DNA of 63,508 nt, filler included, from Folioceros fuciformis (Eukaryota): the NCBI GenBank assembly GCA_049999805.1. It is 3 parts of 3 records of this genome, joined end to end, with 100 filler letters (N's around TTAATTAATTAA, not from the genome) between each part and the next. Parts side by side here need not be neighbours in the genome. Positions count along the whole stretch, not along the records: positions 1 to 27,719 come from JBNGIO010006282.1; 2 more parts are not named here. One strand, given 5' to 3'. Positions 1-63,508 of this stretch are shown in pieces (the first letter of the stretch is position 1; the number at the start of each line of letters is the position of its first letter). The notes beneath the pieces were generated by a model. That model had not been told where the DNA came from and did not search any database. It saw only the letters and a program-made list of their open reading frames with translations. The position numbers and the translations under genes are program-made.

Positions 1-1039
1 TACGAGCATTCCATGCTCTAGGTGCCTGTTTGAGTCCATACAATGCCTTCTTCAGTTTGCAGACGTATGTTGGAAACTTAGGATGAACATAGCCTTCAGG
101 CTGTTCCACGTACACTTCTTCTTGCAACTCACCATTCAAGAAGGCATTCTTGACATCCATTTGCCATAACTTCCATCCATTAGCTGCTGCTAATGCTATG
201 ACTGTCCTTACAGTTGTCATCTTGGCTACTGGACTAAAGGTTTCCTCATAATCAAGACCATACTGTTGTGCATATCCCTTTGCAACCAACATGGCCTTGT
301 AATGCTCCAGCATTCCATCTGACTTGAACTTCAGCTTGTACACCCACTTAGAACCAATAAGAACCTTGCCATCAGGCAATTGAACCAAATCCCACGTTCC
401 GTTCTCAACTAATGCTGAGTATTCTTCATCCATGGCTTGACACCACTTATCATCTATCACTGCCTCAGCAAACTTGGTTGGCTCCTTACAAGCTGTGACC
501 CTTGTCATATACGCATAATGCTGCGCATTGTAGCTTGTATAGGTGTACCTGTCAATGGGTTTCCTAACCCTCTCAGATCTCCTTGGTCTTAGTTCATTTT
601 GAACCTGCCTTGCATATTGTTGCTCCTAAGCACCTGGCGTTTCCACAAATGGAATGCCAAACTCACTGTCAATGCTCTCACTACTTGAGGATTCATATCC
701 CTCATTTCTAGTTTTGCTGCTTTCTACTCTCCCCCTCACTGACATATCCGGGTCAATGGTCTTCGGTTTACCATTCTGCAGTCTTCCAGACCATGGATTC
801 ATCGTTGGTGATCCACCATTGGTCACATCCTCACTCTTTGCTGGAGTACTCTTAACAGTACTCTCCCCTGTGGGTTCGTCATAGGGTAGTGCAACTGAGT
901 TGTTATACCAGGAGGCTAACTCATCAAATACCACATCCCTGCTTATCAGGATCTCATGTGTGGGTGGCACATAACACTTATATGCAAATGCCTGGCAGCA
1001 TAAGGCAAGATGGCTCTTATACCATAAAGCGAGATGCAA
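1..1039 (-). mobile_element. Ty1/copia pol fragment (integrase C-terminus/linker + reverse transcriptase), degenerate, runs off the window
   Basis: Minus strand reads ...ILISRDVVFDE..., then LWQMDVKNAFLNGELQEEVYVEQPEGY...LKKALYGLKQAPRAW (copia RT); in-frame stop at 626-628. Confidence 0.92.
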
Positions 1040-1235
1040 GGCACGATTCTAGCAAAAAGAGTATCGATCCATCAAGGTGATGGCCTTATATACGAAGTTG
1101 TCTTAACTCATTTTTTGTTATGGCGGTTTAACTATTTGTACCAGCATTAACTACATTGTTTACGACTGGTTAATAATACTACTTAAGCATGATAAATCAA
1201 AACGTGCCCTAAAGTTTGTGCAGCGGTCCACGATG

Positions 1236-1420
1236 CATGTCGGCGGTGGCCAACATGGACAACCAGGAAGCCTCATGGGATAGTCTCCCATTAGTCAATC
1301 GCAAGCCTAGGGAGCATGTCGGNNNNNNNNNNCCTAGGGAGCATGTCGGCGGTGGCCAACATGGACAACCAGGAAGCCTTGTGGGATAGTCTCCCATTAG
1401 TCAATCGCAAGCCTAGGGAG
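1236..1420. repeat. 79-bp tandem repeat, at least 2 copies, interrupted by an N gap
   Basis: CATGTCGGCGGTGGCCAACATGG...CCTAGGGAG starts at 1236, starts again at 1315 and recurs after the Ns. Confidence 0.85.
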
Positions 1421-1879
1421 TTACTTTGCCTACACTAGAACTCTACAGACACATGGTGAATCCAAGCAGGTTGCAAAGCCGACTAGTGAGAGTGGGATAG
1501 TGAACATGAATAGGAGGAAAGAGTGCATCCATTGATCCCAAGTTGAAAGTTGAGTCATGGCCTATTCACATAAGAAATTCATACTGCAGAATGATCTGCG
1601 CTAGCTTCCTCACTTGCCGGGCTCACCTAAAAAAAGCTAACATCCTACCAGCCTGTTCTCATCACTGCATCTGTGGCCTCACTTTAAAAAAGGGTTTAAG
1701 GTTTAGTTGCAGTGTCTGCACCCACGCTCTGTCCCGGGTGTATTTTATTGCCCGAGATGTTGATGTTTTATGGTAGATTACATACTTGATGGCTCTCGCC
1801 CTTCCCTCTTGATCTTCGAGCTGCCTCGTATGCCTCATACTAGCTTATTTTGCACCCTAGGAAGCGATGGCTGACCTGC

Positions 1880-2200
1880 CCCGCTCCGTTTTGGACTTGC
1901 CACATTTTGACTTGCCACGCTCTACCTCTGCCTTGCCATGTTCGGCCTCCACTCTTCCGCGCTCAACTTCCGACTTGCCACAGTCAACTTGCAACTTGGT
2001 CTCCACTCTCCTGCGCTCAAATTCCAACCTGCCACGCTGAGATTCCGACTTGGTCTCTACTCTTCCGCGCTCAACTTCCGACTTGCCATACTTTGTGTCC
2101 GACTTGGTCTCCGCGATCCCACACTCAACTTCCGACTTGCCACGCTCAACTTCGGATTTGCCACACTCAGCTTATGACACGCCACGGTCAGTTTTTGACT
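1880..2200 (+). repeat. Degenerate ~21-28 bp tandem repeat array upstream of a Myb/SANT remnant
   Basis: Recurring CTCAACTTCCGACTTGCCA and ACTTGGTCTCCACTCT units. Confidence 0.8.
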
Positions 2201-2244
2201 TTCCTTGAGGGCACCTTCACCATTGCAGCCGTTTAGTTGTTCAA

Positions 2245-2432
2245 GAAAACGCAACTTGGACAGATGAAGGGACAGAGAGGTTGATCACGCTATATCAAGA
2301 TAAGTATTTTCAAGTCAACAAAGGAAATCTAGAGGTAAAGCATTGGCAGGAAATTTGCAGCTCGGTTTCCCCGTATTGCACTTGGAGTGTTCGTTGGAAG
2401 CAATGTAAACAGAAGGTAGAGGCAGTGAAGAG
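2245..2432 (+). pseudogene. Trihelix/Myb-SANT DNA-binding fragment, PIF/Harbinger ORF1-like
   Basis: TWTDEGTERLITLYQDKYFQVNKGNLEVKHWQEIC...QCKQKVEAVKR; similar to the copies at 34.4 kb and 43.5 kb. Confidence 0.75.
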
Positions 2433-2539
2433 ATGTATTGGATGTGCCTTGCTTGTGAAGCCCTTTCTGTTTGCTGCACAGTAAAAACTTCAATCTTTCT
2501 CTCTGCGACCCTTGCTATAGTTTGCTTGCAACTGGTAGA

Positions 2540-3953
2540 CCTGGACTCTTCGCAATGTCAAAGAGACAATTGTTAGAGATAAGGCAGTTGAGTCCCTCTG
2601 CAAGATTGGTTCATGCATGAAGGAGTGTGATGTTGCAGACTGGTTCATACCTCTTGTCAAGGTAGCCCTACGAGCCCTTTCTATTTTCGGCATTGTAAAA
2701 ACTTCAATCTTTCTCTCTATGGCCCTTGACCCTTGATATACTTTGCTTGCAACTAGGAGACTTGTATTATGTGGTTTATTGAAAACCTGTCTGTCTCAGT
2801 TGTCAGCAAAGTAGACATTAGAGCTGGGAAATTTTAAACCATTTTTGTTTTGGAAATTGTGATTCAAGTTCTTGACACAGAGAAGTCTTGCTGAATGCAT
2901 GTTTTTTGTTTGTGTTGAGACTAGGTGCTAGGGAATGGTTCACATCTCGGGTTTCTGCTAGTGGCTATTCCAAGTTGCTTATCCAAATGCACTGGATCGC
3001 ATTCGTGCAGGATCACGATTTGTGTATAATCAGCTCTACCATGATAATCCTTGCATGGTTAGGTGGGTAGCAACCACTAATCTAGGAAAGTTGGCTGCAA
3101 CTTTGGAGCCTGTGCATCTTAAAACATGACATGACTTTCTTCAAAGATCTTATTGTAGATGGTGAGCATGTTGTAACATGACGGTTCTTGAGTGTTAAGT
3201 GAGGCTTGCAAGTGGTATTCACTATCATTTAAGTTTTTGACTGCCCTCCCTTTTTATGTGCAGAACAAAATTTTGTAAGACTACTCTAGCTGTGGATGGG
3301 TGTGCAGCTTTGGGCCAACTACTTGAGCCTCAGGATTGTGTTGTCCTAGGTTTTGCACAGATTTGCGTGCAAGGTTGTCCCATTTTTGCCAATCAAAACT
3401 TGGTTACCATTAAGTGGATGTTGGCTGAGGAGGTACTGTAACGTGTCTTCCTGTACTTAGGATAGACCATGGCGTGTGCGGTACAAGGTAGCTAATTAGT
3501 TGTACAAATTGCATGAAGCAGCTGGCCCGCAATTGACCAAGTAGAACCAAACGAGAAAGTGACTTGCAATGTTAGCTTATTCTTGGAGAAGCTTGACTAA
3601 TGGCATCTAGCACTTGTAAAAAGCATGGAATTGGTCCCAGCCTATGTGTGCCTATTGCAGGACATTGAAGCCGAAGTTTGGATTGCAGCTGCCGAGAAGG
3701 TTGCGCTGTTTTGTAAAATTAGAAGGTCGTAGCAAGCTGCACAATAATATTTTGCCGTGTTTATAGGTCAGTGTGAATTAGAGATGCCCACACTGCTTCT
3801 GAGATTGATTTGATGGAAATCCTTCATTGTACTGCACTTTGGTTGATGGTCTTGCGTTGCCCTACATAAACAGGATTTGTCTTTAGATGCCTCTCAGCAT
3901 GTGTGAGCTTCTTTGGCATATACCATCATGGGCCTAGCTCTATTTTTAAGAAA
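2540..3953 (+). pseudogene. PP2AA: Internal, intron-containing fragment of protein phosphatase 2A scaffold (A) subunit gene
   Basis: Exon remnants ETIVRDKAVESLCKIGS..WFIPLVK | RLGAREWFTSRVSA..TNLGKLAATLE | LAVDGCAALGQLLEPQDCV | DRPWRVRYKVAN*LY | LVPAYVCLLQDIEAEVWIAAAEKV | DLSLDASQHV*ASLA..IMGLA, in the order of PP2A-A HEAT repeats; stops and frameshifts present. Confidence 0.9.
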
Positions 3954-4619
3954 GGTATGTGCCTTGACCGTAGTATATATTTTATTTGTTTCGTGTGAGC
4001 ATACAGAAAGGTGTTTTCAGGCTGAGGCCGTGTGTGCATATTGTGAGGGTTGTCCTGTGACTTGATGTTTTAGGGATCTGTAGCCTCCAATAGTTTTGAG
4101 GTCACATCCTTCTTGAGAGCCCACACATTTGTGGAATAGTAAAACAACTGCAACTGCCTGCTACTATGCCTATATGTGAGTCTGTAGGATGCCATATCAA
4201 AGTGACATGACGACTGAAACATCTTGGAAGCATCTTGGAAGCTTGTCATCCGGGCCAGCTCAATCAGGTTGTTGAGCATATGGGTATTCTTGTGCTCAGA
4301 CATTGATGGATTTCCAAATCTCTCTTCTATATTCTTCTTAGGGACTTTTTATGGAGCAAGCATTGCCTTGGGTGAGGTATGTGCGCTCACCCTCTTATCA
4401 TGCAGGTGGGATGTGGGTCTAGTGCCTTCATTTGTTTCATTTGTATAAATGATTTTGATTGTAGATTATATACTAAATATATTGATCCATAAACCTAATA
4501 TTGCATTAATTGTAATGATGAATATTAATTTTAGTAATATATTAAAAATATTTATCTACATGTATATATTATATATACTATATAATATATTACGTAATTA
4601 TTATTGTATATAATTACAT

Positions 4620-4997
4620 GTATAGTAAAAAAAGATGGTTAACCTAGCCATAGTTCATTCACATTTGTTCATACAATGGTTTTTACTACGGTTTATAAAT
4701 AAAACAGTGTTCACAATAGTTCATACAATGGCTTAATTATAGCTCATACATAGCTTTTAAAATATTGTTTAAAATCTCGTTGTTTCAACCATTTGACATA
4801 ACAAACGATATTTTAAACAACGATTTTTATATCATTTGAACAGTCGTTTGGTTCAATGTTCATATGTGTGAATTCAAAATGACAGTTTATATGTCTATTT
4901 TTATTGTTTAAACTTCATCATATCCCATTGTATGAACCGTTTAAATGAAAAAAATATGTCATTTAAACTTTCTTTTTAGCCATCTTTCTCTATAGTG
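4620..4997 (-). mobile_element. Possible CACTA (En/Spm) terminus with AT-rich subterminal repeats
   Basis: Minus strand begins CACTATAGAGAAAGATG at 4997; short repeats such as GTTCATACAATGG and AAACGAT/TTTAAAC lie inside; no matching opposite end found. Confidence 0.45.
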
Positions 4998-6377
4998 CGG
5001 TACCTCAACCTTGAGCCTACCTTTCACATTATAATCATAGAAATGGAAATGAGAGACTGTGGATCAGGTAGTGGGACCTAGCTACTAGACATGGGGGCAC
5101 ATTAACTGAAGTTTGCCACGAACAAGCAACATCTCACTGACTTGATGCCTTCTCGAGAATAGGCCAGCGCATGGCTTGAAGTGGCGAAATGTGAGATCAA
5201 TTCGTGCCAGCTTGATATCAACTCCATAGTCCTAGGTTGGTTACTGAACACAACCAGCGTTGAAGTGGAGAAAAAGCATCAAAGGCTTAATTCCATTAAT
5301 AGTAGAGGTTCTAGGACATGTTGCCCAATGACGCCACCGACGTTCTTCGATCATCAATCTTCGATCATGCACGATATGTCTACCGACTAAGTCCCCATGT
5401 AGTCCGTGATCTCTTTTGAGATCTTATTCTCTGTTGGGCAGAATCAAGGAGAAAAGCAAAATTCGGCGATGCAAACGATCAAAATCAGCATTCGATCCAT
5501 TATGATTGAGATACTGCTCTCTGAATCTAATCAAGGTACAACAAGCAGGACTGACTGAACCCGAGTGGTTACTTTGAACGACCTAAAATGTAGCTTAAAA
5601 TTTAAAATCTCACCATAAATATAAATCTAAATAAATATATTTACAATATCATTTGCAACAAACTTGCGACATTTGTAAATATTATTCCTGTATATAGCAT
5701 TATTCTTAAAAAACAAGTATTACAACCTTCGCAACTAAAAGCACATTTGTAGCCCACCTAATTTGCAAAGCCTTCTACATGTGTTGTGTATAGTGACTAT
5801 GCCATGTCATTATATATTGATAATATTATAATTTTATAATAAATAACTCCTTATTTTCATAAATAAAAAAGAAATTCTATAGAATTAGCAACGCTTATTG
5901 TAAATGTTCTAAAAATTTACGTTACAAATATTCCAAAAAATTATGTTGTAATTGTTCCTAAAATTTATAACAAAGGTAAGAGATGTAGTAATTGTGCTGT
6001 AAAATAAAATCCTCTTACTAAACTTAGAAGCAATTGTAAAAGGTAGCTCCTCCTTGCATACATTAAATTTTGTTAAATTATATTATAATAAAATATTTTT
6101 ATATGGTGCATGAATAGACCAATATGCTATGTTTAATTCATGTAACAAAGGAGAAGTGAAGTCCTACCTATGTAATGTGAAGTCTATGAGAAATTTTAAA
6201 TGGATTTTTTTTCTAAAAACAAGAAACACAAGAGCATTGAATGTTTACATACCTATAACTAGTTTTACATTAAAAAAACAAAACAAAATCTGAATATTCA
6301 GCTAGGATTACCTATTTTTAAAATGGTACCCAATTGGCTTCTAAGCATCCTCCCATTAGGTGCACAACAACAGATAT

Positions 6378-6590
6378 GTTGATTAAAGGATTGAATCTCA
6401 ATAGGCATGCTAGGTATACCAAGATACTTGGTGCCATCATATTTGACTAAAGAGTTGAATCTCAACAGGCATTTGACTAAAAGGTTGAATCTCAACATAT
6501 ATTTGACTAAAGAGTTGAATCTTAACAGGTATTTAACTAAAGAGTTGAATCTCAACAAGCATGTTAGTATAGCAAGATATTTGGCTTAAA
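6378..6590. repeat. 30-bp minisatellite, about 5-6 copies
   Basis: ATTTGACTAAAGAGTTGAATCTCAACAGGC-like units. Confidence 0.9.
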
Positions 6591-6991
6591 GGACTCTTGA
6601 ATGAGAGTACTATAGAAGTAGTGTAGCACATTCTTTATTAACTTATTTTGATATATTATAGTACAGGTACCCTAATAATAATTTTCCTAGAGAAGGAGAT
6701 CTTTTGACTCGGGAGCATCTTCTATATAAGCAGGTGAAGAATGTTCCAGGGAGAAGCTTCCAAAAGTGGCAAGCCAAGACCAATAGCATGGAAGACCAAA
6801 GGACTTTGCTACGTGGGTTGTCAAGTTTAGATCCAGGTGTGCAGACTTTTTGTGCTATCTTGTTTTAGTCTGTGAACACACATGCCCCATAGAAACATTG
6901 TAATGCTCTCTTTATCAACCTCAAGACCCTCAACGCTCTGCAGCGTCAGGAGGAGGGTCGAGTAATTGAGATTGGGGCACCAGTTGCTACA

Positions 6992-8656
6992 ATGATTGTT
7001 CTCCTTTTGTGTTGGCTCTCTGTTTTGCTTCTGATCCCCATTCCATTGAGCGCGAGTCTTGAAGGTTACAATTTTGACTGCCTGGAGGCGATTTTTGGGT
7101 TTGAAGACTCTACTAGACATCGGGGAGTTGTTGCGAGCGTTCCCATCGCCGGCAGTGGTGCTGTCAGGAAACCCACCTTACGGCAACACGTTTCTTGACT
7201 ACCCGACTGGTCGCTACGGTGATGGCAGGCTCGTCATCGACTTCATCAGTGAGCAAAGCTGGTGCATGGATATGAGTTTATCGTGGCCTAGTGCAATGAC
7301 CGGATAAGTTGCCAATGCCGGTAGATGGGTGCACCCCCTGTGCAGCGGAGGGAGTCGGTCTTCCCCTTCTCCATCCTTACATCGCAAATCTTGGAGCTAA
7401 ATATGCGCACGGTGTAAATTCAGCTACCTCGGGAGCTGAATATAGCGAATATTCGCTATCTCGGGATCCACTAGCTGGAACAATCCGGAAAATGTACCAT
7501 TCTTCCTTGCTTGGCAGGTGGACCAGCCAGTCTTCTTTCACTCCACATCTCTCGCACGCTGTGAACCGCTGTTGTTCCCACACTCAGGTTACGAAGGAGT
7601 GATCCATCGTTAGTGCGTTGCAGCTTTTTGTATCCAAACAAGCTGCATGTCTTGACTGCTGTTTGTGTCTGCGCGCAGCGCCCAAGCCTTCTTCCTTTAC
7701 TCGTCGCAGGCTCTACTACATCATATCAGGTGTAAATGACATCTACTACCCCCTCGCGCTCGGAGGCACCGCCTTCCGGCTTACAATCCCTACCATCAAA
7801 GCTGTGATCTTACCGGAAATCGTTTCCAACATTTCCGCCGCCGTCACTGTAAGTAATGTGCGCAGGTCTTGCAAGTTTCAATTCTTGCCATTTCTGCAAG
7901 AGGAGCGTCGTGGTGGAGGGCAATCTCGACGTCGAAAGGGAAGGAAAGTGTCTGTAAACAGTTTAGGATGCCTCCAAAACGGAGTGAAGCATTTTTTGTT
8001 GTTGCCTCTCCATGGCAGCAACTATATGAAGAGATTGGAGCTAGACAATTTGTGGTGTGGGGTGTGTCCGCTGTGGGATGTATCCCTGCTCTTCTGACTT
8101 TGTTGCAAACAGATCCTGAGGCTGGTCCGCTCGATGAGGTCGGATGTTTGGCAGGCGTCAATAACCTTGCCCAGGAATTAAACACAACTGGTAGTAGGCA
8201 TCCAAGAGTTGAGATAGAACCTGCCAAATAGCCTTATCATCCTTGTCGACTTCTACAACATCACGTGCAACATCACAACTCATTACCGAGAGTACGGTAA
8301 GAGATGATCATGTTCCAGTCTGCAATTGGAAATTCTTGGAAATGGATGTATGAAGAGTAAGCTCGACATTGGTGCTTTGCAAACAATCGACAAGTTTCTT
8401 GACTCTCTCTGTAGGATTCAACGAGAACCTGATAGTATGTTGTGGCTCATCAACAGGCGCCTATGGCTACAACTACGATCCAATTGCGCTAAACAGGATG
8501 CCTAGGACAAATTTTTCTGTTTGCGCCAAGCCTGCAAAGTACATCAATTGGGATGGAGTGCAGTACACCCATCATTCTACAAGCTGATCGCAGAAGCGTT
8601 TCTGAGTGGACATATCTTGGATCTGCCAATCCCAATATCCGCTCTCTACAATTAGC
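6992..8656 (+). pseudogene. GDSL esterase/lipase pseudogene (multi-exon)
   Basis: Signal peptide; AIFGFEDS (GDS motif changed to EDS, then a frameshift); PPYGNTFLDYPTGRYGDGRLVIDFI; HGVNSATSGA; LYEEIGARQFVV; CCG; YINWDGVQYT (catalytic DxxH His replaced); further frameshifts. Confidence 0.85.
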
Positions 8657-8879
8657 AAACGGTTAATTATAGTATAACAGAGGGAAGGCTCAACTATTTA
8701 AGGGCTTTCACCGGGTATCTAAGAGGATATATAATGCGTTATATCTCTACATATATTATCATTTTGGGTACTCTCTATTTTTTTTTTCAACCATATGTTT
8801 TACATGAATATTCTACAACATCTCCTACGTACATACAGATTTTAGGGCTCCACGTCACATATAGTACGAAATCTTCTTT

Positions 8880-9450
8880 GATCCATAACTTTGTTTCTTA
8901 TTGGTTCATGACCTTTCTCTGGGTCCATGACTTTGTTTCTTCTCGATTCATGACCTTCCTCTGGTCCATGAATTTGTTTCTTCTTGGTTCATGACTTGTC
9001 TTGACTCGTACAGTGGAAGGAGCAATGTTCCCAAGCATGTTTCGCTTGCGGCATTTGGCCCCACATGCTGTCCATAACTTTGTTTCTTCTCGGTTCATGA
9101 TCTTTCTTTGGTCCATAACTTTGTTTCTTCTCGGTTCATGACCTTTCTGTGGTCCATGACTTTGTTTCTTCTCGGTTTATGACCTTTCTCCAATCCATAA
9201 CCTTGTTTCTTCTTGATTCATGACCTTTCTCCAATCCTTAACTTTGTTTCTTCTCGGTTCATGACCTTTCTGCGGTCCATAACTTTGTTTCCTCTCAGTT
9301 CATGACCTTTCTCTTCTATAACTTTGTTTCTTCTCAGTTCATGACTTTTCTACAGTCCATAACTTTGTTTCTTCTCAATTCATGACATGTCTCGACTTGT
9401 ACAATGGAAGGAGCAATGTTCCCAAGCACGTTTTCGCTTGCAGTAGTTGG
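8880..9450. repeat. ~39-bp minisatellite (about 11 copies) with a duplicated ~70-bp interrupting block
   Basis: TCCATAACTTTGTTTCTTCTCGGTTCATGACCTTTCT units; the block GAC(T/A)TGTC..GGAAGGAGCAATGTTCCCAAGCA occurs at ~8993 and ~9384. Confidence 0.9.
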
Positions 9451-10560
9451 CCCTGTGAATGCAGAGCTACCTGCTTAACAACCATGCTCACCTGAACTCA
9501 AAAAGTACACATGGTCAGTGATGTAGATGTACAGTATGGCCCTATCTCCAAATGAATATGTCTACAAGTTGAGGGATTGCAGACTCAAACCTTACAATGG
9601 TGAGGAACCCGTCCATGCGAATGCTAAAGAAATGGGCGACACACTCAAACATACACTCCCCAAGGCAGCCTAGCGTCACCCTCCTGTCTAGGCTGTGCAC
9701 AACATAATGGAAACCCACCTACCAACTTACAAGGACTTGGAAAAATAAGTGTTGCTACAACTGCAGCGTTATGCGAGCTACTTGCTTGCTAAGGGGGAAG
9801 TTCGTGTCCTGTAGCATGGAATGTGAGTTGAGAATGCAGCAATTGCATGGGCTTCTTGCAGACTTAGGAGGAAAACCAACATGGTTGTCTGTGCACTATG
9901 GCATGCCCATTAGCTTCAAAATATGGGATTGTATACTATACGATGGTATCCATATTGGTATTCCATACATTCCTCCTATCTTAGGAGAAAATAATGAGGT
10001 CTTAGCATCGATGTCCTATGTCTCATAGTACGGGAATGTTGGAATATGCAATGGATTTTGTAGATATTTTGTAAGATTGTGATGTCATAGATGAAAAAAA
10101 AACCCACACCAGCTTTGTTTGTCCGGTGTGGTATTCCATACATAAGTCATTCTTTTTGTTTTCCTCCGCGTGGTTGGTGCAGATACCAAAGCTCACAAAA
10201 CAAAGGAAAAGGCGCCGAGCTAGGGCCGCACTGGGTCAGCCCCTACATACATACTTAGCCCATTTACCAAAAACTAGGATACAGGGAAATTGGATAATAA
10301 TAGCGACGCGAAAGTTCTCAACGACGACGCCAGACGCGCTTCGACGGCGGCGTTCCTTCCAGCCTATCACAGAAACGTAGACTTACAGCAGAAGTCGGAG
10401 ACTTAGTCGGACCTAAGCACTGTAAGGTACGCGGGCGTGTGAAGGCGGCTCTTGAACGGGATCCCGGTACGCTACTTCAGCATCTCACGTTCAACAAACT
10501 TGAGGCGGGCAGACCAACCAGCATAGCTGTGCTCGCTGCTGCGCCTACGCTGTTTTCGCA

Positions 10561-11952
10561 ATGTCCACTTCTGGGATTCAGGGCCAGGTGCTCGAGCTCA
10601 CAGGTACGTATTAGGTTGTGCCGGATCAACCATCTGTTTGCGCTGCTCGTGTCTTCGTGTGGCTCAGGGTTCAGCTTTGGTGAGCGCTGGAAGAAGGAGA
10701 AAGTGGATGAGGAAGCAAGGATGTGAAGGAGTGTTGCCGTGTTGTGGCAGTGGTGGGAGCGAGAAACCTCAGGGATAAAGAGTGGATATCCCGGCAAGAT
10801 CCCTACGTGATCGTGGAGTATGGCCAGAACAGGTTTCGGACGAAAACGGATACAGGTCTGATGGCCTGCTGTTGTTTCGGTGCTGTGTCGCGTTTTTGAA
10901 GACATGGAAGGGTTTAAGGGAGCTGTGGTTTGGTCTTGAAATCAGATGGGGGAAAGAACCCATCGTTCAATGATAAGTTCACCCTGCCGCTGATTGAGGG
11001 GCTCCGGGAGGTGCAAGTGCAAGTGTGGAACAGCAACATGACCTTCGACGACTTTATTGGTTCTGGCAAGTAAGAGTTGGTGGATGAAAGGTTGTGTTTT
11101 TGTTTATTTGTTTTGGCGTGGGGATGAAGTGGTGGTCAGTGTGTTCAATTTGTATCTTTTCGTGCAGAATATTGCTTGAGAGGGCGTTGTCAACGGGATA
11201 TGACGACAGCGGTTGGAGTCTGTTGTCCAAGACAGGGAAGTGAGTGTGAAGGTTTGGAGCTTCGAGTGTCCTGGCTTGTGATGTGTCGTGTCTGATTCGG
11301 GGTTTAATTTTGGGTTATGGTAGGCATGCGGGGGAGCTCATGACGATCTTGCACTTTTCAAATGCTGGAAAGGTTTGTTTTGTTGTGTGTTGTTCGCTCG
11401 CTTGGTTACTTAAGGTTTGTTGGTTTCTTACTCGCTGAAAGTTCGTGTAGTAAACCGTGCTTTCTTCTTATTGGCTACAGGGAGGGCAGAAAGTGAAGTC
11501 GGATGCGGCACACGCCCCAGCAGCTCCATACCCCTATGGGCATCCTCCTGCGCCGTATCCCGCATATGCACCTCCGCAGGCACCATATGCTGGATATGCC
11601 CCGCCTCCGTATGCTGCTCCTTCTGGCTATCCGGCTCCGAGCCCATATGGTCCACCCCCAGTCCCGTATGCTGCAGCACCACCGCCGCACATCCATCCCC
11701 CTGGGCATGGTCCTTCTGCCTATCCCTCAGGATACCCACAGGCACCAGGGTCGGGAGCTCCATACTACGGTGCACCACCTCCAAGTGGTGGCTACCCACC
11801 AGCATATCCAGGTGAGCTGCTTTTGTGTGCCGGATCGAAACCTAGTGATTTCTGTTGTTAAATGTTACTTTCGGTAGTGAGAGGGAGTGGAGAGCTGCGT
11901 GTGAACCTGAAACTGTGCTTTGGGGCTGGCAGGCTACCCACCTCAATGGTAG
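10561..11952 (+). CDS. C2 (CaLB) domain protein with Pro/Tyr/Gly-rich tail, 7 exons
   Basis: MSTSGIQGQVLELT|VVGARNLRDKEWISRQDPYVIVEYG..|DGGKNPSFNDKFTLPLIEGLRE..DDFIGSG|..YDDSGWSL..|HAGEL..|PYP-rich exon|GYPPQW*; GT-AG introns. Confidence 0.9.
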
Positions 11953-13318
11953 AGGTCTGTGTGGAATTCCGCAGGACAATGTAGGTAAGGTCGAACGCTC
12001 CTTAGTAGGCAAGAGGTCTTGTTCTCTCACGTGGAACTGCTCGCTCCACTATTTCCCTAATTGCATGAATAGAAAGCTTTGCATGTCATACCGACCGTTG
12101 AAGGAACTGAGATTGTGTTGGGTTGCAGATGTCCTGGTTAGTGATACCGTATTCTTTATATCGGGGATGCAGCAGGACAAGGAACTCCAGGTCCGAAGTT
12201 GGAGCGTTATCCGATTCCATGTGTAATCCATTGTATTGAAATTATGATTGCGAAGATCAAGCCTTAGGCGATATTACAGTTGTCTTGCATGTTCATCTCC
12301 TCAAGCTCGCTTGCAAAGGGAAGAAGGCAGAAGTTCAAAATGAAGAGAGCCTTGATACTACGAATTGCAGGCCGATCGCTGTGAATCCACTGTAACACTA
12401 TGTTGAACGATACCTATATGATGTACAGTGCCAAGTCGGTTGGCTAGTTCATTGCCAGCAGTATGCGTGTTGGCAGAGCATCGATGTGGAATGTTATCCT
12501 TCTAAAAGACAATTGTCTGAATGAGACCACGGGAAGGCTGGCTCTTCTCGATATCTCGCGCAAAGTGTGCTGACTAACTCTCAGTCCTGACACCTCTCCT
12601 CTGAAGTACATATTTCGTGATGAGTGGGATCCAGCTCTACAATGAAGTAGAGAAAAAATAATGGAAAACAAAATATCCCCTGAGTGAAGCTTAATTGTGA
12701 AATTTTAATACTTTCGACCAAAAGAATTATAGAGCATCGTCAAAACGGTCGAGCGGTTATGGTGTCAAGCAGCTATAGCCGCTTTCTCGGCCAAAGCTTG
12801 TTAAATTCCCTGCGCACACTCGTCTGCTGTAAGAAAGCTAGATTAACTGCTTGGATCTGGCAAGTTCTAGGAAATTGACAGCAAGCGCGGCACAAACAGT
12901 GTCAAATCTAGCAGATGCAGTTCCAGCCCGAGCTTCATACTATCTCCAACCCACACCACCAATACCTTACACCATGAACACACAGGCTTAGAACAAGAGC
13001 TTTGCAGTTCTTGGTGGCCATGAGAATCGAGAGTTCGCATGTATTGCCGGGTCCGGAAGCCCCTGTTCTACTCTAGGTGCTCACACTTCATGGCTTCAAA
13101 TTTGCCACAGTATCAACAACAGGGTTCCGTGACAGGCTTGAGTTATCCGCTTATTTGCAGAGATCTGTACAATTCCAGCTCTGTCGAGGAAAAGGACGGA
13201 GCAACCATGGTAGTGTCAGCGAGCGGTACTAAGGGGAATATTTGTCACATGTCGCAATTAAATAATGTGAGACCTATGTACAGGGATAATGTAATGTACA
13301 ATGCCTTGCAATTTGGCT

Positions 13319-15919
13319 TCACGAGTGTACTCCTTCCTTAAAAGGACTGGCCTCCTCCCCTAGCTGTTGAAGTGCCAGACCAACCTGCAGGGAACCGATA
13401 GGGCTGAGAGTCAGCAGAGGGCTACAATGGGCTGGAGCTATAAGATAAAGCTGGCTTGCGTCAAAATCACTAATGATGTAAGAAGAGACCCGAGACTCAC
13501 TTGTCTTGTTTCCCTAGTGAGAAAGTCTGAAATTGCAGAACGAAAGTCTGCGTCTGTGATGAAGTGGGAGCTGTAGGTCGCAGTAGGCAGGTACCCACGT
13601 TGTATTTTGTGCTCACCTTGTGCTCCAGCTTCAACGCTTTTAAGTCCCCACTCGATGGCTGCATCTATTGCCTAGAGAAAGACGTGAGGGGACGCCGTGT
13701 CGCTCAGAGGCACTTCGTCAAGAGTATAGCTACAAGGCAGAAATCGGAAGGTAATTGGGCAAGTAATACATACCTGGTAGTAGCAGGTCTCAAAGTGAAG
13801 GTTGGGGTAGTGGACGTACGGACTGCAGCCCCAGTTGCGTCCATAAAGTGTCTCTCCACCAACAAGGTTGAGAGCCCCGGCAACAAGCTGCCCTCCTTCT
13901 TCTGCTACTACAAGAAGTACACGATCTCCCAGACGAGAACCCAAGAGATGGAAAAAATCCCGTGTAAGATACGCCTGTCCCCACCTGGCGCAGTTCCATG
14001 TATGTGAGACCTTCACTGATAACAGCAAGGATTCTGAAAGGGAGACGCGTGTGCTTACTTATTGTCAGTTGTGTTCCGATAGAATTTGTAAAAGGCATCC
14101 CAGTGGTATGGCTGGAAAGGAGGACATACGTCAGACTCTGCAGTTTATGGTGGTCTGTACGAACATCCATGAGCAAATGGAGTCGCATTTGTTACTCAGG
14201 TTGACTGACCTTGATATCGTCTCCCCGCAGTCTTTTCAGGGTGAGGTTTTGAGCTAAAATCTGTCACAATGCCAAAACCACTCGACAGGTCCACGGAGTT
14301 CTCCTTGGTCCCATCAAGCAGTATCAATGACAGTAGAAACAGGCCAGTCCTACCTTCTTCCGTTCTTGACGTATGGCCTTCCTCTTACTTTGTTTAAGGT
14401 CCATCAGAAAATCGTCAAAGCTGCACACGAAAAGGAAGGCCAGACAAGTACGTAAGGAGAATGATCACCTACTGAATTGCTTTACTACCGCAAATCAGGG
14501 CCAGAAGGAGCTACCTCTTGTAGTTCCGGTTCTTCCAGTGATACTGCATGCCAATGCGCTTCAGGAACCCATGCTGACCCATCTTCTCCCAATCATGTTT
14601 GGTTGGGAACGTCACATGCAACGAAGACACGCCAAACTGGCCAGCGTACAGCTGTTAATCGTGGCTGCATTGCTAGTCCTGCGTCTGACCAGAAAAATAC
14701 ACCTGCGGAAAGAGAGGGCAAAACCCGTTGTCCATAGTCTTACTTGCTCAGCTAGCTGTTGCATGGCTTTGCACAGACCACCAAAAACCAGGTCCCTGTT
14801 GGCCACACTGCGAATCAAGATCCGGGGTCCCGTGGCTGGTGTGAAAGGCACACAAGACTGCAACTTTGGATAATATCTTCCCCCGTATCGAAGGTAGGCA
14901 TTTGCCCACGAATGGTCAAAGACATACTCACCATACGAATGGCTGAAACAACAGAACATAATACATGCTTAAGGTTCCAATAACCATGCTAAACAGGCCC
15001 AGCACTTTCACAATTGCTTAACAATCCCTAACGAGAACACTGTCAGCTGATTAAACAGAGGCACCTTTTCAAGTACATAGGTACAACTCCCAGTACATTT
15101 CCCTCATCATCACGTGCAACCAGATGTTGGGGAAGCCACCCTTCCTCCTGTGTATCATGAGAGTGATTTTTAGAACAATCACAATCATCCAAACCGTGAA
15201 AAACTCGATGTGCTCATACTCTTCCTTTTTCAATTTCAGTCCCGTATCAAGTAAGGAGATACCTGCGAAACACTTTTGCTCTCCTCCAGGCTCAGCAAGA
15301 AGGCATGTAATATAAAGGGATTGGCTGCCTCTTCGCCTGTTGCACCCAATGCGCATGCGTCCCACTCCTTCTCCGATATCAAGGCTATGGAAGACACTAC
15401 CGACACCGTTATAGTAGAAATCGCTTGAGCCACATCCGTTATCTGCTCTCGGGAGCCCTGCATAACATGCGAGGTCTTTTCAATGCCATCCCGCTTGGTG
15501 ACTGCAAGTCCACAACCAAATACTGATGTACAAAATACTAATGCAGTGGCAAAAGACGTAATCCGCTGGAGAACACCAGTACATCTGTACTCGATTGCGT
15601 AATCTGCTCGGAGCGTATAATAAAATCCCGCTGAGGAGGTGCGCTCAACTGCTTGCTTCTGTTCCCACCCCAGAACAAAGCACGGATCCTGATTGCGTTC
15701 TTCCTTTTCCTCAGTCTCGTCGAATTGCCCTGAAACCCAATATCAGAACTCAATCTCTCGACTCCAGCCGCACCTCAGCTTAGCCCACAAGGAATGAATG
15801 CTCACACTCTGGTCGAGCCGGAGGAGTCCTGCAGAGGACGGGCATGGAGGGCTACAGCAGGACTGCCACGAAATAACTGTGGGTGCAGAGTTGGAGAGGA
15901 GCTGAAGACCGCCCGCCAT
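13319..15919 (-). CDS. FemAB-like GNAT-fold protein (DUF482 type), probable plastid transit peptide, multi-exon
   Basis: NPFILHAFLLSLEESK; SHSYGEYVFDHSWANAY..YYPKLQSCVPFTPATGPRIL; LYGRNWGC..LHFETCYYQ; EAGAQGEHKIQRGYLP; Ser-rich N-terminus. Confidence 0.9.
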
Positions 15920-16273
15920 GGCTAGCTCCTCTGCCACAGGGCGACGTCACCGAAAGCCTGCTGTTGGCCGATGCTTCGCCATGCCGGATCAATGCACTCC
16001 AGAGGCTCTCTGTCGGTAACAGACGGTCCTGGTCAGGGAATCGACGGGACCGGAAAGGCAAATGACCGTCTTTATTGAATTGGTGGCTGGGAATACACAC
16101 ACACAGATGCCTGAAAAAGCCCTAGATTATATTGAAGTACTCCTGTGTGACGATCCAACACGCTTGTGTGAAGGATCAGTGAGCAGAACACTGGTATGGT
16201 GACATAAGAATGCAGCAGCTGCTGAAAGTCTGACACTAAAAATTCGTTCAGACCACAGCCTCCGTAATAGTCC

Positions 16274-17786
16274 TCAAAAGGGTTGTGAATCATCAACTTG
16301 CCCCGCAAGGACTGATGGAGGGGATAGCTGGGAAGGCTCTAGGAGTGGCACCACAAAGGGGATGTGGGTATTGAAGAGTGTGATCACACCACCCTGGAGA
16401 GCATTACTGTGCAGCTCGGGTATTCCTTTGTAGTAACCTTGTCTTCTCATCGCACTGTGTACCTTTCGCCTAGGGTGAAATAAAGAACACGAGAGGTTGT
16501 TAGCTGCCGAAGAGGCAAATCAGGCAACTGCAAGATACGGGGAATGAAACCCCAGTGACACCGCTTACCAGTAACGACTCGTGGAAAGATGGTGCCAAAA
16601 TTGAGGACCTCCATTGTGAGTGCGCGCAAGAGTCTCGGAATCTCCATACTCAAGGGCCCATGGACACCAGCGTAACCAGTAATTGATCACGGTGCGTTCT
16701 GCATACTCCACCTCCTCGCAATCAGCGTAATTGGCCAGGTGACTGGCTTGCCACCAAGCATCCGTGTGATAAGGAGTGCTGAGGACCAACAGAGGGGCCG
16801 CTATGCTTAGGATCGGTGAAGGCGGACAACCGTGATCAGTGCAAACGAAATCCGTGCGACCAAACCAGATAGCCCCGCCTTGGATCAAGGAGATCTTCAC
16901 CTTATCTGCAAAGGACCGATGCTGAGACCTCCGTCTCCAACAGGAGCCGGCATGATGAAGCTTGTCTCCACATGCCTCAAAGCGTTGAGTAAGATCCTGT
17001 ACCGCTCCCGATAGTCATCTATGTCACTCGCCTCTGTCGGCCAAAGAAGACAGAGACAAGACATCAAGCACTGCAAAAGATCATCTTCCGAATTCCACAG
17101 CCAGAGATCCGCAGCAAGACGGTGATCCTTCACGAAGCCACACCTTTTGGAGAAGGAAAGACGTCAAAGAACTTGGCGTTGGCGACAGCAGCTAATCCCT
17201 TTATTTTGGCCCTGACCGACTTGAAATTCCAGCCCGGCCAGCGCCTCGGCACTTCCACCGCCTCTTCCGGAATAAACAGAAGATCGCCGGGGTAAAGCAC
17301 GTCCGGAATGCTGCCGTTCGTCTCCTGCAGCTCCTCCAGCGTGAGGCCGAAACGCTCCGAGATCTCCCATGCCGAGTCCCCGGGCTCCACAACAACAGCC
17401 TTGGTCTGCCTGCGACGCGTGGGAGCTGAGGCTGGATCCGCGCCGCGGGTAGGCCCCAGGGAGGCTGCGGGAAGTGCCACAGGCTTGGCCAGCGACAATG
17501 CGACGGATGCAGCTGCCAAACCTGGTCCGGAAGACGAAAGAGCTGAGGCGATCGAAGCGGGTGCGGCACAAGAGGAAGGCAGGCATGCAGAGGAGGAGGA
17601 GGATGGCCGGGGTGGCACCTTGAGCACTTCGCCGGTGAAGATGAGGTCTGAGTGAAGGTTGTTCTCCATCTGGAGATGGCGCCAGGGCACGCCCAGGCGC
17701 TCCGCCAACGTCCACAGCGTGTCTCCCTCCTCAACCACGACAACCCCGCTACTGGCGAAACTGTCGCCAGGCGACGCCATCGCCAT
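16274..17786 (-). CDS. 2xLysM + invertebrate-type (destabilase-like) lysozyme-fold protein, 4 exons
   Basis: LysM1 VVVEEGDTLWTLAERLGV..LIFTGEVLKVP; LysM2 VVEPGDSAWEISERFGLTLEEL..LYPGDLLFIP; spliced C-terminal domain LRHVETS..GDGGLSIGPLQISTPYHTDA..YAERTVINYW.R..ETLARTHNGGP..TSRYWRKV. Confidence 0.8.
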
Positions 17787-18217
17787 AGCCTTCGCACCTA
17801 CCCTTCCTCCTCCTCTTCCTCCCCGCCAGATTGCATTATTGGTGCTCCTAAATGCTTTCACGCCAAATACGAACAAGAAAAGCCTTCTCTGCACCACTAA
17901 TGGCTGCCGCTGGTGTAAAAGTCTTCCTAGAGTTGGTACAAATTGGGTTAAAAACGAGTGCGTTCAGCTCCCAAAGCCAAAATGTCCTGGTTACTTCGGA
18001 CACGCGTTACCATTGTGACCGTGCACAACAGACAGGATGTCCAACGATGAATGTGAGCTCCATTTTACATATCAGGTAGACAGCGAGGGCACCAACTACA
18101 ACTGAATCAGCCCATCTCGTCTTTGCTATTATGAAGTGGATGAGGTGACCGAGGGCAGGGATTAATGAGGAACACTGATGGTTCCATTTTCTTCGTCGAC
18201 CCAAAACCCCATATGAA

Positions 18218-21200
18218 CTAGCTTGCAGCAGTTGGGAGAGGAGGAAAATCAAGGGGTTCTCCAGAAAGTCTCACCCGCTGGCTGAACCTTGCCAAAATCT
18301 GGTCTACTTGATATTCTGCGTTGTCCACAATGGACTGAACTCGGTCATCCCGGAACAGTGGGGCTGGTGTCCATATCTCGAAAGCATCTGGGGCGCGAAT
18401 GGCAGGAGGCTCCTTAGCTTTCGCAAGTGGGCTCCTTGCTTCTCGGCTTGGTGGCACTACAGCAGTCTTGGGCCTGTTGCTGAGGGCATACTGATCAACA
18501 ATGTCATCCAACCTAGGTCTCTTGCCGAAGTACCCACCTGAGAAGGAATTCTCTGTAGCATACGGCCCACCCTGTACTGCAATGGTGGGATCCCTGGGAA
18601 ATACGTACACTATGGGGGGCGGTTCACTGCACAGTAATGATAGTCGGGAGTGAAAGATATTTCTGAAGACTTCGGGCCAGATGGGCAGCACCGATGCTCG
18701 CCCAGACTCCAACCACTTGACTTCACAACTGGTTTGCAGGATCTCTTCTACCTCTTCTTTCACCGCGATGTTAGCTTGTGCTCTACCATCGAGCTGGCAC
18801 AGGTATTTCTGCAAAACCTCAGATGTTGCAGTTTTCTGTGCACTTACGTCTTGAACCACGCCTATTGTCGCGGTTGGTGCATGATGTCTGGAACCCCCTT
18901 CCTTGGAATCCATCGCTGGAAATGGAGGCAACACACAATACTGGAGCACCTGTAGCATTGGGTAGAGAGTCGCTGGCAGATTCCATCCATGTCTTGGAAA
19001 ATTTTTGTGTTCATAGAAAGCAGACTCCACTTCGGGTGGAGGCCAATGCAAGGCAGAAGAACCGGCAGCCTTCGATATATCCATTGCTGCCTGCCACAGA
19101 GCTCGGTTAAAAGAAACAATACAGTCTTGGGGCTTGACTGCTGAGACGGACCCCAGAGACTTTGACTCAACTGCCAAGTGCTCTAGCACGAGGTCTCGAA
19201 GATGCAAGGGGCAGACATTCGGCTGCTTGGGGGACCGTTCAACCAGCCACCCAACACCTTTCTGCAAAGCCTTGTCATCTAAAAATGCATTATCAGACCT
19301 CCCCTCGCCTGCCTCGCCAATAAAGATAACTGTGGAATAAGCAACCTGACTGCTAGGGAGCTCCTGAATTTGTAGGATACTTGCTAAGGCAGATTCAGCA
19401 TTCTCCCCTACCAGTTCCTGCTTCTCCCAAAACTGTGTTCTCCATTGGCTGGATGCAATCACAAGCAGAGGCAATCGAGCCCCAGGCGTTATTGACTCAA
19501 CCACAGCCCGCAGCCGTGTCCGCTCCTCAATTATAGGAACGGTGTCCACCAACAGAAACAAGACTCCCGAGGCTCCATAAAACGACTCCTTTGAGTCAAC
19601 GCTGTCTACACCAAGTCCTACGTCTCTGACAATATAACTAAGGACCACACCATTCAGCTCCGCAACCTCCACTGCAAAGGAACTGCCTTGATATTGAAGG
19701 TCCGCGCTATTCGAGCCCTGCAAATGTGTCCGGCTCTTCAAAGAACATGCTGTGACCTTGCTCCATAACCACCTCCCCAAACGCCGCAAGTGCTTCCCGT
19801 GTAAGGCATTTTGGTTTCCCATATCCCTCAACCTGGAGCAGACGACCAGCTTCCAACATATGCACGTTGCTGCAGGGTTGTTCTTAACCAAGGTGGCAGA
19901 AGTGATGGACAGAATATCCAAACTTGCCCACATCTGTTCAAGTTTTTCCCTGCGAGTCTTGTGCACCCGATTGAAATTGAGGTCTTTCAGGTCCAGCTCG
20001 TCAAAATTGAATACGCCTTCAAAACTCTGAAACACCAAACAAACTGAATCCATAAGGTCATCAATACACCCAAACTACATTTGACTGGACTAGCACACAT
20101 TCCAAGTTGTGAACTCTGACCCTTTGCCCTCGCAAAGGCGGTCCAGCTGACAAAGACAGGAGGGCTGCCTGCGCCCTTTCTCTGCGACGCCGTTTTAGTT
20201 CCAGTGATGCTTCTGTCCTCGACTTCCATCTCTTCAACCAGAGTCGTGTCAATCCAAGATATGCTTCTTCTTTCTCTGCTGCTATCCTCAGTTTCTGCTC
20301 CTCCTCTTCCTGCCTCTTCTTCTCAGCAGCAAAGGCTTCTAGCCTCCTGCGCTCATCATCCTCAGCCTTCCTTTGACGTGCAATTTCCTCGGCTCTCCTT
20401 TGAGCAGCTACTTGTTCCCTATAGTGGGCGGCTTCACGGGCTCGTTGTCGTTCAGCTTCTTCTGCTCTAACTTCAGCCCATACACGTGCAGCTTCTAGAG
20501 CCCTTTCCTGCGCTTGCCTTTCTAATTCCCTCCGATAAATCTCCTCATCCCTTTCTCGACCAGCAACTCTAGCCAAGTTAACAGCTCGTTGTTGCTCTTG
20601 ATGATCCACTTCCCCACGGAACCTCCTAGCTCTGTCACTCCCCACTTCGATTTCAGAATCACTTTTCCTTTTCCACCGCTGAGGACTTGTTTCATGCTGC
20701 ACAACCATCTGAAACTCAGGGTGGCTTGCACTGACTACTTGCTGCTCCTCTTCATAGTCCGGCATATCTTCTTCAAGAGCTGGAGAACTTGGTGAAGGAA
20801 GAGACCAACCGCGATCATACTTCCTCTCAACAACAGAAGGCTTCGGAGGCAAAATATTGGATTGGAATCTGCCATAATTTTGCACATCTGCAACCACTCT
20901 TGTAGACCGCTTCTCCACGACCAATTGAGAACGTCGAGTGGGAAAGGGGGTCTCAGGGGTCACATGGGGGCCTTCTTTAACCAGATATTTCTTTTCATAA
21001 TCCTTGACAGCAAAGCCAACTGACTCGCTATACGCAATCAGAGTGTCTGAATTGTCCTCCTGCTCTTTAAAGACATTAATATCAAGGCCATCAAAACCAG
21101 AATAATCACATCCAAGACTGCACCAAACCATGTGCTTCCTTCAACTTAAGGTGTACCTGTATACCAAGCCAGTCCACTACTTTTGACACAGGAATGCCTT

Positions 21201-22994
21201 GACTCTTCTGTAATCCACTGTGGAGAGAGGCTAGGGCTTGTACTCGCAGCTGGCACACATCAGCGAGAAGGCATGTTGGCGTCATCAGACTAGATACCAT
21301 TCGCTACAGCAGCAACGTCATACAGTGGTACCGGGACAGTCTGCACCCTCCCCCTGCAGCTTTGTTGTGGCTCAAGAATACCTTGGAGAAGTGAGCATGC
21401 ATAAGACAGGATTGCAAGTACGTTGCTTTCCTTGCAAGCCTGAAGAACGCAATGTAGTTGCCACTCCGGCTAGCTCTGCATTCATCCAAAACTACTGGTG
21501 AACAACAACAGAAAGCGGCACGTCTAATCCAATCCACGAATCCTGCCGCTTGAATGGGCCTAGAAGAGAACCAACCTAGCCACCGCCCGTGCAAATAGGA
21601 CTTCGGGAGCATTTCTCAGCTCCGGCGTCATCTTTGAAAGATCCAATGACAGCTCAGCTGGTTCAACCTGGCCACATACCGCTTGGCCCATGTCAGAGAA
21701 AGAACTTTGCAGCAAATAGACATGACCCACTGCTTGAGAGAAGGGGGGGAAGGAAACGAAAAGCGAAGCATCCAGTAGTCATGACCTACTGCTTGAGGGC
21801 TGCACGTCAGACATACCAGGTAGCCAGGGTGCTTATCAAGCTTAAGCAATGCATAGTAACCCCTGAACTCAGGTTCAGACGCCACTGGGGTTCCTCGCCT
21901 ACGATGATCCACGTACATCTCAAAAAGGTCCACAGATGCTTTATTCATCTGCTCAATGTTAAGATGAGGATCAAACCCCTCATTAAACCCTTCCCCTTTA
22001 GCATACTCGCACAACTCATGCATAGCGGAAATGTGAAACCGTATCTGCACAAAAGCAAGTCACTGAGCAGCCTGGTCGCAACAACGCAGCCATCAACAGC
22101 TGCAAACAGTGTCATCTCTCACAACTCAGCAGCTCAGCACAAAGCAGCAACTCCAAACCCACCATCTGTTCGTGCATTCGAATAGCCTCCAGATTAAAAA
22201 TATGCTGCATCCTCAAATCCATGCGCACAGCTCTCATGCGGTCCCACAAGAAGCTGTGCAAGCCGAGCAGCTCGTCATCATACGGCCTATCCAGCAACAT
22301 GAGCAAATGATCCATGGTCTTTTGGAGGACTGGCAACGGCCGTATAACCGATGCCTCTTTATCTGCAGTCCTCGTGTACTGGAACATATACAACAGCGAG
22401 ATAAGCATCCATCCAGCCTGCGAACCCCGCGTTCCCACCGTCCCACATCAGCCAAACTACTTGCAAGCAAGAGAGCAGCGAGCCGCACAGCACCTTCTTC
22501 ACTGCCAAATACACACTACTCTGATGCCTATCACCATCGAGGCGTTCAAACTTGTCCAAATCCCCCTTCCGCTCACGGGCCACGCGTTCCACTTCAGGAC
22601 ACATGTCAGGGCAAGTGCCTAAGATGGCGTCCCGACCCTGCCACTCCTGGTCTTCCATCATCTGCTCTCCCGGCCCCTCCACAGCTGTCGGGGCCACCAT
22701 TTCCGCCCTCTCAGCTCCAAATCGCTGCAACCTCCTAGCCTTTGCCTCCTCATCCCTGGCAGCATCAGGCCCCGCCCTAGCAATACCGGGGGCCTTCCCC
22801 CTTGCCGTGGGCGGAGTGTGCACTCTAGTGGGGGTAGGAAACCGCTCCGCCTGCGGCCTCACCCTAGGAGGACTCGGAGAAGCTCCAAGCTTCCCTGCAG
22901 CTCCCGCTCCGGCTGCATTCGGAGCTCCTGCTCCCCGCCCGAACATCACAGTCTTGTTCGGCGGTACGATTGGCCCGCTACTGCTAAACGCCAT
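18218..22994 (-). CDS. SAC3B: SAC3/GANP family protein B (TREX-2 mRNA export), multi-exon
   Basis: [100 protein letters not shown]. Confidence 0.93.
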
Positions 22995-23778
22995 CCCACC
23001 TCCTTTGCTTTGCAAGACCTCCCTCGCAAATCAGCAGCTGGTCCCTCCCTAGCTTCATCAATTTCCGGCTACCACTTCGTAGCTCAACTCGCAAACGTCA
23101 AGACGGACCCCCAGCTCAGGTTCTGACGACAGTCTCCAACGGGCGAGGCAGTTGAGAATGAGAGTACACTACATTCAAAGATTTAAATAGGTATGTATTC
23201 TTCTCATTTTCATTTTATATAGGAAACAGCTACCCATGTCATCAGACTCCGGGTACAAAAGGCACGTCTCTCGCTTCTAGGAATTTAACTATCTCCTATA
23301 CACTATGGTTATGTTGAACCAAGATGACATTAGCAGTTCTTCCTACTAGGAGTTCTTAGCCGTCAGAGGAAGGGTCAGGAATCCGATTGGAGCGCTGACC
23401 TGTTGGAAGGCAGGCATCTATGTTCCACATCTCTGCCCTAAAAGAGCTCGAGTCACAAGTTAACACAGCACTGCGCCTTCGGCCCTGGACATGAGTCTGA
23501 ACGAAAGGCAAGCTGGCTTGCTGACTGGCCAAGTTGTCTCACTTCTGCAGCCAGCCATCAGGGATGAGAATCTGCATCTCGGAGGCAACGCCTTACACAT
23601 TACCATTACAATTCAGCAAGGCGAAACGAGTCTTACAACCCGGCTAATTAAACCTCTGCCTACCAACACCGACGTACGCCCGGTTCACAATTCCCCTTGA
23701 CATCCTCAAAGATCCCGAGAAAAACGTACTTCAAATCAACCTGTGGATTAGGCAACTGGAGAGTTATCAACGAGAATT

Positions 23779-24006
23779 CCCAGGTCAGGGTTTCGGGTAT
23801 CCCAGGTATCCCAGGTCAGGGTTTCGGGTATCCCAGGTCAGCGTCTCGCCGGTGTGGTATTATCATATTGGCCCAAACTGCAATCTCGTCATTGGGAAGG
23901 AACTGGTGATGACTCCAGGGAAACGATCTGACCACGCCTGTCTTGGTTTGGGGGAACTGGTGATGACTCCACGGAAACGATCTGACTACGCCTGTTTTGG
24001 TTTGGG
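23779..24006. repeat. Two short tandem duplications (~31 bp and 54 bp)
   Basis: CCCAGGTCAGGGTTTCGGGTAT x2; GGAACTGGTGATGACTCCA.GGAAACGATCTGAC..CGCCTGT.TTGGTTTGGG x2. Confidence 0.85.
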
Positions 24007-25249
24007 ATAGCGATGCTGCACAAACCAAAGAGACGAAAGCTCCTTCATCTGCAGCGTCAGCAGGCACAACAAAATTGTCGCAAACCGCTCCGAAATCTCA
24101 GCCTCGGATTCCCTGAGCTAAGGAACGACGTTTGTTGGACCTGATGTGGCACTGGAGCTATGTACAGAAGAAGTTCAGGAGAATCTTTCCGCGCTTGAAA
24201 AACCTGAAAGTAGGCACCACCTGCAACCGCACTTCCCTAGCCAATTCCTGGAACAAACACCGAAAAGCTTAAGAAGCAGGCATGACTGAGGGCACAGCAA
24301 TCAGCAGTGTTCATTCCGATCCTCACTTGCATGGACCAGCAGTGTACAGGGTCTCTACGTGTACGGGAGCGATGGCAGCCCCATTGTCATTGTCCTTGCT
24401 CTTCCGAGAAACCATCGAGCGGGCTTTGACGCGACTGTGTCACCCCGGCTTCTCTTCAAGCTCTCACCGGGCGTACTGTGGTCTCTGGTTCTGCCCGCTG
24501 AGTCGACTCAATCCAGCTCTGCCGTTCGTGAAGTCGGCTAAGTAGACTCAATCTGCTCGATAACAAGCTTTATTGTGACTGTACAGGATGTTTGTCGAAA
24601 GACGAATGCCTTGCTGTTGCAAAGCTTCCACAGCCTGGAATTCATGTTCGAGCTGCAGCCCATCCTGGTCCCTTGTGTGCAACTTCCCAACTCCACAACT
24701 GTCATCCCGTCCCGATCTGCACCATTGCATGCACAAGGTGGGGCCCTAGTTAGTAAATGAGCACACAGGAAGATGCACATCCAGGCAGGTAAGGAAGAGG
24801 AGTTACTTGCCTCAAACCAATTTCTCCTTGGGAAACACCTGATGCTGCCCTTTGCTGACCACTAACTGCTTTTCTGCCATTCCATAGCCACCCCTTTGCT
24901 CTGTGTTGGAAAAGGTTGAAGAGTTCTGACGCTGCCTGTCAATCACGTATCCGCAGGGTCAATTCTTCGAATACAGCTACTGTTGCACGTAAAAGGAGGA
25001 AGAGGCAGATGTCCAGCTTGCACAGTTTTGCATAACCAAGGACCAGGGAAGGAAGTATTACCACATAGCTCCCGCAGACATCGCCTGCCTACACTTGAGT
25101 CTGGCAGGTTTCGGAGATGTTTCGCTGCAGCTCATGGTTGCTCTGATGGCACCCCACGTCTGGGTGGCAGGGATCGTTCAAACAGCCTTCTTGGCTGCAA
25201 GTTTTAGGGCCCATCGACAAGGCATTCGGTGAAGGGTTTAGGGTTAGCC

Positions 25250-25312
25250 GGCTATGGCTATGGCTATGGCTATGGCTATGGCTATGGCTATGGCTATGGC
25301 TATGGCTATGGC
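25250..25312. repeat. (GGCTAT)10 microsatellite next to the telomere-like motif GGGTTTAGGGTTAG
   Basis: Seen directly in the sequence. Confidence 0.95.
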
Positions 25313-25666
25313 CCTCATCAAAATATCTTCTTCAAGGTAAAGCTTCTTCGCCTTGTCTGCTTCACCTAAGCAAACATACTCTCTACCATCTTCTTCAGTC
25401 TGGCCATGGGTATTGACGCAAAACAGAAAACAATCGTCCCTTTCTAAGGCAGGATGCCTGAGAAGGTGCTCCAACGTTGATTTCGCTTCCTTAAGGTCGT
25501 CCACCGCACAAGCTATCTCAAACTTCCAGGGCACACCGCGGAGAAGAACGTCAAGTCGCCCTCTGTCTAGCTGTCCTCCATCTCTGCCTTTTTCTATACT
25601 GACCATCATTGCAAGACCTGGCTGACCATCACCATACTGACCATCATTGCAAGACCCTTCATTCAC
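25313..25666 (-). pseudogene. Caspase-like (peptidase C14 p20) fragment, truncated before the catalytic Cys
   Basis: GLAMMVSIE..RDGGQLDRGRLDVLL...DDCFLFCVNTHG resembles caspase GLALIIN..R.GT..D...L..LF...DCFVCVILSHG. Confidence 0.5.
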
Positions 25667-26084
25667 CCTTTCGTTTGGATATCATGGTTCCTTCCCTGAC
25701 TTCAGTAGAGACGGTCCCTGTGACTGACTTTGGATATGATGGTTCCTTCCCCGAGGTTCTCCACACACTCAGTCCTGATGATCCCTTCCGCCAGTTCAAG
25801 TCCAGGATTCCCTTCAGGAGAAGCACAAAATGTTCTCAGTTTCGCAACAATACTCTGCTGGAGAAATTCGATCGTTTGTCTGTGCTCTTGAGTGACGTCA
25901 TCAAAATGTGAACAGGATCACCAATGTCCCCGCTCTCCTCCCCAATATCCCCACTGCTCTCCAACAATACGTCCATACCAAAGTAGTTAAATTTGATCAA
26001 GTTCCGTGCAATGCCATACTGATGACACTAAGGAGACTAGTATGAGCAAATTGAATCAGGCAAGCGCGGAAACAACTGGGGGCA

Positions 26085-26400
26085 ACCAGATTCTGTTGCC
26101 CGGTACCATGACTTACCCCTAGGATGAGAATGACACCAAGGCTTTACAGTGGGCCTCTATCTCTTTGGCAAGGACTTCCATATGGTGAAGATATTTGTTG
26201 GGCAGAAGGCCATGCATGCAGGATGTTCTGCACTTTTACTCAGCAAGTTCCATGGATCAGCGAGGTACAGGCGATGGTCGGGAGCAAGGAGAAACAGGGG
26301 CAGGTGTGTAAACGGGTCAAGCTTGGTTACAGGTTGGCGCCAAGAACAGCTTCTGTCTCCTTCTGTTCTAGACACTGCAAAATCTGCACTTGCTGAGGGA
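26085..26400 (+). pseudogene. Fragment of plant SANT-like ('RE-repeat protein-like') gene
   Basis: LLPGTMTYP*DEND..(frameshift)GLYLFGKDFHMVKIFVG..KFHGSARYRRWS..R..GRCVNG..LVTGWRQEQLLS. Confidence 0.7.
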
Positions 26401-26846
26401 CATACTGACCTGTCCAGGAAGCTATTGGTTGTGGCTGCAAGGCTTATCAGTTGCAGAAGCGCGGGGGCCGGCCCGTGCCAGGACCAGGCATGAGCAGAAT
26501 GGCTTCAAACTCACCAGCTAACCGTTGCTGGAATAAGTGGTTAACTGACTAATCCATCTGCTTATGGAACATCAAACAAAATACGTACACAGAGTGGTTG
26601 CTAGCGTTTTCTTGCGCCCAGTTGCCCTGGCATTTTACTTTTACTTGCGTTTGATATCCTCGGTGCCGTAGGGCCCAGGCAAGGGACCCATACCCAGAGT
26701 CCAAATCCGGAGCGTAGCACTGAGCAGCTCGGAAACTCGGAAAATATGTACACAACGGAACAAAACCGATGAAGCGAGGAAGTGGTTCATATTCTGTTGC
26801 GAAAGTGCTGTGCCTCCTGCAGGAATGCCTCCCTTCTGGTTGTCAG

Positions 26847-27680
26847 TTACTTCACTCGTCCTTTCTTCATCACTGTAGAGCAGTCGGTGCAGTACCATTT
26901 GCCTCTTGGCCGGGCAGTGATGCCGACACAGTCGAACTGGAACCACTCTGTCGGGCACTGATGTCCAAGTGCAACAGTGTGATGATTAAAAGGCATTGAG
27001 AAAGAGGTGGCAGGGAAGAACTGGAGTGGTGTCAGCAACTTAGCAAGGGAGGGAAGAATGTGCACCTCTGAATTGTCGCAAGCTATCATTTCNNNNNNNN
27101 NNNNNNNNNNNNNNNNNNNNNNNNNNNNNNNNNNNNNNNNNNNNNNNNNNNNNNNNNNNNNNNNNNNNNNNNNNNNNNNNNNNNNNNNNNNNTGTAGAGC
27201 AGTCGGTGCAGTACCATTTGCCTCTTGGCCGGGCAGTGAACCACTCTATCGGGCACTGATGTCCAAGTGCAGCAGTGTGATGAGTAAAAGGCATTGAGAA
27301 AGAGGTGGAAGGGAAGAACTGGAGTGGTTTCAGCAAATTAGCTAGGGAGGGAAGAATGTGCACCTCTGAATTGTCGCAAGCTATCATTTCACCAAACGAG
27401 ACCTGGTTGCAGTAGCAGTACGTTGGCTCGTTTGGATGCACTGGTAGATCCATCTCCACTGGTGGGGCAGCAGGAACAGTGTACTGCCCTCTGCTGCAGA
27501 GAGCAAATTAACCAGGATGCGACATGCTGAAAGAGAACTGCAGGAGGGAATGGACGCTTTGAAACAAAGTGGTGGTCTTGAGTGCGTACTTTTTCCTCCC
27601 TGATTCCTCTTGAATGAGAATCTCTGACCCTGCTGCAATTCCTTGGCCCCCCATCTGAACTTGCTCTACGCAAGAAGATG
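26847..27680 (-). pseudogene. ING1: ING-family PHD finger 3' exons, two diverged tandem copies around an N gap
   Basis: MEMDLPVHPNEPTYCYCNQVSFGEMIACDNSE|CPIEWF-TARPRGKWYCTDC (21-bp deletion) and a second copy CPTEWFQFDCVGITARPRGKWYCTDC (His replaced by Gln). Confidence 0.8.
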
Positions 27681-27719
27681 GACAGGTTATAACCGAAACT
27701 GAGTAAGAACAACAGGAAC

Positions 27720-27819
27720 NNNNNNNNNNNNNNNNNNNNNNNNNNNNNNNNNNNNNNNNNNNNTTAATTAATTAANNNNNNNNNNNNNNNNNNNNNNNNN
27801 NNNNNNNNNNNNNNNNNNN
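27720..27819. other. Assembly gap with artificial TTAATTAATTAA linker (scaffold join)
   Basis: The 12-mer at 27764-27775 is embedded in a 100-bp N run and has stops in all six frames. Confidence 0.95.
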
Positions 27820-27849
27820 CAACAACGTGATACAGAAGTCTCAACCCTT

Positions 27850-29440
27850 GTGCATACTGCAACATCAAAACTGAAATTAGAGTTGGACCAGTTGAAGATA
27901 TTGATGCAAACTACTAGTGGCAAATTGGAGCAAGCCTTGTATGAAAAAGATCAAGCATGCACAGAGAAACTAAAAGCTATTGAAGCCTTGAATGAGACAA
28001 AACAAGTTGCATCATCTCATGAAAAGGCCATAATAGATCGTCTTCGTTGTCTTGAAGATGCATTCAACAAGGGCTCGGAGTTAGCCATCTCTATTGCTGA
28101 CTCTGTGGAAAGTTTCCAAAAGCATGTCTTACCTACATTTAGATCAACTCAACCTGATCTTACCAAACATAAACCTATTGAAGGAAGTGGTGAAGCAAAG
28201 TTGTTAACGGAACAGGTATTCTATTTTAATGTATTTATACAAAAGACATATAAAAATAAAGAATCAAGTTTCATTGATGGTTTTTGTTCAATGTGTCAAA
28301 TTTTGCGCCGCAGCTACGGAGGCTGGAGAGTGGGATCCAGCTACTTCGGGTGATTGTTGATGCCAAGAATGATACTCTCCTCCTAATCAGAAGCAAGGTA
28401 AGAAGCCCCTTAATAATTGGGCGATAACGTTTTTTCAGCTCGGAGGTCTCTTATTTTTGGTCTTTCTATGATTTTTAGTTTTACTTCATTTTGTGTACAA
28501 ACCCCAGTTGAAGCAAGAGAACGAAGAGCTCCGAAGCAACCTGCAATTGGAACGTGAAGCCAACTCCAAAGTACCCGTGGTGGCCCAGATCGCTCCACAC
28601 CATGAAGTGACGAACGAGAAAGAACGGTTTGAGAAGAACATACTGCGACAAGAGCTGCTCTCGTTGCAGGTGACGGCTGAATTCACCCTACGCTGTGCCT
28701 TATCATCCAACACAAGGATTTACGTACGCAGTAGTCCAGGCTGGTCGAACACACGGCTGATCTCGTGCGCACCCCACTCGGCAGAATCTGTTCAATGCAG
28801 AGGTGAAACAGCTGAAGACAAAGCTGAAAAACTACGAACTTGAGGAGGAGAAAGCTCACAAGCGCCTGAATGAGCTTCAGGCAACGGTGAATACTTTGAA
28901 CAACAAACTCAATGTCGTGGAGAACTCCAGGGCGCACGCTGAGGCTAGTCTCAAAGAAGAGACAACATCTCGCTCTCAGTTGGTTGCTCAGCTTTTTGCG
29001 TTGCGAAAGGTAGCTTCGCATCCCTTATCTCGGAGGGAACACTGGAAGTGAGGTGCTCAACATCACGTGACAGTCTTCAATTCCTGCTGCAGGAAAATGA
29101 GATGACCAAGACTGAGCTTGAGACTTTGAAGCTTAACCAGAAGGTGCCATAGTGCTTGCTCCCACACATCCATGTCCAAGAGTCATCCTTCTTGCTGATG
29201 GTTCTGACTCTGGCGCACTTGCAACAGTTTCTGGTGAGGCAACCTAGGAACGGGCGCATTCCCCCGGAGAAGATGGACCTCATGAACACCGTGAACCAGC
29301 TTCTAACAGAGATGAACAAGCTCAAGGGTGATAAGGTCGCCTTGGAAGAAGAGCTCAAAGCACAACGGCGTTCTCAAGTGCGAGACCGCGTAAAGAGGAC
29401 CATTACTTCCCGGGACGTTGCAATGGCAGCAAACAACAAG
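27850..29440 (+). CDS. Uncharacterised coiled-coil protein, partial multi-exon gene
   Basis: Heptad-rich exons (KLKLELDQLK..; EVKQLKTKLKNYELEEEKAHKRLNELQ..; MNKLKGDKVALEEELK) with GT-AG introns; bounded by gaps. Confidence 0.65.
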
Positions 29441-30427
29441 GTGACAAATGACACCGGCTCCCTCCTTTGCACACCACAATGCACCACCCTACTTCCCCNN
29501 NNNNNNNNNNNNNNNNNNNNNNNNNNNNNNNNNNNNNNNNNNNNNNNNNNNNNNNNNNNNNNNNNNNNNNNNNNNNNNNNNNNNNNNNNNNNNNNNNNCC
29601 CCTGCATCAGCTAGTCCTCTAGACTATCCCAAGGGGACCACGCTCCCGTACCATGCTACCAAGATGGACATTGATTCGGCCACCTCCTCCCTCCTGCAAG
29701 GGGACTTGATAGAGATTCCCTGCAGGGATGGCCCCAGGCTCGCCGGTTAGTGCCAAACACCGGCACCCTGTGATCTGTTTTGCTGTCGCCGGCACCGGTT
29801 CTGCTGTTTCTCATGCAGCACATTTGTACCATAATGTTATTGAAGCGGCTGCAAAGAAAGCCGCCAGGTCTCTCCAACATCTTCCTTCCATCCTGCCTTA
29901 CCTTGTCCCCTCCAGGCTTTGGAGCATAGGCTAAGTCGGCTACTTTGGCACATTACTGGACGCAATCTGACGCAGAAAGGTAAAGGTAACAACACAGCGC
30001 CAAGATCTAGGTCCTCCCCAAGAGGATTGATCGGGGTAGAACGGCCTCCAAATCCCCAGTTGCCACACCTGAAGAGTGTCTTGGAGATTCGTCAGCATCG
30101 TATGTCCCACAACACAACGGGAAGAGGGGTGACTGTGTACACACGTCTGGTTCCTTCGCACCCGGGCCCTTCCTTGCGGGAAAGGTACAGCTATGATCGA
30201 AGTATGTATACATACAAACATTGTGATGGCCGTTGGCCTACTTATCGCTGTGCCCAGTTCACGAATGGTTTCGTTCGAAGCTGTTCTTCCAATTACAGCT
30301 CCTCTTTCCGCAGCCCTAACTCATTCGACGGGCTGATCTCCGTACGGTGCTCTGTGCGGGATCGCGGTCGGCCTTGCTATACTCTCCAGGCTGAACTAGG
30401 GACGAGGTCTCTATTGACACGTTTCAG

Positions 30428-32473
30428 CGATGACGTCTGTGCTGGGGAAAATTGCAACCGTGCTCGAGAAGGGCGTGGCCAGCAAGGAAATGAGGCTCAT
30501 GGTACGCGCTGTTCGCCTCACCGTGGCCGCGCGCCGCAAGCTGAAGGCGGCTGTCTTGGTGGCCTTTCTGAAGCAGACCCTACCGTCTGGCTCGGAGCCG
30601 CTCTTGCGGCTGCTGCCGCATGTTTCTAAGGTAAGACATTGCTGGGAATTCTCTTCTCTTTTTTTTCACCCCTGTCAATTGGAATTTCTGGAGCTGGATA
30701 TGATAGGTTGATCGTGAGATGGGCAAGTTGCAGGCGGCAGAGGAGGAAAAGGAACCGGAAGGGCCGCAGAGCAAAAAGGGCGAGGGGAAGAAGGAGGCTG
30801 AATATGATGTGGACGCCATGGAAGTGGATACTCCGGCTCCTCCACCGCCGCAGACACAGACTGTGCATAAGCAGGCCCTGCTGCCGGAATTGGAGATCTA
30901 CGCCCACCTGATTGTCCTTATATACTTGATTGATCAGAAGAAGTATGATGAGGTTGGTTTCTAGTCAATGCTGGTGGTTTTGGTGAGCGGGGTACAGGAG
31001 TCATGGTTCTCAGCTGTTTGTTTCTGCAGGCAAAAAATGTTGCCTCGTTTGCGATAAAGAGGCTACAGCAGTTCAATCGGAGGACGCTGGATGTGTTGGC
31101 AGCAAAGCTGTACTACTACTATTCGTACAGTTTTGAGCTCACGAATTCTCTAGCAGAGATTCGGGGGTAAGTGTAGCTAACAGCTCGTAGTGCAGCCAAC
31201 GCTCTTCCTGTGGTCAGGGGCTACTTGTGGCGGCTAAGCTGTTTCTTGGTTGTGCAGGGCTAAGCTGTTTCTTGGTTGTGCAGGGTGCTACTTGCCTTGC
31301 ATCGGACAGCCACACTGCGACATGATGATTTGGGCCAGGTAGCTGTTACTGGAAGCTGCATGTGGTTGTCTTGGGTGTCTTCCAAGAGAATGCTGTTGTT
31401 TTGACGTTCAGCTCGTTGGTCTTGTTACTGTTGGCCGGCAGGAAACGCTCTTGAATCTTCTTCTTCGCAACTACTTGCATTATAACCTATATGACCAAGC
31501 TGAAAAGCTGCGATCTAAGACGCAACGTTCTGAGGCTCATTCTAATCAGCAGGTGGTTTCCTAGGTCATCCTGTGCATCTTCACTTCTTTCTGTCTGGAA
31601 CAGCTGCTAACTTTTGGAACTGCAGCTGTGCCGGTACCTTTATTATCTTGGAAGGATACGAACTATTCAGCTGGAATACACCGATGCCAAAGAGTGCCTC
31701 CTTCAAGCTGTTAGGAAGGCACCAAGCACAGCACGAGGTTTTCAGATTCAATGCAATAAATGGGCTGCTATCGTGAGGCTTCTGCTTGGAGAGATTCCAG
31801 AGCGCACAACATTCATGCAAGCTGGGATGAGGAAGGCTCTTAGACCTTACTTTGAACTTACGAATGTAAGCTTGGCCCCGTCTCAAGTTTGTTCTTGGTT
31901 TGACTTTGCATTGATAAGCTGGGATCTGAAAGAGAGCATGCATGTCACGTTCTGAAGGCTGTGCGCATCGGCGACCTTGAGCTGTTTCGCTCCATAGCAG
32001 AGAAGTACGGGAGTGTTTTCTTCAAGGACAAGACTCATAATTTGATAGTTCGACTTCGGCATAATGTGATAAGAACTGGGCTCCGGAATATCAGCATATC
32101 ATATTCTCGGATATCACTCGTGGATGTTGCTGCCAAGCTGCATCTTGATGCAACCATGACAGTTGCGGACGCAGAAAGCATTGTGGCGAAGGCCATCAGG
32201 GATGGTGGAATAGATGCTGTCGTTGACCATGCTAGTCGATGGATGCAATCAAAAGAAACGGGTGACATCTACTCCACCCAGGAGCCTCAACTGGCTTTTC
32301 ACTCCCGTATTGCCTTCTGTCTCAATATACATAACGAGGCAGTCAAGGCGTTGAGGTTTCCTCCAGATGCCCACAAGAAGGAGTTGGAGAGTGCAGAGAA
32401 GAGACGTGAACGGCAGCAGCAGGAACAGGAGCTTGCCAAGCACATTGCGGAGGAAGATGACGATGAGTTCTGA
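30428..32473 (+). CDS. RPN3: 26S proteasome non-ATPase regulatory subunit 3 (first exon may lie further upstream)
   Basis: [106 protein letters not shown]. Confidence 0.96.
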
Positions 32474-33263
32474 GGAATCCATGTGTCTAGCAGCACTGGT
32501 AAATTATTCCTCTGCACGTTTGGCAATCCGATTGTGTCAGTCAGCGTCCTTGAAGTCCCTGATCACTCCTTGTGTACCCGTGGTGGAGGAGTTGAGTGCC
32601 GTTGAAAGTGAACCTGATTTTGAGAAGTCAGGTCAAAAGCGAATAGCTCACTAGCTGTGCATTTCTTCATTTTCTTTTGCATAGTGAATTATGTGTTGAC
32701 GTTGCTGTGCATACAAACAGAGTGAGCATGTTGTCGCAGGAGCCTCGGAAGCAAGAAACTGACGAGCGAGTGACTCCCCTGCAAAAGCGTGGATTATAAG
32801 ATGCTTCGGTATGGCTCGTACAGCATTTGGCTGGGACACAAAGATCGACCAAAATGTAATGAGCCGTCGCACTTCAGGGGTTCGCTCAAGGATGTTGATG
32901 GGTCAACCTTGGTGCACGAGCTTGGTGCGGGAAGCTTTCGGTTCTGTCAGACTCTCATTTCAAACAAAACTTGAACTACGCCAACATCCGAAACGGTGGG
33001 AATCTGACAACCAGCGAGATTCGCCATCTATTTTGATGTACATGAGGCGTGTACGCTGCCAGGCGTACACCTCATTTGTACATTTGCATCGGGACAAAAC
33101 CAAGGCAGGAATACGCTTTTGTTGAGAGCTGTATGGTAGTTCGCAATGAACGATCGAACGAACTAAACGTAATCAGTTGCCGCTTTACTTTTGGTGCAGG
33201 ACTGTTTAGAATTTCGACCAATCCCGATTTAGTTTCAACCAGAGGTGTTGATTATTAACATAT

Positions 33264-33375
33264 CCACAAAGTTAGTTTCAACAACAAAAATCAGTGTATG
33301 GTATACCAAAGCGGAGAGAAAGGATCCCACAAAGTTAGTTTCAACAACAAAAATCAGTCTATGGTATACCAAAGC
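33264..33375. repeat. 63-bp-period direct repeat containing TATGGTATACCAAA
   Basis: CCACAAAGTTAGTTTCAACAACAAAAATCAGT.TATGGTATACCAAAGC x2. Confidence 0.85.
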
Positions 33376-33869
33376 TAAAAGAAAGGGTCTGTTAGAAAGT
33401 TTTCTTTAAAAAAGACATGGCGGCTTCGGGTAGTAAGCCATAGCGGAGAGACTCGAGCGGAGAGAGGGAGTCTCTCAGAATTTTTTTCTTAAAAAAAAAG
33501 ACATGGCGACTATGGCATACCAAATTAGACACCTTTTTCACCTAGAGTATCTATGGGTATGTACTCAAGATGTTTTTTTCTTTTTCCTGTGTCTAATTTG
33601 TCCATCATCCCTAAGCAAACACTTTAGCCAAATCAATCACCTGAAAAGTGCACATGTTTTAAGAGTTTTCCCAAAAACACTTCTCTACCGTTTAATGTGA
33701 TTTTGGACATCTGAAAGATGGACATCTCCTCAAATTGGGTTTCTTTCCCGCATTTCTTTCACAAAACTGAGACTGCAGTTTGCCCACAATGCACCATATT
33801 TAGGTGTCATGGCAGACCGGGGAGGGTGACCTGCTCCCTTCGCGAACCCATAATCCAATAATTCTCGTC

Positions 33870-34150
33870 CTAAGCCCATGTCTTCAAGCCCAAGCCCAAG
33901 CCCAAGTCCGTGTCTTCAAGCCCATCTGCCCTTGTCTTCAAGGCCATTTGCCCTTGTCTTCAAGCCCATCTGCCCGTGTCTTCAAGCTCATCTACCCGTG
34001 TCTTCAAGCCTGTGTACCCGTGTCTTCAAGCCCGTGTACCCGTATCTTCAAGCCCGTGTGCATGTGTCTTCAAGCCCGTTTGCCTATGTCTTCAACCTCG
34101 TCTGCCCATGTCTTCAAAATCATATGCCCGTGTTGTCAAGCCCATCTGTA
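33870..34150 (+). repeat. 22-bp tandem repeat, about 11 copies
   Basis: TGTCTTCAAGCCCATCTGCCCG-like units. Confidence 0.9.
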
Positions 34151-34152
34151 GT

Positions 34153-35055
34153 ATGGAGCTTCCTTGCGAGCATGACACAACGATGATGGAGGAGGCCATA
34201 AATATGTACAATGACTATAGTACGCACATTAGAGGAAAGTTTTGACCTGAATGCAGCGGAGAATACTGGAGGAAGCTTTGAGGATGCGGATGACGACATT
34301 GTTGCCGATAGTGAAGAGCAGCATACCAAATCCAAGGTGAAATAAGATGCTAAGATTTTTGGACATAAGAGGCAACTGGCATCCTCATTCAAGAGTACTA
34401 TGAAATGCACCTTGTGCATTTGAAGCAAGGTAACCTTAGTGTCAAACATTGGAAGGAGGTAGCCATAGGGGTCAGCAATACATGTGGCCTTCCAAGTGTG
34501 ACAACAAGAAAGTGCAAGATGAAGATGGAAAATCTAACAAAGGGATACAAGAAAGAGAAGGAGCAGAAGACATATGCAAGGAACATCAATAGTACTTGGC
34601 CCCACTTCCATGCCATGGTTGAGCTTTGCGAGAAGAACCCCAAGTTCCAAGGCATACCCGATGCCTTGGATCCTGGCAAGGTCCAAGCACAGTCCAGGAA
34701 CAACACAAGCTCTCCTCTTGAAGATGCTCCATTTGCAACATTACTAGAAGGTGTTATGTCTACAACATATGTTGAAGATCCTCCAATACCTGCCACATAG
34801 GATTTTCTAGTTCAAGAGCAAGAAGATTCCTCTAATCCCTCGCATCACCAGGCTACACTGGAGGCTGTAGGCAATATTGAAGATGAGATGGAGAACTCTG
34901 CAAGGCAACCTGCCACACAAGAACAAACTATTAAAGGCGAAAGAGTTAGGAGGAGAAGGTCTTCCATAACTAGAGTTAGGAAGGAAATTACTACAAGGTT
35001 GACCTCCTTCGCCAAGTGTCTGGCAAAGCTTGAAGCTACAAAAATGGCCAACTAA
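34153..35055 (+). pseudogene. Harbinger Myb/SANT (trihelix) gene remnant
   Basis: LKQGNLSVKHWKEVA..KCKMKMENLTKGYKKEKE..STWPHFHAMVELC; in-frame stops. Confidence 0.8.
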
Positions 35056-35534
35056 ACAGGAATTTCAGCACCGCATGTTAGACAACCAGCTCAAAACAAC
35101 AGCCATGTTTGCAGGGAGGCAAGACAGGTGCTATGGTGAACAAAGCAACCCTATTATGGCAGGGTAGGCTTGCAGCACTTTGGTAGTTTAGAGAAGTTGT
35201 AGAATGGAATCGTAAACGTTCAACACGATGGAGCAGCGAGCAAAGAGCCCTAGGCAATTTGGCATGTTTAATAAAAGGCTTACTTTGTTGGGCAAGTAAG
35301 TTACTAGGAAAAACAGGTTTTGGATGTATTAGTACACTAGTAGTTTGGCAGTTTAGTGGCTTCATTTACATAGCATGTGATAGGTTTGGCAAATAAGTTC
35401 TCTACTTCAAAGTGTGGATTTTATGGCTTGAAAAGAAAGGTGTTTTAGTACATGTTCACAGCTGTCCTATACAACAACGCTATGATGTCACTCCTATCAT
35501 GAGCATTAGCTTACCATGTCCTGCTTTAAGCTCA

Positions 35535-35642
35535 TATGCATCTTATTATGCATCCTATGCATCTTATTATGCATCCTATGCATCTNNNNNNNNNNCATCT
35601 TATTATGCATCCTATGCATCTTATTATGCATCCTATGCATCT
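35535..35642. repeat. 21-bp tandem repeat with N gap
   Basis: TATGCATCTTATTATGCATCC units. Confidence 0.85.
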
Positions 35643-36754
35643 CTCTGCTCTGCACCTTTCCAATACTCAAATAAGGCATTCCTTTTGAGTACAGCCATAT
35701 TGCGCATCCTCCACTCACCAATACCTTCCCACATACCATAAGGTTGACACTCATGAAGCGGGAAAGGGTCTTCATTGCATTGTTGAGGTTCTAACTCCCG
35801 AATCTCAATACAAAAATTGTGAAGTGCACAACAAGCTATGACAACATGTGGGGCATACTTCAAACGAACATTAAGGTTGTTTAGTACAGGCTATTTATTT
35901 TTCAGCAATGCAAATGCATTCTCCACTTTCACTCTTCCTCTAACCCTAGAACAATTGAATAATTTTTTAGAACGATCCTCCCCTGGTGCATGAAAGGGCT
36001 TCATTCGAAAACGCATTCATGGATATGCACTATCCCCTAAAATATATGAAGCTATTTCAACATCTTGGATCTACACAAAAGGTTCTGCTAAAATGACACT
36101 AGCCTTCATCTTTTCCCAACAATTTGAGCATCATGAACCCCACTAGTATGAGAACTACAAACATCAATGAATTTTTTATCGATATCACATATGCATATGC
36201 CTTGTAATACGATAGAATGAATATCATGACCACCAATATGCAACTGGGTTGTCTACTTGCTTGGGCTGTGCATGAAGCTTGATGTGTGAACCATCTATAG
36301 CTCCAATTATATTAGAAAGGCATGTGAGCTGCAAGAACTTATAACATGTTTTGTGCCTAACAGTCGTTTTCCATGAAGCCCGTTTGGTGCACATTTAAAT
36401 TTACACCATCCTAGTCACCTAGTCACATATCCACATTTAAATCTTTTTTTCAAAAATCACTTATATTGACTTGTGGTGGACATAATCGATCTGCACACAT
36501 TTGCTTCAAGCCCACAACCAAGTGGTACATAAATCCTTCAAACTATGAAACTTTCTAGAAAAAATGAATCTTACTGTTGGTGCGCTGGTCTACTGGCGCA
36601 CCAAAGAGTATGTTTGGAGGACAGGAAACTGGCTATCTGCATCCCATGAATTTAAAAAGTTTAATAGTCAAATTTGTTTATACTCATAATGTACCATCCA
36701 CTTTAACTACTCTCAAAATCACATCTAAAACAAAACATGAACAACTTGGTTGGC

Positions 36755-37930
36755 CTAGGAATCGACAACTACATCTACGTCTTCGAGGCACTGGCCCTCT
36801 ATGTCTTTGAAGTTGTCTCCCTCCACATCTAGGACAGAGAAATGCGGGTCGTCCATAGTCTGAGGCGGAATCGTTCCATTCTCATCCCATATCGTCATCG
36901 CATATAGGTCTTCCGCTATTCTGTCATCCGATTGAGAAAAAATCTCTCCTTTTTTTCCCAACAAACTGAATACCTGCATCCGACGATCCACGCTACCGTC
37001 CGCGCAAACTTCTTTGGCCCAAACTTTGTAGGCCCGTGCGAGAAGTGTTCTGTGCTGATCTCCACATTAGCATCTGGCAAAGAGCCTATGCCATTCACTC
37101 GCTGCATAATATAAGTGGTGCATCTTATATCAATATCCACTGCAATAACATGCCTTCCTCTTTGAATCGCAGACTATAGAAATGACCCAAATTCTGCGCA
37201 AGCATCCACTACCAAGTCTCCTTCAGCGGAAAACATATTTACCAACATACCTATTAATCTAAGGGGCTTTTGATATGGTGAGACGACTACAGAATCTGCC
37301 GAGTGGAACGGATGTTTCTTCACCACAGCACCATGCCTTATAACTCTCAGAAGAAGAAATCCTTGATTCGCGAATAATGCAGCTTTGATGTCCTGAGCTT
37401 TCAAAATGAACTGCACTTCCAACAGTTAAATACTCGACAGTCTCAACCGCGCCTGCATTGGGAGGTATGTTGGTTTTCTCCCACACTAAGGTCTGAATGG
37501 TTCCCTTCTTGCACCATGGCCAAAGTGCTTCCCTAGCCTGTGTAGTGAGATCCACACCACGCATAAGGGCCACCCTATAAACATTACTGTTGGTGCATTC
37601 TGAAAACCCTCGGATCATGTCTTCAAGCTCTTCGCTTGTCAGCTGCCTGTCGAATTCATGTCATTGCAATGCACGAGGCAAATCAGCGAATAACAAAGTG
37701 TAAGGTCGGTTAACCAGGAATGCTTTCATCTCCAGGATGTTTCGATGGATTACTTAATACTTAGTCTTATGGTTGCTGCTTGGGACTCTGAACTCCGATA
37801 ATCCTGCATCCGTATCTGCATCAGCGAGTTTCTTCTTTTCTTCTTCCATGCGCTTTCAGTTTCTTGCTGAATAAACATAATCTTGAAAAGGTTTCGGCAA
37901 TGCTTCTAGGTCCTTGATGTTTGCGGGTTT
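36755..37930 (-). pseudogene. Beta-class N4-cytosine/N6-adenine DNA methyltransferase remnant
   Basis: VIHRNILEM..PYTLLFADLPR (motif IV position); IQTLVWEKTN; ETVEYLTVG; PYQKPLRLIGMLVNMFSAEGDLVVDACAEFGSFL*SAIQRGRHVIAVDID (motifs X-I-II); stops and frameshifts. Confidence 0.8.
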
Positions 37931-38120
37931 CTGTCAAAAAGCATTTCGTTCAGAGCAATCACACCACAGGCAGAATCATAAATCAAGAACTACGTCACTC
38001 CATCCTACGTAAGGGAAAAATCACTTCTAATGACTAGAGTGCGCCAGTAGACCGGCGCACACCCACCATTAGTGCGTATTTCTTCTTATTCTAATTCAAA
38101 GTTCCATGCGTTTTTTGTAG

Positions 38121-39150
38121 AGGGCTTCGAATCTGACTTGAAGATACATTGACATAGATTGAAATTAGAGCATGAGAAGAGTATCAAACATCGGGTCAAA
38201 TGTTATGGCGACCTCGGGAAGTACATTGGGATATCAGTGGATGGAATGGATCAACAAAAGACTCAGCTGCCCCATTTCGTTCGAGTACCAAAAGATTTGG
38301 CGGATGTTGGCCTCCTAGATGTGCATGTGGTAGGGTGTATGATATACAACAAGACTATGACACCGAAGCTCTTCATCGAGTTTGGGAATATTCGAAATGA
38401 TGCAAACCTAACAATATCAATTATTCAGCGCATGATACACAAGTACGACGGCCTGCTACCTGGAGTTCTTTACTTGTAGCTAGACAACACTACACGAGAG
38501 AACAAAAACAAGTTGTTTTTTTCTTATTTGAATATGTTAGTGGAAAAGCGGGTTTTCGTGAAGATAAAAGTGGGGTTCTTGTTAGTGGGCCATGCGCACA
38601 ACCAGGTAGATCAGATGTTTTCCAGGTTTTCAACGGCACTCAGTCGGAAGAAAGCTTTGACTTTACCAAAACTTATTACAGTCGGGCAGAACGCATATAT
38701 TCATGAGGTGAAAGAGATGCTGGACTTTAGAAAGTTTGTGTGGGCTATACTGTATGGGAATAGGGTATCAGAATGTTGCAACGGTTCATTAGTTGCATAA
38801 TATATCTTTTCAACACGAGTTCAAGATCACGAAGGAGACCCGCGGAGATCGTGGATCTGTTACAGTTATGAGAGGGAAACAGTATTCTACTTATCAATAC
38901 TGGTCGCCTGATGACGGTATATAATTTCTCAAACTAGTTCCGGATGGGGTTATGAAAGCCGCTCCACTGATGCATTTGCAGGTGAGGAGTAAGAAACAGA
39001 AGACTATTACTGACAATGTGCTAGGATATAACCTGTTGCAGATTTGATCAAGAGTGGAGTGCAAATTACGGTAGCACTTAGATGTGGGCGAGGACATCTG
39101 GTGGGATTCATTTTGGGCAGAGCAAGAGGCCATCGTTCAAATAATAAATT
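38121..39150 (+). pseudogene. DDE/DDD transposase remnant (Sola-like signature)
   Basis: ISVDGMDQQKTQLPHF..NDANLTISII..LYL*LDNTTRENKNK..GFLLVGHAHNQVDQMFSRFS; lies inside the TIR element. Confidence 0.75.
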
Positions 39151-39627
39151 CGGGTGTGGAGCAAGACCTCTTGTGACCATGGCAATGGTATAATCGCGAT
39201 GTGGCAGAGCTGTTGAATACACCGTTACACGTGCCAGATGCAGTGGTGGTGGAAAACCACGGATACGAGAAGTTCCTAGAAGAGACATGTATGGACACAC
39301 TTTCTATCGGAAACACTTTTATTTTAGCGTATGGATTTGAGTTGACTCGTCAAAAACAACTGCATGCTCGCACTTGAAATGTTATTAGAAAGAACTTGTA
39401 TGTGCTTAAGCGAGATCAGGAAAATCCTCCAGATGTAATCGAAGACCAACTTGCAGACACTTGGACTATACTGGTTAAGTACTTTCCTGTATACCTCACT
39501 TCATATATATGAACACTGTTTTGCAAAGAGCTGTGGTTGGCTATTCATGAGTGCATCACTCGGTTTGCCAGTGCCATGAATGCCTCTTCTAGTAGTTCTC
39601 TGGTCAGCCGACGCAAATCTTGAGGGG

Positions 39628-39881
39628 GTGCGCAAATAGAGCGGCGCACTCAGCCTATGTGTGCGCCAGCCTATCGGCGCACCATTATGAATGGGTGTGT
39701 TGCACTTCCCCCAGACCCTATTTGGGTGTTCACCAGCTGATTAGTGCACTTCCTCAAGGAGTGCACCGGTCTACCGGCACACTGAAGCAATGAGTGCGTT
39801 GGTAGATCGGCGCACTGAAGCAATGAGTGCGCTGGTAGACCGGCGCACTCATTACGATTGTGCGCTGGCATACCAGCACAC
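39628..39881. repeat. Array of 22-bp palindromes (consensus GTGCGCCGGT-CT/AG-ACCGGCGCAC), ~33-bp period
   Basis: Copies at 39628, 39661, 39728 (degenerate), 39761, 39794, 39827, 39860; isolated copies at 36580 and 38039. Confidence 0.88.
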
Positions 39882-40699
39882 GTATGAGTAAATGGTTGAT
39901 ATTGAAAAAACCCCTCACATTTTCCAATTTTTAGTAATGCCGATTTCGGAAATTATCATCCCATCTAGCTACAGCCGATAGCGTCAAACCAACCGTGGAA
40001 CTGGATAGTACCAAAGAATTTTACTGCTGGCAACCCGCAATTTCGCCTAGTTTCTTCGTAAACATGATGAATACGAAGTGCATTGTGACCGTTGTTCAGT
40101 ATATTTCGGGGTCTTCCACACCAAATAGCATGAATCATGGATTTGTGCCACGAAAAACAACGGAGAAAATCATCCAAAGCCTGATTTGTCGAAATACGAC
40201 TGTTAGGCGCAAAACTTGTTTTATGTGTAGTTTGCTCCAATTCCATCCTTGAAGGGCAGTGCACCAACCTAGAAAACAACTTATTTTGATTACTTAATAC
40301 CTCTATAACCATCTTGATGTACTAAGCCACAGTCGAAGCTCTTACCCCATACATATTTGCAACAATGCTAAGGGCCAACCCCCTAGTAAGACAATGTAGA
40401 ACCATAGCAACTGCATGATGGTGTTCCAGTGGTTCTCTAATGGCTGGCCTAACCTAATAACATAAGATATAATCTCGCTAGCTTAGCCATACTGCTATAT
40501 AAGCATGTGGATAGGGTGTGGTCTAGCTTGTGGTCATGTTTCTTATGCAGGATATCCTCTAGGTTGTGGGCGTGTTCCTTGTGCAGATGGTCACTCACTA
40601 TGATGGAGTGTGTTCTTTCATGACATAAGTCTCCTCATGATAGAGTGTGGGTTAGTGTCTTTTGGTGTTGAGTTTAAAGGATTATTTTTTTTGGTATTT

Positions 40700-41123
40700 T
40701 TAACGTGGTTCAATATACCTTGTTGGTTATGGAGGTTTTAAGCAATCATGGGAAGTTGTTTTCCAAATTTATTTCTTGGCCTTCTAAAGTTTGCCAACAG
40801 GATATATCAGCAAGATTTATGCAAGTCACAGGTTTACTCAATATGGTTGGAGCTGTTGATGGGGTCACATATTAAACTAGCTCCACAACTAAATAAACAA
40901 GACAATCCTATGGCTTATTGGTGTCGCTGTCATATTTATTCTGTTGTTCTGCAAGGAATTTGTGATGCTGACAAGTTATACCTAGATGTTTCTTGCACAC
41001 ATCCTGGTGGAGTACATGACGCAACTATTTTGAGGGAGAGCAGTATATGGCGAAGGATGGTTTAAGGTCAAATTTTAATAGATCCATCCTTGGAGGTTTC
41101 TGGGTCAACAATCTCTCCTTATA
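40700..41123 (+). pseudogene. Second Harbinger transposase fragment
   Basis: VMEVLSNHGKLFSKFISWP..MVGAVDG(frameshift)SHIKL..YSVVLQGICDADKLYLDVSCTHPGGVHDATILRESSIW. Confidence 0.88.
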
Positions 41124-42530
41124 AATAGGGGTACCTCCAGGAGGGTAGTTGGAGTAGGAAGGAGAGTAGATAGCGAGCCTGGGGTTTGCACCACCGGCGT
41201 TGGCAAGCCAGGAGGGGGCACTTCAGGGGCAGGGACAGCCGCAGGAATCACATGTGCCGGCAGCACCGTAGGCCTCCTCCAGTAGAGGATATTCCAAAAG
41301 ATCACCAGCACCAGGGTATGGAGGGCTTATGGTGTGAGAGGGAAGAGCTCCCACTGGCACTGGGCTGCCATAGAAAGGAGATTCATCGAAGACCACATCT
41401 CTCGCCACAATGATCTTACGGGCTGCAAGATCATAAAGGCGATAAGCCTTCGATTCTATACTGTAGCCTACCAACACACAGGTGAGGGCCTTGGAATTGA
41501 GTTTGTGGCGCAAATCCTTGGGATTGTGTGCGTAGGCGTAGCAACCAAAGGTTCGTAGATGAGAGATAGAAGGCTTACGACCCGTCCAAGCCTCCTCTGG
41601 AGTGATGTTGGGGACAGCACTGGTTAGTACACGATTGTGCAAGTAGGCTGCTGTGGAGATGGCCTCCGCCCAAAGGGTATTGGGAAGGCCGGCTACCTTA
41701 AGCATTGTATGAGCGGCCTCCACAAGCGTGCGATTGAGGCGTTCAGTGACCCCATTTTGCTCAGGTGTATACGATACAGTAAGTTGTCTCTGAATATGAC
41801 CTTGAGCAATAGTCCTGGGATGCATGATTGCAATACTCTGTGCCATTGTCAATGCAAAGGAGGTGAATCTTTTGCCCATGTTGTGTTTCTACGTGGGTGC
41901 AATAGGACTTAAGAGCATCCAGGACATCACTCTTGTGGCGTAGAAAATAGACAATAACATGCCTAGTGTAGTCATCAATGAAGGTGAGAAGCCAGGTCTT
42001 GCCACCTGTAGATTGAGTTTGGAAAGGACCGCAAAGATCACTATGTATGAGCTCTAACACCTTGGTGGCCCTATGTGCTCTAGTTTTGGGAAACGGGCAG
42101 CGTTGATGCTTGCCATGCACGCAGCCTTCACAAAAACTAGGAGCATCACGAGAATTGACAGTGAGTCCAATAAGTGCCTGCTTTCCAAGCATGTCTTGCA
42201 GTTTGCTAGAACTCACATGGCCTAACCTTTGGTGCCACAAGTCAAGAGAGGTGAGGGGATTACTGACTATGACTTTTAATGTTGCAGGGGTGAAGCCCAA
42301 GTTCGAAGGGGAAGAACCGCCTGGAGCACCGCTAAGCACATAGAAGTCACCTTGTTTCTCACCTGTAAGAGCCAAATCACCTCGTGGATCTTGTATGGTG
42401 AAGTTAGTTCTATGCAACTGTAAATTGTAACCAGCATTTGTGATACGACCTACGGAGAGTAAATTTCGCTTCAACCCGGGAACATGCAGGACATCTATAA
42501 TAAGCCTCTCGGATCCATCATGGAAAGCAA
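41124..42530 (-). mobile_element. Ty1/copia internal fragment (GAG-pre-integrase + integrase), no LTRs seen
   Basis: VLHVPGLKRNLLSV; LWHQRLGH..CEGC; LELIHSDLCGP; FIDDYTR; YTPEQNGVTERLNRTL; RDVVFDE; frameshift near 41800. Confidence 0.92.
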
Positions 42531-42649
42531 TATAGTGTGTGTAACAAAAAACAATTCTACACAGCAAAAACATAGAATCATTTAGCTATTGCTCGTCCAC
42601 ATTTTGATGCCTACTTTGTTTGGAGAGTGCTCTCTTAAAACCCTGGCTA

Positions 42650-43703
42650 TGTGTTGTTGGTTATCCAATTGCATCCGTTATCTCTTCATATCATGCTCTA
42701 ATAGCAGTGTTTGAATCTTCACAGAGTTTTCCATTTTGGCAGCGTTGATTGCTAATAGGCACTAAGCAAAAGCTGCTAATCCAGCAACTATGTCCTTGCC
42801 CAATCCAGTAGAAGACCTCTGGCGCTTCACTTTTCTACATCGTACACTCTCTTGAGCTTGCCGGTCACTATCGTTGTTGCAAGGTGAGGATGCAAGCTCC
42901 GGTATTGCCCCATGGCCATGTGCTCCTACACTGTTCAACGAAAGAAAAGAAGACCACGTACAAGATTGCATGAGATTAGCAATCTCACTTACAACAAACT
43001 TTGTTGTAAGTGGTAGGTACACCAAATTTGCAGCCACCTAAAGTTAGACACAATAAGAATTAGCATACACATAAGATTGTGGAGAGCACATGTGCTTGGA
43101 GGCATGACAACATGGCAAGCACCTCAGTCAAGCATAAAATCTTCGCATTGTACAGAAGCTTTGTTACCTAGAGCCAAGAATCAGTAGTGGAGGTGGACTG
43201 TTTGCACCCACACCATCCACAGGTGTGCCATCTAGTGTCGTGTTTGCATCATGCTCCATCTTGGGCTTGGTTTGTGAAGTCCAGTCAAAGGTGGCTTTAC
43301 CTAGATCCTATGCGCTTGGAATTCCAGCGAACTTTGGATTGCTCTCACAAAGGGCAGCTATCGCCTTGTAGTGCACCCAAGTAGTGTTCACTTGGCCTGA
43401 GCTTGTCTTGGACTCCTTCTCCTTGTTGTATTTTTTCTTCAAATTCTCCAAATTTTGCTTATACTTTTTTGCCGTCAAGCCAGCAATCTTGCAAGAGCTA
43501 CTCACATCTTTAGAGATTTATGTCCAATGTCTAGTTGCCAGGTTGCTGCGCTTGAGGTGAACCACTTGCATCTCGATATACGCCTCGATTAAAGTCGCAG
43601 TTACTTCTTCGGTCCAAGTGATGACCTCCGAACATTTTCTTGCAGCATCTGCATATTCCCTAACACAACTGAGCAACACATCATCATGTGAATCTCGCTC
43701 CAT
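42650..43703 (-). pseudogene. Harbinger Myb/SANT (trihelix) gene remnant
   Basis: TWTEEVTATLIEAY..LKRSNLATRHWT*..ENLKKKYNKEKE..TTWVHYKAIAALCESNPKFAGIP; C-terminus RRSST.LGKDI..L..FA matches the 34-35 kb copy. Confidence 0.8.
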
Positions 43704-44199
43704 ATTTTTTGACTCTTGAGTAAGCGACTCTTGAGTACTTGTATTGGTGAAGATATACACACTTTCCTTATTGTTTAGCGAGAGCATCGAACACCAAGGC
43801 AAGGCAACGTACTACCTTGTTCGCATCACCCACAGCAATTCGGGCGGGCTAGGTAATGACGAGATTACCAGGACTTATGGATTGCAAAGGGGCCAGGCTC
43901 TACAGCCCTACAAATAAAGGGTCTTTTTTGGGCTCGAAATAAGGTATTCCTTCCCCTTCTTTTCGGAGTGAACTGCGAACAATGCCGTTCACTTTGTTGC
44001 CTTTGATGTGAAAGGCCCTTGAGGCCACAGTTTTGCTCACGGCGCCTTTTGCTCCGAATGGCACTGTGACCCTGAGGGCTACTTTCCATGTAGCCCGTAA
44101 AATACGGGCTGCATGGAGCAAGTTGCAAAACTCCACTAGGTTTGTTAGCCTTCCATGGGCATATGACTTTCTCAACTTTCCGTTTTTCACGCAAATGTG

Positions 44200-44590
44200 A
44201 CCTTACTGCGACCCACATTGAATGATCTTGCTGCAACCTGCTATGACCAAAAACGTGAGTGAGCTTGCTGCGACCCAAATTGTGAGTGATGGTCTTGCTG
44301 CAACCTGCTATGACCCAAAACGTGAGTGAGCCTACTGCGACCGAGATCGTGAGTGAGGTTGCTGTGACCCAAATCGTGAGTGAGCTTGCTGTGACCCAAA
44401 TCTGTGAGTGACCTTGCTGTGACCCAAATCGTGAGTGACCTTGCTACGACCCAAAACGTAAGCTTGTTGTGTGCGTGCTGGTATCCAAAACATCAAGAAG
44501 TAAATTTGCTCTCTCCAGGCTTGCACGCTCTTCTTCAGGCTTGCACGCTCTTCTTCAGGCTTGCACACTCTTCTCCAGGCCTGCACGTTC
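44200..44590. repeat. ~27-bp and 20-bp tandem repeats
   Basis: GTGAGTGAGCTTGCTGCGACCCAAATC about 8 times; TTGCACGCTCTTCTTCAGGC about 4 times. Confidence 0.9.
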
Positions 44591-46074
44591 TTTGCCAAGC
44601 TGCGAGGAGTGCAAGATGGCTCCAAAAAAAGCGCCAAAAATCTACCGGTAAAGGCCCGTTCCCTTGCCACGGAGGTGTCCAGTTCCGGTCGAAAACACCG
44701 AAAGTTTCGCTAGAGGTGGGTTTTCACGCTCATTACGGGAGTTTGCAGCAACTTCCCCTCTTTGCGGAACATTTTTGGCGTTATGCATAGCTTTTTGGCA
44801 ATGCCAGAAATTGAAACATTCCGAAACAACCTCATGGAAAGCAGCCTTGAGTTTCCTGCAGTTTCCCTAAAATACAATAAGCCAAAACGAACTGCGTAGT
44901 GATGGGCCGCTTGACGCATGCATTGTGAAAGGTGCTTCAGCCCTCCTCTCTATCTACAGCCCTCCTCTCTGTCTAGCCTCCCCTTTGTCCTGGTTTGGTA
45001 TGCCATACTGGTGAAAAAATTCTGGGTATTCTTTTTCCCTCTAATTCACTCCATCACAATTCCATGACCAAGATTTTTTCTCAGAAAATATACTTGCCAT
45101 TCAATATTTTATCAAATGCCGAGTTCTAAAAAAACATTTGTCCAATAATAGGTCTGCAAAGTTGAAGTTTGAAACTAGATCTACGAGGCAAAGAGTATTC
45201 CCTCCAAACAACCTTGTTGCATTACTCCTATAGGACACCTAGCAATGCAATAGGACAATTTGCAACAGCCGGGCTCCTTATGGCTCTTCTTGACAAAGGA
45301 TGGAACCAAGAGCGTTTGATTAGTGATTGGGAACTCAAGGCAGCGATGGGATCTTCAAACCTGCTTGACTTGAGCCGACTTCAGCGTGGATTTATTGGGC
45401 ACGGAGAAAGGGTTCAAGGTCTCGTGCTGTAAAAGTCTGCAAGTATTTCTCAACGCGAGGCATATCAAAAAGTACTAGATAAAAAATGATGTAAAAAATC
45501 TCGCGCACCTTCACAGGTTGACAAGATTTGTGTTTGTGGGCCATATAGCTCAGTAGGTAGAGCTCCGACTTTGAAAAGTATACTCAATGGGTAGAAAGAT
45601 ACGATTTGGAGTAGGTTCTGCAGCTTGGTTATGGATATGGTTCCTGTTGCAGCTGGTAAGGATCCAGATGGAAGGTCTTTCTGGAGGTTGCCTCCTGGAA
45701 AATGGTTGGATCTTGGAGATACATACCTCGGGTGTTTTCAGTCTCTCAATGTACACAGGCCTTATCTCTTCGTTCTTGAGGATGCACCCTCGAGCATGAT
45801 ATCCGGAACAACTATCTTCCTCTACCCTACCCATAAGAAAGTATGCACATGGATGAGTAGAGGCGAGGTCAGTGTTTGGGGATCCTTACCAGACGTACAA
45901 CGTGGGTCCCCGTTCGGATTCATCGCTGTTCCAATCACCATGTATCTCAACCCGTGCCAGTCCAGATGCAACTTGCTTGGATTTGAGTCCACCAAACTCT
46001 GGACTGGACCTGCCCTTGCACTCTCCGAAATGGAACTGAACCGGTGTCTCAGCTCAAGACCGACTCACACTCAT

Positions 46075-49000
46075 TTAACTCAATGCATGTTTAGTACTGC
46101 CCACCACAAAACTGTGCACTTGGCCATCCACGTCTGTCCACCAACTCTGACCCGGCTGCTTCCATGCCCTGAGTGCTGTCCTGCTCGTCTGCATCTTCTG
46201 TGCTTGCTCCCACATCTGGGCATTTGCGTATATGTTCAACATCAGCACATGCGCTGCGGAATCTGTCTCGTCTAGCTTCACTGCTTGGTCAAGAGCACGG
46301 CGTCCCACATCAACGTTGCTCCACTTCTGACAAGCACCTAACAAAGTGCGCCAGACTGCAGCCTCAGGCCGCACAGGCATCGTATTTACCAGATCGATGG
46401 CCTCATCCAGTTGGCCTGCACGTCCCAGGAGGTCCACCAGGCATGCATAATGCTCGACAGTGGGGACGATGCCATAGTCTTTGCTCATAGCGTCGAAGTA
46501 CTCCTGCCCTTTGCTTACGAGACCTCTATGACTACATACCGTTAGTACACAAAGGGAAGTGATGGCATCTGGCCGTATTCCCTCCCTTTTCATCCTGAGA
46601 ATCAGGTGGAAGACCTCTTGACTGTCTCCTTGCCGGCTATATCCAGCAACCAGTGCATTCCAGACAACAATGGTTCGTTCCGGCAATTCCTCAAAGACTT
46701 GTTGTGCATCAACCATGCTCCCAGAATGTCCGTACATGTCGATCAAACTGCAGGCCACAAACGCATCAGATTGAAGTCCTTGTTCCTCAATCTGTGCATG
46801 AAGCTGCCTTCCCAGATGCAGGGCACCCACGTTTGCACAAGCCTCGAGGAGGCACACAAATGTCATGGAATCTGGTACAGCAATGCCTTCATCTTGCATA
46901 GCACGGTAGATAGAAAGGGAATTCTGGGCCATACTATGGTGGGAATACCCTGCGATTAGAGCCGTCCACGTGACCACATCTTTCTGGCCGAGTCCATGAA
47001 ACACCCTCGCAGCTTCCTCCATGCTCCCACACTTTGCATACATGTTGACCAAACTGTTAGCTACAAATGTATCTGCTTGATGTCCTTGTTCAATTATTTT
47101 CTCATGAAGTTGCCTCCCTCTCTCTACAGCCGGGGTGCCTATACTGGCACAAGCCTGGAGGAGACACACAAATGTCACCGAATTCGGTACGGCAATACCC
47201 TCTTCTAGCATGGAATCGTAGAGATGAAGGGCTTCCTGGCCCAAGCCCTGCTGGGAAAACCCGGCTATCATGGAAGTCCAGGTCACCACATCTTTCTGAC
47301 CAAGTCCGTCAAACACACTCTGAGAGTCTTTCAAGCTGCCACACTTGGCATACATGTTGACCAAGTTGTTGGCGACAATGACGTCAGCTTCGTGTCCTCC
47401 TCCTCTAATTTGTGCATGGAGCTGCTTCCCCACCTCCAATGCAGCGGGGCCCAGACTTGCACACGCCTGGAGGAGCCACAGAAATGTAAGAGAATTGGGC
47501 ACAGCCGTGCCTTCTTCTTCCATAACCCTGTAGAGACGAAGGGCTTCTTGCTCCAGACCTTGCTGAGAATATGCTGCTATCATTGCATTCCATGTCCCCA
47601 CATCGTTTTGAATGAGTCCATCAAACAAGCTTCGAGCATCGCCAATGCTGCCACACTTTGCATACATGGTCACCAAACTGCTGGCTATGCCCACATCATC
47701 CTGGAGTCCTTGTTCACTAATTTTCGTATGAAGCTGCATGCCCATTCCCAATGCCGGACTACCTACACTTGCACATGCCTGCAGGAGGTACATAAACGTT
47801 CTGGAATCGGATTCTGCAATGCCTTCTTCTTGCATGCGCCTGAAGAGGCAAAGGGCTTCATGGCCCATGCCCTGCTGAGAGTACCCTGCTATCATGACAT
47901 TCCAAGTGACCACATCCTTCTCCACAAGTCTGTCAAACACTCTCCGGGCGTCTACCAAGCTGCCACACTTTGCGTACATGTTCACCAAACTAGTGGATAT
48001 ATAGACATCTTCTTGGTGTCCTTGTTCTCTAATTTTTGTGTGAAGCTGCTTCCCCTTCTCCAAAGCTGGGGTGCCTAAACTCGCACATGCCTGCAGAAGG
48101 CACAAAAAAGTCACGGAGTTGGGTACAGCCATGCCGTCATCTTGCATAGCACCGTAGAGATGAAGAGCTTCCTGCTCCATTCCCTGCATGGAATACTGTC
48201 CTATCATGCAATTCCACGACACCACATCTTTCTGAACGAACCCGTCAAATACTCTTTGAGCATCCTCCAAGCTGCCACACTTCGCATACATCTGCAATAA
48301 ACTGCTAGCTACAAACGCATCACCTTGATATCCTAGTTCTCTAATTTGTGTATGAAGCTGCTTCCCTGTCTCCAATGCTGGAGTGCCCAAGCCTGCACAT
48401 GCTTGCAGGAGGCACACAAATGTTACAGAATTGGGAACAGCTATGCCTTCCTCTTGCATAGCACAGTATTGCCGAAGGGCTTCCTGACCCATGCCCTGCT
48501 GGGAATATCCTGCAATGAGAGCCGTCCATGTGACCTCATCTTTCGTACTAAGGCCTTCAAAAACTCTCCGAGCGTCCTCTAGACTGCCACACTTGGCATA
48601 CATGTTAACCAAACTGTTGGCTACAAACACATCATCTTCATGTCCTAGCTCCCTAATTTGAGCATGAAGCTGCTTCCCTTTCTCCAGAGCTAGGGCGCCG
48701 ACACCTGCACAGGCCTGTAGCAGGCACACAAATGTCACGAAGTCGGGAGCGACATTCCCTTCGTTCTGCATCCTGCTGTAGAGACAAAGGGCTTCATGGC
48801 CCAAGCCCTGCTGACAATACCCTCCTATCATGGCGTTCCATGTCACCACATCTTTGCTGCCAAGTCCATCAAAGACCATTTGCGCATCCTCTAGACTTCC
48901 ACACTTTGCATACATGTCCACCAAGCTATTCCAGACAAACAAGTGAGGCTCAAGCCCACTGGCCAACACATCTGCATGCACCTCTTTCCCTGTTTTCAAG

Positions 49001-49863
49001 TCTGATCCCCTTCCACAAGCCTGAAGGGCTGCTACAAATGTATGACCATCTGGCTCCACGCTTGACCTGCGCAACTTATGGTACAGTAGTATGGCCTCCT
49101 TGTCTTCCCCGTGTTTGCAATACGCAGAAATTATGGAACTCCACATGAAGGCATCGGGTTGGGCAACCAGAGTGAACACATCCATCGCGTCTTGCAACCT
49201 GCCATGAGCAGCGTACATTCGTAGAATATGGTTGCACAGGAACGTGTCCGACTGGTATCCCTTTTTCACTGTGAAAGCATGGACTCGGCGACCCAAAACA
49301 AGATCTCTTTTGCCCATACAAATCTTCAGCACAGAATAGAATACAGACTTGGAAATACACGACTCCGTCTGCACCAGAAACCCCAAACCCTCAACAGCCT
49401 CAGCCAGATGGCCCTGATCACATAGCCTAGTCACGGTCTCAGTTGTTGCACCCTTTTCCCACAGATCACCCGGCAAGGTCCTGGTGGATTTGGTGGCTCG
49501 ATAATTCCTCCCAATACCCATATCCAGAACAGCAAGCTCCGCATCCGTGCAAGCTGGTCCGTGTGAATCGTGGGAGAGGGAGAACCTGAGGTCAGACCAA
49601 CGCTTGAACCTCCTCCTTCGCCAGCATTCCCACCAAATTGTGTGGTCTTGATGACACTGGGTCTGCGGGCGCAAAAGCAACAAGCCATGTTCCCGACAGA
49701 AATGACCGTCTCCAGGAACGTATCCTCGTGCACACGAAGGATCTTTTGAAACCCTTGCGCAACTGATAATTTCGTTGTTTCCGAAGACTTGATTTTCAAT
49801 TGCAACCATCCAGACACCCATGATTAGCCTCAGGAGAACGAATGGGCAGGATGGAAAACGCAT
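46075..49863 (-). CDS. Intronless PLS-class PPR protein with E1/E2 and truncated DYW:WW-type start (organellar RNA-editing factor type)
   Basis: About 9 P-L-S triplets (MYAKCGSLEDA..DVVTW..); HYACLVDLLGRAG; VWRTLLGAC; ends WKQPGQSWWTDVDGQVHSFVVG..* with no HxE/CxxC. Confidence 0.95.
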   Translation of the reverse strand: MRFPSCPFVLLRLIMGVWMVAIENQVFGNNEIISCARVSKDPSCARGYVPGDGHFCREHGLLLLRPQTQCHQDHTIWWECWRRRRFKRWSDLRFSLSHDSHGPACTDAELAVLDMGIGRNYRATKSTRTLPGDLWEKGATTETVTRLCDQGHLAEAVEGLGFLVQTESCISKSVFYSVLKICMGKRDLVLGRRVHAFTVKKGYQSDTFLCNHILRMYAAHGRLQDAMDVFTLVAQPDAFMWSSIISAYCKHGEDKEAILLYHKLRRSSVEPDGHTFVAALQACGRGSDLKTGKEVHADVLASGLEPHLFVWNSLVDMYAKCGSLEDAQMVFDGLGSKDVVTWNAMIGGYCQQGLGHEALCLYSRMQNEGNVAPDFVTFVCLLQACAGVGALALEKGKQLHAQIRELGHEDDVFVANSLVNMYAKCGSLEDARRVFEGLSTKDEVTWTALIAGYSQQGMGQEALRQYCAMQEEGIAVPNSVTFVCLLQACAGLGTPALETGKQLHTQIRELGYQGDAFVASSLLQMYAKCGSLEDAQRVFDGFVQKDVVSWNCMIGQYSMQGMEQEALHLYGAMQDDGMAVPNSVTFLCLLQACASLGTPALEKGKQLHTKIREQGHQEDVYISTSLVNMYAKCGSLVDARRVFDRLVEKDVVTWNVMIAGYSQQGMGHEALCLFRRMQEEGIAESDSRTFMYLLQACASVGSPALGMGMQLHTKISEQGLQDDVGIASSLVTMYAKCGSIGDARSLFDGLIQNDVGTWNAMIAAYSQQGLEQEALRLYRVMEEEGTAVPNSLTFLWLLQACASLGPAALEVGKQLHAQIRGGGHEADVIVANNLVNMYAKCGSLKDSQSVFDGLGQKDVVTWTSMIAGFSQQGLGQEALHLYDSMLEEGIAVPNSVTFVCLLQACASIGTPAVERGRQLHEKIIEQGHQADTFVANSLVNMYAKCGSMEEAARVFHGLGQKDVVTWTALIAGYSHHSMAQNSLSIYRAMQDEGIAVPDSMTFVCLLEACANVGALHLGRQLHAQIEEQGLQSDAFVACSLIDMYGHSGSMVDAQQVFEELPERTIVVWNALVAGYSRQGDSQEVFHLILRMKREGIRPDAITSLCVLTVCSHRGLVSKGQEYFDAMSKDYGIVPTVEHYACLVDLLGRAGQLDEAIDLVNTMPVRPEAAVWRTLLGACQKWSNVDVGRRALDQAVKLDETDSAAHVLMLNIYANAQMWEQAQKMQTSRTALRAWKQPGQSWWTDVDGQVHSFVVGSTKHALS

Positions 49864-50792
49864 CTACCTGTAGCTGATCCACGTCCATGACTCACAAGCA
49901 TTTACTGGAATACCTAGGGAATGTCACAAACATATTCGACAAGTGATTAGCAGGCTTCATGATCCCCAAACACCACCACGCTTGAACATGGCTTAAGAAG
50001 ACGTGTGTTTCACACCCAGTTTAGACTACGTTTACAATGGACATGCTTCGGCAGTGCCCACTACAGTAGCATCATAAAAAGACATCCCTGCCCCGGCCCT
50101 GCACCAGATCAGGAGGGATGGTGACCATGGGACCAAGATATGATATTGTACCTGCAGGGCAAACTTGAACAGTGCAGTCTAATTCCAGTGCGCACGAAAG
50201 GAATCACGACGGAAGGAGGAACACTTTACAGCGGCTAAAGGAGCCCCTCATTCCACGTGGCGTGTGAGGCATGCTTCATGGAGGAAGAAGAAAGCCATGT
50301 GGAAGCAAACGGGTGCAGCCGGCTCGCCTTTAGGACCCTCCGTCTGTAGAGACCCAAATGAAACTTATGTCCAGCAGTTTCGGTCTCTGGACACACACTG
50401 AGAACAGTGTGCTCATTGTATTGATCGAGCATCATCCAAGCGGAGCCTCAACAATTGCCAGCGGGAAAGGGACCACCCAATCTTAGTACCCACGTTGTTT
50501 TCTTGTGTGTCTGTAGTTTAGTTAAGCGTTGGGAGAAGCAGCGAAGGTCGATTGCAGAGGGCGTCGCTGGACTGTTACATTGCTGCAGCGCACGTCGCCT
50601 AGGCCTGTAGTTCGTAGCGGTCTCCGTGAACTCATTGCTCCTCCTTTCCAGCAGATTCTTGACAATTTCAATGGATTTAATGATCCATGTGGAAAATTCC
50701 ACGAATTCTGATCCGTAGCTTGGTTCTAGAGCCAATTTTTCGTGGCAGAAACCGTAGGCTGCTGCCTGTTTGCAGTAACGCAGGGCTGGATC

Positions 50793-52756
50793 ATGGATCG
50801 ACTGCTGGTGGTGGACCCGAAGGAGCTGGTGATGCATTTCGAGCTCGGGAGCAAATGTTGGGGCGTGCTGCATGTCCGCAATGTGATGCACACAATGCCT
50901 GTGGCATTCAAGGTGCAGACCACGGCTCCCGACAAATACATCGTGAGGCCCCCGACTGGAGTGATTCCGCCCCTTGGAACTGCGGACTTGGAGGTGGAGA
51001 TGCAGGCCACGGCCGAGTACCCGGAGCACTTCCCCTTCACCAAGGACAAGTTCGTGGTGAAGAGCGTGGTTGTGCCAGGAAATGCAAGAGAGAGCCCTCG
51101 GATTCCTCCATCGGAATGGTTCAATTTCAAGAAGAAGGTCGTGTTTGCGGACGCCAGGCTGAAGGCGCTGGTGGTTGGTTCGGGGATTTTGAGGCTGCTG
51201 CTGGCGAGACCAACGTCTGACATGGAAGATATCAGAGCTGTGCTGGAAAGGGATGTGGATGTGGACGGGGTGGACGAGCTCGACCGCACAGCAATGCATA
51301 TTGGTAAGTGCTCCGGGATCGTGAAGCATGCCATTCTCGATTGGATTCATTCAGTGCTTTGGAGAACGTCAAGGCCGTACTGCAACTGACAGTCAGAAGG
51401 ACATGTATGTTCTGTTGTTGCAATTCTGTCGGTCCTTCGTTGCCAATCATACGGCTCACGAAGTCTTTTGCGCATGTTGCAGCTGTTGCAAGCGGCAGAC
51501 CAGAGCTGGTGCAGCTTCTGCTGGAGTACGCACCGAACCTCGAGAAGAAGAGTCGGGAGGGGCGCACTCCTTTGCAAGATGCAGCCCTGGCAGGGGAACC
51601 GCTGATGGTGGAGATTCTGCTTTCGAAAGGAGCTGATCCCGATGCGGCAGATACCAGGGGCCAAACAGCGTTGCATCTGGCACTGGTAGGGGGCCATCTT
51701 GACGTGGTCCGTATCCTGCTAGATCGAGGTGCGAACGTGGATGCTGCTATTGGAGATGGCAGAACCGCGATGCACATTGCGGTGGAGGAAGGGCTGAGAA
51801 AGAGCTTGAAAGTGCTGCTGGAGAACGGAGCCTTCCCGGATGCTGCCATATCCGGAAGCGGACAGACGGCTTTGCATCTGGCAGCGGCGAGGAATGACAA
51901 GGCGATGGTGAAGCTGCTGGTGAGGAACGGGGCCAGCACCCGAATGCAGGACCGCCGGGGGTTGACGGCAGCGGGCGTGGCAGCGGATGCAGGGCACGTG
52001 AAGCTGCTGGACATCCTTGAGCTAGGGGAGAAGCTGCGAGACGCAGCAAGGCGGGGAGATGTTGGAGAAGTTCGTCGTAGCCTAGAGAAAGGGGCGAGCG
52101 TCGACGGGCAAGACGGGAGAGGCTGGGGCGCACTTCACAAGGCTGCGTTCAAGGGCCATGTTGCGCTGGCCGAGTTGTTGGTGGACTGGGGAGCAGATCT
52201 GGAGCTTAGGGATGAAGAAGGCCACACTCCGCTGCACTGCGCGGTGGAAGCGAGGCAGACGGACGCTGTCCGCTTGTTGGTCGACAGAGGAGCTGATCAG
52301 CGAGCTGTGACGAAGGGGGGAGCTTCTCCGCTCGACATCGCCAAGATGCTGCATCTACCAGGCGTTCTCAGAGTTTTGGAAGGGAAGCCACCTGAAGTCG
52401 AACCAGCCAAGCCGAAGAGTGTGCTGAGAAGCCGATTGTCCTTGTCCCACAGGCATAAGGCGGTGACATTTGATCTGCCGGACGACGACGTCCACAGCGA
52501 GGGCGAGGATGATGAAGAGGGGCCTACAGATCTGCCCCAGCAGCAGCAACAGGATCCACTTTCAAGCCATAATACGCACATCCCATGTTCTACCAAGGAA
52601 AGTGCTACAGATTTTTCGTGGTCCCAGAAGATGCAGACTTGGGGGGCAGACCCTGTCGACTACAGTTATAGGAAGGCGCCCTCGGTGAACATACACATCA
52701 CTATTTGCAACGTGGATTTGAGCCAGTGTCAGAACTTGCTAAGTGCACAACACTGA
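50793..52756 (+). CDS. VPY: VAPYRIN (MSP/VAP domain + ankyrin repeats), one intron at about 51304-51482
   Basis: MDRLL..LHVRNVMHTMPVAFKVQ..YIVRPPTGVIPPL..EWFNFKKKVVFADARLK, followed by multiple ankyrin repeats (GRTPL, GQTALHLA, GHTPLHCA). Confidence 0.88.
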
Positions 52757-53167
52757 CAACCGAATTCGAAGTCTGAGACTTGCTTCCACGTGCATGTCTG
52801 CTTGGTGCAAAAGTAAGCTGGAGGCGTAGCCTTCTAACTTTGAGCTGGTTTTGCGACAGGCAGACACTGTATTATTTTCTAACCAGCATCTCGTAAACAT
52901 CAGCTAGATTGTTGTAGGTGCAAGGGACTTGCCATTCGATAAATGATACCCGATGGCATTCTCAATCGAAATTGTATTCGTCGAGGAAAGCAGCTTTGAT
53001 CACTTTTGAAAGCATCAAACGTTTCAACAGTGAGCATCACACAAACGGGCACAGGATCACGAGGGTTGTATATTAATTTTACAAATCTAAGACACCAATG
53101 AAAAGAAAACGTTCTCCAAACCTAGTGTGCAAGGAAGTTCCATGGCTGCCACAGACGACAATAAGGA

Positions 53168-56100
53168 TCAATTCTGAGCACTCGGCGCCGGCAAAGTCTT
53201 GCGCTTGAGCTGGTGTAGTGGCTCTTTGTCGTAGAAGAAGTTGCCGTGGTAGCCATAAGGGACCCGGTTAGGGAGCTGAAGCTTGGCTACCGGACTGTCG
53301 CTGAAGTTTTGGGCGTCCACGATGTACAACTGCCGCAACCCCATTCCAGTCAAATCGGGATCCAGTTTCACACAGATGAGAGGAGCACGAACAACTTGTG
53401 GTCAAGCAGCAACAAAACAAATTTGAAGGCGCTTACGTAGGAGATGTTGGTGGCCTCGTTGTGCACATAAGCCAGGACCCAGCCATCATCCTCGGCCTTG
53501 GCATCTGGACGTTCCACGAAGAAGGGCTCCGAAGCAAAGCAATGACGCTCCAACACATGGAACTCGTGCTTCAATTCCTGCAGGGCATGCAAGCGAAAGG
53601 TTAAGGAGCTCATTGAGAATGCAGTTGAGCAAGCCATGACTTGCTCGACACGATGGTCCTAGCGTCTTCTAGATGTTGCTTTAAGTTATGGAATGACATG
53701 GTGGTGCAGGAGGACCTCGGTCCTGGAGGAGGGCAGGGTGAGCTTCCCAAGCCTGTTGAACTTTGCTGCCCCTGCAACATGTGGAAGAACGAGACCGTTG
53801 TGATTTTCGGAGATGTTTTGTGGGTTCGAAAGGCTAGTGGGTTTGAGGACTGCGGAGGAGTACCAGCGTCAGAGGCCGCCTTCACGTCCATCACTGCCAT
53901 GTAGGCGTATCGGTTCTTGATAGCTACCCAGCTTCGATTGATGGTGGGGTATTCTCCGGTCCACGACATGTCGGACAAGGCCCGCTCCTGCATCTCACCT
54001 GTGACCATGTTGCAGCGCCACTCATGTACTTTGCTGAAGAGCACGCCGTCCACCTCAGGATCTACAGCATCTTCAGCTGTGACGGGCTGTATTCCGCGTG
54101 TGAACCAGTCATTCTCGGTCATGCCTTCAGGACATGGGAGGAGAGGAGCTTTCGTCCGGACTCCATGGATGACCACCTGTATAGAGAAGTGGTTTGCAAC
54201 TTGGTTTCAAGCAATGTATGCCAGCTTTGCACCAGCTATGATGTGAGATGTCACGTACTTCATCACCCTCCTCGTACTGGTTGATCATGTGAAAGCCATA
54301 GCAGGTCTCGACTGGGAACCATTTTGCTGTCTCCTTGTCACCATAGCGAGGGAAGATGCCGAGACGGGAGTGTCTGTCTCCTTCCCATTTTAGCAGGCTG
54401 GGAACAACAACCACGAGTTGGAATCACATGTGATTTCAGCAATTCCATTGGATTCATGAATCACACATTATGCAACGTTTGGTAGTGTGGGGACTCACTG
54501 TCCTCCAGTCATCAGCCGGTCAACGCTTACAGTGAGTGGGAAATCCAGGACAATGTTGTACCTACAATGGCCATGGCCCACAGAAACAGGGATCCGTGAG
54601 TCTCCATATTTTTAGATCGCCTGTCCTCAGGAAGAAGAGACAAGGATATGTACGTCTTACCTGAGGGTGATGAGAAGCTCATGGCTGAAAATGCAATAGT
54701 TAAAACCAACATCGCCAGTGTGGACTAGTCTCTCTCCATCCGCTGCCATAGCAAGGCCGCCCAATGTTTTAGCCTCAGAAGTGTTCAGTAGCACTTTTGA
54801 CAGACCACGAGATCAATTACGCATGCTCAAGGCTAATGGTTGGTGTTCGAATTCCCGTACCTGAGACCACGCCAACCATGTAGTATGGCGGAGCTGCAGC
54901 AAAACTGAAGATTACCAACTCTCCTGTCAGTGGGTCTTCCTGCCAAACGACCACGACAGGAAGCATGATGGATGAGCTTCGAAGGCGAGAGATGGTTCTG
55001 GCCGGGTCAAGGTATTGTCGACACCGCATGCCGTTGATCAAGATGGACCAGACTTACTGTGGGATGTGAGTTGACAGGCCTATTCCAAGCACCATCGAAG
55101 TTTCCATATTCCCTAATGGTGGTGAGGGTGGAGAGATCTATCTCATGAGGAACATCCCCCTCTGCTGTGGCATAATACTTTCCAGCGTGCGTGAATGTAT
55201 GAGTGTTGCATGTCGGCTTGTTGATCTTCCCGAAACGTAACTGTCATGAGAGCTCACACAAGGTTGCGAACGGTCATTTGTCTGGACCGTACGCTGCTGG
55301 CGATTTGGTGCAACAGGCATGTTCATCTGAACAGGTTAATAGATATCGTGCAGTGGTGTACCGAGTTGATGAAATAGTTGAAGGAGACGGCCTTGGAATC
55401 TCCATGAAGAGTGTTTGCCCAAACCGGTTTCCCCCTCTCCTTCTCGACCTCGTAGCCCATTGTGCCGATGTATCTGTTGAGGAAAGTGGGCACATCTTCT
55501 CCATCTTTAAAGTAGGTGCCGTGAAGCATCCCGTCGCCCTCGAACATGTGGTACCCAACGAAGCCAAAGGGGCCAACATGGAACTTACCACCGTGCAAGG
55601 GATTTGGGCCTGCATTCAGCCCAGGCAACGAGCATCGATGAATCACGTTCAGACTGTAGTACAGCAAAAGGAATAAGCGTGGCTAGCTGGATTGCGATCA
55701 ACCGACCATTTCTGATGTAAACTCCAGTAGGGAAGTCCTTGGGCACGGCCCCTGCCACCACTTTCACAGGTGTTTTCTTGTCGATCTCGTCGACAGGTTT
55801 GAAATTTCCCTGCAGACCAGCCGACTCATGGACAAGATTTCAATTCTCAGCATAGGTTCATCACTGCATTTGGAGGTGCTTTGCGCCGGCATAAGCAAGC
55901 TATGTTGAAAGAACGGAACCCACAGCGAAGAAGCCGTTAACAGGACGATCCATGGCTCTGTAGAACAACCCGAAAACCTCAGAAATAAGCCTCTCCCTGA
56001 CGCCAGCGATGGCCAGACTCAGCGACTCCAGCGGACTCAACTTGGCATCCTGCGTCGCCCGGGCAGACACATTTGCTTTGATTGCAGGGTAAAATGTGCA

Positions 56101-56584
56101 CACTTGAAAGTATAAAATTTCGACAACCGCTCACGATCGGTACGGAGGTTGAAGCTAATGACGAGCGCACCTGGCCTTTCTTGACGTAGTTAGATCTGAA
56201 TCTTTCTTCAGAGGAGAGCCCCGGAGCAGAGGCGGGCTGGAGAGGAGGCGCCGGGGCATCCAGGACCGCAGATCCCTTGTTGGCATCCACTGCTTGGCAC
56301 CTCACGGTTGCCTTCCCTGTCTGTAACGTTTCAGGGACGTGTCATAGGCGACGGCAGGCCCAGGTCAGCTTGTGCCGGATGCATGTGGACACGAATCGAC
56401 ATGGCCACCATCCCAAGCTCCGTCTGTTTCTCACCTTGAGGAGGCGTGTGGATGTTGCTGGAGCGCTAGGTGCAAGGTTGAGACGGAACCCTTTCGCTGC
56501 GCCTTGCTTGGCGAGACAGTCGGACGGAGACATGACGGGAGGTAGAATGCAGGAGGAGGCAGCTGTATTCACCAGAGCAGCCAT
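53168..56584 (-). CDS. Carotenoid cleavage dioxygenase (RPE65 family, CCD-like/ZAS-type clade), plastid transit peptide, multi-exon
   Basis: GFFAVG; GNFKPVDE; DFPTGVYIRNG|PNPL..FEGDGMLHGTYF; SRLGIFPRYGD..WF..FHMIN; EYPTIN; SEPFFV..EDDGWV; RVPYGYHGNF. Confidence 0.9.
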
Positions 56585-57372
56585 TGTCACCTCCGCTGGC
56601 TGTCACTGCAGCAAAGGCTGATGTCTTTCCTTCCTGGCCAAATTTTGGCTATGTTTCATATAGCACGGACGATGACGGATTGCTTGGTGCCGAGGCTGAA
56701 GCTTGAAGTAGTAGAAGCAGCACGCAAAGTCACGAGGATGGGATCTCTGTTACTCGAACTCCGTGCCACTAGATCCAGTCCTGTGGGAATTGGTGCATTT
56801 AACAGTGGATGGCCAAGTGGGACATTGACAATAGTGTCACTGAATTGTGTGAGCAGCCGCCATGTCGGCCGCAGTGTGTGTTTAAGTTGTGGCCCAGCCC
56901 TTCTTTCCGAGCTGTGTATGATTGTGCGGCACGAGAAACTATGCGTATCCACAAGAAGGAAGTAGCCACAGACAACATTCCATGGATGCTGTCGATGACC
57001 GATGCAACCCTCTGCTCCTCTACAGGCCCGCGTTACCTTGCTCCGTACGAGTCCCTCCGTTCAGGAAGGAGGGCAATCAAGAATAATCATGTTAGAGCCA
57101 GGTTTTGCCGGGTTCACCGGAAGATTAGGGGGATAGGACGTAAAAGACGAAGGAGGGACGAGTAAATAAATAGTTATTCAAGATGTCAGAGGAAGGCTTC
57201 GATCCCGTGAGCGTGAGATGTCTCCCGTAAAAATCAACTTGTTCCACCACGGATAGCTCACCATGGCAAGAAGTTGGAGCTGCTGACAACTTGCTCTTAC
57301 GTCCACTATGGTGCATTGGCTAGTGTCGAACCTCAAAACCCAAAATCCAGAGCTGACGGGTCGGTTAGGCCT

Positions 57373-59805
57373 TGACAATATTGCTTAGAGAGAACAACAA
57401 ACTTGAATAATGAATAATGTATATATGATTACAAAGTGTTGGTCTTAAATACTAAACCCTAAGTAACATGTCTAACCCTAGTCTAGGTAACCCAGCGACC
57501 GTGGTTACTATAATAAACTATGGGGTTTAACACACCCCCTTAACCACGACGCTAGTTATACTAGGGACGTAGACGAAGATGGGCGATGTAGAAAACGAGC
57601 TGAGTGTTGGACGATTAGGTGAACGATAAGCTTCATCCATCCAGCACCCGGCACCTCCACCTGCAACTCAAGGCAAGTAGGAAGAATAGTTTACGAGGCC
57701 TAGTGCCTCCGTGTGGAAGACATGCTTGTTTGTTGGTAAGCCCTTTGTAAGCAAGTTGGCTGTATTGAGCTCCGTGGATATGTGTTGGATCTTAATCACC
57801 TTGCGCTCCACGGAATGTCGAACATAGTGGTGGTGAACTTCGATGTGATTGGTGCACGCATGAAAGCGGGGATTCCCAACCAAGGTAATAGTAGACATAT
57901 TGTCGCAAAAGATAGTGGTGGGAACCGACTGAGGAAAGCCCAATCCTGCAAGAAAAGTGCGCTCCCATTCAGCCTCGTTGGCTGAGTCTGTGAGAGCTTT
58001 GTATTCGGCCTCAGTTGAAGAGAGGGCTATGGAAGTTTGTTTCTTAGAGCTCCAGTTGACTGCCACACCAGAGAGTAGGAAACAATATGCAGAAATGCTT
58101 TTCCTTTGATCTGGGTCTGTAGCCCAATCAGCATCTGCGTATCCCTCAAGGGTGAATGCACGGTCATCGCCCTGGGAACATAACCCAAATGTAGAGGTGC
58201 CTTTAAAGAACCATAGGATCCTCTGAACTGCCATCCAATGTTCGGGGCCTGGGTTCTCAAGGTATTGGGAAACAACACTAACAGAGTGCTAAATATCCGG
58301 TCTAGTCCAGCAGCTAATGTAATTAAGGCAGCCCACGGCATGGCGGTAAGGAACTTGACTCATAGCCTCACATTCATAGTCATCTTGCGAGCACTGGTGA
58401 GCAGAGAGCTTAACCCCAAGGCTTCCTGGTGTGCTGATAGGTTTAGCATCCTGCAAGTTAAATCGTCTAAGAGTCTCACCAATATATTTAGTCTGATGTA
58501 GGATAAGGGTACGGTTGGGTCTATCTCGCAACAGCTGAACGCCAAGGACAAAGGTAAGTGGTCCAATGTCCTTCATATTGTACTCCTTGTGCAGCATTCC
58601 TTTCACCCAGTCCAGTAATTCTCTGTTGTTGGATGCTAGTATAACATCATCCACATAAAGTGCTAGGATGTCCAGGTGACCTCCTTTGGAATAGATGTAG
58701 ACGTTGGAGTCAGCTGGATTTTGGATGAAACCTATCGACTTGAGATATTTATCAATACATTTGTACCACTCACGGGCACTTTGCTTCAAGCCGTATATGG
58801 TCTTGTTTAATTTGTAGACCCAATCTGAATGTTCAGCGTCCACGAATCCTTCAAGCTGATCCACATATATGTCTTCTTCAAGTGCTCCATACAAGAATGC
58901 GGTTGAAATGTCCATCTGCTCGAGATCCCAATCTCTAGCAACTGCAAGAGCAAGCAGCATCCTGATAGTCTGTGTCTTGACAACAGGGCTGAATGTCTCA
59001 TTCAAGTCTACCCCTGCAACTTGAGAAAAACCCCGAGCAACCAAACGTGACTTGTAGCGGGCTGTTTCTCCCTGAGCATTCAGCTTGTGTTTGAAAACCC
59101 ATTTGCAACTCACTGGTTTCCTCCCAGCAGGTAAAGGACATAGCTCCCATGTCCCATTCTTAATTAATGAATTATATTCATCTTGAATTGAAGGGATCCA
59201 ATGATGCTTGTCCGGACCAATAATGGCCTCTCGATATGTACGAGGTTCTGCTGGATGAGCTGTGCTTGTAGAGAAGGCTTCACATAGCCTTGCAGATCGA
59301 GGAAGACGGAAATCCTCTGGTTCATATGGTCCTTCATTCCAGCTGTCTCGTGCAGGACGAGATCTTGTAGGATACCTCCGTTCCTCGACTACAGGTTCAG
59401 GAAGTGTCTCCTCAGCTGGTTGTGGCTCAAGCTCTGGAAGGGCTGCAAGCTCAGGTTCATCTTCTAGCTGGTCAGGACCATCAAGATGGATGTCCACATG
59501 TTGTGAGTCAAACTGAGACTCGTCATCCTGCTCAACTTCTACATCCTGCTGCTCAGGAAAATCCACAAAAGAGTCAGCAGTAACTGTGGCTGTGGGTGCA
59601 AGAGTCGATGGTGCAGGTGCTTGCACAGGAACCTGTGTCTGTGATGAAGGAGGAGCCTGCGGGACCTGCACATATGCAGGAAATCCACCCCCTGAACTGC
59701 TAGCTGCCTGAAGATCAAAAGGAGGGCGAGGTGGCAAGTCATAAGCAACATATTGAGGATACTCTGTGGGAGGGGCATCAAAGTCCGCATCATCAAAAGG
59801 AGGAG
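57373..59805 (-). mobile_element. Ty1/copia 3' half: RT, RNase H, PPT and ~160-bp 3' LTR (57373-57532)
   Basis: YKSRLVARGF; QMDISTAFL; YVDD; GYADADWA; SSTEAEY; PPT AAGGGGGTG then TGTTAAACC..ATTGTCA on the minus strand; stop at 58289. Confidence 0.92.
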
Positions 59806-59905
59806 NNNNNNNNNNNNNNNNNNNNNNNNNNNNNNNNNNNNNNNNNNNNTTAATTAATTAANNNNNNNNNNNNNNNNNNNNNNNNNNNNNNNNNNNNNNN
59901 NNNNN
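59806..59905. other. Assembly gap with TTAATTAATTAA linker
   Basis: 12-mer at 59850-59861 within Ns. Confidence 0.95.
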
Positions 59906-60109
59906 CGAGAGAGGTGCAGCTGACCACCGGACAGCGAGGCCTGTCCTACGCCCGATCGGAGCTGGAGGGGAGCCCTCGAATCCATCATCGAGTTGATCAA
60001 GTCCGACCTTCCATCCACAGTAGCAAGGAACCCCATCGCTCCTTCGTGGGAACGAAACCCAATGTCTCAACGACAGTGGGATAAGTGTGGCCACTAAAGG
60101 TGGAACCCA

Positions 60110-61920
60110 TTGGCAATCAGGGCCCGGGGTTTTGCTGCCACACCTGGTCGCTAGTCGGCTGATCCAGCAATACAACCCGCCTGCTAGCCGACCTCCTGCC
60201 TTCCAGGATCCGCAAACCTGACCGGACCGTGCCTGGATCCCATCGGCCTTTGGCTGCCTACCTGGTCGGCTAGTGCCTGGGTGTGCTTGCTTGGTTGGCC
60301 CGGCCGCGATCCAGCCAGCTGCCAGGATACGCGTCTCCTTCAGCAGCTGGGATCTAGCCTACCAGCCTACTAGGTCTGGATCAACCCACGGCCTGCTAGC
60401 CGCCTTGCTCTGATGGGCCAACTGCCGGCTGCCTACCTGCTTCTCAGTAGCCGGACCGGTCTGGGGTGCTGCCTAAACTTTTTAGCTACCTGCCACCCTC
60501 CAGGATCCCTCCCGGCCCGTACTCTCCTCAGCCAAACGCCAGCCGCCAGCCACCCGGTGGCTGTTTGACTGCTTGGCCGGACCCGTCTAACCAGCCTGCC
60601 ATCCGCTTGGCCGCGATCCATCCAGCCTACCGACCACCTGGCTGATCCAATCGCAGGCCAGATCTTGCCAGCCCGACCTGCTTCCCCGCACCGTTTGCCT
60701 TGGTGATCGGGCCAGGCGCCTGCCTACCTGGATCCACCTGTAGCTGGCCTTCCCGCCGATCAGCCTGGCCGCCTACCCTACCAGTCCGAACCCGGCCAAC
60801 CTCCAACCCCAGCTGACTGCCCGGCCTTCGAATCCAACCCTGGCCAGCCTGCTGGGTCCTCCAGCCACCGGCCTTACCTGATCTATTGGTCGCCCACAGA
60901 CTCCTTAGTCGCTTGGCTACTGCCCACAGGTGGCCTTTGCAAGCCAGCAGTTGTCTGGCCGATCAACCAAGCTGCCTGCCTAGCACCAGCCGACCCACCT
61001 CCAGGGTGCCTAGCTGTTGGCGGCCCAATCTGCTGGCCCTCCACATGTGGTCATACCCGCCAGGACATCCTTAGTCACCAAGCCCTGCCCGATCGACAGG
61101 CCCGAGGCCCTAACCTCTCGATCCAGCTAGGCACCTCTTTGCCCGGCTTCTGGATCCTACCACGCCACCAGCAAGCCAGCGACTACCTGGTTATGACTAC
61201 CAGGCGGCCGTTGCCTAGATTCTACCCAGCCCACATGCATCCGTCCCAGGCTCACGGTTGTCGAGACTCCCCAGCGGCCCGTCACCTTTCTTCTGCCTTT
61301 TGCCTGGACTTAGCTTGGCTGCTCTGCCTCTGTGGACTCCCCAGTCATCCAGCTTCGGCCAGCCCGGCCGCTCCTGGTCGTCGGGCTGCTGGTCCAAACC
61401 CGGCCAGCCAGCCAGGCCCCCAGCCTCCCTGGCCTGTTCTGAGCTCTAGCCTGGTCTATTGTCCAGCCTAGCTGGATCCACCAACCAGCCTAAAGCCTGG
61501 ACCTGCAGGATTGCCTCCCATCAGCCCGGGTTGGACTGCTGGTTGGGTTCCAGCAACTCCGCCTAGCTGCCTACCTTGCCCCCTCCAGGGCTCCGGCGGC
61601 CTACTCGGCTGATTGCCTCGCAGCTCCGGCCCGGACCCCGGCCTGGGTTTGGCCATGTGGCCTGCCAGCAGCCAGGTCGCCTACATGGCTGCTGCCTACT
61701 CCTCCCTCGGCCAGCCGGCTGCCTGGCCGCCCAACTGGATCTACCAACTAGCCTAGCCAGATCAACTTGTCGGTCTCCTATACCTTCTGCCTCGGCCGCC
61801 ACTTCCCGGTCTCGCCCAGGTCAAGTCAGCCGTCCAGTGTGGCTAGCCGAACAGCCGGCCCGTTCCTCATCCGGCTACCCTCAGCCTACTTACCCTTGGC
61901 CTAGGAACCAGAGCCCACGT
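60110..61920. repeat. GC-rich degenerate repeat tract, probably a retrotransposon internal/5' region
   Basis: Dense CCAGCC/GGCTGG/GGATCC/CCTAG motifs; PBS-like TGGCAATCAGGGCC just after ..CA at about 60111. Confidence 0.45.
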
Positions 61921-62054
61921 CCTATCCACCACACAACCTACCTACCCTATCGACTCACCCTCACTCTCAGCTACTATTCTAACCTAACCTTCCAACCTTT
62001 CCTCTACAACACTCACTCACAAATCCCAAAAAAACGAAAACCTATCGTTTCCCA

Positions 62055-63497
62055 GGGGTCTGTTCAGCATGTGGAGTCCACAGGGGGCCTGCCAAGTGGT
62101 ATAGGAGGGAGTACCTCAAGGCCGGCACATTTCCAGCCACCTTTGATGTGCTGAAGAGGGCCTTTTGTGAGCGGTTCAGGGGGATAGACTTAGAGGGCTA
62201 CGTGCTGTCCAAGCTAGAGGTCTTGAGGAGGAGGAGGAAGGAGACCTTGCAGGCCTATGTGGAGAGGTTCCACAGCCTGTGGGATCGCAGTGGACCTCAT
62301 TCAGATTTATAGGCCATTAGGTGGTTTGCTGGAGGCCTAGGATCGAGGATGGGGGGCCATGTGAAGTTTTTCGCAAAAAAGGATGTGGACAGGGCTATAA
62401 GGGCAGCTCTCAATTACGAGGAGTCTCATACTTGGGGCAAAGGGAAATCCAAGGAGAAGGAGAGAGGAAAGGAGAAGGACAAGAGGAAGAACAGGCCTAG
62501 GAAGGGGAAGAAGAAGAGGGACTCATCCTCCGAGGAGAGTGATTCTTCAGGAGGATCAGCAAGAGCCTCCACATCTTCAGCGGAGGACAGCACGGATGAG
62601 GAGTCCTCGGAGGATGAGGCTGCTAGGAGGAGAAGGAAGAAGAAGGAGTTGGAGATGGCAAGGAAAAAGAGGGAAGCCAAGAAGGCCAAGCAAGAGGTGG
62701 CCCATGCTAAGAGGGAGGTGCAGCAGGTCAAGAAAGAGGCTGAGGCTACAGCCAAGAAGGTGGAACAGCAAGAATCCAAGATGGAGGAAATGCTGAGTAA
62801 ATTCGAGAAGTTCCACCTCCATGCCGTCAAGGAGCATGAGAGGAGGAGGGCTGCAGCTAGTGGCAGAGCTAACTTGTTTTGTTCCACTTGTGGTGAGCAA
62901 GGCCACACCAAAACCCATTGCCAAGGGGCCAAGGTGCACTTGCTGGCCTATGAGGGGGAGGAGGAGGAGTGGCTGGTGGAGGACTCCTACCAAATCCAAG
63001 AATTTTCCCAAGGTCAGCAGTACCCCAAGACAGCCCATCCATCGATTCTGCGAAACCCTATGGGAATGGGTGATCGCAGCAACCAGGTGGGGAGAGTGGC
63101 TGGGCAACCGGGGGGGGTTGTCCAGTGCTACAATTGTCGTGGATTTGGGCACTATCCTAACTGTTGTCCATCAGCAACTAGGCAGGCCAATGGGGATTTT
63201 GATAGGTTGTGCCAGGATTGCAAACAGCAGGGGCACATGGTGGGCAGCGTGCTTTGCCAAAACCCTAGGAAGAGCGTGAGAATAGCTCAGCCAGCGGTGA
63301 CGGGGGTGCAGCAAGCAGCACCTCAAGGGACCATAACAGCCATGCACGTAGAAGATGCCCTCATGGCTGTTTGGGAGGAGGCTGAAGCCAAGGTTCTTAG
63401 GGGGCTGGAGGGGCTGGACAGCACCAAGGAGGGGTACTATGGGGAAGATAAAGCCATGGTTGTATGTACCCGCAGTGGGAAGAGAAGAGGAAGGTAG
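62055..63497 (+). mobile_element. Ty3/gypsy-like gag (retrotransposon gag domain + CCHC zinc knuckles)
   Basis: FDVLKRAFCERF..ETLQAYVERF..L*AIRWFAGGL; CSTCGEQGHTKTHC, CYNCRGFGHYPNCC, CQDCKQQGHMVGSVLC; TRSG. Confidence 0.85.
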
Positions 63498-63508
63498 CAG
63501 GCTGCTAA

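Follow-up and report, generated by a model that had tools for sequence, protein, structure and literature searches.

Invertebrate-type (i-type) lysozymes are usually treated as an invertebrate speciality, and those of animals carry many disulfide cysteines and are typically secreted. LysM modules bind peptidoglycan or chitin-type glycans. Plants with a plastid peptidoglycan layer must cut this layer for growth and division, and peptidoglycan hydrolases of mosses are said to have been the subject of a study by Utsunomiya and colleagues in 2021. Part of a published account describes DipM homologues as required for chloroplast division in moss (PMC4015805).

The locus described here was found in Folioceros fuciformis (GCA_049999805.1), in a window of 63,508 nucleotides, which is the whole stretch of DNA that was analysed. 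Its product would bring an i-type fold and a putative active site into a conserved, intron-bearing plant family, without the disulfides or the signal peptide and fused to LysM modules. The closest described proteins are the animal i-type lysozymes and leech destabilase (Meretrix lusoria, 3AB6/4PJ2; Tapes japonica, 2DQA; Hirudo, 8BBU/8BBW; PF05497), with which it is predicted to share the fold and the Glu/Asp columns.

Gene structure and expression

The gene lies on the minus strand between positions 17786 and 16274. When its four exons are joined and translated, the resulting 1182 nt comprise 393 codons and a single terminal stop. All three introns are of the GT..AG type in the minus-strand reading, with consistent phases. 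The features of the transcript are as follows, X1 being the contigs from the same organism, and X3 and X4 those from two related organisms.

16274..17786, minus strand: coding region, from the ATG at 17786 to the stop at 16276-16274; 4 exons, 393 aa; 58-66% identity with 9 orthologues
17787..17848, minus strand: 5′ untranslated region, its limit being the reach of an X1 contig (record 4)
17836-17798, minus strand: 12-codon upstream ORF inside the 5′ untranslated region, from sequence reading
17144..17786, minus strand: exon 1, with the start codon, LysM1, linker, LysM2 and ANAKFFDVFP; phase 1 end; an X1 contig covering 17144-17848 continues at 17033
17034..17143, minus strand: intron 1, 110 nt, GT..AG; skipped in X1, X3 and X4 contigs
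16901..17033, minus strand: exon 2, encoding GPLQI and the N-terminal lysozyme-domain helix with its Glu and Asp; covered by the profile alignment to solved i-type lysozymes
16779..16900, minus strand: intron 2, 122 nt, GT..AG; skipped in X1, X3 and X4 contigs
16569..16778, minus strand: exon 3, encoding the lysozyme-domain core with ARTHNGGP and RYW; 83% identity to Marchantia over 69 aa
16470..16568, minus strand: intron 3, 99 nt, GT..AG; skipped in an X1 contig (record 2)
16274..16469 (stop included), minus strand: exon 4, encoding the final lysozyme-domain helix and the C-terminal tail, with the stop
16057..16273, minus strand: 3′ untranslated region, its limit being the reach of an X1 contig (record 2, 16057-16468)

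The X1 contigs, which are identical to the window, bridge 16468/16568 (99 nt, cut +1), 16778/16901 (122 nt) and 17033/17144 (110 nt), and each of these joints reads CT..AC on the plus strand. The earlier note had proposed a model with three GT-AG introns, and all three are bridged at exactly the predicted borders; the motif string that it quoted was also found (VETS followed by eight residues and D, then SIGPLQIS, LARTHNGGP and YWRKV). Introns 1 and 2 are skipped in the X3 and X4 contigs as well, and a 180-nt contig retaining intron 2 was also recovered. The evidence for splicing consists of contig bridging in public sequencing runs of unrecorded library kind, and makes no use of read depth. 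At junction 1, the model contains three residues (EAS) that are absent from the orthologues; the acceptor is nonetheless backed by a contig joint. Exon 3 corresponds to the exact extent (residues 259-329) matched by two fragments from other genomes (P0003 and P0015). Upstream of 17786, the open frame contains no in-frame ATG back to 17963. The locus is an expressed, spliced nuclear gene of a land plant.

LysM modules, lysozyme domain and N-terminus

The following parts of the protein are located in the coding region.

17613..17738, minus strand: LysM domain 1 (residues 17-58), the best Pfam LysM stretch
17406..17606, minus strand: Ser/Ala/Pro-rich linker of 67 residues (S16 A17 P9), a gap in 9/9 aligned orthologues
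17268..17396, minus strand: LysM domain 2 (about residues 131-173), the second Pfam stretch; PF23473 match at 133-166; aligns with LysM2 of the orthologues
17154..17183, minus strand: ANAKFFDVFP motif between LysM2 and the lysozyme domain, conserved in embryophyte orthologues
16966..16968, minus strand: GAG codon of Glu237, putative general-acid catalyst; aligns with Glu position 14 of 8bbu_A
16933..16935, minus strand: GAC codon of Asp248, putative second catalytic carboxylate; aligns with Asp position 26 of 8bbu_A
16334..16378, minus strand: C-terminal motif LFNTHIPF..P.LE, conserved in embryophyte and zygnematophyte orthologues

Pfam identifies LysM in two stretches of the exon 1 translation (PF01476, E 6.2e-21; score 74.5 bits, cut-off 20.9). 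The most similar LysM pairs are found in LytE (8i2e, E 6e-21) and a T. thermophilus NlpC/P60 enzyme (4uz2). In the alignment with nine orthologues, the 67-residue linker is specific to the protein of this genome. NCBIfam models matched the plant proteins in the LysM region only, in every case under the cut-off, and the ESM Atlas returned just LysM and LysM+SLT clusters (scores ≤0.91), which offer an analogy and no evidence.

None of the three lysozyme exon pieces of the window protein, which are short and were scanned singly, matched a Pfam model; among close orthologues, seven of 11 matched Destabilase at 13.1-20.2 bits (cut-off, 26.2) and four gave no match. The cut-off was reached by seven of 21 relatives, including the LysM-LysM orthologue of Mesostigma (26.2) and protein P0045 (48.2 bits). 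A profile of nine orthologues matches the solved i-type lysozymes 3ab6 (1.6e-7), 8bbu (2.5e-7) and 2dqa (9.4e-5), and a profile of 148 relatives matches 8bbu (E 1.9e-24), 3ab6 (7.7e-23) and 2dqa (1.1e-20), the alignment spanning residues 7-121 of 124. The fold comparisons refer to an AlphaFold model of the moss orthologue, based on the 148-row alignment, and not to the window's own protein. This model has a mean pLDDT of 82.9, with block means of 93-98 in the lysozyme domain; it replaced one made with only the nine orthologues in the alignment (mean pLDDT, 49.6). Foldseek places the model at TM 0.70-0.75 to 8bbw, 8bbu, 2dqa and 3ab6. In VIA-align, i-type lysozymes occupy the top five rows (Z 13.8-14.0, rmsd 2.7-3.0, 112-114 residues), followed by lytic transglycosylases (Z ≤11.3); a GH23 chitinase (Z 9-11) also shares the fold. 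On these significant profile and fold matches, the C-terminal domain is homologous to i-type lysozyme/destabilase (GH22-like). In the same model, ANAKFFDVFP lies at the edge of a low-confidence stretch (residues 111-140, block means 48-71), and the LFNTHIPF..P.LE motif is predicted to be disordered (pLDDT about 50).

The column of Glu237 holds Glu in 135 of 138 non-gap rows of the family alignment and that of Asp248 holds Asp in 140 of 143; the aligned Glu and Asp are the catalytic residues of animal i-type lysozymes. The window protein contains four Cys in total, two of them within the lysozyme domain, and the median for the domain among the 148 relatives is also two. The LysM fold begins about 15 residues into the window protein and at residue 8 in the moss orthologue model. 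In hydropathy windows, the N-terminal maxima of 15 proteins from plants and algae lie at 0.15-1.86, the window protein having the value of 1.86, compared with 2.70-3.44 in four bacteria-like proteins. No N-terminal targeting peptide was seen by this measure in any of the 15, and most orthologues have no membrane span. A C-terminal tail anchor was also considered, and was rejected because the tails reach 1.4-1.9 just in the liverwort, Ginkgo-type and window proteins and are low elsewhere, which means that the property is not conserved. Since the whole protein has only four Cys and its N-terminus is not signal-peptide-like, the protein is a divergent, Cys-poor branch of the i-type lysozyme family rather than a typical member.

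These results bear out most of what had been read from the DNA at the outset, namely a LysM-LysM-i-type lysozyme architecture, a Cys-poor domain, a putative muramidase-type Glu/Asp pair and an N-terminus without a signal peptide (1.86 versus 2.7-3.4 in bacteria-like relatives). A lysozyme-fold match, whose absence had been named as a ground for abandoning the proposal, was obtained both by profile (E 1e-20 to 2e-24) and by superposition of the moss model.

Family range and origin

The orthologues come from streptophyte algae, mosses, liverworts, lycophytes and Ginkgo, A9STB5 being that of Physcomitrium, and none of the named matches in word-indexed searches came from an angiosperm. The whole protein is 58-66% identical to those of other embryophytes, the lysozyme domain shares 81% identity with its Sphagnum counterpart, and the GPxQI, ARxHNGGP and YWxKV motifs are nearly invariant among relatives. 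A collection of marine eukaryote transcriptomes supplied one relative, and algal proteins of the LysM type also occur in metagenomes. No paper characterising the family was found, including by the Marchantia, Physcomitrium and Selaginella identifiers, although Utsunomiya et al. (2021) may mention the gene. Searches for plant literature joining destabilase and LysM found none, the two terms co-occurring for tsetse flies and phage lysins, and none was found on i-type lysozymes in plants, moss or plastids. The suggestion that this is not a standard plant family holds only in part: no characterising paper was found, but the protein is conserved from streptophyte algae to Ginkgo and its orthologues are automatically named “lysozyme” in UniRef. 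The family is an old, conserved and uncharacterised one of streptophyte algae and non-flowering land plants, and is not peculiar to this genome.

Outside the green lineage, the closest relatives are short Destabilase-domain proteins from metagenomes and Planctomycetota, which show 40-54% identity with the Ginkgo domain in a stretch of about 90 residues; four loci in Planctomycetota genomes were found with P0045 as the query. These bacteria-like proteins resemble the plant family in being Cys-poor and in sharing the conserved motifs, but differ from it in their length (130-250 aa) and hydrophobic N-termini. LysM was absent from all 15 rows examined, and none of the five proteins tested matched an NCBIfam model. 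Within the green lineage, a second subfamily without LysM is represented by Selaginella P0029, Ceratopteris P0063, Adiantum P0114, Closterium P0039/P0040 and Spirogloea P0028. Its members have the same Cys-poor lysozyme domain, and some are likewise named “lysozyme” in UniRef, whereas the long ones are proteins of 500-1350 aa with an N-terminal domain and a long C-terminal extension. Short forms of this subfamily occur in Chlorokybus, Mesostigma and Myrmecia. In the domain tree, which excluded the long forms of the LysM-less subfamily, these short forms fall with all other green-lineage rows in one set of 38 (SH-aLRT 96), within which the branching follows plant phylogeny.

The earlier note had considered horizontal acquisition. 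The bacteria-like character of the nearest relatives outside the green lineage, with the four in Planctomycetota genomes, is the point in favour of a recent transfer with a bacterial or animal donor, or of contamination of the assembly. However, the three spliceosomal introns are removed in contigs from the same organism and two related ones, the borders of exon 3 recur in fragments from other plant genomes, the gene is flanked by ordinary plant genes (PPR, ankyrin, copia), and the tree of the single green-lineage set tracks plant phylogeny. Contamination or recent transfer is highly improbable, and the introns together with the tree led us to discard recent acquisition. An ancient link to the bacteria-like clade is possible, in either direction.

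Proposed function and comparison with known systems

The best explanation, to which as a whole we assign a probability of roughly 0.65 on the sequence and model evidence, is that the protein is an active, intracellular, LysM-guided muramidase with plastid-envelope peptidoglycan as its favoured substrate. The LysM modules would hold a GlcNAc-containing glycan strand, and the lysozyme domain would hydrolyse the MurNAc-β-1,4-GlcNAc bond in the manner of animal i-type lysozymes, Glu237 acting as the general acid and Asp248 providing the second carboxylate. Because the protein is not built for secretion, is strongly conserved and has a seemingly low copy number, it would probably work inside the cell on peptidoglycan. 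That this would be the plant's own plastid-envelope peptidoglycan, during turnover or division, is given about one chance in three; in such a role it would be comparable to DipM and LytE, which are septal hydrolases guided by LysM. It is tempting to go further and to speculate, tentatively and in the knowledge that the idea is unlikely, that the protein is the missing cutter of glycan strands in the plastid wall: a host-side and not a cyanobacterial enzyme, guided by LysM, needing no canonical transit peptide to enter the intermembrane space, and lost wherever angiosperms abandoned the full wall pathway. Such an enzyme would remodel or split the envelope peptidoglycan during chloroplast growth and division. 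Parts of two papers report a full plastid peptidoglycan toolkit for the lineages that hold orthologues (PMC10784329, PMC8964177); according to PMC10784329, a few angiosperms, Asparagus and Citrus, have also retained it. Against the plastid reading, a transit peptide would not fit into any orthologue, and the peptidoglycan lies behind the outer envelope; moreover, a “lost in flowering plants” pattern is common to many unrelated genes. A preprint on the plastid proteome of Marchantia (PMC13419835) lists other LysM proteins, but the identifiers of the Marchantia orthologue are absent from the five examined of its seven supplementary files.

Other roles may be considered for the same domains. The titles of 3ab6, 2dqa and 4pj2 describe the animal relatives as lysozymes of immunity or digestion, and microbe perception is the best-known role of plant LysM proteins. 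These points would suit an antibacterial defence enzyme directed at pathogens or symbionts, for example cyanobacterial partners, upon cell damage, after unconventional secretion or against intracellular bacteria. However, all 15 of the plant and algal N-termini that were examined lack signal-peptide character, the high conservation and species-like tree seem unlike those of fast-evolving defence genes, and orthologues occur in plants both with and without cyanobacterial symbionts. Defence is unlikely. It is quite unlikely, too, that the protein is a cytosolic scavenger of peptidoglycan fragments or chito-oligomers, derived from plastid turnover or from microbes, for recycling or immune avoidance: the presence of such fragments in the plant cytosol is an assumption, and i-type lysozymes favour polymeric substrate. 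Scavenging would nevertheless fit the established binding of such glycans by LysM, as well as the lack of a targeting peptide and, in most orthologues, of a membrane span. Also in its favour is the argument made in PMC9434261 that contact between host LysM proteins and plastid peptidoglycan has to be prevented.

A different kind of doubt concerns the reaction itself, since, of the solved structures, the destabilase 8bbu gives the best match in sequence, and lytic transglycosylases and GH23 chitinase share the fold (Z 9-11). On these grounds the protein could cleave isopeptides as leech destabilase does, act as a lytic transglycosylase or a chitinase, or be a binding-only pseudo-enzyme. Yet both carboxylates of the hydrolase site are conserved, and lytic transglycosylases require just the Glu; i-type lysozymes score about 2.5 Z units above the transglycosylases, and no Pfam SLT match was obtained in the window pieces, the orthologues or the relatives. 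A non-muramidase is improbable.

As a candidate for glycan cleavage with a taxon range matching that of the plastid wall, the muramidase proposed here would offer the plastid-wall field a directly testable gene. If its target is bacterial, it would instead belong to the immunity of early land plants, as an unusual branch that works inside the cell. In both cases, the family widens the known range and architecture of GH22-like i-type lysozymes, and adds to them a large bacteria-like branch (no NCBIfam match in five).

Three described groups invite comparison. The plant LysMn class, as set out in part of a BMC Evol Biol paper of 2009 (PMC2728734), resembles the window protein in having LysM without a signal peptide and in being intracellular; one LysMn subclade consists mostly of moss sequences (PMC2728734), and the word lysozyme has no occurrence in the text consulted. 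LytE, the T. thermophilus NlpC/P60 endopeptidases, DipM and MltD show a similar layout, with N-terminal LysM repeats followed by a wall-cleaving domain. By contrast with DipM and LytE, the plant protein has no signal peptide, its catalytic domain is unrelated to M23 or NlpC/P60, and glycan rather than peptide would be cut; Pfam found neither of these two domains in the window pieces or the orthologues, so the likeness is one of layout only. The animal i-type lysozymes share the catalytic fold, but the plant family is just 24-29% identical to them. It differs in having two fused LysM modules and no signal peptide and in occurring in plants, and its representative in the window has two Cys in a domain where cysteines are visible in the aligned animal enzymes.

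Gene model, transcripts and surroundings

The gene under study lies on the minus strand, where the ATG at 17786 starts an open frame that reaches the GT at 17143. It comprises four exons:

17786-17144, minus strand, exon 1
17033-16901, minus strand, exon 2
16778-16569, minus strand, exon 3
16469-16274, minus strand, exon 4

When joined, these give 1182 nt, or 393 codons with a single terminal stop; all introns begin with GT and end with AG, and their phases (1, 2, 2) are compatible. The motif string quoted in the earlier note is present exactly as quoted in the joined translation, and the three GT-AG introns that it had proposed are all bridged by contigs of X1, a public run with contigs identical to the window, at 16468/16568 (cut +1), 16778/16901 and 17033/17144. 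The skipped lengths are 99, 122 and 110 nt, with ends CT..AC on the plus strand (the library kind of the run is unrecorded). Introns 1 and 2 are also skipped in contigs from runs of two related organisms (X3 and X4, likewise of unrecorded library kind). One X1 contig keeps intron 2; therefore, unspliced and joined forms both exist. The gene is spliced and expressed. An X4 contig additionally bridges 17520/17618 (97 nt, CT..AC) within the exon 1 linker, which a second contig reads through; this skip would change the reading frame and may represent alternative splicing or a species difference.

The 5′ contig of the gene extends to 17848, and since no earlier ATG occurs in frame upstream of 17786, the protein start is placed there. 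The gene upstream on the same strand has its own contig, which stops at 17901, leaving about 50 nt between the two transcripts (17848-17901), a spacing that fits a very compact genome. Further features of the leader and the window are as follows:

17798-17836, minus strand, uORF of 12 codons in the 5′ leader (ATG 17836, stop 17800-17798), in a frame different from that of the main ATG and within the coverage of the 5′ contig
18221-21140, minus strand, large upstream neighbour with open frames of 618 and 359 aa, without Pfam match
41764-42585 and 58292-59857, both minus strand, Copia-type retroelement pieces (gag-pre-integrase and integrase core; RVT_2 E 2e-71), the latter adjoining runs of N
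46078-49863, minus strand, PLS-type pentatricopeptide repeat protein with E motif, an intron-less 1262-aa frame (PPR_2 E 3e-135, E_motif 1.8e-12), likely an organellar RNA-editing factor
51308-52753, plus strand, ankyrin-repeat open frame of 482 aa (Ank_2 E 2e-52)

Assembly gaps appear as eight runs of N, together 396 bases, including 1323-1332, 27093-27192, 27720-27819, 29499-29598, 35586-35595 and 59806-59905; none is near the gene.

Domains of the protein

Exon 1 encodes two LysM folds (two Pfam matches in its translation, E 6.2e-21), and the pair is similar to those of bacterial NlpC/P60 and LytE hydrolases in a profile search of solved structures and in Foldseek. The LysM domains are separated by a Ser/Ala/Pro-rich linker of 67 residues (17406-17606, minus strand), which is missing in all nine aligned orthologues.

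The three lysozyme exons, each scanned alone against Pfam, gave no match. Of 14 candidates retrieved with exon 3, 11 were longer proteins (72-83% identity), from Marchantia, Riccia, Sphagnum, Physcomitrium, Diphasiastrum and Ginkgo; several of these orthologues are already auto-named ‘lysozyme’ by UniRef, and the domain call itself is therefore not new. Conservation is strong: the spliced model is 58-66% identical to nine orthologues, the sole irregularity being a three-residue insert at junction 1, and its lysozyme domain is 81% identical to that of Sphagnum. Pfam Destabilase matched seven of the 11 orthologues found with exon 3, all below threshold (13-20 bits vs a cut-off of 26.2), and a nine-orthologue profile matched solved i-type lysozymes with E 1.6e-7 to 9.4e-5. 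An exhaustive HMMER search with the Ginkgo fragment reached 982 cluster representatives at E <= 0.001; tightening the limit to 1e-10 left 278. The family alignment of 148 proteins (141 from the first 158 collected plus seven more; eight proteins >500 aa and nine fragments or mis-annotated entries were left out) gave a profile matching leech destabilase (8bbu, 1.9e-24) and the lysozymes of Meretrix (3ab6, 7.7e-23) and Tapes (2dqa, 1.1e-20) over residues 7-121 of 124. In this profile alignment, a Glu (135 of 138 non-gap rows) and an Asp (140 of 143) stand opposite 8bbu_A chain positions 14 and 26, which we take to be the catalytic pair of i-type lysozymes. The window residues in these columns are:

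16968-16966, minus strand, Glu237
16935-16933, minus strand, Asp248

Structure was predicted on the Physcomitrium orthologue, standing in for the window protein. From nine sequences the model reached a pLDDT of 49.6, and from 148 sequences a mean of 82.9, with lysozyme-domain block means of 93-98. Foldseek placed the destabilase and both bivalve lysozymes at TM 0.70-0.75; VIA-align ranked the same five i-type entries top (Z 13.8-14.0, rmsd 2.7-3.0, 112-114 residues), followed by lytic transglycosylases (Z <= 11.3). The i-type identity proposed in the earlier note thus holds in both profile and predicted fold: by homology, fold and active site, with both carboxylates in place, the domain belongs to the i-type lysozyme/destabilase superfamily.

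Two motifs outside the folded domains, in or beside low-confidence stretches of the orthologue model, are kept across land plants and zygnematophytes, and may serve in docking or targeting:

17154-17183, minus strand, ANAKFFDVFP
16334-16378, minus strand, LFNTHIPF..P.LE

Family range and phylogeny

Named holders of the LysM-fused form are mosses, liverworts, lycophytes (Selaginella, Diphasiastrum), Ginkgo and the algae Coleochaete, Closterium, Mesotaenium, Chlorokybus and Mesostigma; it also occurs in metagenome and marine-transcriptome proteins, and no angiosperm was among the named matches of these word-indexed searches. A second form, which lacks LysM and often carries an extended C-terminus, is present in Selaginella, two ferns, Closterium, Spirogloea, Chlorokybus, Mesostigma and the chlorophyte Myrmecia. 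In six such proteins of 500-1350 aa (P0028, P0029, P0039, P0040, P0063 and P0114, from Selaginella, ferns, Closterium and Spirogloea), the lysozyme domain is N-terminal, and the long tails match no known family except for a weak DUF3490 match in Selaginella. P0003 and P0015, fragments predicted on contigs of other genomes, match the model solely at residues 259-329, exactly exon 3; this agreement points to an old origin for introns 2 and 3.

In a whole-protein tree of 23 LysM-type proteins, the window protein groups with the embryophytes (clade support 99/97) but belongs to none of the moss, liverwort and Ginkgo-type subclades; it stands without resolved order relative to the two lycophytes, and streptophyte algae are placed outside the embryophyte clade. 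A domain tree of 153 rows (the 148 alignment rows, four Planctomycetota translations and the window) gathers all green-lineage rows in a single starred set of 38 (SH-aLRT 96), with bacteria-like rows outside; read without a root, the tree does not orient any ancient transfer. LysM was present in one of seven unnamed rows inside the green set and in none of 15 bacteria-like rows scanned. Four relatives of the bacteria-like P0045 in Planctomycetota genomes (loci L001-L004, match at about 2001-2414) are short Destabilase-domain proteins, and an NCBIfam model was matched by none of five proteins tested from the bacteria-like branch.

Putative target and known systems

The protein is probably an enzyme, in which the LysM modules would tether it to a GlcNAc-containing glycan and the lysozyme domain would hydrolyse the MurNAc-GlcNAc bond. 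We put the chance that its target is plastid peptidoglycan at roughly one third, the main rivals being a role in defence and cytosolic scavenging. The taxon range coincides with lineages that are reported to keep the full toolkit for plastid peptidoglycan synthesis (PMC10784329; PMC8964177); loss in angiosperms is, however, a common pattern. The conservation resembles that of housekeeping proteins, and the layout is as in septal hydrolases such as DipM, described as required for moss chloroplast division (PMC4015805). Against a plastid target stands the lack of a targeting peptide. As the earlier note had remarked, no clear signal peptide is present: the first LysM strand of the moss model begins at residue 8 and that of the window protein at about residue 15, so that, judged from sequence and model, there is space for neither a signal nor a transit peptide. 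In 15 plant and algal proteins, hydropathy near the N-terminus peaks at 0.15-1.86, vs 2.70-3.44 in the bacteria-like relatives (hydrophobic N-termini in all four looked at), and hydropathy of the plant and algal proteins revealed no conserved membrane span. A plastid proteome preprint that includes other LysM proteins (PMC13419835) also lacks identifiers of the Marchantia orthologue in the five supplement files covered, of seven in all.

Its supplement files 1 and 3 name three such LysM-domain proteins, MARPO_0040s0119, MARPO_0059s0074 and MARPO_0089s0038, the last two with a flag ‘yes’ in file 3. Liverworts may thus have LysM proteins associated with plastids. The splicing, domains and motifs described in the earlier note stand, and its interpretation, a muramidase acting on plastid peptidoglycan, bacterial partners or pathogens, is supported in part. 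For plastid-wall biology, the gene offers a specific candidate that can be tested.

No literature on these plant LysM-lysozyme proteins was found in a search that did not take in Utsunomiya et al. 2021, nor any with gene and protein identifiers of the orthologues. The word ‘lysozyme’ does not appear in a 2009 survey of plant LysM genes (PMC2728734), and the plastid peptidoglycan review (PMC10784329) mentions neither hydrolases, lysozyme, LysM nor DipM. Compared with known systems, close orthologues score under the Pfam Destabilase threshold, and the window protein is an atypical member of the i-type lysozymes, being Cys-poor, without signal, LysM-fused and plant-borne.

Follow-up and report, generated by a model that had tools for sequence, protein, structure and literature searches.

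The element described here, which occupies positions 36343-40220 (3878 bp) of a window from Folioceros fuciformis (the whole 63,508-nucleotide stretch analysed, filler included), is a dead copy of a terminal inverted repeat (TIR) DNA transposon inserted into a Harbinger transposase gene. We propose that members of its family encode a DUF7869 transposase and a methyltransferase-like accessory protein in two divergently arranged genes. With a probability of about 0.7, we favor the explanation that this is a dead member of a many-copy, Sola-like family whose accessory protein would act on the element's own DNA.

The ends of the element can be read from the sequence (Table 1). Its 25-bp TIRs agree at 23/25 positions when compared arm to arm (2/25 mismatches), the TIR pattern has exactly two matches in the 63.5-kb window and none in 100 shuffles, and TTAT is duplicated on both sides. 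Excising the element together with one TTAT in silico leaves an open minus-strand host frame (..SRMELEQTTHKFLQLTCLSNIIGAIDGSHIKLHAQPKQVDNPVAYWW), so that the first-pass annotation was right about both the termini and the regained Harbinger frame. That host gene is itself decayed, and its pieces returned zero matches in the Pfam scan; a neighboring paralogous ORF (40742-41065, plus strand) matches Pfam DDE_Tnp_4 (E 6e-7), and among the same-organism contigs a diverged host paralog spans 36314 to 40221 without the element. Sola elements are said, by Bao et al. in 2009, to make 4-bp target-site duplications. The 25-bp TIRs with TTAT on both sides fit that description, and "Sola-like" is a label given only for the length of this duplication and by analogy with published work.

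Table 1. Features of the element and of the host gene that it interrupts (window coordinates)
Feature	Position	Strand	Basis
Host Harbinger-type transposase gene (interrupted), downstream part	35633-36338	-	ORFs; restored frame
Left target-site duplication, TTAT	36339-36342		Read directly; abuts left TIR
Left TIR, 25 bp	36343-36367	+	Pattern search; inverted pair
22-bp palindrome (10-nt arms, 2-nt center), left of methyltransferase gene	36580-36601		Inverted-repeat and pattern search
Beta-class N6_N4 methyltransferase-like accessory gene, decayed	36755-37950	-	Pfam, phmmer, tblastn
GRHVIAVDID	37129-37158	-	Translated frame
DACAEFGS, G-loop	37183-37206	-	Translated frame
SAM-binding motif I (GDLVVDACAEFGS)	37183-37221	-	Sequence motif
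YQKP motif	37264-37275	-	Translated frame
VWEK motif	37475-37486	-	Translated frame
DLPR, at the DPPY catalytic tetrad position	37673-37684	-	Aligned with P0003, P0004, P0009
22-bp palindrome in ~200-bp spacer between the divergent genes	38039-38060		Inverted-repeat and pattern search
DUF7869 DDE transposase, decayed	38153-39398	+	Pfam DUF7869 (E 8.7e-29); tblastn
Six-copy array of 22-bp palindrome, mostly 33 bp apart	39628-39881		Pattern search; TRF
Right TIR, 25 bp	40196-40220	-	Pattern search
Right target-site duplication, TTAT	40221-40224		Read directly; abuts right TIR
Host Harbinger-type gene, upstream part	40225-40453	-	ORFs; restored frame

Between the TIRs, the methyltransferase-like gene runs on the minus strand and the transposase on the plus strand. 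The former ends at a natural stop codon (36755-36757), and its frame is broken by in-frame stops at 37934, 37856, 37754, 37661, and 37174 and by at least two frameshifts (~37399 and ~37020). Its C-terminal half reaches 24.9 bits against Pfam N6_N4_Mtase (PF01555; E 2.2e-5), below the curated cut-off of 26.7, and the N-terminal half alone gave zero Pfam family and zero PDB chain matches. These two results are what a chance motif match in noncoding transposon DNA would have in its favor, but phmmer found 76 relatives at E≤1e-3 among 1.84 billion proteins (best 1.6e-16), tblastn with the relatives P0003 and P0004 matched both halves independently (E 3e-14 and 1.6e-14 for the N-half, 1e-20 and 8e-21 for the C-half), and the alignment to relatives is collinear across ~330 residues. 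We regard chance resemblance as refuted by these searches and give it practically no weight. A divergent beta-class N6_N4 methyltransferase-like gene within a TIR transposon, as first annotated, is therefore borne out by Pfam, phmmer, and tblastn; the motif coordinates given for it were all correct, and the decay claimed for the copy is evident from stops and frameshifts in both genes.

The motif order is permuted, with catalytic motif IV (DLPR) upstream of SAM-binding motif I on the minus strand. In the window copy the first Gly of the G-loop is Glu (ACAEFGS ... AVDID), whereas relatives have CSGSGS/T ... AVDVD, and other copies in the same organism, with C at 37193 (T>C), encode Gly. Motif I and the acidic residue ending strand 2 are thus present in the relatives, with the Gly restored in other copies, and because both are kept we infer that the accessory protein binds SAM.

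The catalytic tetrad deserves particular care. The canonical form is (D/N/S)-P-P-(Y/F/W); the window has DLPR, as do all three of its nearest full-length relatives (P0003, P0004, and P0009, aligned with the window at 35-49% identity), which share LDLPRGL or VDLPRGL. In the wider family the tetrad is D-[AILV]-P-[YH]: the position could be located in 37 of 55 metagenome loci (21 D[IV]PY, 14 DIPH, 1 DIPR, 1 DPPY), and the family profile sets D-l-P-y against the DPPY of CcrM. Across a 12-sequence alignment the Asp and the second Pro are invariant, and motif I, WxK, and YQKP are conserved as active enzymes have them. The earlier idea that DLPR is a damaged DPPY or SPPY must be rejected, since the three nearest full-length relatives share it; judged from these alignments, DLPR is a conserved, unusual catalytic-position motif rather than decay. 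Because DLPR or D-x-P-Y/H replaces DPPY in this clade and in the wider family, the "4mC/6mA writer" of the first-pass annotation should be treated as a hypothesis and not as a reading.

Related proteins were found in Chara, a liverwort, a fern, and Ginkgo; some of their genes contain introns, and all 20 of those scanned exceed the Pfam N6_N4_Mtase cut-off (27.1-251.7 bits). The tree clusters the window with the DLPR proteins (SH-aLRT 91); the sister group is a D-x-P-Y/H clade that includes transposase-linked loci, and support for the whole family is 96. By profile, the family matches CcrM over the full domain (E 7.5e-22, collinear with CcrM residues 15-267). The fold was judged on the DLPR member P0009 in place of the broken window gene, and its AlphaFold2 model (pLDDT 74.9, pTM 0.77) has a predicted beta-class fold, for which Foldseek ranks CcrM best (1.6e-13), then RsrI (4.3e-12), BceJIV, and HpyAVI, with PvuII at 3.6e-10. 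On this sequence evidence, the accessory protein is a member of a eukaryotic clade of beta-class N6_N4 methyltransferase-like proteins. Close kinship to bdelloid N4CMT is not supported: N4CMT (8s9m) matches profile positions 230-296 only (motif I; E 1.5e-10), so that the profile is nearer to CcrM-type N6-adenine enzymes, and by fold N4CMT ranks 32nd for the P0009 model.

The DDE-type transposase reported on the plus strand is likewise substantiated, as the ORFs 38153-38479 and 38480-38800 match Pfam DUF7869 with E 6e-7 and 8.7e-29, respectively. It too is broken, by in-frame stops at 38477, 38922, 39072, 39174, and 39375 plus one frameshift. An intact 672-aa relative, encoded by an open ORF on metagenome locus L041, matches the window by tblastn (50% identity, E 4e-65) and is collinear with it over residues 152-347, 367-432, and 603-665. 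As its first ~150 residues have no tblastn counterpart in the window transposase, the element family may be non-autonomous. DUF7869 is found in Riccia, Adiantum, Chara, Clytia, sea urchins, and oysters, a range compatible with Sola but no proof of it; the literature searched held no mention of the term.

The same methyltransferase-DUF7869 pairing is seen in a second organism. In 4 of the 55 metagenome loci (L041, L014, L015, and L012) the related methyltransferase adjoins a DUF7869 transposase on the opposite strand, in convergent order where the window has divergent order; the other 51 contigs, some of 7-9.5 kb, carry none. The L026 contig, besides the related gene, has a candidate ordinary short-chain dehydrogenase ORF, judged by eye.

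Within the same organism, three DNA runs gave 1020, 901, and 728 contigs lying on the stretch, with about 700-1000 per run at least 80% alike and on the element, including its methyltransferase part; 30/30 bins were covered in X1 and X2. Inside the element the contig depth sums to about 180-840, and in both flanks to about 30; this measure gives no ranking among element parts. The listed contigs of the methyltransferase region include diverged ones (e.g., 36952-37266 with 54 differences and 37577-37912 with 56), five stops are sense codons in other copies (37756, 37934, 39072, 39176, and 39375), and the extra base at 37399 is absent from six contigs. The contigs are short (longest listed pieces ~400 bases), and did not yield a second copy that is intact or full length. 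These observations support the methyltransferase belonging to a many-copy transposon family, in which TIRs, methyltransferase, and transposase would be carried together. Capture by a single copy is ruled out by the many diverged contigs across the methyltransferase part and, as had been anticipated, the gene is family-wide, given also its pairing with DUF7869 in the four loci.

The 22-bp palindrome occurs at eight sites in the window, all within the element, against 0.04 matches expected. The spacer copy is 95% complementary to the one left of the methyltransferase gene, and TRF gives the array a period of 33 with 2.9 copies. Palindrome arrays of 20-22 bp accompany the methyltransferase-like gene in three lineages. 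Many clade members, the longer relatives, have an additional N-domain whose fold appears ParB-like: the first ten Foldseek rows are ParB/Noc chains (best E 3.6e-5), which supports this prediction, although Pfam HTH_ParB matches one of seven N-domains, below its cut-off, and the N-domain profile found no ParB in the PDB. Five ParB-like N-domains had no match in the element by tblastn at E≤1, and P0003, P0004, and P0009 likewise begin shortly before the tetrad.

In our proposal, the element-specific palindrome arrays are the likely address of the accessory protein, which would either write 6mA/4mC on the element or bind there as a SAM-dependent regulator; either activity could tune transposition or host silencing. 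Within this explanation, we rate genuine methylation by DLPR proteins at somewhat below even odds and a non-catalytic binder slightly lower.

The tetrad aromatic stacks against the flipped-out base, and the inactive partner METTL14 has EPPL. The DLPR clade could consist of pseudo-enzymes that keep the fold and SAM pocket, lost methyl transfer when the aromatic became Arg, and serve only as DNA- or SAM-binding regulators. DLPR in the window and in all three nearest full-length relatives points this way, as do the replacement of the first Pro family-wide (a single DPPY among 37 loci) and the DIRS1 precedent considered below. Against it stand the invariant Asp and second Pro, the active-enzyme motifs (motif I, WxK, YQKP), and the Tyr or His of sister clades; conservation of the Arg itself suggests a selected active-site role, possibly cation-pi stacking on the base. 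We hold this loss of activity to be a serious possibility, at rather less than even chances. The fullest opposite version, an active DLPR enzyme whose Arg takes over from Tyr the stacking on the flipped base and which is recruited to the 22-bp palindromes to write 6mA/4mC on the transposon, is unlikely as a complete package.

We also considered whether the gene is a passenger, taken from the host or another mobile element and without a role for the transposon. Transposons do capture host genes, and the 51 loci without a nearby transposase and the by-eye dehydrogenase on L026 would agree with this. However, the DUF7869 pairing recurs in a second organism, where the genes are ordered differently and belong to the sister clade; the palindrome arrays go with the gene in each of the three lineages; and a similar pairing has been published for a Sola1 element (PMC12477816). 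In the methyltransferase frame, each of the four listed sites that vary among other copies shows synonymous change, a weak argument given that 40 of 1083 differences were listed. A passenger gene is quite improbable.

If the active DLPR enzyme were real, this would be a streptophyte DNA transposon with a private epigenetic mark, which might couple transposition to replication or shield the element from 5mC-based silencing. In bacteria, Dam methylation couples IS10 and Tn5 transposition to replication. Land-plant host 4mC/6mA writers could, in that event, descend from such transposon genes.

Among known systems, the bacterial beta-class N6-adenine methyltransferases (CcrM, M.MboIIA, M1.HpyAVI/DpnA-type, M.BceJIV, and M.RsrI) share the predicted fold and motif order. 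They differ in having DPPY where this family has D-x-P-Y/H/R; the family genes are eukaryotic, and the present one is transposon-borne rather than part of a restriction-modification system or cell-cycle regulon.

Cytosine-5 methyltransferases occur in retrotransposons. In Iyer et al. (2016, PMC4738411), the methyltransferase domain of the DIRS1 retrotransposon is judged inactive for its catalytic-residue substitutions; this too is a mobile element with its own nucleic-acid methyltransferase-like domain and substituted catalytic residues. The retrotransposon-borne cases differ in methyltransferase class, and the elements are RNA-mediated.

Prokaryotic-type beta-class N6_N4 domains in eukaryotes are described for bdelloid N4CMT (PDB 8s9m/n/o; Rodriguez et al. 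2022, PMC8885841) and Marchantia DN4MT1 (bioRxiv 10.1101/2021.02.12.428880). By those accounts both are host genes, whereas the window gene belongs to a transposon; no N4CMT-style chromodomain was matched in the 20 relatives scanned.

The closest parallels are algal. Transposon-borne genes combining ParB-like and N4C/N6A methyltransferase parts are reported from Ectocarpus and from red and green algae (PMC12477816; bioRxiv 10.1101/2025.02.11.637652). Ectocarpus Sola1-1_Ec32 (Genome Biol 2025, PMC12477816) has such an accessory gene and, by its published description, resembles our element as a cut-and-paste transposon in which the transposase and a prokaryote-type amino-methyltransferase gene lie on opposite strands; the 4-bp duplication here fits Sola, and a ParB-like N-domain is shared, but with the longer relatives of the window gene. 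That element is 21.5 kb with a 1104-aa ParB protein, compared with 3.9 kb and ~400 aa, ParB-less, here; host lineage also differs, as does the tetrad, DLPR in our element. In Bostrychia, a red alga, Plavaka elements are described (bioRxiv 10.1101/2025.02.11.637652) with PAG2 (N6A methylase + SET) and PAG3 (ParB + 2OG oxygenase) next to tandem inverted-repeat arrays, for which the authors suggest a self-binding role. The two cases share methylase and ParB modules borne by transposons, and palindrome arrays are found in the window and related loci; by description, Plavaka has a different transposase superfamily and keeps methylase and ParB on separate proteins with other fusions. Given these reports, the novelty first claimed was overrated: the TIR transposon, DDE transposase, family-wide beta-class gene, and decay of the first-pass annotation stand, whereas the damaged DPPY and the novelty do not, and the writer is a hypothesis. 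The window element is thus a variant of an accessory-gene type already known from algal transposons, and what distinguishes it is the DLPR tetrad, the 3.9-kb ParB-less element, and the host lineage.

The element, with its terminal inverted repeats (TIRs) and TTAT duplication, has exact ends, as the first-pass annotation had proposed. The 25-bp TIR pattern occurs at only two places in the window and had zero matches in 100 shuffles, and TTAT lies directly outside both ends. When the element and one TTAT are removed, the minus-strand frame is open (..SRMELEQTTHKFLQLTCLSNIIGAIDGSHIKLHAQPKQVDNPVAYWW) and resembles the neighbouring ORF 40742-41065 (Pfam DDE_Tnp_4, E 6e-7); given this likeness and the open frame, the host is a decayed Harbinger-type transposase gene and the insertion is exact. 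Contigs from a diverged paralog of the host gene connect 36314 with 40221, the element being absent. No second copy of the element, TIR, transposase or methyltransferase was found elsewhere in the window.

Features of the element and its immediate surroundings (window positions)
Feature	Position	Strand	Description
Element	36343-40220		25-bp inverted repeats at both ends, identical to each other at 23 of 25 positions
Methyltransferase-like gene	~37950 to natural stop at 36755	-	Five in-frame stops, at least two frameshifts
Transposase ORFs	38153-38479, 38480-38800	+	Pfam DUF7869, E 6e-7 and 8.7e-29
22-bp palindrome			Eight copies in the element: two flank the methyltransferase gene, one per side, and the remaining six form a 33-bp array ahead of the right arm
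Second decayed Harbinger-type transposase remnant	40678-41065	+	DDE_Tnp_4, E 6e-7; oriented opposite to the interrupted host copy, ~450 bp away
221-aa open frame	41223-41888	-	By eye, resembles the integrase portion of copia-type LTR retrotransposons

The CpG observed/expected ratio is 0.77 in the element versus 0.59 in the whole window. Eight N runs, totalling 396 bases, were read as assembly gaps, among them 1323-1332, 27093-27192, 27720-27819, 29499-29598, 35586-35595 and 59806-59905, of which the third and the last listed are the filler between records; one run lies inside a short tandem repeat ~750 bp to the left of the element.

The methyltransferase-like gene was searched as two read-through translations with X at stops, P0001 for the C-half and P0002 for the N-half. 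P0001 matches Pfam N6_N4_Mtase at E 2.2e-5 (24.9 bits; cut-off 26.7), with TTHA0409 as its best PDB match (E 7.8e-4); P0002 by itself matched no Pfam family and no PDB chain. Word-based protein searches returned nothing for the 133-aa ORF against longer proteins or for the N-half against proteins of similar lengths, and a full HMMER scan was needed. Among 1.84 billion representatives, P0001 then found 76 proteins at E<=1e-3, six of them at E<=1e-10 (best, P0003, 1.6e-16), and all 20 relatives scanned exceed the Pfam cut-off. Named relatives come from Ginkgo biloba, Riccia sorocarpa, Adiantum nelumboides (several paralogs) and Chara braunii. When P0003 and P0004, two of the nearest full-length relatives, were run against the window by tblastn, they matched not only the C-half (E 1e-20 and 8e-21) but, independently, the N-half (37933/37762-37466; E 3e-14 and 1.6e-14), and the alignment is collinear through LPKPFQDYV, the tetrad, VWEK, YQKP, the G-loop and an LPDxxxE tail. 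Judged from these alignments, the methyltransferase homology of the window gene is genuine, and the divergent ORF remnant reported earlier stands. ESM Atlas matches of the natural 133-aa ORF were discarded as unrelated clusters with scores <=0.81. In many related genes (L001-L011, L016-L024 and others among the metagenome loci) the frame ends directly behind the motif I GxG and is taken up again by a different ORF, which hints at an intron in a common position; neither the window gene nor L012-L015 is interrupted there.

On the plus strand, the DUF7869 matches bear out the DDE-type transposase. It is collinear with a 672-aa protein from metagenome locus L041 over residues 152-347 (50% identity), 367-432 and 603-665; residues 1 to ~150 of that protein have no counterpart in the window. 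One frameshift and stops at 38477, 38922, 39072, 39174 and 39375 break the window frame so that, with the lesions of the methyltransferase-like gene, the copy is decayed, as had been noted. The two genes share a spacer of roughly 200 bp. Relatives of the transposase number at least 154; among the 120 listed, more than 40 are Riccia paralogs, and others come from Adiantum, Chara, a hydrozoan, sea urchins and oysters. The uncharacterised DUF7869 thereby gains a concrete setting, as the transposase of a TIR-bounded element flanked by a 4-bp duplication.

Is the methyltransferase a trait of the element family, or was it captured once by this copy? Contigs from three DNA runs of one sample of the same organism (X1, X2 and X3) were aligned to 36100-40460 at 80% likeness, giving 1020, 901 and 728 contigs. 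Summed contig depth, which cannot rank parts of the element, is ~180-840 in every element bin versus ~30 in both flanks, with the drop at the TIRs. Among the pieces listed, diverged contigs cover the methyltransferase region too, and none of those aligned spans the whole element. The methyltransferase is family-wide in the element and not a one-off capture. These other copies also differ from the window copy at several of its lesions: the stop at 37754-37756 is Gln in nearly all of them and that at 37934-37936 is Trp, the G-loop Glu (37193) is Gly, and the extra base at 37399 is absent from six contigs. In the transposase frame, nearly all other copies have Gln at 39072, Trp at 39174-39176 and Arg at 39375, where the window copy has stops. 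All four listed sites that vary among other copies in the methyltransferase frame are synonymous, which is weak evidence because only 40 of 1083 differences were seen. X4, presumed to be an RNA run, gave two contigs in the flanks only and is uninformative on expression.

Some contigs jump between the 22-bp palindromes, from 38060 to 39825/6 (3+3 contigs, X1), from 36601 to 39826 and from 38062 to 36580; the jump positions noted are 36601, 38060, 39783 and 39825. These joints may mark derivatives that arose by deletion or rearrangement at the palindromes, or they may be artefacts of assembly. Their sides are shorter than 30 letters and so may be repeat artefacts, and we dropped them as proof of deletion derivatives. 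In X3, the same interval has C>T at 143 and G>A at 183 places versus 13-72 for other changes, and at many sites every X3 contig has T or A, yet X1 and X2 show no variant. X3 resembles a library made from the same sample after bisulfite or enzymatic conversion and, if it is one, is usable for 5mC over the element.

The pairing of the two genes recurs in metagenomes. Scanned with an alignment of five proteins as query, these gave 55 loci, four of which (L041, L014, L015 and L012) pair the methyltransferase with a DUF7869 transposase on the other strand, in a tail-to-tail arrangement; the other 51 have no transposase on the contig. The four transposases are 64-83% identical to one another, and that of L041 is an open ORF (Pfam E 8.9e-50). 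Their methyltransferases read ADIPYGF or ADVPYGF and fall in the sister clade of the DLPR group. As a source of the divergent gene order, we considered an inversion of the stretch delimited by the 36580 and 38039 palindromes and rejected it, as it yields a tandem, not a convergent, arrangement.

The first-pass annotation had expected DPPY/SPPY at the catalytic position, where DLPR stands. DLPR is no damaged form of that motif: the window has FADLPRAL, and the nearest full-length relatives (P0003, P0004 and P0009) have LDLPRGL or VDLPRGL. A quick ML tree places the window with the DLPR proteins (SH-aLRT 91), sister to a D-x-P-Y/H clade, with support of 96 for the whole family; we assume the DPPY-type outgroup proteins to be bacterial. 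Given the shared residues and this grouping, DLPR is a feature of the clade that selection maintains and no result of decay, and the DLPR clade accordingly lacks the tetrad that defines the enzyme family. Other members have DAPY (Adiantum), DIPH (Ginkgo), DIPY or DLPY, and the tetrad could be located in 37 of the 55 metagenome loci (21 D[IV]PY, 14 DIPH, 1 DIPR and 1 DPPY). The DIPR locus, L024:4294 of the DIPH group, has a second, apparently independent Arg at the tetrad. A 12-member family profile matches CcrM over the whole domain (E 7.5e-22), with D-l-P-y on DPPY, followed by MboIIA (5.9e-16) and the DpnA type (5.9e-15); bdelloid N4CMT matches at motif I only (E 1.5e-10). The AlphaFold model of P0009 (pLDDT 74.9) is closest in fold to CcrM, RsrI, BceJIV and HpyAVI, with N4CMT at rank 32. 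The element's predicted methyltransferase-like protein may or may not methylate, and the capacity of a conserved DLPR tetrad for methyl transfer can now be tested.

An N-terminal extension distinguishes the longer relatives (Ginkgo P0007, P0028, L001-L016 and others); as a ParB-like domain, it is absent from the window element and the DLPR proteins. The top fold matches of its model (pLDDT 68.7, moderate confidence) are ParB, Noc and Spo0J (E 3.6e-5), rows 1-10 being ParB or Noc chains; Pfam HTH_ParB matched one of seven extensions, below cut-off, and the family profile found no ParB for the extension in the PDB. By fold search only, then, the extension may be ParB-like. Within the window the 22-bp palindrome pattern is confined to the element. 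Copies of GAGCGAGAC-NN-GTCTCGCTC number 12 in L013, 6 in L014, 8 in L015, 5 in L019 and 3 in L041, and L001, L010 and L026 carry ATTCGATAC-NNN-GTATCGAAT. It would be worthwhile testing whether such lineage-specific arrays are the putative address of the methyltransferase-like protein.

The original observation is confirmed. Its interpretation stands as to a transposon family with a methyltransferase-like gene, seen here in a decayed copy, and is not supported as to DPPY/SPPY at the tetrad; the family is compact and probably Sola-like, with the methyltransferase-like gene as an accessory. Transposons with their own DNA amino-methyltransferase have so far received only brief mentions, in brown, red and green algae, with no functional test in the accounts available to us. 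Literature searches (DUF7869; N6_N4_Mtase or ParB-like with transposon; Sola with 6mA/4mC) found no land-plant report, and the portion of Iyer et al. 2016 available to us (PMC4738411) has no such land-plant clade. The methyltransferase module is now placed in a plant-type genome, in a compact many-copy element, and its methyltransferase clade spans Chara, a liverwort, a fern and Ginkgo; whether transposon genes can be a source of non-5mC marks in plant DNA deserves testing. As described, Ectocarpus Sola1-1_Ec32 (21.5 kb) has a ParB-like plus N4C/N6A methyltransferase gene on the strand opposite the transposase (PMC12477816), and accessory genes of Bostrychia Plavaka elements combine N6A-methylase and ParB domains and adjoin inverted-repeat arrays (bioRxiv 10.1101/2025.02.11.637652). 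Set against these modules, by description only, the present family belongs to a plant lineage, is ParB-less, and has a conserved DLPR and palindrome arrays.
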